DNA of 64,000 nt from Octopus sinensis (lineage: Eukaryota), in assembly GCF_006345805.1 (NCBI RefSeq), contig NC_043014.1, positions 51,274,001-51,338,000 on the forward strand, given 5' to 3'. Position numbers and translations under genes: made by a program. Below are positions 1 to 64,000 of the stretch, in pieces (positions within the stretch are counted from its first letter, which is position 1; each line of letters begins with the position of its first letter). The notes below the pieces were generated by a model that saw only the letters and a program-made list of their open reading frames with translations, was not told the DNA's origin and made no database searches.

Positions 1-84
1 CACACACACACATATCAATCAACGAACGATATCGTATAGATGTGGATTTCGGCATAATCTACTTTGCCAATCATCTTACTACGT

Positions 85-155
85 GTCTGTCTCTCTTTGA
101 CTCTGTGTCTCTGTCTTTGAATCCCTCTCTCTCTCTTTGACTCTCTCGCTCTTTT

Positions 156-190
<35 letters not shown>
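85..190. repeat. (CT)n microsatellite
   Basis: Interrupted CT run; source of the ERER ORF. Confidence 0.9.
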
Positions 191-194
<4 letters not shown>

Positions 195-399
195 CAAATC
201 AGGTTGTATTTAATCATATTTTGCTTAATACGCTTTGACGAAAACATGCAAAAGAAAATGGTGTAAAGACGTCATACCATTCTCCAGGAATATCTTTATT
301 AATTCTTTTGGTATTGCAATATCGAGCAACGCTGTCATAGGTTGCTACTGGTATTTTCTCTTCTCTATAAGTAAGTACACATATCCGATCACTGTGTGC

Positions 400-960
400 A
401 TATATAAGTGTGTGTGTGTATGTATATGTACACACACACACACATACACACACGTATATATATACACAGATACACATATATACATACATATATACATATA
501 AAGCTACAGTAACACCCCCTCCTCTATGTGGTTAGCCATGTTAAGATGGCTTCTATACTTTATATATATATACATATATTTAATACATGCGCGCGCTTAT
601 GCATTCATATTTTTATGTATATATATTTATATATATATATATATACATACATATGTGTGTGTGTACATGTGTGTACATGTATGTAATATGTGTGTACATG
701 TATATATGTAATATGTGTGTGTATATGTGTGTGTACATGTATATAAGTGTGTGTATATGTATGTGCACATGTATATATATTTATGTGTGTGTATATGTAT
801 ATACGTATGTGTGTGTACCTGCATGTATATATATATATGTGTATATGACTGTGTATATGCATATGTACACATATGTGTATATACGTTCATATCTATATAT
901 CTGTGTGTGTGTTTGTGTGTGTATATATATATATATGTATATATCTGTGCTCGTATATAT
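400..960. repeat. compound (TA)/(TG)/(CA) microsatellite region
   Basis: Alternating purine-pyrimidine tracts seen directly. Confidence 0.9.
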
Positions 961-1438
961 GGCTGTGTTTCGGCATGCGTGTGGCTTGTTTTTATCTTTA
1001 CCGTTAGCAGTTTCCAATTTTCAGCTATAGACTTTCAACAATAATAGATTAGCGAATGAATTTTCTGTTGGCACGACGAACGTCATGCAATGGCGACTGT
1101 AAAACCGATTTTACTCTCCGCGCTTCTTATTCTTCTCCTCCTCCTCCCATTCCTCCTACATTTTATCATATTTATCTTTATGAGTATAATCAAGATAGTC
1201 GTCGTCGTCGTCCTCATCGTCATCATCATCATCATCATCATCGTCATCGATGTGATCAATGCTATCGTTCTAGTTGTTCTTCGTATTAATTTTGTTATTT
1301 TCGCAAATTTAATCTCCTCGTAAGGTCACGTGGTGCAAGCGACTTATACGTGAATCGTGGTCTGATCCGTCGTTCATTGTAGTGCTGCGTCTTTCCGGAT
1401 TAAAGAACTGGAAACGGAGAAAGTTCTCTCACGCAAAG

Positions 1439-1440
<2 letters not shown>

Positions 1441-1503
<63 letters not shown>
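1441..1503. repeat. (AC)n microsatellite
   Basis: Perfect AC run. Confidence 0.95.
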
Positions 1504-1504
<1 letters not shown>

Positions 1505-1505
1505 G

Positions 1506-1728
1506 TGTGTTTGTGACGCTGCAATGATGATTTCGAAGTGAATACTCCAATTTCGCGTTTTGATTTTCCTGTGCGACATCTTCAAACTTTAGCTTCTACC
1601 CTTGCCTAGGTGCTTCTAATTTTTCTGGGCCAAATTTGATATACAGACTTTGTACGCAAGCGCATTAGATGTACGTATTATTAGATGTTCGACGTAAGAT
1701 TGCAGAAGTGTGGCGTCACAGAAACACA
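1506..1728. mobile_element. possible MITE-like element with imperfect terminal inverted repeats
   Basis: TGTGTTTGTGACGC (1506-1519) versus the reverse complement of GCGTCACAGAAACACA (1713-1728); 2-nt indel; no clear TSD. Confidence 0.3.
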
Positions 1729-2180
1729 GCTTTGTTGCTTTCCTTCATATTTTCATATCGTTTGTTTCAGTTTCCAAGGCTTTCTCTTGAAGGATTGACG
1801 ATTAAAATTTATTCCACGATAAACTCTGTCACATTTGCCCCATGACTTCAATCAAAGAAGTCAGAAATAAAATGAATGTGTGTGAATAAAGCACACGTTT
1901 GAAACGGCTGTAGGGAACTCTAAGCCATCCGTATTACTATATATATAATCCTGTTTATAAAGGTACCCCAGGGAAAGGGGCAGCCTATCTGTTTGTATAC
2001 TCTACAAATCCACTATCAATTTGCATATCGTGTTCACACTATTTTTAAATATCAGTGGCCTGTCAGAGGGGATCTCAGTCCAAATAATATCGAGGTGTGA
2101 TATGATATATATAACCTATATGTGTGTGTGTGTGTTTGTGTGTGCGCGTATATATTTGTGTGTGTGCATATGTTTATATT

Positions 2181-2557
2181 TTGTTTCAGTCATCTGACTG
2201 CGGCCATGCTGGAGCACTGCCTTTAGTCGAACAAACCGACCCCAAGACTTATTCTTTGTAAACCTAGTACTCATTATATCGGTGTCTTCTGCCGAACCGC
2301 TAAGTGATGGGGGAAATAAGCATTACAATATCGGTTGTCAAGCTATGGAAGGGGGACAGACACAGACACACCAACAAAAATGCACACACATATATGATGG
2401 GCTTCTCTTAGTTTCCGTTTACCAAATCCACTCACAAGGCTTTCGTCGGCCCCAGTCTATAGTAGGAGATAGCTGCCCAAGGTGCCACGTAGTGGGACTG
2501 AACCCGGAACGATGTAGTTGAGAATCTCGCTTCTTACCACACAGCCACTTCTGCGCC
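2181..2557 (-). mobile_element. tRNA-derived SINE, family A (Octopus-type)
   Basis: Matches other copies in the window: head GGCGCAG(A/G)AGTGGCTGTGTGGTAAG, B-box-like GGTTCAGTCC, tail CCAGCATGGCCGCAGTCA..TGACTGAAACAA. Confidence 0.9.
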
Positions 2558-2563
2558 TGTATG

Positions 2564-2632
<69 letters not shown>

Positions 2633-2634
2633 TA

Positions 2635-2910
2635 CCACTGCACGGCACCTTGGGCAGGCGTTTTATAGTATACCCTCGGGCTGCCTTTGGTAGACGGAAA
2701 CGGAAGGAAGCCCGGCATGTATATGTCCTTTTGTCTGCGTTTATCCTTCGCCTCGGCTTGACATCCAGTGCTGGTATATTTGGGTCTCCGTAACTTAGTG
2801 GCTCGGCAAAAAAAAGCCCGATGGAATAAGTATTAATCTTAAAAACGTGTACCGGGATCGATTCGTTCGACTAAAAATTCTTCAACGCATGACTGAGAAA
2901 AGTGAATGAT
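2635..2910 (+). mobile_element. SINE family A, 5'-truncated and diverged
   Basis: CCACTGCACGGCACCTTGGGCA...GGTAGACGGAAA...GTAACTTAGTGGCTCGGCAAAA...TTCGACTAAA. Confidence 0.8.
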
Positions 2911-3409
2911 AAAATATAAGAATATAAGCATGTTTGTGTGTGTGTGTGTGTGTACATATATGTGCAAACAAATGATACCTTCCTCCGTATACGTGCATGC
3001 ACGCGCCTAGACGCACGCAAACATGCATTCAGTCGACGCGTCTTTAGATACGGTTTTCAAGATAATATTTATAGTTTATTTTACACACTTACAACACGAT
3101 CGATATTCTCTAGAAAGCTGCACGCATTCTAGTCCCAACACACACAGAGAAAACATAGGAATACACACACACGGAGACGATCCTTGAGGCACGTACGAAC
3201 CTAAATATACACGCACACACTTGTGTTCACATTATTAAGCAGGTAGAATGTTAAGGAAAATGGAAAATATGACCTAAATAAAGTTTATCGATTGATGGAG
3301 GTTCACTTATCACTTTGAAGCCTTTAGGAAAAATGTGAAGTTCTCCTAGCTTTAAATTTACTGCGTTCCTTAAAGGAAACGAAGATCTTTAAGTAGACAG
3401 ATAAACATG

Positions 3410-3862
3410 CTATATATATATATATATGTGTGTGCGTATGTATGTATATGTGTATATGTATATGTGTATATGTATGTATGTGTATGTATGTATCTGTATG
3501 TATGTATCTGTATGTATGTATGTATGTATCTGTATGTATGTATAAATATATGTGTATGTATATATGTGTATGTATGTATGTATAAATATATGTGTATGTA
3601 TGTATATATGTGTATGTATGTATATATATGTATGTATGTATATATGTGTATTTATATATATATGTGTATGTATGTATATATGTGTATGTATGTATATATG
3701 TGTATGTATGTATATATGTGTATGTATATATATATGTGTATGTATATATATATGTGTATGTATGTATGTATATATGTGTATGTATGTATGTATGTATGTA
3801 TGTATGTATGTATGTATGTATATACAAGCACATGTGTGTACACACACACACACGTGCGTATA
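3410..3862. repeat. (TATG)/(TA) compound microsatellite
   Basis: Seen directly. Confidence 0.9.
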
Positions 3863-4789
3863 TAAGTGCATCTGTGTTGGCGTATATAATTGTATCTGTG
3901 TTGATGTGTTCCGTTGCAATGGCAGCTAAGAGGGCTGGGTGAACGATATATGTCAATGATGTTTCATACACTTGCCGCAAGGAGAAGAAGCGATTAAAGA
4001 ATCTCTCTCCGCACACACACGTACGCACATAATAAAAATTTCAAATATTATACAAATATACACACACATATGCATGCATATAATAAACATTTCAGATATT
4101 TCTACACACACATATATATATATATATATGTGCATATGTATGTATATCTATATATGCACACATATACATATGTACATGTGAAGTAACACATGTGTAAAAT
4201 AAATATCGTGTGAAAACATATACACGTCTCTATCTGTGTGTTTTATAGCTCTACAGCTTTCGAGAACTACTGAAAATTCAGGAGATTTCTGTATTAGTTT
4301 GACTTGTTTGAAAATGAAGGCCTACCTACATAACCATGAATAATTATTATGCTATATATCTACACAAAAAAACCCCACACACACATACCTGAGTGTGTAA
4401 AAAAATGATGATATGCTCTCTCGTCTTTTCGTCTTTCAATCATGAACGCCGAAGAGTTCTCCCGAGTTCTTATCGTCCTCATTGAACTTGAATGCAAAGG
4501 AAGTCGTGTATTGTGGAGCCTGCTCCAAATGTAAGATGCTTTGAACTACAGGTTCAATTCCTTTCACTGTCTTTTATAGAGTCACAGCTTACGTGTCGCC
4601 CACTTCACTCGCACGTGACAAAAACGCTACATGAATAGTTTGCATCCATATCCTGACTACCTCGTTTGTCTTGATATATAAAATTTGTGCAACACTTCAA
4701 ACATTATTATTGTACACATTTCAGCGATTGGACTGTGGTTATCCTAAAGTACCACTTCGGAAGGGAAGTTGGACAAATTGATGGATCGA

Positions 4790-4819
4790 TAGATAGATAT
4801 CTCTATCTTTATCTATCTT

Positions 4820-4886
<67 letters not shown>

Positions 4887-5060
4887 GTCTGCCTCTCTCT
4901 GTCTGCCTCTGTCTGTATCTGTCTGTCTGTCTGTCTGTCTATTTCTCTCTCTCTCTCTATCCATCTATCTATCTCCAGATCTATCTATCTATTTTTATAG
5001 ATCTATCTATCTAGCTTCATCTATAGATCTATCAATCTGTCCGTCTAGTTACATCTCCAT
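4790..5060. repeat. (TGTC)n/(TATC)n tetranucleotide repeats
   Basis: Seen directly. Confidence 0.9.
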
Positions 5061-5847
5061 CTGTGTATATGTATGTGTATATGTTTCCATCTGCATGTCT
5101 CTACCTCATTATTTATCTCTCTCCCTCTTTCTCTCTCTCACTCTGTCTATGAATGTATTTATGTACACACACACACACACACACACAGAGAAATGCATGT
5201 ATACATATGTACCTTCACCGTTAAAATATGAACCAACATGATGTTCCCATCCAAAAACGTTATAATTTGTTTTAGTGTGTTTTGCTTCTTCAGATCGCAT
5301 TCAGTGAATCCATCGTAATCGCTGAGCAGAACAGAACAATATCACTTATGACAAAAGACACGTATACAATGTCATGTGATGTGATACCACATAAACATGT
5401 TGTACTCGAGAGGTTGGGCTGACATTAGGAAAATATAAATAATTAATGACGGAAAAAAAACATGAACATCGTCCATGTAACATTCGGGTCACAGATTGCA
5501 AAAGAGATAGAGCAGAGGATAATAATAATAATAATAATAATGATAATAATAATAAAAGGGATAAGGATAAAGAATTGTAGTGTACAGGAGGAGTAAAGAG
5601 TTAATTGAATGCTGGGAAGAATAGATGTAAAATACACAGCATTCATTATTAAAGAGAGTTCAGAAGAAAGGATATGTCGCATAAATGATCCGAGATTCTT
5701 GGCTGGAAAATTAGGTTTTAATGTTAATAGATTCAATGCTTTGAATGTATTCAGTGGGTATTGTGTTAATGTGTTGTTATATAAGGAAGATATTTCTTGA
5801 GAGAGGAGTAAGCATTTGATGTGCATACGGGCGCGCACGCATATATG

Positions 5848-6184
5848 GGCGCAGGCGTAGCTGTGTGGTAAGAAACTTCGTCCCCAACAATATGTAGCCC
5901 CGGACCGATCAATAACTTGTAAGTAGATATTATAGACGGAAACTGAATGTGTGTGTATGTGTCTTTGTTTCCGTCCACCGCTTGACAAGCCGTGCTAGTG
6001 TGTTTACGTCTGTGTAATCTAGCGGTTCGCCAAAAAAATCGATACAAAAAGTATTAGGCTTCAGAAAATTAGTACTAGGGTGGATATAGTCAAATAAAAA
6101 TTCAAGGTGCTGCCCCAGCTTGGCCGCAGTCTGAAATTTTAGGAAGTGGAAAAACCCAGAACTGAAATTAGTAAAAGATAAAAA
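5848..6184 (+). mobile_element. SINE family A, internally deleted and diverged
   Basis: Head GGCGCAGGCGTAGCTGTGTGGTAAG; AGACGGAAACTGAA; tail CCAGCTTGGCCGCAGTC. Confidence 0.8.
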
Positions 6185-6475
6185 CATGTATTTATACATA
6201 TATACACGTTCAGTTAATTTTGAAAATAACTTTAAGTTGTAAGAATTTATGAAAACAATGTCTTTCCTTGAGTTGCTAGTTTTTCAACAAAGCAATATGT
6301 GTGTGTACGGACAATCTATCGATATGATCAATGAAATTACAAAAAGTAAGAAGTGTTGTTTTTCAATCATAGAACCTAACAAGGTCTCAAACGAATTGTT
6401 AATAAAAATCGCTTAAAGAATCCCCCGTATTCTTTCCAGCACAAACAATATTTTACTTTTTAGGCCTCAATGCAT

Positions 6476-6660
6476 GGCGTTTTAGCAGAATCCTTAAAAC
6501 ATCGGAAAAATTGCTGTGCGATGTTTACTTCACACAGTTCAAGTTTTCAGTTCAAATAACGCCGAGTTCAATTTTCGCTTTTATCCTTCCAAGGTCAATG
6601 AAATTATATACCAGTAAGGTCAGAGGTATCGAGAAATATCTGGTTTCGAAATTACCGGCT
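6476..6660 (+). mobile_element. SINE family B, degenerate
   Basis: GCAGAATC..GTTCAAATAACGCCGAG..GCTTTTATCCTTCCAAGGTCAATGAAATTATATACCAG aligns by eye to the 10381 copy. Confidence 0.6.
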
Positions 6661-7364
6661 TTCTAAAACCTTCATATAGAAGCCATTATATTCAGGACTT
6701 GTAACGTTGTGTTCTGTCCTTCACTTCCAGTAGATTAAGAATAACACGACTTTTAAAAACGAAGACTAGAAACTAAATACGCTACTATCTATCTTGTATA
6801 AACAGAGTGAGATCAAAAATAAATAAAACTTGTAAATGTCAAACTTTCCGTGAGGACAGAGAGCAGTCGTTTTGAATTATAGGTAGATTTAAATTACATT
6901 TTCTATTTTCTTTAACGCTACACATGGTTTCTGGCTATCTGCAATGTACGGGAGTAATACGATACTTTGTTTCTATTGAGCGTTTGTCGTCGAGGAAAGG
7001 AGAAGAAAGTTCTGGGCTTTTCCACTTCCCAAGATTCCTGGTCAAAGAATGTATACATGTGTAAGCGTGTATGTGCGTATATTTATGTGTATGTGTATAT
7101 ATATAAGCAGTTAAAGTAGTAATTATGCTTAAGAAATACTATAAGGAAGTAGTCTTCAACGTCTGTCTGTCAGTCAATACCTCTATGTATGCATAAATTC
7201 AAAGACTGGTACCTACATACACACACTCGTGTGTGTGTGTGTGTGTACAAATACATTGGCATGTGTATACATGTATATACCCATTCGTATGTGTGTGCAT
7301 ATATATAGGTATACATCTATATATGTGTGCGTGTATGTATATATATATATATATGTAAGGCCTT

Positions 7365-7550
7365 CGCCATGATAGATCGCTTGCCACTACACATTCTTTA
7401 TGTTCTCTCCTTGTTTCTTTCTGTGTTCCGTTCTGAGGAAGAGCGTAGGCTCGAAACGTTAAAGACTTTTTCACTTTCCGAGCGTTATATTAATTTGTTG
7501 TCTACACCACATGTCTTGTCTTTTGTTTTTTTTTTGTGAATTTTCCCCCT
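7365..7550 (+). mobile_element. short (TA)n-flanked element with minimal hammerhead-like motif (probable Penelope-like terminus), copy 1
   Basis: Homologous to 57874-58040 and 60090-60282; CTGAGGA-A-GAGC-GTAG-GCTC-GAAACGTT at 7433-7460; (TA)n on both sides. Confidence 0.65.
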
Positions 7551-7565
7551 ATTTATATATATATA

Positions 7566-7596
<31 letters not shown>

Positions 7597-7771
7597 CATA
7601 CACACACATGTACACGGACAAATAGTATGCTTATGTATACATTTACATATTCATGCATTTGTATTCATATGCATATATTTATGCAACACCTCCATGTGTG
7701 ATATATATATATACATACACCCACGTTCATATGTACTTATATATATGCATATATCTACATGCGTATGTTTG

Positions 7772-7812
<41 letters not shown>

Positions 7813-7820
7813 TATATATA

Positions 7821-7926
7821 TAAAGACGAAGGAAAATAAAATTGTAATAGAGTATTGATATAGCCTCAAGTTTCGTATCTTTGCTTATCTCCTTCTCTCT
7901 CACTTTCTTACTTATATATATATATA

Positions 7927-7976
<50 letters not shown>

Positions 7977-8064
7977 AGAAAGTGAGAGAGAATGAGATAA
8001 GCAAAGATACGAAACTTGAGGCTATATCAATACTCTATTACAATTTTATTTTCCTTCGTCTTTA
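7821..8064. repeat. 91-bp inverted repeat around a (TA)n spacer
   Basis: 7821-7911 is the reverse complement of 7974-8064 with one mismatch. Confidence 0.95.
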
Positions 8065-8766
8065 CAAAAACACTAACTTTCAACTCACTAATGGATATTA
8101 GACACACCGGAAATGTTGTCTAGAATGAAAAGTTCTTTCGACTGTAAAAATATCTATTTAAGCTGTATGTTTCTCCTCAGAGGTTTTACTATTTTACATA
8201 TTATGCTACATTGAGTCAATACAAACTTTAAAACTACCGCATCGACCAAACTAAAATAAAATAAAATAAAATAAAATAATAAAATAATAATAAAGAGTGG
8301 GTGCAGAGAAAGAAAAGCTTATATTTAAAAACAACAGATAATTAGAATTTACCTAAGATATATATTAATAATAAAAATAATGCTAGTGTAGAATTTTATC
8401 TCATTTTATTTTAATTCTAACATGAAGAAAAAACAGATAGCCCAATGATATATGAGCGAAGTTGGTGCGGGGTTCCAAGACTTTATTTAGCAATTATTAA
8501 GAACGAAAACATCTGAGGTGTTTAATGTTTTCCAACGTGAACTAGATTATAATTATCGTATTATTTATTTCACCTTGGGCAGGAGGACTTGAACAAATAT
8601 CAAATTTATTTTACAAGTGTTAATTTTATCGTACGGTTGTTGTAATCCGACATTTTGAGGCAGACATCACTTGTGATGATTTTATTTTCCATTGCTAACA
8701 TATTCCAGAGGACATATTTTTTTTTAGCAGACAGCAGACGATTCAGTGTAGTCGCCTTGAATTGGA

Positions 8767-8998
<232 letters not shown>

Positions 8999-9059
8999 CC
9001 ATTAACTTCTCTCCCACCTCTTTCTCTTCTATGTATGTATCTATCTATCTATTTCTACT

Positions 9060-9400
9060 TTCTCTCCATCTCCTTCTCTCCATCTCCTTCTCTCCACCAC
9101 TTTCTCTCCACCTCTTTCTCTCCACCTCTTTCTCTCCACCTCTTTCTCTCCACCTCTTTCTCTCCACCACTTTCTCTCCACCTCTCTCTCTCCCCACCTC
9201 TCTCTCCACCCTCTCTCTCCATCTCCTTCTCTCCATCTCCTTCTCTCCATCTCCTTCTCTCCATCTCCTTCTCTCCATCTCCTTCTCTCCATCTCTTTCT
9301 CTCCTCCACTTTCTCTCCTCCACTTTCTCTCCACCACTCTCTCTGCACCTCTCTCTCTGCACCTCTCTCTCTCCACCTCTTTCTCTCCACCTCTTTCTCT
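9060..9400. repeat. pyrimidine-rich minisatellite (units such as CTTTCTCTCCACCT / CCTTCTCTCCATCT)
   Basis: Repeating ~14-bp units. Confidence 0.85.
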
Positions 9401-9937
9401 CCCTACATCCATCTAATTCCCCATCTACCTCTCTTCCTACCTGTCTGCCTAGATTTCTTCATTTAGTTTGTATAAAAATGCTATCCAACAACACAAATGG
9501 CGTGCCTCTGTGCTTAAGACGTTTACCTCTCAAAATTCTGATCTTGGGTTCATTCTCATAGTGTAGCAGATTTGGCAACTGTCTTCAATATTGACCCTGG
9601 GACAACTAAAAATTTGACCTCAGAGTGTAAAGCCGGAACAAATACCTCTAAGCGTTTCCTCCGACGGGTTAACCATTCTCGCAGTGTGCTGTCTTAATAT
9701 AATTATATTGACCTAAAATCGAAACATCATCAATAACAGCAACAACGAACAAATAGAGCAGCAAGATGCTGTCTAATGAGCGAAACTAATTTAATTAAAG
9801 ATGCAGAACTTGTATTCCTCAAGGGAGTGCCCCGACGCTGGTAAGGGCGGAAGTGATGATCTATGTAAGGACAGTGTTTATGAGGTTGGAGGCAGTTTGG
9901 GCGGGGCTAAATTATGAACTTGATAATGAGGTAGACG

Positions 9938-10210
9938 TTGGTAGACGAGAAGCGTCTACTACAGCGGCTAGGACTACTAGATCACGGAATTTCACCTTGC
10001 TATGGGCTCGTCAGTGACAGATATCCAGCTGCGCGATAACAGCCGAATCTCCCATCAGCGATTTGTAGAATATCAATGGCTATTCAGGTAGTGATGTGGG
10101 GAATAGCCATGGGCTCAGCAATTTTGATGGGGAAGGTACTGCATATTATGAACACCGAAAGGATGAATGGCAAAGTGGCGCCCAAATAGAATTTGAACTT
10201 AGAACGTAAA
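9938..10210. repeat. ~270-bp direct repeat, copy 1
   Basis: Close match, with scattered substitutions, to 11099-11370 (offset ~1161). Confidence 0.95.
9964..10032 (-). ncRNA. extended type I hammerhead ribozyme motif, copy 1
   Basis: Minus strand reads GCUGGA-UAU-CUGUCA-CUGACGA-GCC-CAUAGCAA-GGU-GAAA-UU-CCGU-GAUC-UAGUAG-UCCUAGC. CUGANGA/GAAA core intact, AUC triplet (cut after 9980), bulged stem I. Confidence 0.75.
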
Positions 10211-10380
10211 AGTGAAGTTGAGCATAACAACTGTGATGAGGATGATGATGATAGTTGCTGTGGTGTTTCGGGTGGTAATGTGGATAATGCTGATCGTGAT
10301 GATGACGGCGATGATTGCGGGAAGATATTAGGAATAAAGTAAGAAGCGGTGGAGCAGATTAACGATCTGTGTGATGTTGT

Positions 10381-10793
10381 GGCGAGCTGGCAGAAACGTT
10401 AGCACGGCGGGCGAAAGGCTTAGCGGTATTTCGTCTGCCGTTACGTTCTGAGTTCAAATTCCGCCGAGGTCGACTTTGCCTTTCATTCTTTCGGGGTCGA
10501 TAAATCAAGTACCTGTTACGCACTGGGGTCGATATAATAGACTTAATCCGTTTGTCTGTCCTTGTTTGTCCCCTCTGTGTTTAGCCCCTCGTGGGTAGTA
10601 AAGAAATACGTATTTCGTCAACCGCATACGTTCTGAGTTCAAATCCCGCCGAGGTCGACTTTACTTTCATTCTTTCGGGGTCGATTAAATAAGTACCAGT
10701 TACGCACTGGGGTCGATGTAATCGGCTTAATCCGTTTGTCTTTCCTTCTTTGTCCTCTCTGTGTTTAGCCCCTCGTGGGTAGTCAAGAAATAG
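10381..10793 (+). mobile_element. SINE family B with tandem duplication of its 3' part
   Basis: Head GGCGAGCTGGCAGAAACGTTAGCAC, B-box GAGTTCAAATTCC, CTTTCATTCTTTCGGGGTCGA; ~10426-10608 is repeated at ~10610-10792. Confidence 0.9.
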
Positions 10794-11098
10794 GTAATGA
10801 AGTATTCACGAAGATTATGGTGGCGGAGAAGAGGGAGATGGTGAGCAAGTTGATGACAACGACGAGGAAGAAAGTTTTAATTCATGATGTTGATATTGAT
10901 GAGAATTGTATCCCCAAAATGATCCTGTTGGGAATATATAGGGGAAAAAAGCAGGGATAAAATATTTCTTTCTAAAAGGCAATCTTGATCTCTATCTTAA
11001 TGTAGATGTAGTGTTAGAACACAGAATCCTGCGTTATTTACCTTGAGAGGATCTCTGATATGGACTTGTGCTCCATAAAAGTACTCTTCGTTGTCTCA

Positions 11099-11370
11099 TT
11101 GGTAGACGAGAAGCGTCTACTCCAGCGGCTAGGTCTACTAGATCACGGAATTTCACCTTGCTATGGGCTCGTCAGTGACAGATATCCAACAGCGCGATAA
11201 CAGCCGAATCTCCCATCAGCAATTTGTAGAATATCAATGTCTATTCAGGTACTGGTGTGGGGAATAGCCATGGGCTCAGCAATTTTGATGGGGAAGGTAC
11301 TGCATTTTATCAACCCCGAAAGAATGAACGGCAAAGTTGGCCGGAATAGAATTTGAACTCAGAACGTAAA
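11099..11370. repeat. ~270-bp direct repeat, copy 2
   Basis: Matches 9938-10210. Confidence 0.95.
11125..11193 (-). ncRNA. extended type I hammerhead ribozyme motif, copy 2
   Basis: Core and stems II/III identical to copy 1; proximal stem I UCUGUCA/UAGUAGA; predicted cut after 11141. Confidence 0.72.
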
Positions 11371-11434
11371 TTGCTGGATGAGATGCTGCTAAGCAATTTT
11401 TTCAGACACGCTACCGATTTTGCCAGCTCACCGC
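11270..11434 (-). mobile_element. SINE family B, diverged, head retained
   Basis: Reverse complement reads GCGGTGAGCTGGCAAAATCGGTAGCG...TTACGTTCTGAGTTCAAATTC...CATTCTTTCGGGGTTGATAAAATGCAGTACC. Confidence 0.8.
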
Positions 11435-11639
11435 TTTGAGAAAGAATTAAAAAAAAAATGAACGTGATGATATTAATGGCGTCCATGAACATGGTGTTTT
11501 CGGTTTTCCTCTTGTCCGATTTTTCGTCTTCTTGCTGTAGAAGAATCTTCACATAGCAACGCACTCACACATACTACCACACACATACTGTCACACACTC
11601 ATACACACACAGTAACACACACTCTCTCTCCCCCTCTAT

Positions 11640-11808
11640 CTCTTCCCCTCTCTCTCTCTCACATACACACATACATACACACACAGGTAGATATACACAT
11701 GTATACACGTACATATACATGCGTACATACGTATACACACGCACACAGGCGTACGTATATACATGCAGAGACGTCCATATACACGCACACACACGCTTAC
11801 ACACACAC

Positions 11809-11840
<32 letters not shown>

Positions 11841-12065
11841 TCTCTCTCTCTGTCTCTCTCTGTCTCACATACAAACACAGGTAGATATACACACACATGT
11901 ATACACGTACATATACATGCGTACATACGTATATATACGCACACAGGCGTACGTATATACATGCAGAGACGTCCATATACACACACGCACACACACACAC
12001 ACGCACACACACACACAAACACACGTCCATACACGCACACACACTTACATATATACACACACACA
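11640..12065. repeat. ~195-bp tandem duplication within CA/TA-rich sequence
   Basis: ACACAGGTAGATATACAC...GCAGAGACGTCCATATACAC occurs at ~11682 and ~11875. Confidence 0.85.
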
Positions 12066-12469
12066 CCATGCTGTTTGCGTGTGTTGCTGTTTATTTGATC
12101 TGCTCACTTCTAGCCGCCGTTAAACAACCTTTGATATCATCCTCCTTCTGAGTTGCTGTTATTATAGGTTTATACACATGAGAACAGTTTGGGGTAAAAC
12201 ACAAACATACAACAACACTTCTGTCGTTGTAGCGTGCCATTCAACCTTTACATCTTTAGACTCCTCCATTTTCACAAAACCGCTCTCTCCATCTTCTTCT
12301 CAAACTCGTCTTCTTTCTCCTGTCCTTTTACACACACCACACACACACAACACACACCACACACCACACACAAACACACACACCACACACACACACACAC
12401 CACCACACACACCACACACACAAACACACACACCACACACAAACACACACACACCACACACACACAAAC

Positions 12470-12504
<35 letters not shown>

Positions 12505-12605
12505 CACACGTATTTGTGTGTCTGTGGCTTATCGTCTGCTTCACTCAAATCTCCCTATTACTTTCCCCTACGTCATTCTTCTCTATTTGCAGGCATATTA
12601 ACGAA

Positions 12606-12945
12606 CATATACGTATACACATATATACTTACATACATACACATGCATGTATATTTACGCACATATACGCATACACATATATACTTACATACATACACAT
12701 GCATGTATATTTACGCACATATACGCATACACATATATACTTACATACATACACATGCATGTATATTTACGCACATATACGTATACACATATATACTTAC
12801 ATACATACACATGCATGTATATTTACGCACACATACGTATACACATATATACTTACATACATACACATGCATGTATACTTACGCACATATACGTATACAC
12901 ATATATACTTACATACATACATACATACACATGCATGTATATTTC
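12606..12945. repeat. 56-bp minisatellite, ~6 units
   Basis: Unit CATATACG(T/C)ATACACATATATACTTACATACATACACATGCATGTATATTTACGCA. Confidence 0.9.
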
Positions 12946-13681
12946 GTTATCGTCTGCTTTTCTTCATTCCCCTCTCCTCACTCTTACACTTCCTCCCACT
13001 CTTTCTTTGTTCAAGCATCTTTTTGCTATCGTCTGCTTTTCTTCATTTACACAAACCTCTCTATTACCCGCTCCTTTTACTCTCGCGCCCTCGCACTCTC
13101 TCTCCCTCTAACTCTCCCTATATATTTTCTACAGCATCTGCTTTTATCTATGTATCGAACTCTTACTTAATCTTTCTATATCTCTCCATTTCTTTCTCCG
13201 CTCCGCACTCTCTTCCCTCCAATCTTTCACCTTTTCGCCATATTTTTCTCTCTTTCTCATACTTCATATTTCTTTGCCTTTCCCCATTTACTATATCTTA
13301 CAATTCTCTCCCATTTTCCCTCTCCTCATCTCATCTACTGCATCTTTTCTATCATTCTACTTCTCTTCGATTCCTCTCATACCCCGCCTTTTCATCTCGA
13401 TCTCTCCTTCCTCCTCCTCTCTCTCTCTCACTACCATTTTCTCTTTGTTTCTTTGCTTCACATTTGTTTATTTTCTTTTAATCTCGTCTCAGAAATCTTT
13501 CAAAACAACATCTCTAAAGGCTGACTCTGCACTCAACAAATACGTCTACCCTATCATAAATAACCGCACACACGTGCACAGATACACAAGGATTTCTCCA
13601 CACATGGGTGCACATATGTGTCACTAACAGGCATTCTAACATATACCTATATGTGCATGTATATATATGTGTATGTATATG

Positions 13682-13728
<47 letters not shown>

Positions 13729-13804
13729 GTGCATATACATACACATATATACAGTTATCGAAGCTGAGTTAGTTTTAAATTCCTACAGCTTATACTTACA
13801 TTCT

Positions 13805-13841
<37 letters not shown>

Positions 13842-13848
13842 ATATATA

Positions 13849-13886
<38 letters not shown>

Positions 13887-14733
13887 TTTATAATTTATAA
13901 ATTTAACCTTAAAAGGTATTTTTTGATACTATATATATAATTTCTGCTTACTCTGTTTCCACTGCAAAGAAATCGCTTTTAACTATTTGCCTCTCCAAAG
14001 CGTATATATATATATATATATATATTAAGGTATGTAGAAAAATACAACATGGACAAGAACGTATAACGCAAGAAGACGACACAATAAACACGGACAGGAC
14101 ATTCGAAACCCTCAGTATATATATGTGTGTGTGTGTGTGTTTGTGTGTGCAATGTATTGGCTACACACGCTCGTTCCCCCATAATTCACTGTTCATCCTG
14201 AAAAGTGTACTATTCACCGTGCGATAATGAAAGATTCCACGGTTTGCAGCGTGAAAAAAAAACCCCCAAAACCCAGAAAACTGTAACGCGTACCAAAGAG
14301 AAAAAAAGCAGCGTAATTAATTTGATACTATAAGAAAGAAACAGTTTTATTTTCAGATCTTCGCATCTGTTATAATCTTTCTCTCTCCAAACTTGGATCT
14401 GGCAGACAACCACCGACTAATTTCGAGGTATTTGAAGCATAGTTTCAGCACACATATATTTATATCCGTTGTTTCGTTTCTTTTTTTTCGTTACGTAACG
14501 CTAAGACATGTAAACAAACGAATTCCTGCCTTACTCTGTTTTCACTGCAAACAAATCGCTTTTAACTCTTTGCCTCTCCAAAGCGTATTCATAAGCCTGT
14601 CCGAAACGTCCATTCTTGTTTTCAGACTTTTAGTTCGTCCTTGTTTCATATGTTCTCAGTTGAGTAAATCTTTCCTTTCATAAGTCCTGAGTTACTGACG
14701 TGATTGATAAGAAGTGGGTATGTATATCACGTA

Positions 14734-15108
14734 TCTCTCTCTTTATATAAACGGCAAAATGTCTGTCTGTGTGTGTGCGTGTCCTTTATACAAATCCACA
14801 ATTTTTCAGTTAGAGGGATCGCACTTTCTATGGTCATTCAAAACCGTCCAAGGGTGCTCGTGCACATCTTTACATTTCCTCAGTCACTCCGCAAAGCCAT
14901 TAAAAAAATCAATAGAAGTGACATTTTTGTGAATTTTCTATCCAAAACCCAATCAAAATGCCCGAAACTTGATACGCCAATTGAATGCCAGCTAGCTGTA
15001 TGTGATTGGTCGGAGATTTGGACAGTACTCGCGTGTATGTGCGCACGCACGCAGCTGTATATGCATGCACTAGCACTATGACTCGGCAACGCCGGGTCAT
15101 AATGCTAG
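14734..15108 (+). mobile_element. non-autonomous Helitron
   Basis: 5' TC(TCTCTCTTTATATAAA), GTCT microsatellite, 3' hairpin GACTCGGC-AAC-GCCGGGTC then CTAG; inserted between A14733 and T15109. Confidence 0.88.
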
Positions 15109-15169
15109 TAATATGTAAACGCCTGAGAATTACGTTCTTTGTGATACAGAGGACAAACTAGGGATTAAA

Positions 15170-16270
15170 TCTGTTGTTGGGGATCTCGGATTAAGAGGAT
15201 ATAACTCTGTTGTCATTAGTGCATGTATGGTGTACGTTCTAGGTTTGCTTGTTCCAAGCATTTTAACAATTTTGTCCAGAACGCCCATGCTTGTTTCCAG
15301 ACTTTAAGTCAGCCGTTGTTTCGTACATTCTATATAATATAACGCTTTCCTTCCATAAACCCCAAATTACCTCGCTGGTTCAAATAATTATTACTGTGTT
15401 TCATATACAGTGCTGCATGAATGCCAGGGAAATGTGTCACGTGCGTCACATGTGATACACTGGTCAAGCAAATGGCTGAAACGTAATTCTCTATTTGTCT
15501 TCAAGCCGTGCTTCCTCGTGGTTTGGATGTCTTTCTTTTTCTCACGATCATAATGCTGTAGGTTCAATCCTTCGACTAGGTGGTACAATGTCTGCTTGAG
15601 CAAGAATTTTCAAGTTATTCTAACCTATTCAATAGAAAATGTGTATTTGGTTTCAGATCCTGAAAAAGCCCTTTTGGTCCAAAGAGTAGCGTGGTTAATT
15701 ATGTCTACTCGCAGTTCCACAGGCACCTAAAATAGTTAACGAAAGAATGGTGTACGTTACTAAGCCATACTTGCAGTTGATAGCTGTTTCTTTTTAATAT
15801 ATGTGTCACTTTCTTGAAGAAACGGGTAAAAATTTCACGGAAATTTGCTTGTTACTTCTTGCATTTGTATAAGCTATCAACATGATTCTTCATTTCGTGA
15901 AATTCCTTATGCTGAAGTTATCAGATATACTTTAAAAGAAATAATTTTGTCCAGCGCGCGTGTTATTATTACTGGCAGTAATACCCTCTCAACACACAAA
16001 ATAATATTTGTTTCCGCTCATTCTAAATGTTTCGTATTAATGAACACACCGTATTGTTAGGAAAGGTTTGATAAATATCCCTGAACAGTACTCAATACCG
16101 AGTACAGAGCATAGGCAAGAACTTTCGTTAAAACCGAACAATGCACCTGATTTTTCAGTCAGCCATTTTGAGCAGAAAAATAAACAAAGTAATTATGGTA
16201 TGTTAGCATTTCAGTCGCCTTAGTAACGGTTTTCATACCTGCAGTTAAATTGCTGTACGTGTTCGGTACA
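15170..16270 (-). pseudogene. highly decayed Ty3/Gypsy pol (RNase H end to integrase) relic
   Basis: Ordered remnants across frames on minus: KVLAYALYS (~ADALSR), NIILCVERVLLP (~GxRxVIP), MKNHVDSLYKCKK*Q (~CxxCQ), LDQKGFF (~SDQG), YH..LVEGLN (~YHPQxNGLVERxN), KIVK..KPRTYTI (~PRSY). Manual reading only. Confidence 0.55.
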
Positions 16271-16639
16271 TTAATATTCATAGATCGCCTCGTAGAAATT
16301 AACCCCCCCCCACACACACACATACTTTACTATTAAGTCTTTTGCTAACTTCCTGCAGGTAGAAATATTTTCATTATGTTTATGACTTTCATAAACACTT
16401 ATCATTGAGTTCGTTTTACACGCACGCACGCGCGCATACACATACACACACGTACGTGTTTGGAGAGAGATAGAATGTGTGTATTTGTGTGTGTGTGTGT
16501 CTTGTGGATATAATTGTATAATAGATTCGCATGAATTTGTATGTTTGTATATAAATGCGTATATTATATGTGTGTGAGTGCGTGTGTATATGTAAGTAGT
16601 TGTGCACACACACTTATCACATCCATATAAATACAGATT

Positions 16640-16671
16640 AATACACACATATATATATACAGATACATAAA

Positions 16672-16713
<42 letters not shown>

Positions 16714-16725
16714 CACACACATATA

Positions 16726-16778
<53 letters not shown>

Positions 16779-16915
16779 ACACACATATATGCATATATAC
16801 ATATATATATATATACACACACATATATGCGCATATATATACATATATATACACACATATATGCACACATGTGTATGTATACATATATATTATATATATA
16901 TACATACATAAACAT
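16640..16915. repeat. (TA)/(CA) compound microsatellite
   Basis: Seen directly. Confidence 0.9.
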
Positions 16916-17584
16916 GCGCAAACTCGCACGCATATTCACATATAACCAAAATCACATTCGCGTGTGAACCTACACACACACACTCATGCGCATCAACACA
17001 CACACACACACACAACACGACCACAGGCACGCCTATCGCTCGCAAACCATCAATAAAACTATTAATGCTAATGCAATCTTTCTTTTCAACTGACCTATAA
17101 AGTGTGTTGGCATCGAGTTTTATCATTCGCCATTTCATAGCTGATAACGTGAGCGTATCACCGCTAAAATGGCGTCGAGGCAATCCACCGTACCGCTATC
17201 AAAAACAGAACGAAATGGCCTCAGCACTATTATAAGCTGTGACTCACTCTTCAACACCTTACATTTACCAACAAACAAATCTGAGGTCTCTCTTTTTTTC
17301 ACTTACCTTCAACCTATTCAATTTATATTCTAGCTAGTCACCCATTTCCTAGCGCAGCCTTTTGTTGTATATCTTGCCACCTTTCTATGTTATCTCACCT
17401 CGCAGACTGTAAAAACTCTTTGTTCCTAAAACCTGCAACGCTCTGGGATACTAATACATTCAGTTTTGGTATTATCGCTGTTGTTATTGTCATTGTTAAT
17501 TCCCTTCATGTATATTTTTGGATGAAAACTGCTGCAAACACAGTTTTTCGCTTTTGTCTGTTTTGTAATATATTTTCATCGGTT

Positions 17585-17892
17585 TTACACCTTGGCTTTT
17601 AAACTGGCCTTACCAGGCCCAAACATTCTATACACTTCATGTTCAAACCGGCCAGATTGGGCCTCTCACACCTACTCTTACTTTTACTTGTTTCAGTCAT
17701 TTGACTGCGGCCATGCTGGAGCACCGCCTTTAATCGAGCAACTCGACCCTGGGACTTATTCTTTTGTAAGCCCAGTACTTATTCTATCGATCTCTTTTGC
17801 CGAACCGCTAAGCAACGGGGACATAAACACACCAGCATCGGTTGTCAAGCAATGCTAGAGGGACAAACACAGACACACAAACACACACACGC

Positions 17893-17957
<65 letters not shown>

Positions 17958-18250
17958 GACGGGCTTCTTTCAGTTTTCGTCCACCAAATCCACTCACAAG
18001 ACTTTGGTCGGCCCGGGGCTATAGTAGAAGACACATGCCCAATGTGCCACGCAGTGGGACTGAACCCGGAACCATGTGGTTGGTAAACAAGCTACTTACC
18101 ATGCAGCCACTCCTACCACGTAATGTCATTCGAAAAATATACAATTATTCATTAAAAATCTCGAAGCTACGAGAAAAAGCATGGCCAATAAAAACTAATT
18201 TGAAAAACATGAATATATTTGACAAAGTATTCCGAATACTGAAGTGTTAA
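17585..18250. mobile_element. probable TTAA-ended MITE interrupted by a family A SINE
   Basis: 3' part (AATGTC..AAATCTCGAAGCTACGAG..TTTGACA..GTTAA) resembles 36605-36740; CCTAC flanks the nested SINE on both sides. Confidence 0.5.
17680..18114 (-). mobile_element. SINE family A, near full length
   Basis: Little-diverged copy with internal (CA)/(TA) tract. Confidence 0.93.
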
Positions 18251-18935
18251 ACAGAACGGATCCATTTCAGTTTCTATCTAACAACCCAAACCTGTTCACA
18301 GGGCTTTATTGATCTCGAGGCTAAAATAAAAAACCGCTTGTAAAAGCTGCCCAATGTCACGAGATTGGAAAGCAGGCTGCTCACGCATGCGCCTTGTGTA
18401 CGACACTACATATGTTATGCTAGGAAATAGTTTTAGATCCTCCAAAGCCTGTGTCTGCAAACGTAAATTAGAATTTCGTAAACTGTAAATAATCTATGCA
18501 GTGCATAGGGGTAATAATATGTGTGGGCGGCGCTGGTGGAAACGGTGAGGTGTCCTCACGCAGGAATAGAAGAATGCGATAATATATTCATTGGTTCATT
18601 ACAATTCTTTGTGCTTAGTTTACCAACATTGTGCATGCAATTAGCAACAGCCCACTCCAAGACGTATCGCTTTCACAGCAATACGAAAACCAGGGAATCT
18701 CATGCCAACCAACTTCTGCAATGCTTTCAAATTGTTATCAGCGGCGTTTAGTAGTTCCATACATCTATCTCTCTCCCGCTCCCTCTCTCTCTTCATTCCC
18801 TTGCTCTCTCCTTCCCTCTTCTCTACCTCTCTCCTACATACTACTCTCTTTCTCTCTCTTTCCTCTTTAACCCACTCTCGTATGTGTGTGTGTGTGTGTG
18901 TGTGTCTGTGCATATATATATATATTCTATTCTAT

Positions 18936-19322
18936 TTGTTTCAGTCATTTGACTGCGGCCATGCTGGAGTACTGCCTTTAGTCGAACAAATCGACCTGAG
19001 GACTTATTCTTTGTAAGCCTAGTACTTATTTTATGGGTCTCTTTTGCCGAACTACTTAGTTATTGGACGTAAACACACCAGTATCGGTTGTCAAGCGATG
19101 GTGGGGGTCAAACACACACTATGTATGTATGTATGTATGTATGTATGTATGTATGTATGTATGTGTGTATGTACGGCGGGCTTCTTTCAGTTTCCGTCAA
19201 CCAAATCCACTCACAAGACTTTGGTCGGCCCAAGGTTATAGTAGAATACACTTGTCCAAGGTGCTACACAGTGGGACTGAACCCGGAGCCATGTGGTTGG
19301 TAAGCAAGGTACTTACCACACG
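18936..19322 (-). mobile_element. SINE family A
   Basis: Same family; internal (TATG)n. Confidence 0.92.
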
Positions 19323-19465
19323 AGCACATCCACATGCATTCCGAAATGCATGCACGCACACACATACTTCTGTATTTATATTTCGGGTGTATGTTTGTTT
19401 ATCATATCTACCTATTTCGATATATGATTTGTTTCTTTGATTATCTCTACCTTCTCTTTCTCACC

Positions 19466-19501
<36 letters not shown>

Positions 19502-20794
19502 TCTTCTTCTCTCTCTCTCTGCCTGTACACACACATCTCATTATATCGGTTTATCTAGCTATAGCTATTTTATACTTTCCAATTTAGCTCCGAAATATAT
19601 CCTCATACACGAAAATAGTTTGCTCTCTCTAAGTCTCCTCCTCTCTCTCTCTCTCCCTCCTCCTCTCTCCCAGTATCTCTTATTTCTCTTTCTCACTCTC
19701 TCCTTCCCCGAAACTCTAACGTACTCCCACTCATTATTACAATCTCTTTCTTGTCCCCTCTCTCTCCTCCACTCTCTCTATCAGTCTTTCATATTCTTTC
19801 TCTATCACCCTTTCTGGAATTCTAAGGGACCCTCACTCTGTATCTCAGGCAATCCCTCTTTTCTCTCCACTCCCCCTCCCTCTATGTTGTTTTACAAATT
19901 TTCACCTACCATACTTATATCTTGTTTCAGCTTCGTAAACTGACGGTATTTTTACCGGTTTAACTACACAAACTGCAAAAATAAATAAGGAAACAAAACA
20001 AAACAAAACATAAAACAAAACAAACAAAAGCAGACGATATTGAATTTCGTCCCTTTTCCCGCTCTCCTCTCTTCCACTTTACCTCCGCCATTTGGTTCAG
20101 TTTTTAAAAACACCAAAGCCCTTCTCTCTCTCCCTCACTCCTTTTACATTTAACATCGACCGAACATCTATTTATTTATCAACGGTTAGTCATATATATA
20201 TATGTATATATATCTTCCCAATTACACCGTTTCTTGTACGTAAAATTCTGCAAATTAACAACTCTTCTGCACTTCGTATTCTCTTTTGTATCATTCTCTC
20301 TCCTCTGCGTTCAGTTTAGATATTTGTCTGTTCTTTTTGCGTGCAATTATTTAGCTCAGCAAATGTTCGCACCTTCACTCTCGTTTCTCAACCGCCAATT
20401 AATACACTAAACACACACTCACATTCCACACTCTACCTCACGTTCACTCACACTTGTAAATGCTCACTCTCTCTCTCTTTTTCTCTCTCTCTGTCATTCG
20501 AATGCAGCTTTCTCTTCCACAGTCGTTTAGACATGTTCTACCTTTATTTCTCACTCACACAAACATACATACTCCACCACAAACACACTCCAGTTCATAC
20601 ACATACGGATGCACGCTCACTCACATTCGTATTCTATCTTTATGCCATACTTTCACCCACCCACTCACTCCTTCTCTCTAACATCCCAGCACCACAAACG
20701 TACACTAATATTTCTTCCTTGTAGAGACACAGGGCGGAGCGGGGTGGTGGGGTTAATCGATTACAGCGATTCTAGTGCTTAATTAGTATTGATA

Positions 20795-21262
<468 letters not shown>

Positions 21263-21322
21263 TGGCAATCTTGCAGCTGAGTGTTATATACGGGTGGGGG
21301 TTTAAATGGTTTACCCTTCATT

Positions 21323-21473
21323 TATACGGCAAATAAAGTGGAGAGGATACAAAATGGACAGACATCAGCCGATAAACATATGTCTGTTTATTTATCGGAA
21401 TAAATAGACACACTGGAACGTTTACCGGTTGATGTCTGTCGATTTTGTATCCTCTCCACTCATTTGCCATATA
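21323..21473. repeat. ~150-bp fold-back (palindromic MITE or hairpin RNA)
   Basis: GGCAAATAAAGTGGAGAGGATACAAAATGGACAGACATCAGCCGATAAAC pairs with GTTTACCGGTTGATGTCTGTCGATTTTGTATCCTCTCCACTCATTTGCC; TA on both flanks. Confidence 0.9.
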
Positions 21474-21909
21474 CATATACATATATATGTATATATACAA
21501 TTCGCACCTGCGCGTTTGCATGTACACAGCGCAGTTCACCGCGGATCGCAGTCGCAGTCGTCGTGGCTGCTTAGTAGAATTTCTGGTTGTTTCAATTAAC
21601 TTATCTCTTTCCGTATCCGGAACCTTCTACATAATTACACAATTAGATATGAAAGCACTGTCTGTGCACTTCCTAGAAATACCAAAAAAGAAAAAAATAA
21701 TAAATAAATAAAATGAAGTCCTGAGTAAATAAATCTATTCCTGTAAGCAAAACAAACATCTCTTCAGTATCTCTTCAGTATCTCTGAAGCAACCATTCCT
21801 GATGTTATTTTATTTAGATATTGTAGTGTATATCTTTTTTATGTACTACAACTTTCGTTCACGTCCACCGTTGTTTCAATTTATAGCTGAACTTTAAAAT
21901 GTCCTGATG

Positions 21910-21968
<59 letters not shown>

Positions 21969-22451
21969 GAGTGAGAGAGCAGTGTATGCCATCAAAGTGA
22001 CACTGGGGTAAAAATATACGAAGCCCAATATACCCATCATGACTACCCGTCTGATAAGGGTACGCCAGGCACATGCATCACAACCATATGTGCGCGACAT
22101 GGTGATCTCATATGAAGATAAACAGCACATGACCTTGCAGCTGGGGCCCAGTTAGAAATTTCTTCAGGATGAGTAGCCCATCCCGCTCAAAAGGTCCCTG
22201 AATAAGGGTTGTTTAAGGATGTTGAAAGAACCACCCATGTTTCCAGAGGTGAATTATTCAAACCCCAAAGAATCCCTCTCAACACATGGCTATGATGCTC
22301 CCCCACTACTTCTGCTCGTGATTTAGAGATGCACATATCGTCAGCCACTAAGGGACATGCTCAACTGGTTAAGGTCAAACAACTGACAAGCAAATCTGTG
22401 GTACTGAGCAGAATATTTGCTGTAGCCCATCTTTTATACCAAGACAAAACA
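21969..22451 (-). mobile_element. 3' portion of a (TAA)n-targeting R4/Dong-like non-LTR element
   Basis: (TTA)n on both sides; the first ~230 bp match 60382-60610, which adjoins an R4/Dong-type RT relic. Confidence 0.7.
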
Positions 22452-22473
22452 ATTATTATTATTATTATTATTA

Positions 22474-22716
22474 GGGCGGCGAGCTTTGCAGAATAGTTAA
22501 GCACGCCGTTATTTCGTCTGTCGCTATGTGCTGAGTTCAAATATCGCCGCGGTCGATTTTGCCTTGCATCCTTCAAGTACCAGTTCGCACTGTGAATCAA
22601 TATAATTGATACGATTCCTTCGCCCAAATGTGAGGCCTTGCACTTCCAGTAGAATGAATTATTATTAATTCAAATTCCTCCGAGGTCGACTTTAGCGTTC
22701 ATCTTTTCGTGGTTGA
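22474..22716 (+). mobile_element. SINE family B plus a partial second unit
   Basis: GGCGGCGAGCTTTGCAGAATAGTTAAGCACG..GAGTTCAAAT..GGTCGATTTTGCC. Confidence 0.75.
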
Positions 22717-23249
22717 TTTTTTTTTATTTAGAAAAAAAAATTAATAAAATGGTTAAGAAATTATATAAAGAAAATATTACAAGTTTCGATGATGAATCTC
22801 ATCTTATCAAATATCATTAGAAATTTATAAAAACAGTTTATCTTCTGTGCGGAGTCAAAATGGCCTAGTATTACCTGATCATAAAACATTGTTAATTCAC
22901 TGACGACACGAAACTCTGTCGCACCTGGTGTCTCATTATAATTTATTGAAAGAAGTGACTTCGGCGTACTATATTTTCTTGGACTCAGTATATATATATA
23001 TATATAAAAGTACAAAGTAAGATAGGGGTTATGAGTGTAACCCACTATGGGATATCATTTATCCATTTTATATGTTTTATTTTTATGGTATTATCTTACT
23101 TATTGATGTATATTGTTTTATTCAGTCTTATTCTGTTGGATTTGGATGTTCCTATTTAATCCAAATAATTAGTTAATAAATTATATGAAATGGTATTATC
23201 TAGAAGTTGATCATTGAAAGAAATCTATTCCTCCATTTCCTTATTTTGG

Positions 23250-23280
<31 letters not shown>

Positions 23281-23288
23281 TATATATA

Positions 23289-24497
23289 TTTGTCTTTCTT
23301 TTCCGGAGAGATAAAAGGCTAATAGATAATTCACAGAGATTAACAGCAAGATAAGCTAGTTGATAGGAGCGAAAGGCTAAGGTTTTGCTGAGAGTGCACG
23401 AGCCATCTGGGTTGTGATAGGATTGTTGTTGGTAATTATGATCTTGAACAGAAAAGGCGCACCGCTAGGAATCGAACTCACGACCTGTAGATCGCGAGCC
23501 GATTACCGTAACCACTGTGATACGCACTTTCACGGCAGATGTCTGTAGGGATGAACTGGATGTTATTGAATGGTAGATGCAGTGATGATGATGATAGCAA
23601 AGGAACCTCTTCTTACTAAATTGCGGAGGTAGAATTACCAGGCATGGGGTAGAAAGGGCTCCTTAGCCGCAGTGAAGGCAATCTATCTAGGGAGATAACC
23701 TTACAATAAATCACTGGGTCCGTAGCTTAGAAATACTGGGTTGACGTCCAGCGGGAACAGCTTTGTTTCATGGAGGAGGAAAGATCTTCTTTAGTACTTG
23801 GTTGTACAATGCTTTCCAATGTGTGTAGTAGTGGCGCGCGCACACATTATTAGCCATTTGAAAAGACTATGAAAGTCTCGACCACTGTCGAACAATGATG
23901 ATGATGATGATTACCAGGCATACTTTCTTTCGAATTATCCACGAAGGAATTGAAGAAAACGGACGAAAATAGAGAATAACGTTTTAAACGTGATTTCTTC
24001 AGTGGTTTCGAGGAGGTAGTTACGTAGATATAATTTTGTTTTCATATACTTCTCGTACGTGAATAACCACTGCGGATATATATATATAAATATATAACAG
24101 AGAAAAACTATGCTATGAATACCAGAAAATTAGTCGGTGGTTGTCTGCCAGTTCCAAGTTTGGAGAAAGAATACAACAGACGACGTTTCTCTGTAAATAA
24201 CACTTCTAAGAAGAAGAAGAAGAGGAGAAGGCGGAGGAGGAGGAGGAGGAGGAGGAAAGAAAGCAGAAGCGTTAGAGGTGCTTAACACGGTTAAGATGTT
24301 GGCAGGTGCATATATGCTCTGTCATGTGTGTAGAAATAGCGAAACTGAAGACTAAATAAATATTAGCAGTTATTCCATTCCATGAAGACGTTGGTAACAT
24401 TTCTGTTGAGTGGTACTCGGTGACTAACAACTTATATATTAATCATTGCACGCCTGCTGCCACACACACCACACCGCATACACACAGAGTATATGTA

Positions 24498-24531
<34 letters not shown>

Positions 24532-25746
24532 TATATATATTTGTCTTTCTTTTCCGGAGAGATAAAAGGCTAATAGATAATTCACAGAGATTAACAGCAA
24601 GATAAGCTAGTTGATAGGAGCGAAAGGCTAAGGTTTTGCTGAGAGTGCACGAGCCATCTGGGTTGTGATAGGATTGTTGTTGGTAATTATGATCTTGAAC
24701 AGAAAAGGCGCACCGCTAGGAATCGAACTCACGACCTGTAGATCGCGAGCCGATTACCGTAACCACTGTGATACGCACTTTCACGGCAGATGTCTGTAGG
24801 GATGAACTGGATGTTATTGAATGGTAGATGCAGTGATGATGATGATAGCAAAGGAACCTCTTCTTACTAAATTGCGGAGGTAGAATTACCAGGCATGGGG
24901 TAGAAAGGGCTCCTTAGCCGCAGTGAAGGCAATCTATCTAGGGAGATAACCTTACAATAAATCACTGGGTCCGTAGCTTAGAAATACTGGGTTGACGTCC
25001 AGCGGGAACAGCTTTGTTTCATGGAGGAGGAAAGATCTTCTTTAGTACTTGGTTGTACAATGCTTTCCAATGTGTGTAGTAGTGGCGCGCGCACACATTA
25101 TTAGCCATTTGAAAAGACTATGAAAGTCTCGACCACTGTCGAACAATGATGATGATGATGATTACCAGGCATACTTTCTTTCGAATTATCCACGAAGGAA
25201 TTGAAGAAAACGGACGAAAATAGAGAATAACGTTTTAAACGTGATTTCTTCAGTGGTTTCGAGGAGGTAGTTACGTAGATATAATTTTGTTTTCATATAC
25301 TTCTCGTACGTGAATAACCACTGCGGATATATATATATAAATATATAACAGAGAAAAACTATGCTATGAATACCAGAAAATTAGTCGGTGGTTGTCTGCC
25401 AGTTCCAAGTTTGGAGAAAGAATACAACAGACGACGTTTCTCTGTAAATAACACTTCTAAGAAGAAGAAGAAGAGGAGAAGGCGGAGGAGGAGGAGGAGG
25501 AGGAGGAAAGAAAGCAGAAGCGTTAGAGGTGCTTAACACGGTTAAGATGTTGGCAGGTGCATATATGCTCTGTCATGTGTGTAGAAATAGCGAAACTGAA
25601 GACTAAATAAATATTAGCAGTTATTCCATTCCATGAAGACGTTGGTAACATTTCTGTTGAGTGGTACTCGGTGACTAACAACTTATATATTAATCATTGC
25701 ACGCCTGCTGCCACACACACCACACCGCATACACACAGAGTATATG

Positions 25747-25749
<3 letters not shown>
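23289..25749. repeat. 1251-bp tandem duplication bounded by (TA)n
   Basis: Constant offset of 1251 checked at start (23311/24562) and end (24487/25738); no differences noticed by eye. Confidence 0.95.
23646..23909 (+). mobile_element. 264-bp non-autonomous element with RTE 3' tail and 12-bp TSD (second copy 24897-25160)
   Basis: TSD ATTACCAGGCAT at 23634-23645 and 23910-23921; the 3' end TCGACCACTGTCGAACAA(TGA)n matches the end of the RTE at 42074. Confidence 0.8.
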
Positions 25750-25791
<42 letters not shown>

Positions 25792-26555
25792 ATGCTCAGT
25801 TAAAGAGATATAGTTATGCGAATACACATGCAATATCTTAACATTTATATATGCCTAGTTATGTTTGAATGCGTATATGTGCATGTATATATATATATAT
25901 ATATGTCTGTGTGTGTGTGTGTATACACATTTATTTATGTATGTATATACAAGAGGATTCTTTGGTAAGAGAAGCGGAAAGAAATTTTAAACATTGTATG
26001 AGATACTCGAGAACATGCAATAATTTGAAAATGATTTTAGCATTATAGCTAAGAGATGAGTTTATTAGTTCAAATCTTAAAACGGGAGCGTGCACCTACC
26101 CTTGCTCGCCAAAAGAAAAAAGCGAAAATTTATTAAGGTCTGAAGTCGAAAACCTTTTTACCAAAGAGGAAACGGGCAGCGTTGAGATATATATAATTTC
26201 ATACGATATTTCAACCTGAAATTCGCAAGTAGACAGAGGGACATCTGCTCAAGATTCACTTCATGAAGTTATCGCGATTGCGAAGATTTTAGAACCGAAG
26301 AGAAGTTCTATGAATTGCGATGGGTTTTCCTTTGCCAACGTAAAGCGTGACGCGGTTGGAAATGAGATTTAGCTGCAGATATTACGGAGTGGATTAACTT
26401 CGCAGAATTTTCATTGAATAAATTATGTTAATTCATCATTGTCGATATTTTATAGATCAAATGAAGGATGCACTCACATGGAAACATATTCTGTGTGTAT
26501 ATATATATGTTTAGCAGGGGTAAGAGTGACTCAAGGTGCGCGAGTGTCGCCTTAG

Positions 26556-26682
26556 CCGCAGGTGTGTTGTAGGAAGTTTTCTTCCCAAACACACGGTTTC
26601 AGGTTCAGTCCCAGTGCTTGGCAACTTGGGCAAGTGTCTTCTAGTATGGCCTCGGGCCGACTAAAGCATTGTGAGTGAATTT
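26556..26682 (+). mobile_element. SINE family A, 5' fragment
   Basis: GGTTCAGTCCCAGTG..TTGGGCAAGTGTCTTCTAG..CTCGGGCCGACTAAAGC. Confidence 0.8.
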
Positions 26683-28434
26683 ACACAACACTGGCAGATC
26701 CGTTATCTCCAAAGGATTAGAAATACAAATGAACAGAACATGCATTTGACGTCTTTAAAAGTTTCATTTCCGTTTCCGTAACACCTTTCGCAATTTGGTA
26801 AGTTACAGAAACGGAGCTCCGTTATATTTGTCTCCACTCCAAAATTTTTTAGCAGACGTTGAACACAGTTCGCTCGCAGACATTCATATTGGCCAGCGTT
26901 AACTGTTGAGATAGAGGCGAATTTCGGAGTACCTTGAGAAAAGGAGAAATTTCTTGGTTGGTTCGAGGCGTAAAATTACGACTAATTCTATATTCGTTAC
27001 AATCGAATCAGCTCAGGAAAATCAAATATGAAGAAAGGCCACACTAATATTGTCTGTTAGTCGTCGCCTACCGTTTTTGTCCGTTTTCCATGCGAGTCTA
27101 AGTGCAAAACTGGTTAAGGAAACGGAAAGGTAAATTAATTTCCTCAGACTTCAAGTGCATATTCAATATTTCACTATATATGTATATATACATATATATA
27201 TGTATATATATATATGTATATATACACACACACATATCCACATCTCTCTTACGTGAGTGCACGTATTAAATATAATTTGTTTACAATCTAATCGCATATA
27301 TATTAAGAATATCTATCTACTTACCAACCTACACGTATATATATATATATATATATATATACGTGTGTGTTTAATATTTCCATACATATAAATATAATGT
27401 TCCGCAAAGATACGAGATGTATTGCCTTGATATCAATAAATGTTGATGATTATATACACATTGATATATGTATACAGATATTCGCACACACACACACACA
27501 CACACACACATAGTCATACACACATGTATATGTGAGGGTGAAAGAGAAGATAAACCAATCGAAAACCGGAACACAAACAGACACGAATACATAAAATCAA
27601 TATTCGTGGGTTTCATAGAAATCTTAGTCTAATTAAAACTATATTAATATTCTCTTGCTGATCAGCCAACTAATATATGATGGAGGATATGTTTCCAATG
27701 ATATTTGTACTAAAGAAGGAAAGCTTTAAATTATTGTTGGTTTCCAATAAGTATTATTGGTTGCGTAGACGCAGGTATGGCTTTTAGTTTACGAGGTTCG
27801 TTTCGAATCTAAATGCTTTTGGGTTCGATCTAAATGGCAGCAACTTGAGCGAAATTTTCCTGCTGTAGACGTGGTTTGTCAAAGATATGTGATTGAGATT
27901 TAGTCAAACGGAATCTTTGTGGAAGAGCCTTGGAGCCACTGTTCTTTGTCTGTGTTTAATAGACAAAATTTGTCGCGCTTTTGCTGCCTGATGCCAAACA
28001 GCTGGGTTTTCTTTTCAATACAGCGGAGCTTATCGCCGTTCTAAATATTTGGAAGGGTCTGCAGTGTTCAGATAACAACCCTTTAGCTACCCAACAGACG
28101 AACCACGATACGTTCCCATTTCTGGTTAAAGTTTTCGAAAAAACAATCAACAAAAAAAAAATCAATGGTTTCTCTCGTTGTCGTCTTTAGTCCCATATCA
28201 GTCATCGATTAAGAAAGTTATCAATATTTTGAAAGTTTGAACGTTACCGTTTCTATTAAGCATCAAGAACAGGCTGTCTAATGCGTTCTATACTCATTGA
28301 AGCGGAATGTTCGATTTACTTGGTGTCTTCCTGATTGAATGGAACTCGCCGATCACGGAGAACAGGAAATGGATAAAAACTTCAATAGAGTTTTATTAGT
28401 TTGATCCGTGACTCCTGTTCAAATCGTCTGTCAG

Positions 28435-28985
28435 TCTGTGTATATATGTATATGTGTGTAAGTGTGTATATGTATGAGTGTGTATATGTATGTATGTGTA
28501 TATATATATATGTATGTGTATATATATATGTATGTATTTGTGTGTGTATATATATATATGTGCGTATATATGTGTATGTGCGTATATATATATGTGTATG
28601 TGCGTGTATATATATATGTGTGTATATATACATGTGTGTGTCTTTATATATATGTATGTGTGTATATATGTGTGTATAGATATGTATGTTTTGTGTGTGT
28701 GTAGATGTGCGTGTGTAGATGTGTGTGTGTAGATGTGTGTGTGTAGATGTGCGTGTGTAGGTGTGTGTGTAGATGTGTGTGTGTAGATGTGTGTGTGTAG
28801 ATATGTATGTTTTGTGTGTGTTTAGATGTGTGTGTATATATGGATTTGTGTATATATATATATATATATATATGCATGTTTCCATATTTGTGTATATGTG
28901 TGTATAAGTATGTATCTGTGCGTCTATGTACATCCCTGCGTATATATGCATGCCTGTATATGCGTGTACGTGTGTGGGAATATAT
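28435..28985. repeat. (TG)/(TA) compound repeat with GTAGATGTGTGT units
   Basis: Seen directly. Confidence 0.9.
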
Positions 28986-29349
28986 GCATGTAAATGTTGG
29001 AAGATGCTGCGTATATTTATTGGTAAACGAAAGAAAACGCTTGGACACTAATGGAATCCTCGCCAAACGACATATACAACAACGTGTGCGTGTATATATA
29101 TATATATATATACTTATTAATAAAGAGTGCAAACACACACGTTACTCATAGTCACACACACTTATGGATATATAAACATCCGTGTGTTCGGGTTTGTGTA
29201 GATACATGTCTATATAAAATCATTTCTACTTTTTTTATAGAGTCACGGCAATCACTGCTAATCCATCAGTGACTTGGACAGAGTTATAGATTGTGTAGAA
29301 TTCTGCTGAATTTGTTTTATTGCAAAAACACCATTAAATATTACTGCCC

Positions 29350-29382
<33 letters not shown>

Positions 29383-29689
29383 TACAGTCTGATATACATA
29401 ACTAGAGGGATTTCTGAGGGGGAAAGATGGAGATAGGCTGATATACGGAATTAGGGGCGGGGTGAGTTTGGGAAGTGAGTGGAGCTTAAGGAGACAAAGC
29501 CTGGAAAAGTATAACATTCTGAAAGTATGCCACAATTAACGTAGTATTTCCGACCAATTTTCATTCCGTCCCCCACCACCACTACCACCATAAAAGCCAT
29601 TTACGAGCAAAAAAGGCATTGTCGACATATGTAATGTCACGTGGAGAAATATCTAGATGCCGATTGCAGAACACTGGCCTTTTACTCAT

Positions 29690-30030
29690 GTTACTACTAC
29701 TACTACTACTGTTGTTATTATCACTATTATTATTATTATTATTATTATTATTACACCACCACCGCCGCTAGTTACCATTACTATGGCTACTATTACTACG
29801 ACGACCAAAAACACCGCCCCGACCACCTCCGCCGCGACCGTCACCCAAACTATCACTACAGCTACAACAGCCACTACTACAACCTGTACTACCACCACCA
29901 CCACCACAACTACCGCCGCTGCCATGGCAACCACCATCACTAAAACAACCACCAGAATCACCACCACCACTACTACTACTATTACTACTACTACTACGAC
30001 TAATAATAATAATAATAACAGCAGCAGCGG
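29690..30030. repeat. mixed trinucleotide repeats (ACT/ATT/ACC/AAT/AGC)
   Basis: Seen directly. Confidence 0.85.
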
Positions 30031-30381
30031 CACGAGTGGTTGTAATGCATTTTTGTTAAATGTGGTACATTGACTGCAAAACCCGATTGGTGTATGTATT
30101 AATTTTTAAAAAATAAGTGAGTCTATGTATATGTGTGTATATATGTGTGTTTGTGTTGGAGCGGTTTTGACCTTTAAAACATGTCTGCTGCATTAAGACT
30201 TCTTTCCTCCTCACCCCCACCCCATTTACTTCTTCCCCACCCATCCCTCACTCTTGCTCACTTCACAAATATAACATCTCATTTCTTTTCTTTCCGTTTT
30301 CTCTCTTTCTCACTCCACTACTCGTATATATACACACATATAGAGCCAGGCAGCTGGACCGAATCATATATTTGTGGGGAC

Positions 30382-30416
<35 letters not shown>

Positions 30417-32020
30417 TCTGTGTGTTCTTATGGACATTTTGAGGATTCCGCTGTATTGCACCTTGAGCAAATATTTTGGTCACAGCTTCACTTGATCGAA
30501 CAAGCGATTGGTCAGTTTCGATATGCACATAAACATATGTACGGGCTATAGATAGCTATAAAATTTTGTGTGGATACACACACACACACACACACATATG
30601 TATACATACATACATTTTATATATATATATATATATACATGCGCTCTCTTTAAATGCGATGCCTGATTTTGAAACTAATATACATAGATAAAATTGTTTA
30701 TTTAGAACGCACACGGGCTCGCATACACACATGTATAAACATGTGCGTGTGTGTGTATGTATGTATGCATGTATGTATGTATATCTCGTAATACATGTAT
30801 GTATATAATGCGACAAATACTTCGTTACTCGCGTGATTACACCGTGTAACATATTTCTCTATGGAAGTGTTGCTATTTTAAGCGTTCAGCCTATATTAAT
30901 CACGAACTGTGGTGAACTCGGTTCCGGAAGGAAGCCACCAAAATATGTCACCACTTTGCTGGAATCCTTTGGTACTAATCTATACACTCTCTCTCTCTCC
31001 TAAGCCGACTTAGACCGTTGTTCCTGTAATTTGTCTAAACCATATTTTCAAAGTATTACATGAGATGACATATCAGTTCTGTTTGTAAGCAAGTTTGCTT
31101 TTATATTTCGATGGATATCCAATCTATTTCGATATTCACACAACTAAAAGCAAATAAATATTTTTTTAATAAATATTTTTGAACAATACATTTAAGGATG
31201 TGTTATTTATCCACCAGGCCTTTATCCGAGTCTCTTAACTAACTTGATCTAATTAAGAATCAAGCTATTGACTCGGTAGATCATCTTCCTTCTACGATCT
31301 TGGAGTCTTTGGCTCATCACCGAAACGTGTCTTCGTTGTGGCTAATCGATGAACACTGTTTCGATGAGCTTTCGACCGTAGTACTCAGATACCTGCTTCT
31401 TTTCCCAGTTGCATAGTTTCTCTGTTGAACTGCCTGTTAGTCATAAATCTTTTCACCATTATCTTTCCTTAAGCAGCTGCTCTCTGAATCTCACTTGTTT
31501 TCTTCTGGCTCAGGATATTCAATCCTTTAAAATTTCTATCAGTCGACATTTTTTGAATTTGTAAGCTCCTTCTTGTCCCTATTTGTAGCCCTTTATGCTT
31601 ACAGTGGTCTCAAAGATCTATAATTCGGAAGTAATACTCACTCGGTATTCATAAATTTTCTGTAAGCTTGGGTGATTATATGTCGCTAGTTTAGCACAAC
31701 AAACAGAATGAAATAACACCCCTAATGTTACTCTAATCTGAACGTACAGATTTGACATATCAATGCATGAGTTGTAGGTTCCTGAGTAAAAAATAGATGA
31801 TGGGGGTGGGGGGTCGCATGGAACATCTTTAAGTAGCTGCACTTGAAATATGTCTCTAGGATAAACAGTCAACAAGACGAATCGATTGAAATAATAATAG
31901 ATTTATGTTTATTGTAGATTTTTGTCTTAATGGTATTAGATTCTAATCCCGATCAAAGGATAATAATAAATGAATGAATGAATGAATGAATGATGACGAT
32001 GACGGCGACGGCTACTAATA

Positions 32021-32140
32021 TAGGCACAAGGCCTGACATTTGGTGGGAGGTTGGCAGTCGATTAGATCGCCCCCAATACGCAAATGATACTTAATTTATC
32101 GAGCCCGAAAGGATGAAATGCAAATTTGACCCCGGTGCAA
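32021..32140 (-). mobile_element. SINE family B, 3' fragment
   Basis: AGGCACAAGGCCTGA..TACTTAATTTATCGAGCCCGAAAGGATGAAA. Confidence 0.75.
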
Positions 32141-33290
32141 TTATGATAATCAAATTTCAATACTTATCGTTCATTAGTTAATTTATGGACAGTTAGAAAA
32201 TGTCTTTCGATATTCTTCCGAAAGGGTAAAGTTTCCGCACGATTGTATCTCAAGCAGATCCCATTTATTTGTTTAAAAAGCAGAATTGAACAGTCGAATT
32301 TACGATAGAAGAAACGTGATCCGGGTGCTGTGCGAAGAGATAGACCTTGGAATCTCATGTTTTCTAAGTGAAACGTTTTAACCACTGAATTATGCTTTCG
32401 CCTCCATTTATTTACATGTCGACCTATTTCAACGATCTTCATGGCCATGTTGTAAACATGTCAGTCTGACAATTCTGTCGATACTTAGAATATCAGAGAG
32501 AGAAAGAGGAAGATAGAGAGAGAGAAAGAAAGAAAGAGAGAGAGAGAGAAGACCTGATATGTTTGATCAAAATATTAGATAATGTCTTTTCTCAGCTAAG
32601 TACAGGAAGGTACATTACAGCGTTGAATAATGAGAAAAATCGGAATGGCCTAAAGCGATAGTAATTTCAACACAGACGCCATTTTGGTTACCGTTAGCAA
32701 GTTTTAGAATACGTAAATCTCTTTAGCTTGGCGCGAAATTGGAGGAATTAGAACGAGAACAAACACATACGCAATACACACACACACATTTTTATAAAAC
32801 ATGAGATACATATACGAAGTAATAGAAGATCCTGAATAACTATTTCATTTGTTAGATTAAGTTATTCTTAATGTTTCCAACTTTTACTTGCATTTGATTT
32901 CGTATCTAGGGGATATTATCATTATGCATATTTATGTTACAGGTGAAGGCGAGATGTAGGGGACAGAACAGTCGTGACGTATCATTAATGAAAAACGTCG
33001 ATTACCTATATCGAATATTATCGATTTCTTACCATTTATTTTGCATTTACTTGCTTACTTTCCGTCACACAATCACTGAGTTTACATAGCTGTGTGTGTG
33101 TGTGTGTGTGTACAAATGTACATACGTATGTGCGTGTATATAAATATATATACGTATGTGTGTGTGTGTACATCATGCTCATGCATATTCTTCCTACATT
33201 TGCTGTCACATGTACTTATATTTTTTTAACGATCCACTTTCGTCCCACATTCAATTAGTACACACACACACATATATTCTTTCCTACTCT

Positions 33291-33490
33291 AGGCACAAGG
33301 CCCAAAATTTTTGGGGAGGAGGTCAGTCAATTAGATCGACCACAGTACGCAACTGCTACTTAATTTATCGACCCCGAAATTTTTCGATGAAAGGTGAAGT
33401 CGATCTCGGTGGAATTTGAACTCAGACTGAAAAGACACGAAATGCTAAGCTTTTCGCCAGGCGTGCTAACGTTTCTGCCAACTCGCCGCC
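33291..33490 (-). mobile_element. SINE family B
   Basis: Ends CGTGCTAACGTTTCTGCCAACTCGCCGCC, the reverse complement of the family head. Confidence 0.85.
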
Positions 33491-35320
33491 ATACACACAC
33501 GTATATATTGTCAGTCAATGGACAGTATTATTTCAACAGAAAATGCTCTATTCGTGGCAATTGAGTTGTTTTGACACTTATTTCTAGCAATGCTGGTTCT
33601 GACTGGCACCAGCATTGTCAGTTTTAGTTACGTTTGAATTCTACCTTTTATATATATTTCTACCATATATATGTGTGTGTGTGTGTACGTAATTGTGTGT
33701 GTGTATATATGTGTGTATATTTATATTTATATATGTCTGTGTGTTTGGGAAAGGTATTGAATGTATGGTTGTATGTATAGATATACATATTTAAATCTGT
33801 GGATTTATATAGACATGCTTGCATACATACATACATACATACGTATGTATGTTGAGACAGATTGTTAACGTGATGTTTAATGTTACAGGGTTGATGGTTT
33901 GAATAAAGACGTATATATGTATATATATAAAAACTGAAAGAACGAAAAATATTTCCAGAAATGGTTTATTCTTGCACTGTCTGCGCTCGACGTATCATTC
34001 GTGTCTGTTCGTGAAATTGTATTGAAATCGTGTACAGAAACATACACCCGAACACGTAGAATTTCACACCTACATATTTCCTTTCTGTAGCTCAGTATTT
34101 TATGGCTGTATATAAAAGTCTACACACTACCACCCCTCTCTCTCTCTTTCTCTATCTCCCTCTCTTTCTATCTCTCTCTTTCTCTCTCACACACATTTAT
34201 ACTATATGGGTGATTGTTGGAAAGCAGTGATGTAATATAGACAGATATACCTACATATGCAAATATATGAAGAAATATATGCATATGTAGAGATACACAT
34301 GCAATGTGTTTATATATATATATATATTTATATACACGTTATATTTGTCTACATACACGTTATATTTAAGTTTGTGTGTATACATGTGTATATAGATATT
34401 AAGATATATTTAGATACATATATATACATTTAGATATATGTATAAAGATGTATATGCATGTGCATAATATACTTACATGTACCCATAAACATACGTGTGC
34501 ATGTATATATGCACATTATATATAATATATGAATGTATATATATATATATATATATGTCGGTTAATGACTAGTTTGCATTACTCGTTTGCAACATTTATG
34601 TTGCCTGTGCATCTATACAAGAATGAACCGCATAGAAGAATTTTCTCTTCTGGTTGTCTCTCGCCATTATATACACACATATACAGATACGTTTTTTTTT
34701 TTCACTATAAAATACCGCTTAAAATAGGAGGGGAGTAAAAAAACAAAAAAATTAAGAATTAAAAAAAAAATCATATAATAAAACCAGCAACAACAACATA
34801 ACATTAATTCTTTCGTTTTTTTTTTTTTTTGCATTCCTTTTTGCTCGATCCATTAGACGAGACTGCATCAGAATAAAATGGTAATTTCGTGCCTCTATTA
34901 TAAGAGGAAAATAAAGAAATAGTCAGTTTAATAGATGGCGCAGTGGTTATAAAACCGAAATTAAAGCAATTACCTCTAGTTGACCTACATGTCTTTAATA
35001 GATAAGTAGGGTATGTGTCTGACTTTACGTCGCTTTATTCTCTCTGCTTTTTACTTTACAGGCTTACGATGATGTATAAGTGTATATATATATATATCTG
35101 TGTGTGTATACATGTATAATGCAAATTATATATATGTATATATAAATACATGTATATATATATGAATGTATGTAGTGTGTGTACGTGAGTAAATAAGCGT
35201 ATATGTATATATCTATATGCATATATATACAGGTATGTATGTATATATATATATATATATGCCTTCACATGTATACATATGATTATACATAGCAGGCCTG
35301 TATATATATGCATATATATG

Positions 35321-35368
<48 letters not shown>

Positions 35369-35712
35369 ATGCCTTCACATGTATACATATGATTATACAT
35401 AACAGGCCTGTATACATATGCATATATGTATATATGCCTAAACACAAACTATTTATATATGTATAAATATATATACATGCATGTGTTTATATATCTCCAT
35501 ATATTATATCTTCATTTACTATATATATATATATGCTTATATACATGTGCATATGTCTCCTTCTGTGCATAATATACATATTCACTAAATGTATACATAT
35601 ATGCATGCACATATATACGCATGCATAAACATATATGCATGCGCACACTTAGACCTATCTATCCATGTACATAAATATAATACACACACACACACACATA
35701 CACACATACATA

Positions 35713-35792
<80 letters not shown>

Positions 35793-36109
35793 GTACTGCG
35801 TGCAATTTTCGTTGGTTGTTTTTATTCTTTTCTAATGCTTCTCTGCTCACTAGTGACGTTCTCAAAAATAGGTTCAACAAAGGCACCAAAAACTATTTAC
35901 TCTGTATTCTTTTATGAAATAAAAAAAACAAAAGAAAAACACAAAAAAATACAACAAATACAAGAGAAGAACGTAACAACCAAACTGCAGTTAATATCAG
36001 CCTGACCTTATTGGAGTTCACACAAGAACTACAATTCCGCTTATATTTACTCCATTCTTCTCTCTTTCTATATTTTCCTCTTGCTCTCCCCTCCATGTCT
36101 GCATGTGAT

Positions 36110-36174
<65 letters not shown>

Positions 36175-36838
36175 ATATATACAGTTATGTTGCATTCATT
36201 TTTTTTCTTTCTGCTGTGCTCTGTACCTCACTCCCAGGCGTCTCTCTTTTGTCAGTTGCGCATCCAATTTAAATCCGCCGTAAGATTTATAAACGACCTT
36301 TTAATTCACGATGCATTACAATCAATTTATTACTGCCAGCGGAGTCATCTTTAAACCAGCCATCTGACTTACTAGAAATAGAAAGTAAACGCCGCTCAGA
36401 TATCTAACAAACGTTTTAAGAAAGACGTGGCGTAGGACAAAATGTAATCCTACTCGAGATAAATTTTGAGAAAAACGGAATAGTGACAGATGGAATGATT
36501 CTAAATGTAGGCCTGGCTGACCTTCAGTGTACAGTTGCTCATCGAGAACATCATTATCAAGTCTATTGGTCATTTACAGAGTCCTTTTATCTGATTCCAA
36601 TCGCATAATGTCCTTTAGTAAACAATCATATCTTTGAAATCTCAGATCTAGTAAATAATACATGATTAATTCGAAACAACGTAAATAAATAAGCTAAAAA
36701 TGTCTTCTTTGACAGATTAATCGAAAGGTTAAAAGGTTAAGCAAGAGCAACACATTTTTTAAATAGTAGATCGAGTCACCGAAGGAAGCTTTATGTGGTT
36801 ACTTACCTAGCTGCCAAAACTCAGCGAATATTAATATA

Positions 36839-37232
36839 CTAGCAGTATCGCCCGGCATTGCTCGGTTTTGTTTCGACCCTTTAGAATTGGAACTTTTAAA
36901 AAGTAAACATTTTGCATTATGTAGCTTGTTATTCTCTTTAAGTGAACATTTTTCTGGTTGAAATACACCGAAAAATGGCGACACAGCGGTCAAAGAATCG
37001 TAAAAAAATAGGGATTTTCATAGAAAAAAAGCACCTTTTTGATGTAGATAATTATTGGTGTTAACATGGTTCGATTTGAATTTTGTCTTCTACGGAAGGA
37101 AGAGTAAGCCTTCTTCTATCATACTCTCAATTTTGGTCAACTTGCGCCGCAGGGTCCCGGAGGAGATAAATGTTAGTTGAAGGCTACCAAACCTGCCATA
37201 CACAGACAACCTCGGCTTTATATATAGAAAGA
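36839..37232 (-). mobile_element. non-autonomous Helitron
   Basis: Minus strand: 5' TCTTTCTATATATAAAGCC..., 3' CCGAGCAATGCCGGGCGATACTGCTAG; flanked by A36838 and T37233. Confidence 0.88.
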
Positions 37233-37407
37233 TTTTCAAAAGTGAAAACACGATTTCGTACTCCTAGCTACACTATGGTTGAAGAAAATGGTGGGACTCC
37301 GATGTCTTGTGTATCTTTGCTCGCACATCTACAGGTGTTGATTAAAACGAGGAAGAGCCTCACAGTAAATGCTACGCAGCTGAGATTTTGGTAGCAAATA
37401 TATACAC

Positions 37408-37527
37408 GTGTTGTAAGTGGTTTGTTTACTAACCACATGGTTCCGTTTTTGGTCCCATTGCGCGGGACCTTCGGCAAGTGTCTTCTGAAGCGTGGGGGCC
37501 ACCAAAACCTTGTGAGTGGATTTGGTA
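37408..37527 (+). mobile_element. SINE family A, 5' fragment
   Basis: AACCACATGGTTCCG..GGCAAGTGTCTTCT..CCTTGTGAGTGGATTTGGTAG. Confidence 0.75.
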
Positions 37528-37555
37528 GTGGATTTGAACTACCTTTTAAAAATTG

Positions 37556-37879
37556 GTTCTCCGTCGGTTAACGACAACGAGTACTCCCGTTGATCCGATC
37601 AAAGGGACGGACTTCCTCTGAAACTAACGTGCAAGTGGCCGAGCACTCCACAGACACGTGTGCCCTTAATGTAGTTCTCAGGGAGATTCAGCGCGACACA
37701 GTGTAGGACAAGGCTGACCCTTTTTCGGATTGCAAGTACTACTCATTTTTGCTAGTTGAGCGGTCTGTAGCAAAGTGAAATAAAGTGTTTTGCTCAGGAA
37801 ACAACGTTTCGCCGGGTATTGAACTCGCGATTTTACGGCTGTAAGCCGAATACCCTAACCACTAAACCACGTTGCTCAC
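37556..37879 (-). mobile_element. tRNA-derived SINE sharing its 3' tail with family C but with a different middle
   Basis: Reverse-complement head GTGGTTTAGTGGTTAGGGTATTCGGCT..CGAGTTCAATACCCGG; tail GTGTCTGTGGAGTGCTCGGCCACTTGCACGTTAG matches 50478-50512. Confidence 0.8.
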
Positions 37880-38530
37880 AGAACTACCTATCCTATAAAT
37901 TAACACGTAAATGGTTTGATATTTGACTGAAACGAGTCAAGTCTCCGTAGCTGCAAAGCCGAGGGAGTGTGACAAAATCCTGGATGATTTCAGATCTGTG
38001 AAATCCGATAATCTCTACACATCCCACGTACGTACACACACGTTACCATTATTGATGGTCGACCCAATATGGAGGTAAACAATACGCATCAAAGCAGCCT
38101 TGCTGTGGATTGAAAAAATACTATTCTCAAGAATTTGACCAGATGGTTATCGTGATTTTATTCTATAAAGAAAGAAAGAAAATTTTGACAAATCTATTTT
38201 GACAGAACGTTGGAAAACTTTGATGAATCTCAAATGCATTGGAGAAAATAGAAAAAAAAAAATGAAAGCGAAACAAAATAAACTCCATTTTCTTTTTCTA
38301 AAATGAAATTTTAGTTCTATTACGTTTCATTGCATTGCCAATGTCTACTTCTCTGCTGTTCGGAAACTACTTCGCTCAGTAGTCACACTTATTTCTTTAG
38401 TCAAAGATGAACACACACACATACACGCTGGACGTGTGTGTTGCCCTGCCGAGTTCTAACAACTACTTATGATTATTCTTAGGGATTCGCGGATTCGTAA
38501 AATAAATCTATCTGTAGGTAGATATACACC

Positions 38531-38690
38531 TGTCTGTCTGTCTGTCTGCCTGTCTGCCTGTCTGCCCGCCTGTCCGCCTGCCCGCCTGTCCGCCTGCCCG
38601 CCTGCCCGTCTGCCCGTCTGCCCGCCTGCCCGTCTGCCCGTCTGCCCGTCCGTCCGTCCGTCCGTCCGTCCGTCCGTCTGTCTGTCCACA
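38531..38690. repeat. (CTGT)-(CTGC/CCGC)-(CCGT) GC-rich tetranucleotide repeat
   Basis: Seen directly. Confidence 0.9.
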
Positions 38691-39501
38691 CACACACGGA
38701 GAGAAAGAAGAAAGCTATTACTTGTTCTACTATGCCAAATTTGCTCAGATCCTTTTGGTGTTTAAGGCATCCCTTTTCCGGCGTAAAGCGTATTTTAGAG
38801 TTGGAGCGTATCACTTTCCGACTGTGAGATCAACCATTTTATTAGAGAGAAAAAAAGATCGATATTAGCATCTGACTGGGGCTTTGATTATCGAAACTTA
38901 AATGGATGAAAGGAAAAAAAATCTATTTAATCTCAGTGTTATTTGAACTCAGAACGTCACTCGTCAAAGGAAACATTGCAATTTTTCCGATGATGAAGCA
39001 ACTCGGCCAATTCACTGCTCTAGATTTATGTGTGTGTGCGTGCTTGTTTATATATGTGTGTGGATGCGTCTATATATATATATTTATGTGCGTGTGTATA
39101 TATGTGTGTGTGTGTGTACCAAGTTCATGTTTCATAAGAGTACAAAAGGGATGGTAAGACAAAGGATTTGTAATGAGTCAGCTTTGCATTCTTAAATGTC
39201 GTTGGCACCAAACGCGTGACTCCAAGCTACCAAATACTTTTACTGACCTTTGAATTCTGTATCAGCATTTCCACCATTTTGTACAGAGCTTCTAAGGTAG
39301 ATGAACGAATCGACCACCTCAGCTTATCCTCAACAAAAATTTTAACACATTTTAAGATCCACAAATATCAGTACTTATCTGCAGTTCTTGCTGGCCCAAA
39401 TCGGATGTGCAATCTATGTGGGTGTCAATGTGTAGGTACATGAGGTGGTCAAACTCTGCATAAGGAGCACACAACCACCAAGTATATATATATGTATACA
39501 T

Positions 39502-39865
39502 GGAGTGGCTGTGTGGTAAGTAGCTTGCTTACCAAGCACATGGTTCTGCGTGGCACCTTGGGCAAGTGTCTTCTACTGTAGCCTCGGGCCGACCAAAGCC
39601 TTGTGATTGGATTTGGTAGACGGAAACTGAAAGAAGTCCGTCGTATATATGTACGTGTGTATATGTTTGTGTGTCTGTGTTTGTCCCCCCAACATCACTT
39701 GACAACCGATGCTGGTGTGTTTATGTCCCTGAAACTTAGCGGTTCGGCAAAAGTGAACGATAGAATAAGTACTAGGCTTACAAAGAATAAGTCGTAGGGT
39801 CGATTTCTTCGACTAAAGGCGGTGCTCCAGCATGGCAGCAGTCAAATGTCTGAAACAAGTGCAAA
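39502..39865 (+). mobile_element. SINE family A
   Basis: Near full length with a small deletion over the B box. Confidence 0.92.
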
Positions 39866-41035
39866 GGGTATATAATAATGTGTGTGTGTTTCTGTGTATG
39901 AAAGACATAGGAAGTAAAATGGCTGAGGTCTTAAAAAAATGAATGAATTCCCCACAAGAGTAGAAAAGACGCTGTTTAACAATAGAAAACACTAAATATA
40001 AAGCGTACGTCTACCTACCAACATATCTACCTACATATACAAATATCTGTATCTCTCTATCATCTATCTATACATACGTATATATATTTAGCTAATTAAA
40101 TAAAAAGGATGCTTAAAAGCCAATATAGTGCTTTTAAACACTTTTCCATATTCATTGTTCCTGGTTTTTCCTTGTACTTGTAATTGTTTATTTTTTTGTT
40201 GTTGTTGTTGTTGTAATTGTATACAATCTATCATTTACCATCAGTCTGTTTTAACTTTACTTAGCCAATGTTAACGGTTCTAAGAGACACTTCTTCGTTA
40301 ATTGGAAAAGTTTAAAAAACGTATTAAAATACAGACACTCACTAAGCTATACCAATATATATATAAATATATATACACGCATGCATATATATATATATAT
40401 ATACGCATATATATATTTATATATATCCTTCTGAATTTCGATGTAATAATTTTTCTTTCGTTCTCTTTTGTTTTCCTTTTAAATTTTTTTTTTTTGGTAT
40501 TTTTATAGTTTATTTTAGTATATTTTTTTGTTTTTCTTGTCCATAAAACTTTTAGCAAGATAAACATCGATTTATTTATTTATTTTATTTTATTTTATTT
40601 TTTTGCGGTTGCTGCTGACATTTAAGTTGATGTTTCTCGAATTTTTATCCATTAAAAGTATATACAATGTAAATATCCGAAAAAAAGTCAACATAATTGA
40701 TTTATCTTAGAGAATTATAAAAATAAAAAAAAAATTAACAAAAACAAACTCACAAAAAACAACTGAAATAACAAATAGACAAACAAGCCGACAGACAGAA
40801 AATATAACGTTATACGTTTCCAAGTTACATAAATATAATGCATATATATATATATATATTATATATATATATATATACAAACACACGTATCCACAACCTG
40901 CCACCAGACATACACACGCTATTATATATATTTCTTAAGTACATACACACACATAGATACACATAGATACACATATATACCCATTCATACACACACCGAC
41001 ATGCTATTACAAACATCCATAGTTTCGTTAACAGT

Positions 41036-41082
<47 letters not shown>

Positions 41083-41481
41083 ACATGTATGTTTACACGA
41101 TTAATTTGTTGTAAAATCGTCGTTAGCTTCTATACTAAAACCACGACTGTCGACGAAACTGAACGATAAGTTCCCTAGGTGCAATGCTTTAAGTTTGAGA
41201 ATTTTCTTGACTAAACCAAACCAAGAATTGAATTTGGCTACTTAGGAACTGGTGCTTTAGACTGAAGTCGATATTTCTAATTAAATTCTATCAGGGAATT
41301 AATTTTTGTTATTGTTTTCGTTCTTGAAGTCACATTATTTAGAAATCTATTCGTTTTCGTTTTTGACTTTTTTTTTATATGTAGTTTCAGTTTTTTTTTA
41401 TGTCGGTTTGATTGAAACCATCTTATTGGGCAATGACTATATATGTTAACGAAACAATGTTTCGATATGCTGTTGTTTTTG

Positions 41482-41537
<56 letters not shown>

Positions 41538-42073
41538 TTAGTGTCTTTGTTGTGTTTTTGTTCAAGGATGTTAATGAAAATACGATAGTGATATCCAATC
41601 TCTTGTGCTGTTAGTAAATGCAATTTAATGATTAAGTAAAAGCGTCACGTATCTTCAGACAACTGTAATACACACTATAAAAAGTAAGCAATTACAAAAA
41701 AAAAATATATTTACAAAAAAAAAAAATGAAATTAATCTAGAATGCAATTAGAATGCAGGATTAGTTGAATCTCAGGAGATAATTAAAGATCAAATCTCAT
41801 TGAACAAAATAGACCATACTACTTATCGCTGATGCAGAGAATTATCTGAAAGCTGTGTCAATAAACAGTATATGCTTGTCATATTGGATCTCATGTATGT
41901 ATATCTGTGTATGTAACCGAAAGCATTTCCGTTATATGTCTCAGTAAATTTTATATTGTCGTAGTCTTGGGCCAAAATCTCTCTACAATTGTCAAACTGT
42001 ATTGTTGCTTAAGTGACGGCTTCTTTTATACCATTACCTTCTCTGTTGAAATAAAAGAGGAAGTTTAAGACTG

Positions 42074-42548
42074 TCATCATCATTGTTCGACCGTGGCCGA
42101 GACAATGGAATTTACCATGCTACGCCAGACTTCACGGTCCATCATGTCATTACGGAGGTCCTGTTGCTGGATGCCTGTATCCCTGGAGATTATATCAGGG
42201 TAGGAGAGTGTGCGCCCTCTGGTATCGCGAGCAGATGGCTTCCAGGAGAGAAGAGTAGAAATTACCTCGTTTTCAGCTCTACAACAATGTCCAGCAAACT
42301 GGACTCTCCTACCTTTCACAAGAGATGATACAGGTGGTAATTTCCCATATATTTGTACTTTGGTTGGATGACGCTTCCACTAGAGATTTTGAGCTCTCAT
42401 AAGGAGGCGAGTGTAAGTTACACCCAACCGCCTTCTCAAGTTTCTTTGATAACGTCCAAGTTTCTGAGCCGTATAGTAGAATTGGTTCGACTGTGGCTTT
42501 GAAGATTTCAAGTTTGAAGTCTCTGCGTAGATTTGATGAGCAGATCTC
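42074..42548 (-). mobile_element. 5'-truncated RTE-clade LINE (ORF C-terminus)
   Basis: Minus translation across frameshifts: ..IFKATVEPILLYGSETWTL..WKRHPTK..RRVQFAGHC..DREVWR..*, then a (TGA)n tail. Confidence 0.88.
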
Positions 42549-43357
42549 ATGATAGTCATGTATATCTTTATAGGAAAACGATCGTTTTAACCAGAAATAA
42601 TTTTGAAATTCAGTACCTGAAGACTATAGACAAGCCTGCATAACTAATGGTAAGAGTTGTAATCACTTAAAATCATTAATCAGATATTCAGCGATGTTTA
42701 TTCATAAGGGTCGCGATATTTCCAGATGTATTGATGTAGCATTTAATGAGATGGAAAGAGGGACGTTTTCATGGACGCTGAAACAAATGAAAGATATCGT
42801 CTCATGAATAATGGTTACCAAAGTTTCTATAGTTGAATTATTTCACTAGGGATTTTATTCCTATCTTATTGACGCAACAGGCAAGTTCTTGACCTTTAGG
42901 GCCAAGTGGGATTTGACAACTTACTACGGTTGTCCAAGAATCAAAATAAATTATCAATCAAAATGTCATGCGTTGCTTTTACCCTTGTTGTCAAAACAAC
43001 TCCCCCACCACCACCACACAAATACATGTATGTAACTATAACTGCGTAGAAAATGCCTATTAACCATTTCAAAACACACTTAAATCATTTAAACATTTAT
43101 TTGGTGTCACTGACACGGTCGCATCGCATTCGGTTTCTGGTGAGATCTTTGATAGGCATATATAGATTCTAGGGTTACGGTTTTTTTAATCTATATATTT
43201 TACTTTCTGTAATTGCTTTTGGTTTAAACAAACGTTTTCAGATCAAATCACATTCACTGCAAATACATCTCCGAAATTTTAAATATATCTGTCTGTCTCT
43301 ATCTTTATCTACCTCTGTCTGTCTGTCTATCTCTGTCTGTCTGTCTACCTCTGTCTA

Positions 43358-43561
43358 TCAAGCGATGGTGAGGGGGTACAGACACACAAATATATACACA
43401 CACATATATTCGACGCGATTCTTTCAGTTTCCGCCTACCAAATCCACTCACAATGCTTCGGACGGCCCGAGGCTATAGCAGAAGACACTTGCCCAAGGTA
43501 CACGCAGTGAGACTGGTAAGCCTGGTAAGCAAGCTACTTACCACACAGCCACTCCAGCGCC
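43358..43561 (-). mobile_element. SINE family A, partial
   Basis: TTTCAGTTTCCGCCTACCAAATCCACTCACAA..CTTACCACACAGCCACTCC. Confidence 0.85.
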
Positions 43562-43592
43562 AATGCTGTATGTGTGCGTATGGTGTGTATAT

Positions 43593-43626
<34 letters not shown>

Positions 43627-43879
43627 CACACAGTAATCCCCCAACAATCTCGGGTTTTACGTTGCAAATCCCCGCCCCTGCTATAGGAGAATATCCGCGA
43701 AGTAGAAACTCTGTGTGTGTGTGTGTGCGTGCGTGCGTGCGCTTTTATGTTGACTGGATATTGTGATATAGAGTAATATATTCATATTTTGAGAGCAAAA
43801 TATATAGTGTTTGTGTATGTATGCTGTATATATATATGTGTGTGCTGTGTATATATATATATATATGCATGAGTATGTG

Positions 43880-43914
<35 letters not shown>

Positions 43915-45847
43915 GTTTTATACGTGTGTGCGTGCGTGTCCTTGCACGAATGTATGAATGAAGGACAGCGCCCGTGTTTGTATGAATTTGGAGCAATAAA
44001 AAACAAACCCAAAATATATATATAATCAGAATTCGTGAATTGGTGGTGGCGATGGAGGAATCTTATACAATGAGGTCTGCAGAACAATTAATGTATATTT
44101 ATTTTTAACCGTTCTGGGATTTATAGTTCTTCGATTGAATTCTCATAAAAGTTCCTGTAACCTCTCAACCATAAGGCGTCAGTAATATAGCAAATAATAA
44201 TAATAATAACAACAATAATAATCTGTTGTATATGAATATATTTTTTGAGCACAGCAGCATGTTATATATATATATATATATATATAATCCTTATTCATCG
44301 TGTTTGTGTGGTTATTTGTTCAATATTACTATCCATTTAGCTCTTCATAACATACTATAACATTGCATTCAGTCTTGCAACTAAGTCACATTATATGCAT
44401 TGGCAGAATCGGTAGAGCATCGGACGTGATACTTTGCGATATGTGTTTCGGATACTTAGGTTGGCGGTTTCGATCCATCCGAAGTTCAATTATTGATTTC
44501 GTTCTTCAGAGGTCGACAAAATTTAATGCCAAGCTTTGGTATATTCTACTATTCTAATAGTCTGATGGTCATTGCTGTTGAGGCTTAATAGATCGAAACA
44601 TGTCTGGAGTTGTCATCTCTCTACGAACAAAGCGTATTAAGCGTGTAAATTCCATTCGTTTTGTTTAGTTATTCAATTTTCAAAACTGATCTCATATTTT
44701 CAAAATTACGGAAAATTAATGTCTGTTATTCTATGGTATTCTACAAACAAGGAATTTTCAATTATGAAATATTTGGCGTTGAATTCAATACAATACTCTA
44801 TAATATAATCCTATTGAAAGTAGCAGCAAATCTCGAAGCAAATAAACCATAAATCGTTCAGTGTAAATATTGGGTTAATCTCCACCCTTCTTTATTTTAC
44901 GTATTCCAGTCATTCGGCAGCAGCCTTCAAGAATTTTAGTCGACCGAATCGACTCCAGTAATTATTTGTTTGAAGACTTGGTAATTTTACTGGTGCCTTT
45001 TGCCGACCTTTTTACGTCCGCTTCCTTAACCACTGGACCATTGCGCCTCCACATATTACGTAAATATTGTAGTACATATATAAAATACATGACACTGGCT
45101 CTCCTCAGTTTTTTTGTCAATTGAAAACGCGCGGGCTTGACGGAAGATGGAACGGGAATTGCATTGCAATGGATTCACTGCTGAAAAAAAAAAAACTTTT
45201 TTAATGTGGTCGTCCGTCTTACGATAAGACAATATCTAACCATGATGACATTATCACGTATAACCTTTTTCTTCAAGATAAGAATTAGTTTTAAATTCCG
45301 TTCTGCTCGCTGCTGCTGTTTCTACGATGCTAAAACACCTAGAAGTAACCTTATTAGCTCCCAGATATATGTGTGTCTAAATACATACATACATATATAT
45401 ATATACATATATATATATATGCCAAGTAGGAAAGCTTATGATAAATGTGTTGAAAGCATTTCCACGGAAGCTGGGCTAAATGCGTACGATAGCGCCATCT
45501 GGTTTATGTAATGGTCGTAGTTTGTATGAAATGACAGACAGGAAATCTATCTGGAAAACATACAAGTGAATCTTTTGAACTAGCGAATGCCAAGTTAAAC
45601 GTACTTTAAAAGATCGACAAGAAGGCGGACAATAATAACAGGATGTATAATGGAAATGGGTGTATACGAATTGTATTGACGCTGGTAGAATAGAATGTTG
45701 TAATGTTATTGCTAAACTGTGCTTCAAGAACAAAGGTACACAAACAACGATATCAAAGATAAAAGACATTTCATATATATATATATATTTATATATAACA
45801 ATAAAATCATATCTCCTCTCATCCTTTCTCTCTCTCACTATATATAT

Positions 45848-45887
<40 letters not shown>

Positions 45888-46049
45888 CTTACACAAACAC
45901 TCATATATATATATACACTTATACAAACACTCATATACGTACATATATATATATGAGAGCGATAAACATATATATATATATAATATATATATATATATAT
46001 TATATATATATATATATATATATTTCTTTTATTTCTCTTTTTCTTTTAA

Positions 46050-46182
46050 TTGTTTCAGTCATTTGACTGCGGCCATGCTGGAGCACCGCCTTTAGTCGAG
46101 CAAATCGACCCCGGGACTTATTCTTTGTGAGCCCAGTATTCGGTTGTCAAGCAATGCTAGGGGGAAAAACACAGACACACAA

Positions 46183-46215
<33 letters not shown>

Positions 46216-46392
46216 CATATATACGACAGGCTTCTTTCAGTTTCCGTCTACCAAATCCACTCACAAGGCATTGGTCGGCCCGGGGCTATAGCAGAAAACA
46301 CTTGCCCAAGATGCCACGCAGTGGGACTGAACCCGGAACCATGTGGTTGGTAAGCAAGCTACTTACCACACAGCCTAGCCACTCCTGCGCCT
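46050..46392 (-). mobile_element. SINE family A with internal deletion
   Basis: Both ends intact. Confidence 0.92.
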
Positions 46393-46839
46393 ATACATAT
46401 ATATATATATGTGTATCGCTCTCTCTCATATATAGTCCAATAGACTAGTACGAATAGTTTCATAGCTACTGATTAGACAATGATTGTAGGCTAGCGGAGG
46501 AGAGTTCCCATCCCAATATGATAAATGTATGTAAAATATATGCTATTCAAGGTTTTTGCTTGCCTCATTGCAAGAAGCTACAAGTCCTGACTGTTGAGAT
46601 ATTTTACTTATGTAGGAAGTGCCTGGCTGACATTTTCATACTAGTCGAGCGACTGCGCACTAGATAGATCATTGGTTAGATTATCTGTTAAATATTATAC
46701 TTATATAATAACTGGTCTTTTTTTAATTTTTACTTTAACATTGCCAAAGAAACAACAACGAGTTCCTGTGGTGTATTCAATGTCTCAACACCAATACCAC
46801 CGTCGTGGTACCAAAATACTTGACATCGTAATGGGAACG

Positions 46840-47047
46840 TATTGATGACTTGCAGAGACACAGTATTTCGTTATGTAACCATAATATACTACAACGCTTC
46901 ATAAGTGAATACTGTGTTAGCAGTGCTATAAAATTAAATTAAAGCACTGCTAACACAGAACACGGCATTGCCTTATAAAGCTTTTAATATACTTTGTAGT
47001 ATATTTTGGTTGTATAACGTAATACAGTGTGTCTTCAAGTCGTTAAT
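46840..47047. repeat. ~210-bp fold-back with a perfect 16-bp inner stem
   Basis: 46912-46927 pairs with 46943-46958 perfectly; outer arm ATTGATGACTTGCAGAGACACAGTATTTCGTTATGTAACCATAATATACTACAA matches the reverse complement of ~46993-47047. Confidence 0.9.
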
Positions 47048-47107
47048 GAGTACAAACCTAGCTGCCAAGAATGTGCTTAATAAGTGAAATTCGTATAACG
47101 AATAATA

Positions 47108-47275
47108 AAGCGGTTCGGCAAAAGATGCAGATAGAACCGGTAAAATGCTTAAAAAATTAAGTAATGAGTTCGATTCATTCGACCAACAATTTTGGAATGC
47201 AGTGCTCCAGTATGGCTGTGGACTGATGACTGAAACAAATAAAAGATAAAACAAAAGATCATTGGTAAGAGATAA
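47108..47275 (+). mobile_element. SINE family A, 3' fragment
   Basis: AGCGGTTCGGCAAAAGA..GTGCTCCAGTATGGCTG..ATGACTGAAACAAATAAAAG. Confidence 0.75.
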
Positions 47276-47839
47276 AACTATAAATAACCTAGCATCAGTT
47301 TCAGCAAGATGTTCCGCCCATGCTGGAGCACTACTGTTTGCTTCAACTCTTTCTTCATTTCATGCCTATTTTAAAATTACTTCCCAGAACTGTTAGAGGA
47401 GTCGGACCTACCATTCTTTGCGCTTCTTGATACATATAAAAATACCCTCAATACACAAAATCCCGGCGCCTCTATCTACATTGAGTATGATGCCATATAC
47501 CACATCACCTCTTTGCATACAGTGACCTAGAGTATACATTACACCCACAAATTCCCACCCTTTTACAGTTAATTTAATAAAGCGTAGATTAGCTTGAACA
47601 TTACTTTCGCTTGTATATAGACTGCACATTTCGTTTCTCTTCAATCTTTGAATACAAACTAAAATTCCAGGCGCTTTTAGATGAGAGAATTTTTCCTTCT
47701 TGAGTAACTATTGACGCTAATGGAATGGAAGAAAGGATAAAGTACAATAAAGTACAAGAGATATTCGTTTATAAGTGACTTTGCCATCACCTGAATTCGT
47801 ACAAAACGAAAAATAAATGAAAATGCCCGGGAAGCTAAT

Positions 47840-47899
47840 ACATGTGTATATATATATATATGCTTGTGTATATGCGTGCTTGTAGATTTACATATATGC

Positions 47900-47930
<31 letters not shown>

Positions 47931-48021
47931 TTTATATATAGGTGTATTGTATGCATGTATGTATGTACATACATCTGTATATGTATTTCTTGGTTTGTGT
48001 TTTTACTCCCTCTGTGCGTGC

Positions 48022-48053
<32 letters not shown>

Positions 48054-48213
48054 TATATGTGTGCGTGTGTATATATATGTGTGTATATATATATATATAC
48101 ATGTGTGTATATATATATATATGTTTGTATATATATATAAATATGTGTATGTGTATATATTTATGTGTATATATTTATTTGTATATATATATGTGTGTAT
48201 ATATGTGTGTGTG

Positions 48214-48244
<31 letters not shown>

Positions 48245-48253
48245 GTGTGTGTG

Positions 48254-48331
<78 letters not shown>

Positions 48332-48931
48332 CACACACATACCCACGCAATATTGTGTCATGCGATCCCTGCGGATATAAAATGTGCCATATCATCTGAA
48401 ATTTAATTAAAGCAATGGAACAGAAAACAAGGCAAAAGATAAATACACAGATTATACGTAATGCAAGTGTGTGTTTGAAAGAAGCCTAACTGTTTTCGAT
48501 TTAGATATCCTCTTCTCTTCTATCATTGTAGCCTTACTGTCTAAACCAATAAAGGAAGAGGTACATGGGTTGGTCAAACGTCGTGACAAGATAATACATA
48601 TATATATATGTATATATATTTATATATATAAAGATTGTATGTCGTCAAGAAGAAAACGACTGAGAAAGAGAGGGCGTAGTGCTGTCAGAGGTTGCTAATG
48701 CGAAAAAAATATCACGGAAATGAAGAAGAAATATGGACGACAAAAAATAAGAGAAAAGTCTCTTGTTGACTTATATTGTAAAGTGGCCCAGTTAATATTG
48801 CTTTCGTTAGTGATCCATTGAAGAGAGGATGTATTTGTTATGTCTTTTCTGAGCTGGAATAGATTCTTTTGTATAGAGAATGGGTTGGTTCCTTTTTTTG
48901 TCCTTTTTTATGAAATATGTACGATGCATTT

Positions 48932-48989
<58 letters not shown>

Positions 48990-49452
48990 CTATATGTGTA
49001 CATATATGCATGTATCTATATGTGTACGTATATGCATGTATCTATGTGTATATATGCATGTATCTATGTGTATATATGCATGTATATATATGTGTATATA
49101 TATGCATGTACGTATGTGTACATATATGCATGTATGTATATATGTGTATATATATGAATGTATGTATGTATGTGTATACATATATGCATGCATGTATATA
49201 TGTGTATATATATGCATGCATGTATATGTGTGTATATATATATATATGCATGTATGTATATATATATATGCATGTATGTATATATGTATATGCATGTATA
49301 TATGTATATGCATGTATGTATATACACATGCATATATATATATATATACACATGCATATATATATATATATACATGCATATATATGTATATATATATATA
49401 CACATGCATATATATATGCATCTATATATATATATATATATGCATGTATATA
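47840..49452. repeat. two long (TA)/(TG)/(TGCA) compound tracts (47840-48345, 48930-49452)
   Basis: Seen directly. Confidence 0.85.
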
Positions 49453-50212
49453 ACATAGTACAAAAAGGTTAATATTGCCTTGTAGGGAAATAACAGCTAG
49501 CGAGCGAGCACTGCTGATGTTACTATCTATCATCGGAGTGTGACTGTTATTTTATATATGTTCTATAGATTGCAAATAGATCTACGTTAATCTAGGAAAG
49601 GAGGAGAACTTCACTTGACAGATTCAACTATAAAAAGATAGCAATAAATAACCTTGCCCCACCAAAAAAAATACAAAAAAAGGGAAAACACAAACGAAAT
49701 AAAAATTTGTGTTGCGTGTTTTTTACGTATTTTACTTTTCTCCGTTTGGGTTTTTTTTTTGTTGTTTCTTTTACTTATTTGATTGTTTTCCCAACATAAC
49801 ATTTGAATAATCTATCAGGTTTCATCTTATGAATGGAGAAAAAAAAAATCAAGCTGGAGATGAGATGAAAAGAAAAGCAAAAATGAAACGTGTATACACA
49901 CGCAGAAACGCACACGTACACACACATATATATGGGCTAAGTGTGAATAAAAAGAGTTCAGCTGGAACAGGGCTAGATAACCTTTTAATTCCACAATTCC
50001 TTCTCCACCATTCAAACAATAACTCGGGTCAAATTGAAAGATGGAATCAAGGACTAGCTGTACAATATGTTCGAAGAAACATTAATACTGTAAAGACTAT
50101 AAATTCAGATGACGCATTCATGGCTAGAACTACTTGAACCGCGAGGCTGTTCCATTATGATTTCTGTTCTTGTTTTTTTTCTTGTTTGACAGAAACGATA
50201 GAAGCTCGGACA

Positions 50213-50587
50213 GTGGAGGCACAATGGCCCAGTGGTTAGGGCAGCGGACTCGCGGTTTCGATTCCCTAGACCGGGCGTTGTGAGTGTTTATTGATCGAAA
50301 ACACCTAAAAGCTCCACGAGGCTCCGGCAGGGATGGTGGTGATCCCTGCTGTACTCTTTCACCACAACGTTCTCTCACTCTTTCTTCCTGTTTCTGTTGT
50401 ACCTGTATTTCAAAGGGCCGGCCTTGTCACTCTCTGTGTCACGCTGAATATCCCCGAGAACTACGTTATGGGTATACGTGTCTGTGGAGTGCTCAGCCAC
50501 TTACACGTTAATTTCACGAGCAGGCTGTTCCGTTGATTCGGATCAACCGGAACCCTCGTCGCCGTAACCGACGGAGTGCTTCCACAC
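50213..50587 (+). mobile_element. tRNA-derived SINE, family C, with 13-bp TSD
   Basis: TSD AGAAGCTCGGACA at 50200-50212 and 50588-50600; A-box TGGCCCAGTGG, B-box-like GTTTCGATTCC. Confidence 0.92.
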
Positions 50588-51202
50588 AGAAGCTCGGACA
50601 AAAATAGACTTGGTTCTACGAGTATTAGGAATTAACGCGAACTCTAAAAGCAAATGGTGAATTTAATCCACGCCAAATAAATACGTACGTACGCACGCAT
50701 ACAGACATATATACAGATGCGTGTATATATATATGCGTTGTTTATAAGAAACCGCAAGACCGTAAGCAGGCGGGGCATGTTGCTACTCAAGAGGTCGCAA
50801 ATGGCAACGAAGCGATTTTGACTAACGATTGACTAGTTAACAGAAAGGTTAAGCAATGAATCAGTTAGCTATTTGGTTAAATGTTTAATTAAGTGTCTTG
50901 CTCCAAATTACAACAATCTGAACCGTGTGATGCCAGACGCGCTCTCACATACCTATATAACGTCCATATATCGCATGCATTACGTCCCATGTATAACGTC
51001 CATAAATCCCATGGGATTGTATACTTACAATCCCATGTATAAAATAATAATGCAATCGTTGTATACAATGCTCAGGTGCATTACAACAAAGTTTTAACTC
51101 CAAGAGGACGCCTGCTCTGGCTGGTTAACGATGCATCCGACATATGTTGCAGGCAGGGGAGTGAATCTCTACCATTTCCTAGCTAGCTGACATGATCACC
51201 AG

Positions 51203-51242
51203 ACCAGGCCGGTTTCGAGCTATTTTTCCCATCTTCAGTGGT
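51203..51242 (-). ncRNA. minimal type I hammerhead motif, probably inactivated
   Basis: ACCA-CUGAAGA-UGGGAAAAAUAGCUC-GAAACCGGCC-UGGU; the triplet is GCC instead of GUC. Confidence 0.6.
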
Positions 51243-53865
51243 GGACACCTGCCTGCTAGAGTTACACAATCTCTGAGGATTAACAGCAATACAGCTTATG
51301 CTATGCAATGACAGTTTGTCGATGCCAAACATAAACACACACGTACACATGCGTACATGGAAGCGTTGAAATATTCCAGTCTGTGATATGTAAAATAATG
51401 CTTTCTCTCTCTCTCTCCCTCCTCTCTCTCTCTTTCTCTTCCACACACACATATCACAGAGGGTGGTGGAAATAATCTATATGTATTAGAAATCTCTTGC
51501 TGAAACTAATATTAAAAATATATTAAAGTCATATTAATATGGAAACGGTAAAAAAAAATGGGGAAAAAATATATTTAGCACTAGAATTTTAGTTCCAATT
51601 TCAATAACGAATATATTCGTCTGATTTTTATCTATGAAGATATGTGAATGATATCGATTTCAAATTTTGAGTAAAATACAAAAAAGAAGTATATATAAAT
51701 AAAAATTTGAATTAAATCTGAAATATGAATTAGCAAACACATTTATCAATATACAGAGACATGTCTACGTACATAAACACACTCACTTTGCTGCTTTATT
51801 TGATATATATATATATATATATGTTTGATTGTTGCTTCACTCATTGAACTGCGACCAAGCTGGAGCATCGCCTTAAAGTGTTTAGTCGAATAAAGCAACA
51901 CGTGTAATTTAACTTTTTAACTATGATACTTACTTTCTCGATCCGTTAGTTAGCGAAGTCAAGACCAAGCCGTTAGGTTTTAAGTCGTACTTGGGTTAAA
52001 CACTACACAAAACACACAGCACCTCCATATATATCTATAGTAAATTGATCTGCGTAAAAAGGCCAACTAGAAGTGCACACCATCTAATTAGTCCAATATT
52101 AATGCATTCGTTTCACTCCACATGTATTACACGCGCTATTAAGAGAACAAATGTGTTTCTCGGGCACTGTTTATTATAAGAAACCAAAAAGTTTAAAGTG
52201 AAGTGAAGTGAAGCACCATGTCGTGTATGTGTGTGTGTATATATATACACACACCATGACATCGTTTTCCAGCTTCGATTCCACCTGCCAGTTTTTAGTC
52301 GACCCCACCACGACAGGTTATATAGAAGACGGACGCTCCAGATACTGCGCAGTGGAACTGCCCTACAGTTGAGGAGCAAATTTATTTCTCACACAAAAAT
52401 GTGTGTGTGTGTGTGAGGGAGAAAGAGAGAGTTTGTGTAGTGAATATAAATCTACCAATACCTCATTCTTAAGCGGCAAAAGTTATTAGATGCTCCAAGC
52501 GGCAAGAGCTTCGCGTGTGAGACGAAGTGACTCAAGTATTACGTAGTAACTTTGTAGCTGCGGCCGATTAAATGTTAAACATATATATTGCTCTATTCAA
52601 TTTTATTCATCCTTTTTCTTCTTCCCCCTCACCTTTCCCACTCTGTATATATTTATTCATTCATCTCTCTCTTTTTATTGTGTGTATATTATATATATAT
52701 ATATTATATTATATATATATATATATATATATAATCTCGATAGATAGACAGATGTATATGTAGACTAATAGGTGTACGTGCATGCATAGATATACTTAAA
52801 TTTGTATGCGTTATACGTGACAGAAAGAACACAACAAAGCCGCCATGATATATATATATCAGACTCCCTAAAATAATCCTGACCTATTATATTATTAATA
52901 TGCGGCGAGAGATGTTCCTGGTGAACACTTTGACAACTTGACCTATAATATCACAGCTGACATTAATAACATAATTATTATTTGCATGGCAGGAAATCAG
53001 CCATTTTGGTTTTCAAAATTTATTTTCCGTTTTTTTCTGAACTTATTATAATACTTTTTTTCTTTATTATTAACAAAGTACTTCCTGTATCTGATCTAAA
53101 CTACACGACTGTGATTTATTTTCTTTCTGCTGTGCATTTAGAAAGAATAAAAAATAGCCTCTAGATGAAATAGCAATTTTGTATTGAAGGGTCTTCAAGA
53201 AATAGTATGGTTTGACTTTGTATTATAAGCAAACGAATCGCCTTAAAACTTACATCAGTTGTAGTTCCGGAGACCCTCACCCAAGATATTGATTATTTTG
53301 TACGTAAATCTCTAGAACTACTATGCATAAAACAATTTGTGTTAGTCACGATTGGAGGGTCTTTCATTGCAGGTCTACTCCCTCTGGGCTCCACTAATAC
53401 TATGCCACGCAATGACAAAACAACTATTTTATTTTTGTAGAACTTTATTCGTTTTCGATTCAAATTATGACATGGCCTTACATATCATGAAATTCGATAA
53501 ACTAATCATCAATCAGTAATGAATGATCATTTAATTTGCGAATTAACACAGTCATTAGAGAGTTAGATACAACGCTACATAGTGTTTCTTCAGACACAGG
53601 GCTATCTTAGTTCAAATCCCTCTAAAATCCACTTCCCGGTCCAACCTTTCAGCCATAGATCAACTATCGACTGGCACGCCATCGGCTACAACTACATGTG
53701 CTCCAATTTATCCGATCAACGGAAATGCCAGCTCGTGAAGTTAACCTCCAAATCTGTTAATCGGTTATAATCTCCATTGCAGGCATATCATTTTCCGATA
53801 TATCTCATCGTTATGTATTTTATGAATGTGTCTTGCTTGGTTTTTCACTACTATTTTATTATGGA

Positions 53866-54264
53866 CTAGCAGTATCGCCCGGCGTGGCTCGGTTTGTAAG
53901 GGAAATAACTATATAAGCATTTTTAGAGATGTAAAGTATAATAGCCATCTCAATATGGCTAACCACAAAGGGGGGGGGTGTTACTGTAGGTTTTTACGTT
54001 CTGAGATTTAATAATACATTTTTAGAGAGTTACTTCCCTTATTTAATAGCAAAAAAAAAAATGCATTAAAAATGGGAAAAATTGATGGTAATTTTTTTTT
54101 AATCGTAGACTCATCGTAGACGCGCGCTAATACCCAGAAGGGCTCTATATGAATCACAACTATAAGATACCCGCTTTTGGTTACACTGCACCGCAAAATG
54201 TGGGAGGAGTTAGGAATCTATATCATAGGAGACAGACACACAACTTCACTTTTAGGTATAAAGA
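53866..54264 (-). mobile_element. non-autonomous Helitron
   Basis: Minus strand: 5' TCTTTATACCTAAAAGTG..., 3' CCGAGCCACGCCGGGCGATACTGCTAG; flanked by A53865 and T54265. Confidence 0.87.
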
Positions 54265-56009
54265 TGTTTGGCTTCATAATACTAAAGATTAAGCAGATCC
54301 GTGGATCAAACCTGTTTTAGTGGTGACCTGTTTCTGTTAGTTTATTCCAGCATCGGTTTGTCGTAGCAAACGAGTTTTGGTAATTTCAATGATGAGGAAT
54401 TTTCTTGGGGATGTAGATGGAAACTCCCCTCTGTTGAATGACCGCTAAGAAGTTTTCACGTTAAACTACCGTTGATAATATCTATGTATAAGTCAAGACA
54501 ACGAAGGAGATTTAATGAGAAGCCCGCATCCTAAAATTTATCGCTGAATTCGATATTCTTGCCAATTTCTCTTGGTCAAAGAAAACCAAAATATGCCTGT
54601 AAGGCAATTATGTTGATGTTTAGCCTCAGAGTAGGAATGGTCTTGCAGATATTTGATCAAAGTTATTCAAGCAATCGACCTCGTTCCTATGTTTTGAATG
54701 CTGCTCATGAAGGAATATGTAATCAGTTGATTATACCCCTCAAGATTTTTAATATTGTAGATTGAGATTTGCAGTATTTGTAGTTACCATTTACAGCGGG
54801 TAGATCCACAACGGTGAGACTATATCATTAACAGGAAATAAGTAGTAGGCATGCGTAACGGAAGATTGTAGTTATGACAAGTCATTGTGATATGACAAAT
54901 GTTACTGATTCTAATGTTTGTCGCAATGCCTAAAGATATCACGTGCACGCACATGAATATACCCACAAAATAAGCTACGAGACATTTGGTTGCTGCCGCT
55001 GGCGTCGCTGTTTCGACGCCGATTTCTTGACATAAAACGTTTTAATGCCCTTCCTCCTCCTCCTCCTCCGTGAGTGTTTGCGCGAGCATATATTTCTCTT
55101 TATCTGTAATGAATGATTATTCCAGTCGTATTCAATAAAGAAATTGCAGTGTGTCTTTCTCTGTATTACTTTGTGTGTGTTTTTCTACTTGTTTGCACGC
55201 GTGAGTGTGTTTTCCTCCAGTGCCAAAAAGTACTGTAGCCAAAGCAATCCGACTGTTCAGGCAGGCATGTCAAACCATCAGACCCACCCCCAAACTACCC
55301 ACCCCCAAACTACCCACGCCTAATCGCCTCAGTCAGTACTTACAGGCAAATCCATATAGATATACGCATGGTGACGCAAGATGTGAATGGAAAGTATTTA
55401 AAGACCAGGCGCCATTTTCCTTTACAGTTAATTCTTGCATCCTATTACTTCTAAGTCATATAAAAGCGGATTTTCTCCCAAAGTATTTGATTATTCAATC
55501 TTACAATCTTGCCAAATGGAATCTATCGCCAAAAAAATAATTATTACAGTAATGCTTGAAAATAACTTTTCTAATTTTAAATAGTGTTTTCAAAATAATG
55601 TTCGTAAAATCTCACTGAGAGTTTGTTTACCTTTGATGTTTCTTTGTGCCGGTAAAATAAATACAATTTCACCATTAAGAAGAAAAAATATCGTTCGTTT
55701 ATTTCTACGTTTCCCACCACAAAAATGTGCGACCTTGAATCTTTAGCAGAAATCAATACTCTTTGAAAAATTCTTGTTCTATATACAGTTTGCCCTGCTT
55801 CTTTCAATAAAAGTCGTACTTATCAAGGGTATTTTGATATATCTGAAGACACTTAGTACCTAATTAGCAGATAATTACTAATTAATGAGGAATAGTATTT
55901 TTTTTCCTACTTCATTAATGGTATATTTCCGTTTTTTCTCTGATGATTAATTAGCGACTTATCCGTTTTATTGATAATGATGACACTACTACTACTACTG
56001 TGTTCAGTT

Positions 56010-56350
56010 TTTGACACAAGGTCAGTAATTTGGAGGGGGTGGGTGGGGTAAGTCGATTATATCGGTCTCACTGCTTAACTGATACGTATCTTATGGACAC
56101 CCGAAAGGATGAAAGGCAAAGACGACCTCGGCTCAAATATGGACGAAAAATCGCAAAGCATTTTGTCCGGCGTGCTAACGATTCATATTTCTTTATTGCC
56201 CACAAGGGGCTAAACACAGAGGGCACAAACAAGGACAGACAAAGGGATTAAGTCGATTAAATCGACCCCAGTGCGTAACTGGTACTTAATTTATCGACCC
56301 CGAAAGGATGAAAGTCAAAGTCAACCTCGGCGGAATTTGAACTCAGAACG
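56010..56350 (-). mobile_element. two adjacent or nested SINE family B pieces
   Basis: CCCGAAAGGATGAAAG occurs twice; CCCCAGTGCGTAACTGGTACTTAATTTATCGACCCCG. Confidence 0.8.
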
Positions 56351-56354
56351 TAGA

Positions 56355-56672
56355 TCAGTTCTTAGTTGAATGAATCGAAAACAGTACTCGAATTTTTAAA
56401 GTGTGGTATCTATTTTATCGGTTTCTTTGTTTTTGCTGAGTAGCTAAGTTACGATAACGTAAACACACCAGCACCGGTTGTCAATCGGTGGTGGGGAACA
56501 AACTCTCTTTCTCATACACACACACGCACAGGTGCGCGCGTGGCGGTCTTCTTTATTTTCGTCTACCAAATCCACTCTCAGACACTTCCCTAACGTACCA
56601 CGCTATGGGAATAAATGTAGAACCACGGGGCTGGCAAGCTAATTTCTTATCACACAGACACACCTGCGCGCA
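56355..56672 (-). mobile_element. SINE family A, degenerate
   Basis: GCTAAGTTACG..GTAAACACACCAGCACCGGTTGTCAA..CGTCTACCAAATCCACTC. Confidence 0.7.
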
Positions 56673-56859
56673 TTTGGGGCATCAATCTATCTATCTAGAG
56701 ACATCAATCTATCTATCTGTTTTTTTTGTCTTCTTTCTTTCCATTTACGATCCCTTTTGATGGAAAACCAAACCCCCTTCTTTTACCCCCAAAAGAAATG
56801 CTCTACCTTGTAATTTTGTCCTGTCTGTGTGCAGCCCTGTGTGGCTAATAAAGAAACAT

Positions 56860-56894
56860 ATCTATCTATCTATCTATTTATGTTTTTATCTATA

Positions 56895-56941
<47 letters not shown>

Positions 56942-57062
56942 ATCTCTATTTATCTATCTATCTATTCATCTGTCTAACTATCTATCTATCTATCTATCTA
57001 TATCTCTATTTATCTATCTATCTATCTATTCATCTATCTAATTATCCATCTATCTATCTATC
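56860..57062. repeat. (TATC)n microsatellite
   Basis: Seen directly. Confidence 0.9.
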
Positions 57063-57873
57063 TTACTTTATATGTATATATGAGTATGCATGAATATATA
57101 GTCTCTTAAATGTATATATATATATATATATATACACACACGCATACACTCACACCTCACGTATGTATCTGTACATGCGCATGCGTGTGTGGTGTTAGAA
57201 TGTACTTAGTAAGAAAATCAATAACACGAAGAAGAGCGCCAGTCAAGTTGTCAGAAAGAGCACGCTACATCACCGGGCTAATTGCCTTGCCACATCTTAA
57301 GAATCGGTCCTGTTATTTCGAATTAAAATCTATCCAGATTCAACTTTGACATTTATCTTTGGGGGAGGGGGGGGGGTCGATATTAACAAAAAAAAAAAAA
57401 AAAAAAAGAAAAAGAAAAAATGCACAAGAGCAACGACAACAAGTCAGGAGAACAGAACCGGTCCATATAATCAGCTCCGTTTGACTCACACTACACTGTC
57501 TTGGCTTTGTGCCAAAAACTTCATTGAAATTGTTGCTGTTGCGACTGCGACGACTCCATGTTCATACAATATCTTCGTAGCACATCACCATTTGACAGGT
57601 TCGTTTCATTAAATACTCTCTTGGGGAGGAGGAGGGATATTAATACTTAATTACATACACCCCCTCGCACACACACACACACACTTATATTTTACCTGTT
57701 TCAGTCATTGGGTTACGGTCATGCTGGAACACCGCGTTGAACAATGTTTAGTCGAATAACTCAACTTAAGTACACATTTTCAAAGTCTAGCGTTTATTGT
57801 ATTCAGTTCTCTTATTTCACCTTCTAATTTTACCGAGGAAAGTTCTGCTTCTCTCTCTCTGTCTCTGATATTA

Positions 57874-58040
57874 GCCACTATACACATTTTTCTCTCCTTG
57901 TTTTTCTGTGTCCCTTTCTGTAGAAGAGCGTAGGTTTGAATCGTAAAAGACTTTTTCTATTCCTGAGCGTCATACTAATACATCTGTTTGTTTTGTACAC
58001 CACCTGTCTTCGTCTTTTGTTTTTTTCGTGAACTCTCCCT
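57874..58040 (+). mobile_element. (TA)n-associated short element, copy 2 (degenerate hammerhead-like motif)
   Basis: CTTT-CTGTAGA-A-GAGCGTAGGTTT-GAATCGTA-AAAG; ends at (TA)n. Confidence 0.65.
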
Positions 58041-58060
58041 AATATATATATATATATATA

Positions 58061-58088
58061 TCATTGTACTGCTTGTAACGCAAAATAC

Positions 58089-58123
<35 letters not shown>

Positions 58124-58203
58124 CATTGTACTGCTTGTAACGCAAAATACAAATATATATATATATATATATCATTGTACTGCTTGTAACGCAAAATACA
58201 AAT
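58061..58203. repeat. three identical ~31-bp units separated by (TA)n
   Basis: TCATTGTACTGCTTGTAACGCAAAATACAAA at 58061, 58123 and 58172. Confidence 0.95.
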
Positions 58204-60032
58204 ATATATATATATATTTTCAAATACACACGCACACATATATATACATATGGTGTGTATCTGTATATGTTTGTGTACAAATCATTTATGCGTTGCCAGC
58301 ATAAATGATATCAGTAACGTCGCATATCCCAGATTCGAGCTGATATGTCTTCGAGCAACTCATCACTTTCTGCGTTTAACAGTTGTCTTCATATATAACA
58401 TCAATTTTTTAACGTCTATGATTAATGTAATATCGGTGTCGTTAATTCTAGTGACTATTTTTCAGACAGAGTAAGCTCCGTTGATGGCAGCAGTATGAAA
58501 ATGTCGAATCTTTAGTCTATACAGCTGTGCATTGTATGTAAAACCCCGATGGTAAATAAGCACGATTGAAAAATAAGTAGAGCTCTTTCTGAAGATGCGT
58601 TATTCTTCACACTTTCTAGCTGTTGCTTTGTTTGATAGCATAGAAATGATTAGGTGCACTGATATAAAATTTCAAGTAGGTTTTCATAAATTTATCAGCA
58701 TAAATATTGAAACTTACCGTTATGTGTTGAGAGCTTTTCTGTTAGGTCTATACTGCGATGCATGTGTGTTTGCATGTATCTATGTAGGTACGTATGTGTG
58801 AATATATAAATATTCACCGACATGTGTCTGTTTACATGTGCGCGTTTATCCTGAGCAGATGTGAGTGTTGATGTCTGTCTTTGAACAATTATTGGTGATC
58901 ACATTTTACACTTCTCTCATTTGACAGACACAACATATTTAATGCATAATGCAATATGAGAAAGGAAAAAACCACCACCACTATTACTACTGTTACTACT
59001 ACTATTATTATTATTACTATTGCTGTTAACAATATCAAATAAACAATCAATTTATCAATCTATAATTCTGAAATTGGTAATAGGAACCAAACAAAACAAA
59101 ACATACCAAATTTCGACAAGCCAACTTCACACCTTCACAAAGAAGCCAGAGAAATTGGAAAGCTAATAGGAATTGGGTGTTTTTGCAGTTTGCATAGCGA
59201 ACGGTTATCAACGAGGTTGGGTTCTGGGGTTGGTGGGGCGGAAGAAAATATTTCCTGGAAAACGAGAAACGAGGCACGAAGTGTTTTTATTGTGTTGATG
59301 TGTCGTATAATTGGTTTTACTCGGTAGAGACCGAACGAATGAACGAACGAGCGACCGATCTAGGCCATACAATATGGCTGCTGTCTGCTGGTTTTATTAT
59401 GTACGTTCATGAATTGTACGAAAGTTAAAATTTATGGAATATTGATAAAGTGTCGCATATGTAAAGTGTTAAACAAATAAACGAACATGGTTTTAAATGT
59501 GTATTTACGTGTTATGAACCACAATCATAATGTGTTAGTGCTTTTATAAACATATATATGTATCTGTGCATGTGCTTTCTCTTGCGGTGTCGGTGGTGCA
59601 AAGTGATATATGCTTGTGACTGCTTCAGAAGTGTTAATGTTCCAATTGGGTGTGAGTTTGAATTAAGAGAGACACATAATGCAGATTGTTGTTAAACTTT
59701 AGTGGAAAAATTATTGCCGTTTTAATGTGTATGTGGCTGTGTGTGTTAAATATGTATTTATGAATGCAAGTATGTCTGTTTTATGGTTTTATGGCTGGAT
59801 GCTCGGACGGAGAGACGGATGTTATACATGTAGGCGTGTATGCATGTACATGCATGCGCACACTTACACTCACACGTACATATAACATATATACATACAT
59901 GTGTGTGTATAGACATCTGGACGTGTATTTTATATATATATATATACCTACTTACGTTTTATATGGTGGTACTTCGATCGACATTTCGACAAAACTGTAT
60001 TATGTCCACACACAAACGTGTGTGCAAGTATG

Positions 60033-60089
<57 letters not shown>

Positions 60090-60282
60090 CGCCATGATGG
60101 ACCGTTAGCTCATACACGCATATTTTTCTCTCCTTGTTTCTTTTCTGTGTATCTTTCTGTTGAAGAGCGTAGGCTCGAAACGTAAAAGTCTTGTTCTATT
60201 TCTATTCCTGAGCGCCATACTAATACATTTGTTTGTACTCCACCTGCCTTCGTCTTTTGTTTATTTTCGTAAACCTTCCCGT
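60090..60282 (+). mobile_element. (TA)n-flanked short element, copy 3 (hammerhead-like motif)
   Basis: CTTT-CTGTTGA-A-GAGC-GTAG-GCTC-GAAACGTA-AAAG at 60153-60188; (TA)n on both sides. Confidence 0.65.
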
Positions 60283-60381
60283 TATATATATATATTATAT
60301 ATATATATATGTGTGTGTGTGTGTAAATATGTATAAGTGTGTATATACAATCTAGTTTTTCAATTAGTAAACATTATTATT

Positions 60382-61740
60382 GAGTGAGAGAGCAGTTCAT
60401 GATTTCAAAGTGACGCAGGAGTATAAATGTACGATGTCCAATATACACATCATGACTACCTGTCTCATAACATTACTTCATGCACATGCATTACAACCAT
60501 ATGTGTGCAAAATTGTGGTCTCATATCAAGATAACCAGCGCGTGACCGTGCAGGTGAGGCCCAGTTAGTTTCTTCCTTACGCCGAGTAGCCCAGGCCGCA
60601 CAAAAGGCTTCGAAGTATATACTGACCATGCAGAGGCTTCTGGTTCCACCTCTCCTCAATTTGTGTCTGTCTGTTCTTATTTGCAGTCTGATCCATTTTA
60701 CGCTTTGCGAGGCAGTGGTTTCAATTTCTTCATCTAACTCAACTCAAGGTTAATGCCAAGTTCCCTTGTTAATTGGCAAGCCTCCTTGGCAATAGAATGC
60801 GATCATTTGCAGCTTTCGTGTTTGCACACAAGCTGCGGCATCCATTCATCTGTACCAGATAAGAACCTGTTCACTGCTATTGTGAAGTCCTTATAGTCCA
60901 GTTCTACCTGCATCATTCCTCTTTCCCCCATTACTTTTTATTAGGTACAGACGATCAATATCTGCTTTTGGGCGGTGCATGTCTTAGATATTAGTAGTTT
61001 TCTTGTCTTCCTGTCCAGGCGTTGGAGTTCTGTAAGATTCCAGTAAATGTTGTTAATGGCTTCGATACATTTTTGGAGATGAGTTCAGTTTTTAGTCTTA
61101 TTCTCCTGTTATACACCTTTCTTTTTATTTGTCCCTTCATAGTAGCAATGCCGTATACCATCTCCTTAGTTTATCCCCAGGTATTTATAGCTTTCTTGTG
61201 GCTCAAGCACCTTGATGGTAGTGTTTGTATCTAATTTGATGAAAGCTGTTTGCTTGAGCTTGCCTTATACGAAAGTTTCTTTAGCTCACTTACCAAGGCC
61301 AAATGCCATCCCGATGCCATTGCCGAACTCTTTAACAGTTGTAAACATCCTCGCTAGCTCTTCGTCATTTACAGCAAACAGCTGTAGATCCTCCATATAA
61401 AACAGATGGTTTACTATAATATCATAAATTTTGGATCCATACCTGGTGTTATTCAGTTCGTTTCAGAGTGGGACCAGAGCCATGCAAATGGTGTATGAAT
61501 CACCCTGAAAGATGCCTCATTTGATATTGATGTTATAGATTGACTCATCCCATTACTGCAGTTTAGGAGGAGACGTATATTACACTCGGCCAAGCTACCT
61601 TGTAAGAATTTGGAGGCTACAGGAGAGATCTTATATATCTCAAGCTAATTATGTAGGACAATATCAAACGCTTTATTGTAGTCTATCTTTGCCATATTCA
61701 GGTTTATTCTTGTTGCTCCGGCAATTATCTACAATAATTT
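60382..61740 (-). mobile_element. decayed, 5'-truncated R4/Dong-clade non-LTR retrotransposon (RT relic)
   Basis: Minus-strand motifs in order: IDYNKAFDIVLH, GIFQGDS, HLFYMEDLQL, GIGMAFGLGK, ESYKYLG, HRPKADIDRLY; short (TAA)n at both ends. Confidence 0.85.
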
Positions 61741-61754
61741 TATTATTATTATTG

Positions 61755-61930
61755 TAATTTACCAATTTAATTAGCCCTGTGCTATGACGTTTATTGCTAT
61801 CCCTAATTGAAGAATAATGATTGGAAATTATCTTAGAAAACTGGGAAGAGGATGTGCCAATGTAGAAGTAGACATCGGTACCGCAAGAAATTTTACATTG
61901 GTATATAGAATTCCTGATCTTAGAATTATT
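61755..61930 (-). pseudogene. GIY-YIG endonuclease fragment of a Penelope-like element
   Basis: SIYQCKISCGTDVYFYIGTSSSQFSKIISNHYSSIRDSNKRHSTGL fits the pattern IY..YIG..F.(R)..NH..S......T.L. Confidence 0.7.
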
Positions 61931-61990
61931 AGACATAAACTTGAATCTGTTGGGGTCGTCCTCAGAGGCCAAAACTAATTTTTTAATTGC

Positions 61991-62032
<42 letters not shown>

Positions 62033-62527
62033 ATTTATTTACAATGAAAGAAACTATTATATAGTATAACATATGTGATGTCAAAACACAATTCCATTAT
62101 TTATGGTAGATTTAAAGGTATATGTTGATTCCTGTTTTTCCTGTATATATTCAAGGCACGGCATCTTCTATCACTGCCATGTGTGTGACTCGAATCATAC
62201 AAAATAAAGCTTCAAATATTAATGGCGGATATAAATTGTAAAAATGCTGTTAAGTATCTCCACTTGATGAGCCATTATCGCTACTGTTATGTATAAACAC
62301 GTTTTTACTCTACTCTTTAAGGTCTTGCCTGTCTGTTAATATCTTAAGTGAGTTTTTGAGTACATGCGTGAGATTGTGATTGGAGTTTTATGTGTAATTA
62401 ACACCAATAGAACTGGAATGCGGAACACGTGTTGCTACATGTGTGTGTGTATGTGGGAGGGGGGGTAATTATTATTTGAGCGCTGTATGTTCCTGTATTG
62501 ATTCGTTTGATTAATTAGTTCCTAGGC

Positions 62528-62687
62528 ATGTGTGTGTGTGTATGCATGTATGTATGTGTGTGTGTGAACGTATGTGAATATATATGCTTATATGTATATA
62601 TTTGTGTGTGTGTGTTTGTATATATATATATATATTTGCGTATATATATAAGTATATATTTGTGTATATATATATATATATATTTGC

Positions 62688-62725
<38 letters not shown>

Positions 62726-62799
62726 GTATATATCGGTATGTATATATTGTGTGTGTGTGTCTGTGTTTGTATGTATATATATATATATATATATTTGCG

Positions 62800-62831
<32 letters not shown>

Positions 62832-62899
62832 CGTATATATATATATATATATATATATATTTGCGTATGTATATATATATATATATATATATATTTGCG

Positions 62900-62942
<43 letters not shown>

Positions 62943-63022
62943 ATATGAATATATCGGTATGTATATATTTGTGTGTGTGTGTTATATATATATATATATA
63001 AGGAGAGAGAGAGAGAGAGAGA
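62528..63022. repeat. (TA)n with TTTGCG interruptions, plus (TG)n and (GA)n
   Basis: Seen directly. Confidence 0.9.
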
Positions 63023-63559
63023 AAAAATATTTCAACATATCTATACCTATATATGCATACATTTATATCTCAATATAAATAAATGTATAGCTAACTCTAT
63101 CTATCTACATGCGCGCGCACACACACGCACATTCATATACATATACACACATATACTCACATACACACACATGCACAAAGAAAAACATATATATACATAT
63201 TATATATACAATACGTATGTATAACGCCAGTTTGTACAGACTGATGCAATTTCTGCTATGAAATATTAATAACTATTAGATAAAAGTAGCGACACCTATC
63301 GTTCGCCGAATGATGACCCACATTCTGGCCAGTTGGCTTGCAGGCTTGCTTTATTTGCTAGCTATTTCAAAGTCTGCTTCCTTTTAATTCTGCCGCAATA
63401 TAGTGCGGTAATTGCAGCGAGAGGAAAGCATACAGAGACATCTATGAACAAAATGGTATTGCCAACAAGTATGGTACGTAACACCAATATATATTGCTAT
63501 TCACGATTACAGCCACCATATTAAATGGTGTGAGGAGCTGGTGGTGTGGGTGTTGAATG

Positions 63560-63675
63560 TGCTCTGCCTCGTGGTTAGAGCGTTCTTTTCCGTAATCTAA
63601 GGATCGTGGATTCGATTCCCGGATCAGAGGCGCCTTTGTCTTCTCAGGCAAATGCTTTATTTCACGTCCTGTGCG
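63560..63675 (+). mobile_element. degenerate tRNA-derived SINE head
   Basis: GCCTCGTGGTTAGAGCG..GGATTCGATTCCCGGA..GGCAAATGCTTTATTTCACG. Confidence 0.55.
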
Positions 63676-63778
63676 TTTGATAGCTATGATAATACATGGG
63701 AGTTTATTAAGACCAGTGGTGTATAATATCCGATAATCTTGTGAACACAGTGTCTGTAAGTGTGTGTGTGTGTGTACG

Positions 63779-64000
63779 AACCACATGGTTCCGGGTTCAG
63801 TCCCACAGCGTGGCACCTTGGGCAAGTGTCTTCTACTATAGCCTCGGACTGACCAAAGCCTTGTGAGTGGATTTGGTAGACGGAAACTGAAAGAAGCCCG
63901 TCGTATATATGTATATATATATATATATGTGTGTGTGTGTATATATTTGTGTGTCTGTGTTTGTTCCCCCAACATCGCTTGACAACCGATGCTGGTGTGT
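63779..64000 (+). mobile_element. SINE family A, runs off the window end
   Basis: AACCACATGGTTCCGGGTTCAGTCCCACAGCGTGGCACCTTGGGCAAG... Confidence 0.92.

Follow-up and report, generated by a model that had tools for sequence, protein, structure and literature searches.

A probable fossil retrozyme insertion with two decayed hammerheads in Octopus sinensis, and a dispersed family with Penelope-like insertion ends

Two type I hammerhead ribozymes lie in the same orientation in the genome of Octopus sinensis, each within one of two direct repeats. With good confidence, the locus can be read as one truncated insertion of a 346-nt repeat that is fused to a SINE, together with a partial copy of 270 bp for which a later local duplication is likely. 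Under this reading both hammerheads are predicted to be crippled, and the family would have spread as a proposed retrozyme with the enzymes of Penelope-like elements (PLEs).

The window is the whole stretch of DNA that was analysed, 64,000 nucleotides in length, and positions refer to it. The features of the locus are the following.

11277 to 11432, minus strand: fragment of a tRNA-type SINE with an A/B-box-like head and a truncated tail, joined to the 5' end of retrozyme copy 2
10974 to 11276, minus strand: retrozyme copy 2, monomer positions 210-346 then 1-167 (0.88 unit), 83% identical to the family majority
11121 to 11197, minus strand: decayed type I hammerhead of copy 2, predicted cut between 11141 and 11140
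11102 to 11120, minus strand: 7-bp hairpin after the copy 2 hammerhead, found across the family alignment; internal, not an element end
10380 to 10796, plus strand: two tandem copies of an abundant SINE with a 184-nt period, opposite in orientation to the retrozyme
10116 to 10209, minus strand: duplicate of the SINE fragment, forming the 5' portion of repeat copy 1, from sequence alignment
9936 to 10115, minus strand: retrozyme copy 1, monomer positions 210-346 then 1-44 (0.52 unit), a partial duplicate of copy 2
9960 to 10036, minus strand: decayed type I hammerhead of copy 1, predicted cut between 9980 and 9979

The direct repeats measure 272 and 271 nt (about 9938-10209 and 11099-11369) and differ at 18 places in a pairwise alignment. 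The predicted cleavage base, C17, falls at 9980 in copy 1 and at 11141 in copy 2, which agrees with the initial annotation of repeats of about 270 bp spaced by about 1161 bp. About 94 nt of each repeat is SINE fragment rather than retrozyme; 10 of the differences fall in this part and 8 in the other 178 nt. Both copies have the same 5' junction and start with the same SINE fragment, and each departs from the family majority at 34 positions, 30 of them common to the two. The common junction and departures indicate that one altered insertion was later duplicated locally. The 3' limit of copy 2 is the tail-less 3' end of the family. Both copies had been thought to end at the 7-bp hairpin; this holds for copy 1, which stops just past it, but copy 2 runs on as family sequence to 10974. 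At the 3' junction of copy 1 (9919-9945, minus strand) the 8-nt hairpin arm is repeated, which may be a mark left by templated repair when the duplication formed.

Between the copies lie mostly the two opposite-strand SINEs, whose contig depth in read data is very high, and low-complexity DNA. The SINE fragment at 11277-11432 is 74% identical, over 11295-11432, to the SINE at 10380-10610; the boxes in its head resemble the A- and B-box consensus. No tRNA genes were found, and microsatellites dominated the output of a repeat search of the whole window.

Contigs from read data bear on whether the duplication is real. Both copies are covered in X18 and X19 (one study, possibly the source of the assembly), and X19 has contigs that span each outer junction of copy 1. 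In a second study, X1 and X2 contigs connect copy 1 with the flank downstream of it. The duplication is therefore not a mis-assembly. X20 gives no cover over parts of copy 1, a contig gap that carries no weight. In X1, X2 and X3, which are guessed to be RNA runs, contigs read across the predicted cut sites at a depth of 3-10; contigs of this kind show neither ends nor circles. At 11101 a single, weak X3 contig (depth 3.6) has a 17-letter loose end that resembles a template-switch adaptor; if it is one, its RNA would read the plus strand, antisense to the hammerhead.

The spacing of the hammerheads had suggested that a minus-strand transcript is cut at both, and that the 1161-nt piece circularises as a monomer in the manner of an LTR-type retrozyme. 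The geometry is right, neither copy has lost a core base and the two cores do not differ, and a SINE head with promoter-like boxes stands upstream in the same orientation. However, the family unit is 346 nt long, and a second 1161-nt unit is absent among the 40 scored of 105 candidate matches, the best other match reaching 85%. The spacer is SINE plus low-complexity DNA, the same stem mismatches occur in both ribozymes, and the hammerhead is not formed in the predicted fold of the circle. A run of four T is a Pol III termination signal; a Pol III transcript from the SINE would meet one at 11080 and four more before copy 1. The window arrangement does not include two consecutive full units with complete hammerheads, consisting as it does of 0.88 and 0.52 unit with SINE DNA between. 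Among the joints listed for the read contigs, which show presence only, none is the joint of a 1161-nt circle. In X11, a single contig leads from 11270 back to 11011 through 80 intervening letters, which a genomic tandem explains as well as a circle. The proposed cutting and circularisation is thus scarcely credible as an account of the locus, and it is extremely improbable that the 1161-nt circle forms in vivo.

Superficially, hammerhead-bearing direct repeats flanking a spacer of about 1 kb recall plant LTR retrozymes. These have type III hammerheads, more than 55% GC, PBS/PPT and multi-copy units (PMC7229834, bioRxiv 2026.07.22.740005), whereas the window arrangement is type I, has 44% GC and is seen once. 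An LTR-type retrozyme with a 1161-nt unit was rejected because the hammerhead is type I, not type III, and because the unit is not repeated among the scored matches.

The motifs CUGACGA and GAAA and the AUC triplet were reported on the minus strand and are found in both copies, and the assignment to type I with a bulged, extended stem I is supported. All bases of the catalytic core (CUGANGA / GAAA / UH) are intact in both window copies. The stems first described are indeed the helices of a type I hammerhead, but they are weaker than was stated, with 2 mismatches and 4 G-U among 13 pairs. The pairs are A-U, C.A, U-G, G-U, U-A and C-G in stem I, G-U, C-G, C-G and C.A in stem II, and A-U, U-A and U-G in stem III. 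Each hammerhead has one C.A mismatch in stem I, at pair 2, and another in stem II, besides extra G-U pairs and a stem III palindrome that is broken; in copy 2, U1.7 is also replaced by A. Because of the common mismatches in stems I and II and the broken palindrome, both window ribozymes are probably crippled.

Models of their folding point the same way. With the hammerhead fold imposed, the energies of the window copies are -2.1 and +0.9 kcal/mol, against -19.7 for the natural copy L031, and the palindrome duplex has -2.7 against -12.9. Unconstrained folds of the window copies are no better than shuffles (z -0.07 to 0.98). The probability of stem I pairing is low also in better copies (0.04 for L050, 0.21 for the majority), so folding alone is no proof that the window copies are dead. 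The 7-bp hairpin carries paired changes, hinting at a subfamily source. Together with the intact catalytic bases and the identical core, this means that some departures may be subfamily traits and not decay. Detectable cleavage by a window copy is predicted to be unlikely. The family model R1, built with both copies included, scores copy 1 at 66.2 bits and copy 2 at 60.1 bits; the search with Rfam models that had been recommended gave no hammerhead match in copy 1 or copy 2, also with the E-value limit relaxed to 5 and to 10.

An identical core between substituted flanks could also mean that the hammerheads were retained for a host function, for instance to cut a passing transcript. The core identity is confirmed, with 0 differences in 47 nt against 18 in 225 elsewhere in the repeat (Fisher p=0.05), and the copy 2 region occurs as well, at about 91% identity, in a run labelled organism C. 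The contrast is borderline, however, and within the retrozyme part it is not significant (Fisher p=0.11). The stems are broken, the X1, X2 and X3 contigs carry a further stem II change at 11165, and no host gene was recognised when the ORF list of the window was read by eye. A host function is very unlikely on this evidence, and a decayed insertion remains the preferred reading.

The initial annotation had called for a search for further genomic copies, and this revealed a dispersed family. The locus fits what the annotation gave as its fallback, a dead relic duplicated locally, but these other copies show that the relic is not alone. With the hammerhead part as query, the 105 candidates come from the species' own genome of 2.72 Gb, and the 38 scored matches outside the window are 72-85% identical; the part 3' of the cut yields 763 candidates against these 105. 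A 35-nt core pattern has one exact match and at least 84 matches within 3 mismatches, and a reversed control has 0.

Aligned copies pass from their end straight into their own start, with a period of 346 nt and 43% GC. The monomer is non-coding, its longest stop-free frame being 60 aa. More than one unit is present in 26 of 73 loci, and L014 holds 1.98 units head-to-tail. Across loci no upstream flank is shared except the monomer itself and common repeats. As a circle, the majority monomer is predicted to fold well (z=-6.1 against dinucleotide shuffles; antisense -4.6), and two natural monomers reach only -1.3 and -2.5.

Fragments longer than 150 nt (83 fragments) have a mean identity of 82% to the column majority and a maximum of 90%, and the family is thus old. 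The catalytic core is intact in 43 of the 61 family copies scored; intact core, absence of mismatches and the palindrome come together in 2 of the 61. No young or active subfamily was found, given the single exact core match, the two fully intact copies and a best non-local match of 84% in the sister family. On 40 fixed 10-kb stretches (400 kb) R1 gave 4 weak matches of 14-17.5 bits and no strong one, so that no genome copy number can be derived. In a metagenome scan the motif was matched 7 times, and outside the motif none of these sequences is homologous to the family. Judged by its sequence, the family is a non-LTR retrozyme of a cephalopod genome, and one that has probably long been inactive.

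Related repeats were also seen. A sister subfamily (L116, L120, L210-L227; 2519 candidates) has a period of 359-370 nt and up to 2.58 units; its dimers occur at 359 and 370 nt, and that of L116 is internally 98% identical. In the window itself, a third type I hammerhead relic with unrelated flanks lies at 51182-51260 on the minus strand (31.6 bits with R1). It belongs to another dispersed family, with 551 candidates and a different stem III palindrome in its relatives.

The family ribozyme has a stem I of six pairs followed by a 3-nt bulge and an extension, a stem II of ACCC/GGGU with the loop AUAGCA, and a stem III of 3 bp formed by the 10-nt self-complementary palindrome AUCACGUGAU. A pattern that fixes only core and palindrome finds 72 sites in several subfamilies with different stem II sequences. 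Short palindromic stems III are the basis of double-hammerhead cleavage (PMC4209133).

Covariation was scored on 53 rows, namely 51 of 70 distinct rows plus the two window copies; the 19 rows left out by eye are mostly truncated, chimeric or long in stem II. The score is 0.316 against 0.240+-0.011 for shuffles, none of 500 being as high, and slid controls give at most 0.150. Relatedness of the rows inflates such scores, and related rows can beat shuffles without any structure. Stem III is fixed by the search pattern and contributes no covariation. When all 70 distinct rows are counted, Watson-Crick pairing exceeds that of shuffles at pairs 1, 2 and 4 of stem II and at pair 4 of stem I (pair 2 of stem II in 52 of 70 rows against 21.8 shuffled). 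At the level of the family, helices I and II of the type I hammerhead are backed by this covariation, as far as aligned sequences can tell.

U1.7 is kept in at least 61 of the 70 rows and the last A of loop II in at least 65. These two are taken to be the partners of a reverse-Hoogsteen contact between the loops, which their conservation fits. A contact of this kind is conserved in hammerheads (PMC6155905).

Among known ribozymes, those of Schistosoma Sm-alpha and newt satellite-2 (Rfam Hammerhead_1, HH9) are similar in being type I with a 6-bp stem I, a bulge and an extension, a 6-nt loop II ending in A, and a conserved U at 1.7. They differ in that the window copies have no Rfam match and their relatives fall below gathering, and in that the tertiary contact of the octopus family is inferred from conservation only. 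The better-kept relatives match Hammerhead_HH9 at 33 bits (gathering 52) and Hammerhead_1 at 23.7 bits (gathering 34).

The manner in which the family was inserted can be read from its ends. These were mapped on 120 fragments in 73 loci, excluding the window and 15 overlapping or duplicated loci. The 3' ends concentrate at monomer positions 150-212 (82 of 120 fragments, against 23 of 120 for 5' ends). The 5' ends are scattered, only 3 lying within 10 nt of the cut, and 76 fragments pass through the cut/ligation point, partly owing to the choice of query. Inversions joined 5' to 5' occur in 29 of 73 loci and 3'-3' junctions in none. Many ends run into TA or CA repeats.

The 3' ends favour two positions separated by about 35 nt. 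Among the inverted loci, 15 have both outer ends at 150-212; 13 of these combine a long and a short end (offset 25-45 nt), 2 have both short and 0 both long (p=0.003), with a long/short threshold at position 182 that was chosen after inspection of the data and BLAST ends that are fuzzy. The sister subfamily shows two peaks again, with 10 of its 42 ends (27 loci) at 160-169, 0 at 170-189 and 19 at 190-219. Insertions of PLEs likewise include inverted copies and a 30-40-bp tail, often at one end only (PMC8557442), and the tail corresponds to two internal start sites of the reverse transcriptase (RT) in vitro (PMC11167929). The family is similar to PLEs in its scattered or truncated 5' ends, its inverted 5' copies and its one-sided, tail-like offset.

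A mechanism can be proposed on this basis. Multimeric transcripts would cleave themselves, probably in the form of double hammerheads that pair by way of the palindrome; the cut monomers would then be ligated into circles. A Penelope-like RT/GIY-YIG protein would nick AT-rich DNA, and reverse transcription would start at either of two internal sites, about 165 and about 200 nt past the cut. By crossing the ligation junction, it would yield insertions of 0.1-2.6 units; linear multimeric templates would yield the same tandems as circles. The anatomy of the insertions makes it likely that the family was mobilised by PLE enzymes; no sequence link to the PLE loci compared was found.

PLEs are present in the same genome. 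GIY-YIG matches over the cut-off number 150 among those scored, of 5029 candidates, and intact 765-aa ORFs with RT and GIY-YIG occur in copies 98-99% identical. The monomer has no blastn match to 42 GIY-YIG loci drawn from these 150, a small sample dominated by young families. A tblastn comparison gave no match either, and a 3'-end alignment does no better than shuffles (240 of 500).

Several PLE loci deserve description. A young family (L260, L261, L263, L264) has intact 765-aa ORFs and TA-repeat ends, with no canonical hammerhead found in its 3' region; in L260 the 3' tail equals the first bases of the element. At L263, hammerheads whose stem II loop is long and whose near-palindrome centres on CGA (positions 583 and 6518) sit in a 1.15-kb segment duplicated around a PLE. 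A second family (L262 and L231) has, 3' of the ORF and about 140 nt before the PLE 3' end as read by eye, a motif like a minimal hammerhead, its stem III a palindrome of 6 nt. L262 also carries, at 6430-6620 on the plus strand, a well-formed hammerhead with another palindrome in an apparent unit of about 165 nt whose first 20 nt recur; this may be a retrozyme family with a shorter unit. Some frames in the window were noted by eye, all on the minus strand: a stop-free one at 61673-62038 resembles a decayed GIY-YIG endonuclease fragment, a possible PLE relic, and those at 42080-42623 look like what is left of a LINE reverse transcriptase ORF towards its C terminus.

Alternatively, the 346-nt unit could be the pLTR of an autonomous PLE, the copies being 5'-truncated PLE ends and not a separate retrozyme. 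PLE pLTRs carry type I hammerheads (PMC4209133), and the patterns of truncation, inversion and tail are PLE-like. In L026 (1282-1825) a fragment of the endonuclease end of a PLE and a complete retrozyme monomer lie 5'-to-5' with a short TA run between them, the product of a single chimeric insertion or of two that hit one microsatellite. On the other hand, up to 1.98 units (2.58 in the sister subfamily) follow one another head-to-tail without an ORF between them, and a PLE protein match occurs in only 3 of 187 family loci. The canonical stems, 6 bp in stem I and 4 bp in stem II, also contrast with PLE hammerheads, described as minimal (PMC4209133). These points make the pLTR reading improbable. 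An autonomous PLE was rejected for lack of an RT plus GIY-YIG ORF in the element.

A retrozyme moved by PLE enzymes, the preferred reading, has features of both kinds of element. Like PLEs of the EN+ type, the family shows 5' truncation, partial tandems, inverted 5' copies and a 30-40-nt tail (PMC8557442, PMC11167929, PMC4209133), as well as AT-rich or microsatellite targets and a type I hammerhead with palindromic stem III. Unlike them it has no ORF, measures 346 nt rather than kilobases, carries a canonical and not a minimal hammerhead, and has no detectable homology to the 42 PLE loci compared.

Non-LTR retrozymes are defined as tandem, non-coding monomers of 150-400 nt with less than 45% GC and a type I hammerhead per unit; in metazoans they are described from coral, mussel (about 350-390 bp) and axolotl (331/353 nt) (PMC7229834). 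The octopus family agrees with metazoan members in its non-coding monomer, GC content below 45%, one canonical type I hammerhead per unit, tandems, highly self-paired predicted circle and the presence of PLEs in the same genome (PMC7229834). It differs in that its copies are old (mean 82% to the majority), dispersed, mostly of 0.2-2.6 units and frequently inverted, in that no long arrays were seen, and in its 3-bp stem III made of a 10-nt palindrome.

The locus had been suspected to belong to an uncharacterised cephalopod retrozyme. The family is indeed without a cephalopod description in the literature searched, but its unit is 346 nt and not 1161 nt. No cephalopod retrozyme was found in that literature; the repeat may already stand in Repbase or Dfam as an unclassified or Penelope family. 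The words 'octopus' and 'cephalopod' are absent from the main texts of PMC7229834, PMC7761336 and bioRxiv 2026.07.22.740005, and a term search of cephalopod repeat papers gave neither 'ribozyme' nor 'hammerhead'. This family extends retrozymes to a cephalopod.

That PLEs mobilise animal retrozymes has been proposed from the co-occurrence of the two (PMC7229834) and from pLTR homology in frogs, by authors who note limited evidence on the life cycle (bioRxiv 2026.07.22.740005). No report of the tail pattern in retrozymes was found in the literature searched. The locus itself probably makes nothing and is a fossil, an example of how paired hammerheads in repeat-rich genomes can be duplication products. 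What matters more is that insertion ends with the PLE pattern of tail and inversion are found in two subfamilies, and that the exact priming sites predicted from them are testable in an existing in vitro PLE assay (PMC11167929).

We lean, with modest confidence, towards a superfamily of palindrome-dimerising retrozymes that comprises several subfamilies and fossil insertions in the thousands, and in which the ends preserve the 5' inversion and the priming at two sites that are specific to Penelope. If this is true, the ends would be a direct genomic footprint of PLE enzymes copying and inserting the RNAs of animal retrozymes, probably as circles, and they would name the RNA sites for a test with the intact 765-aa PLE protein of the same genome.
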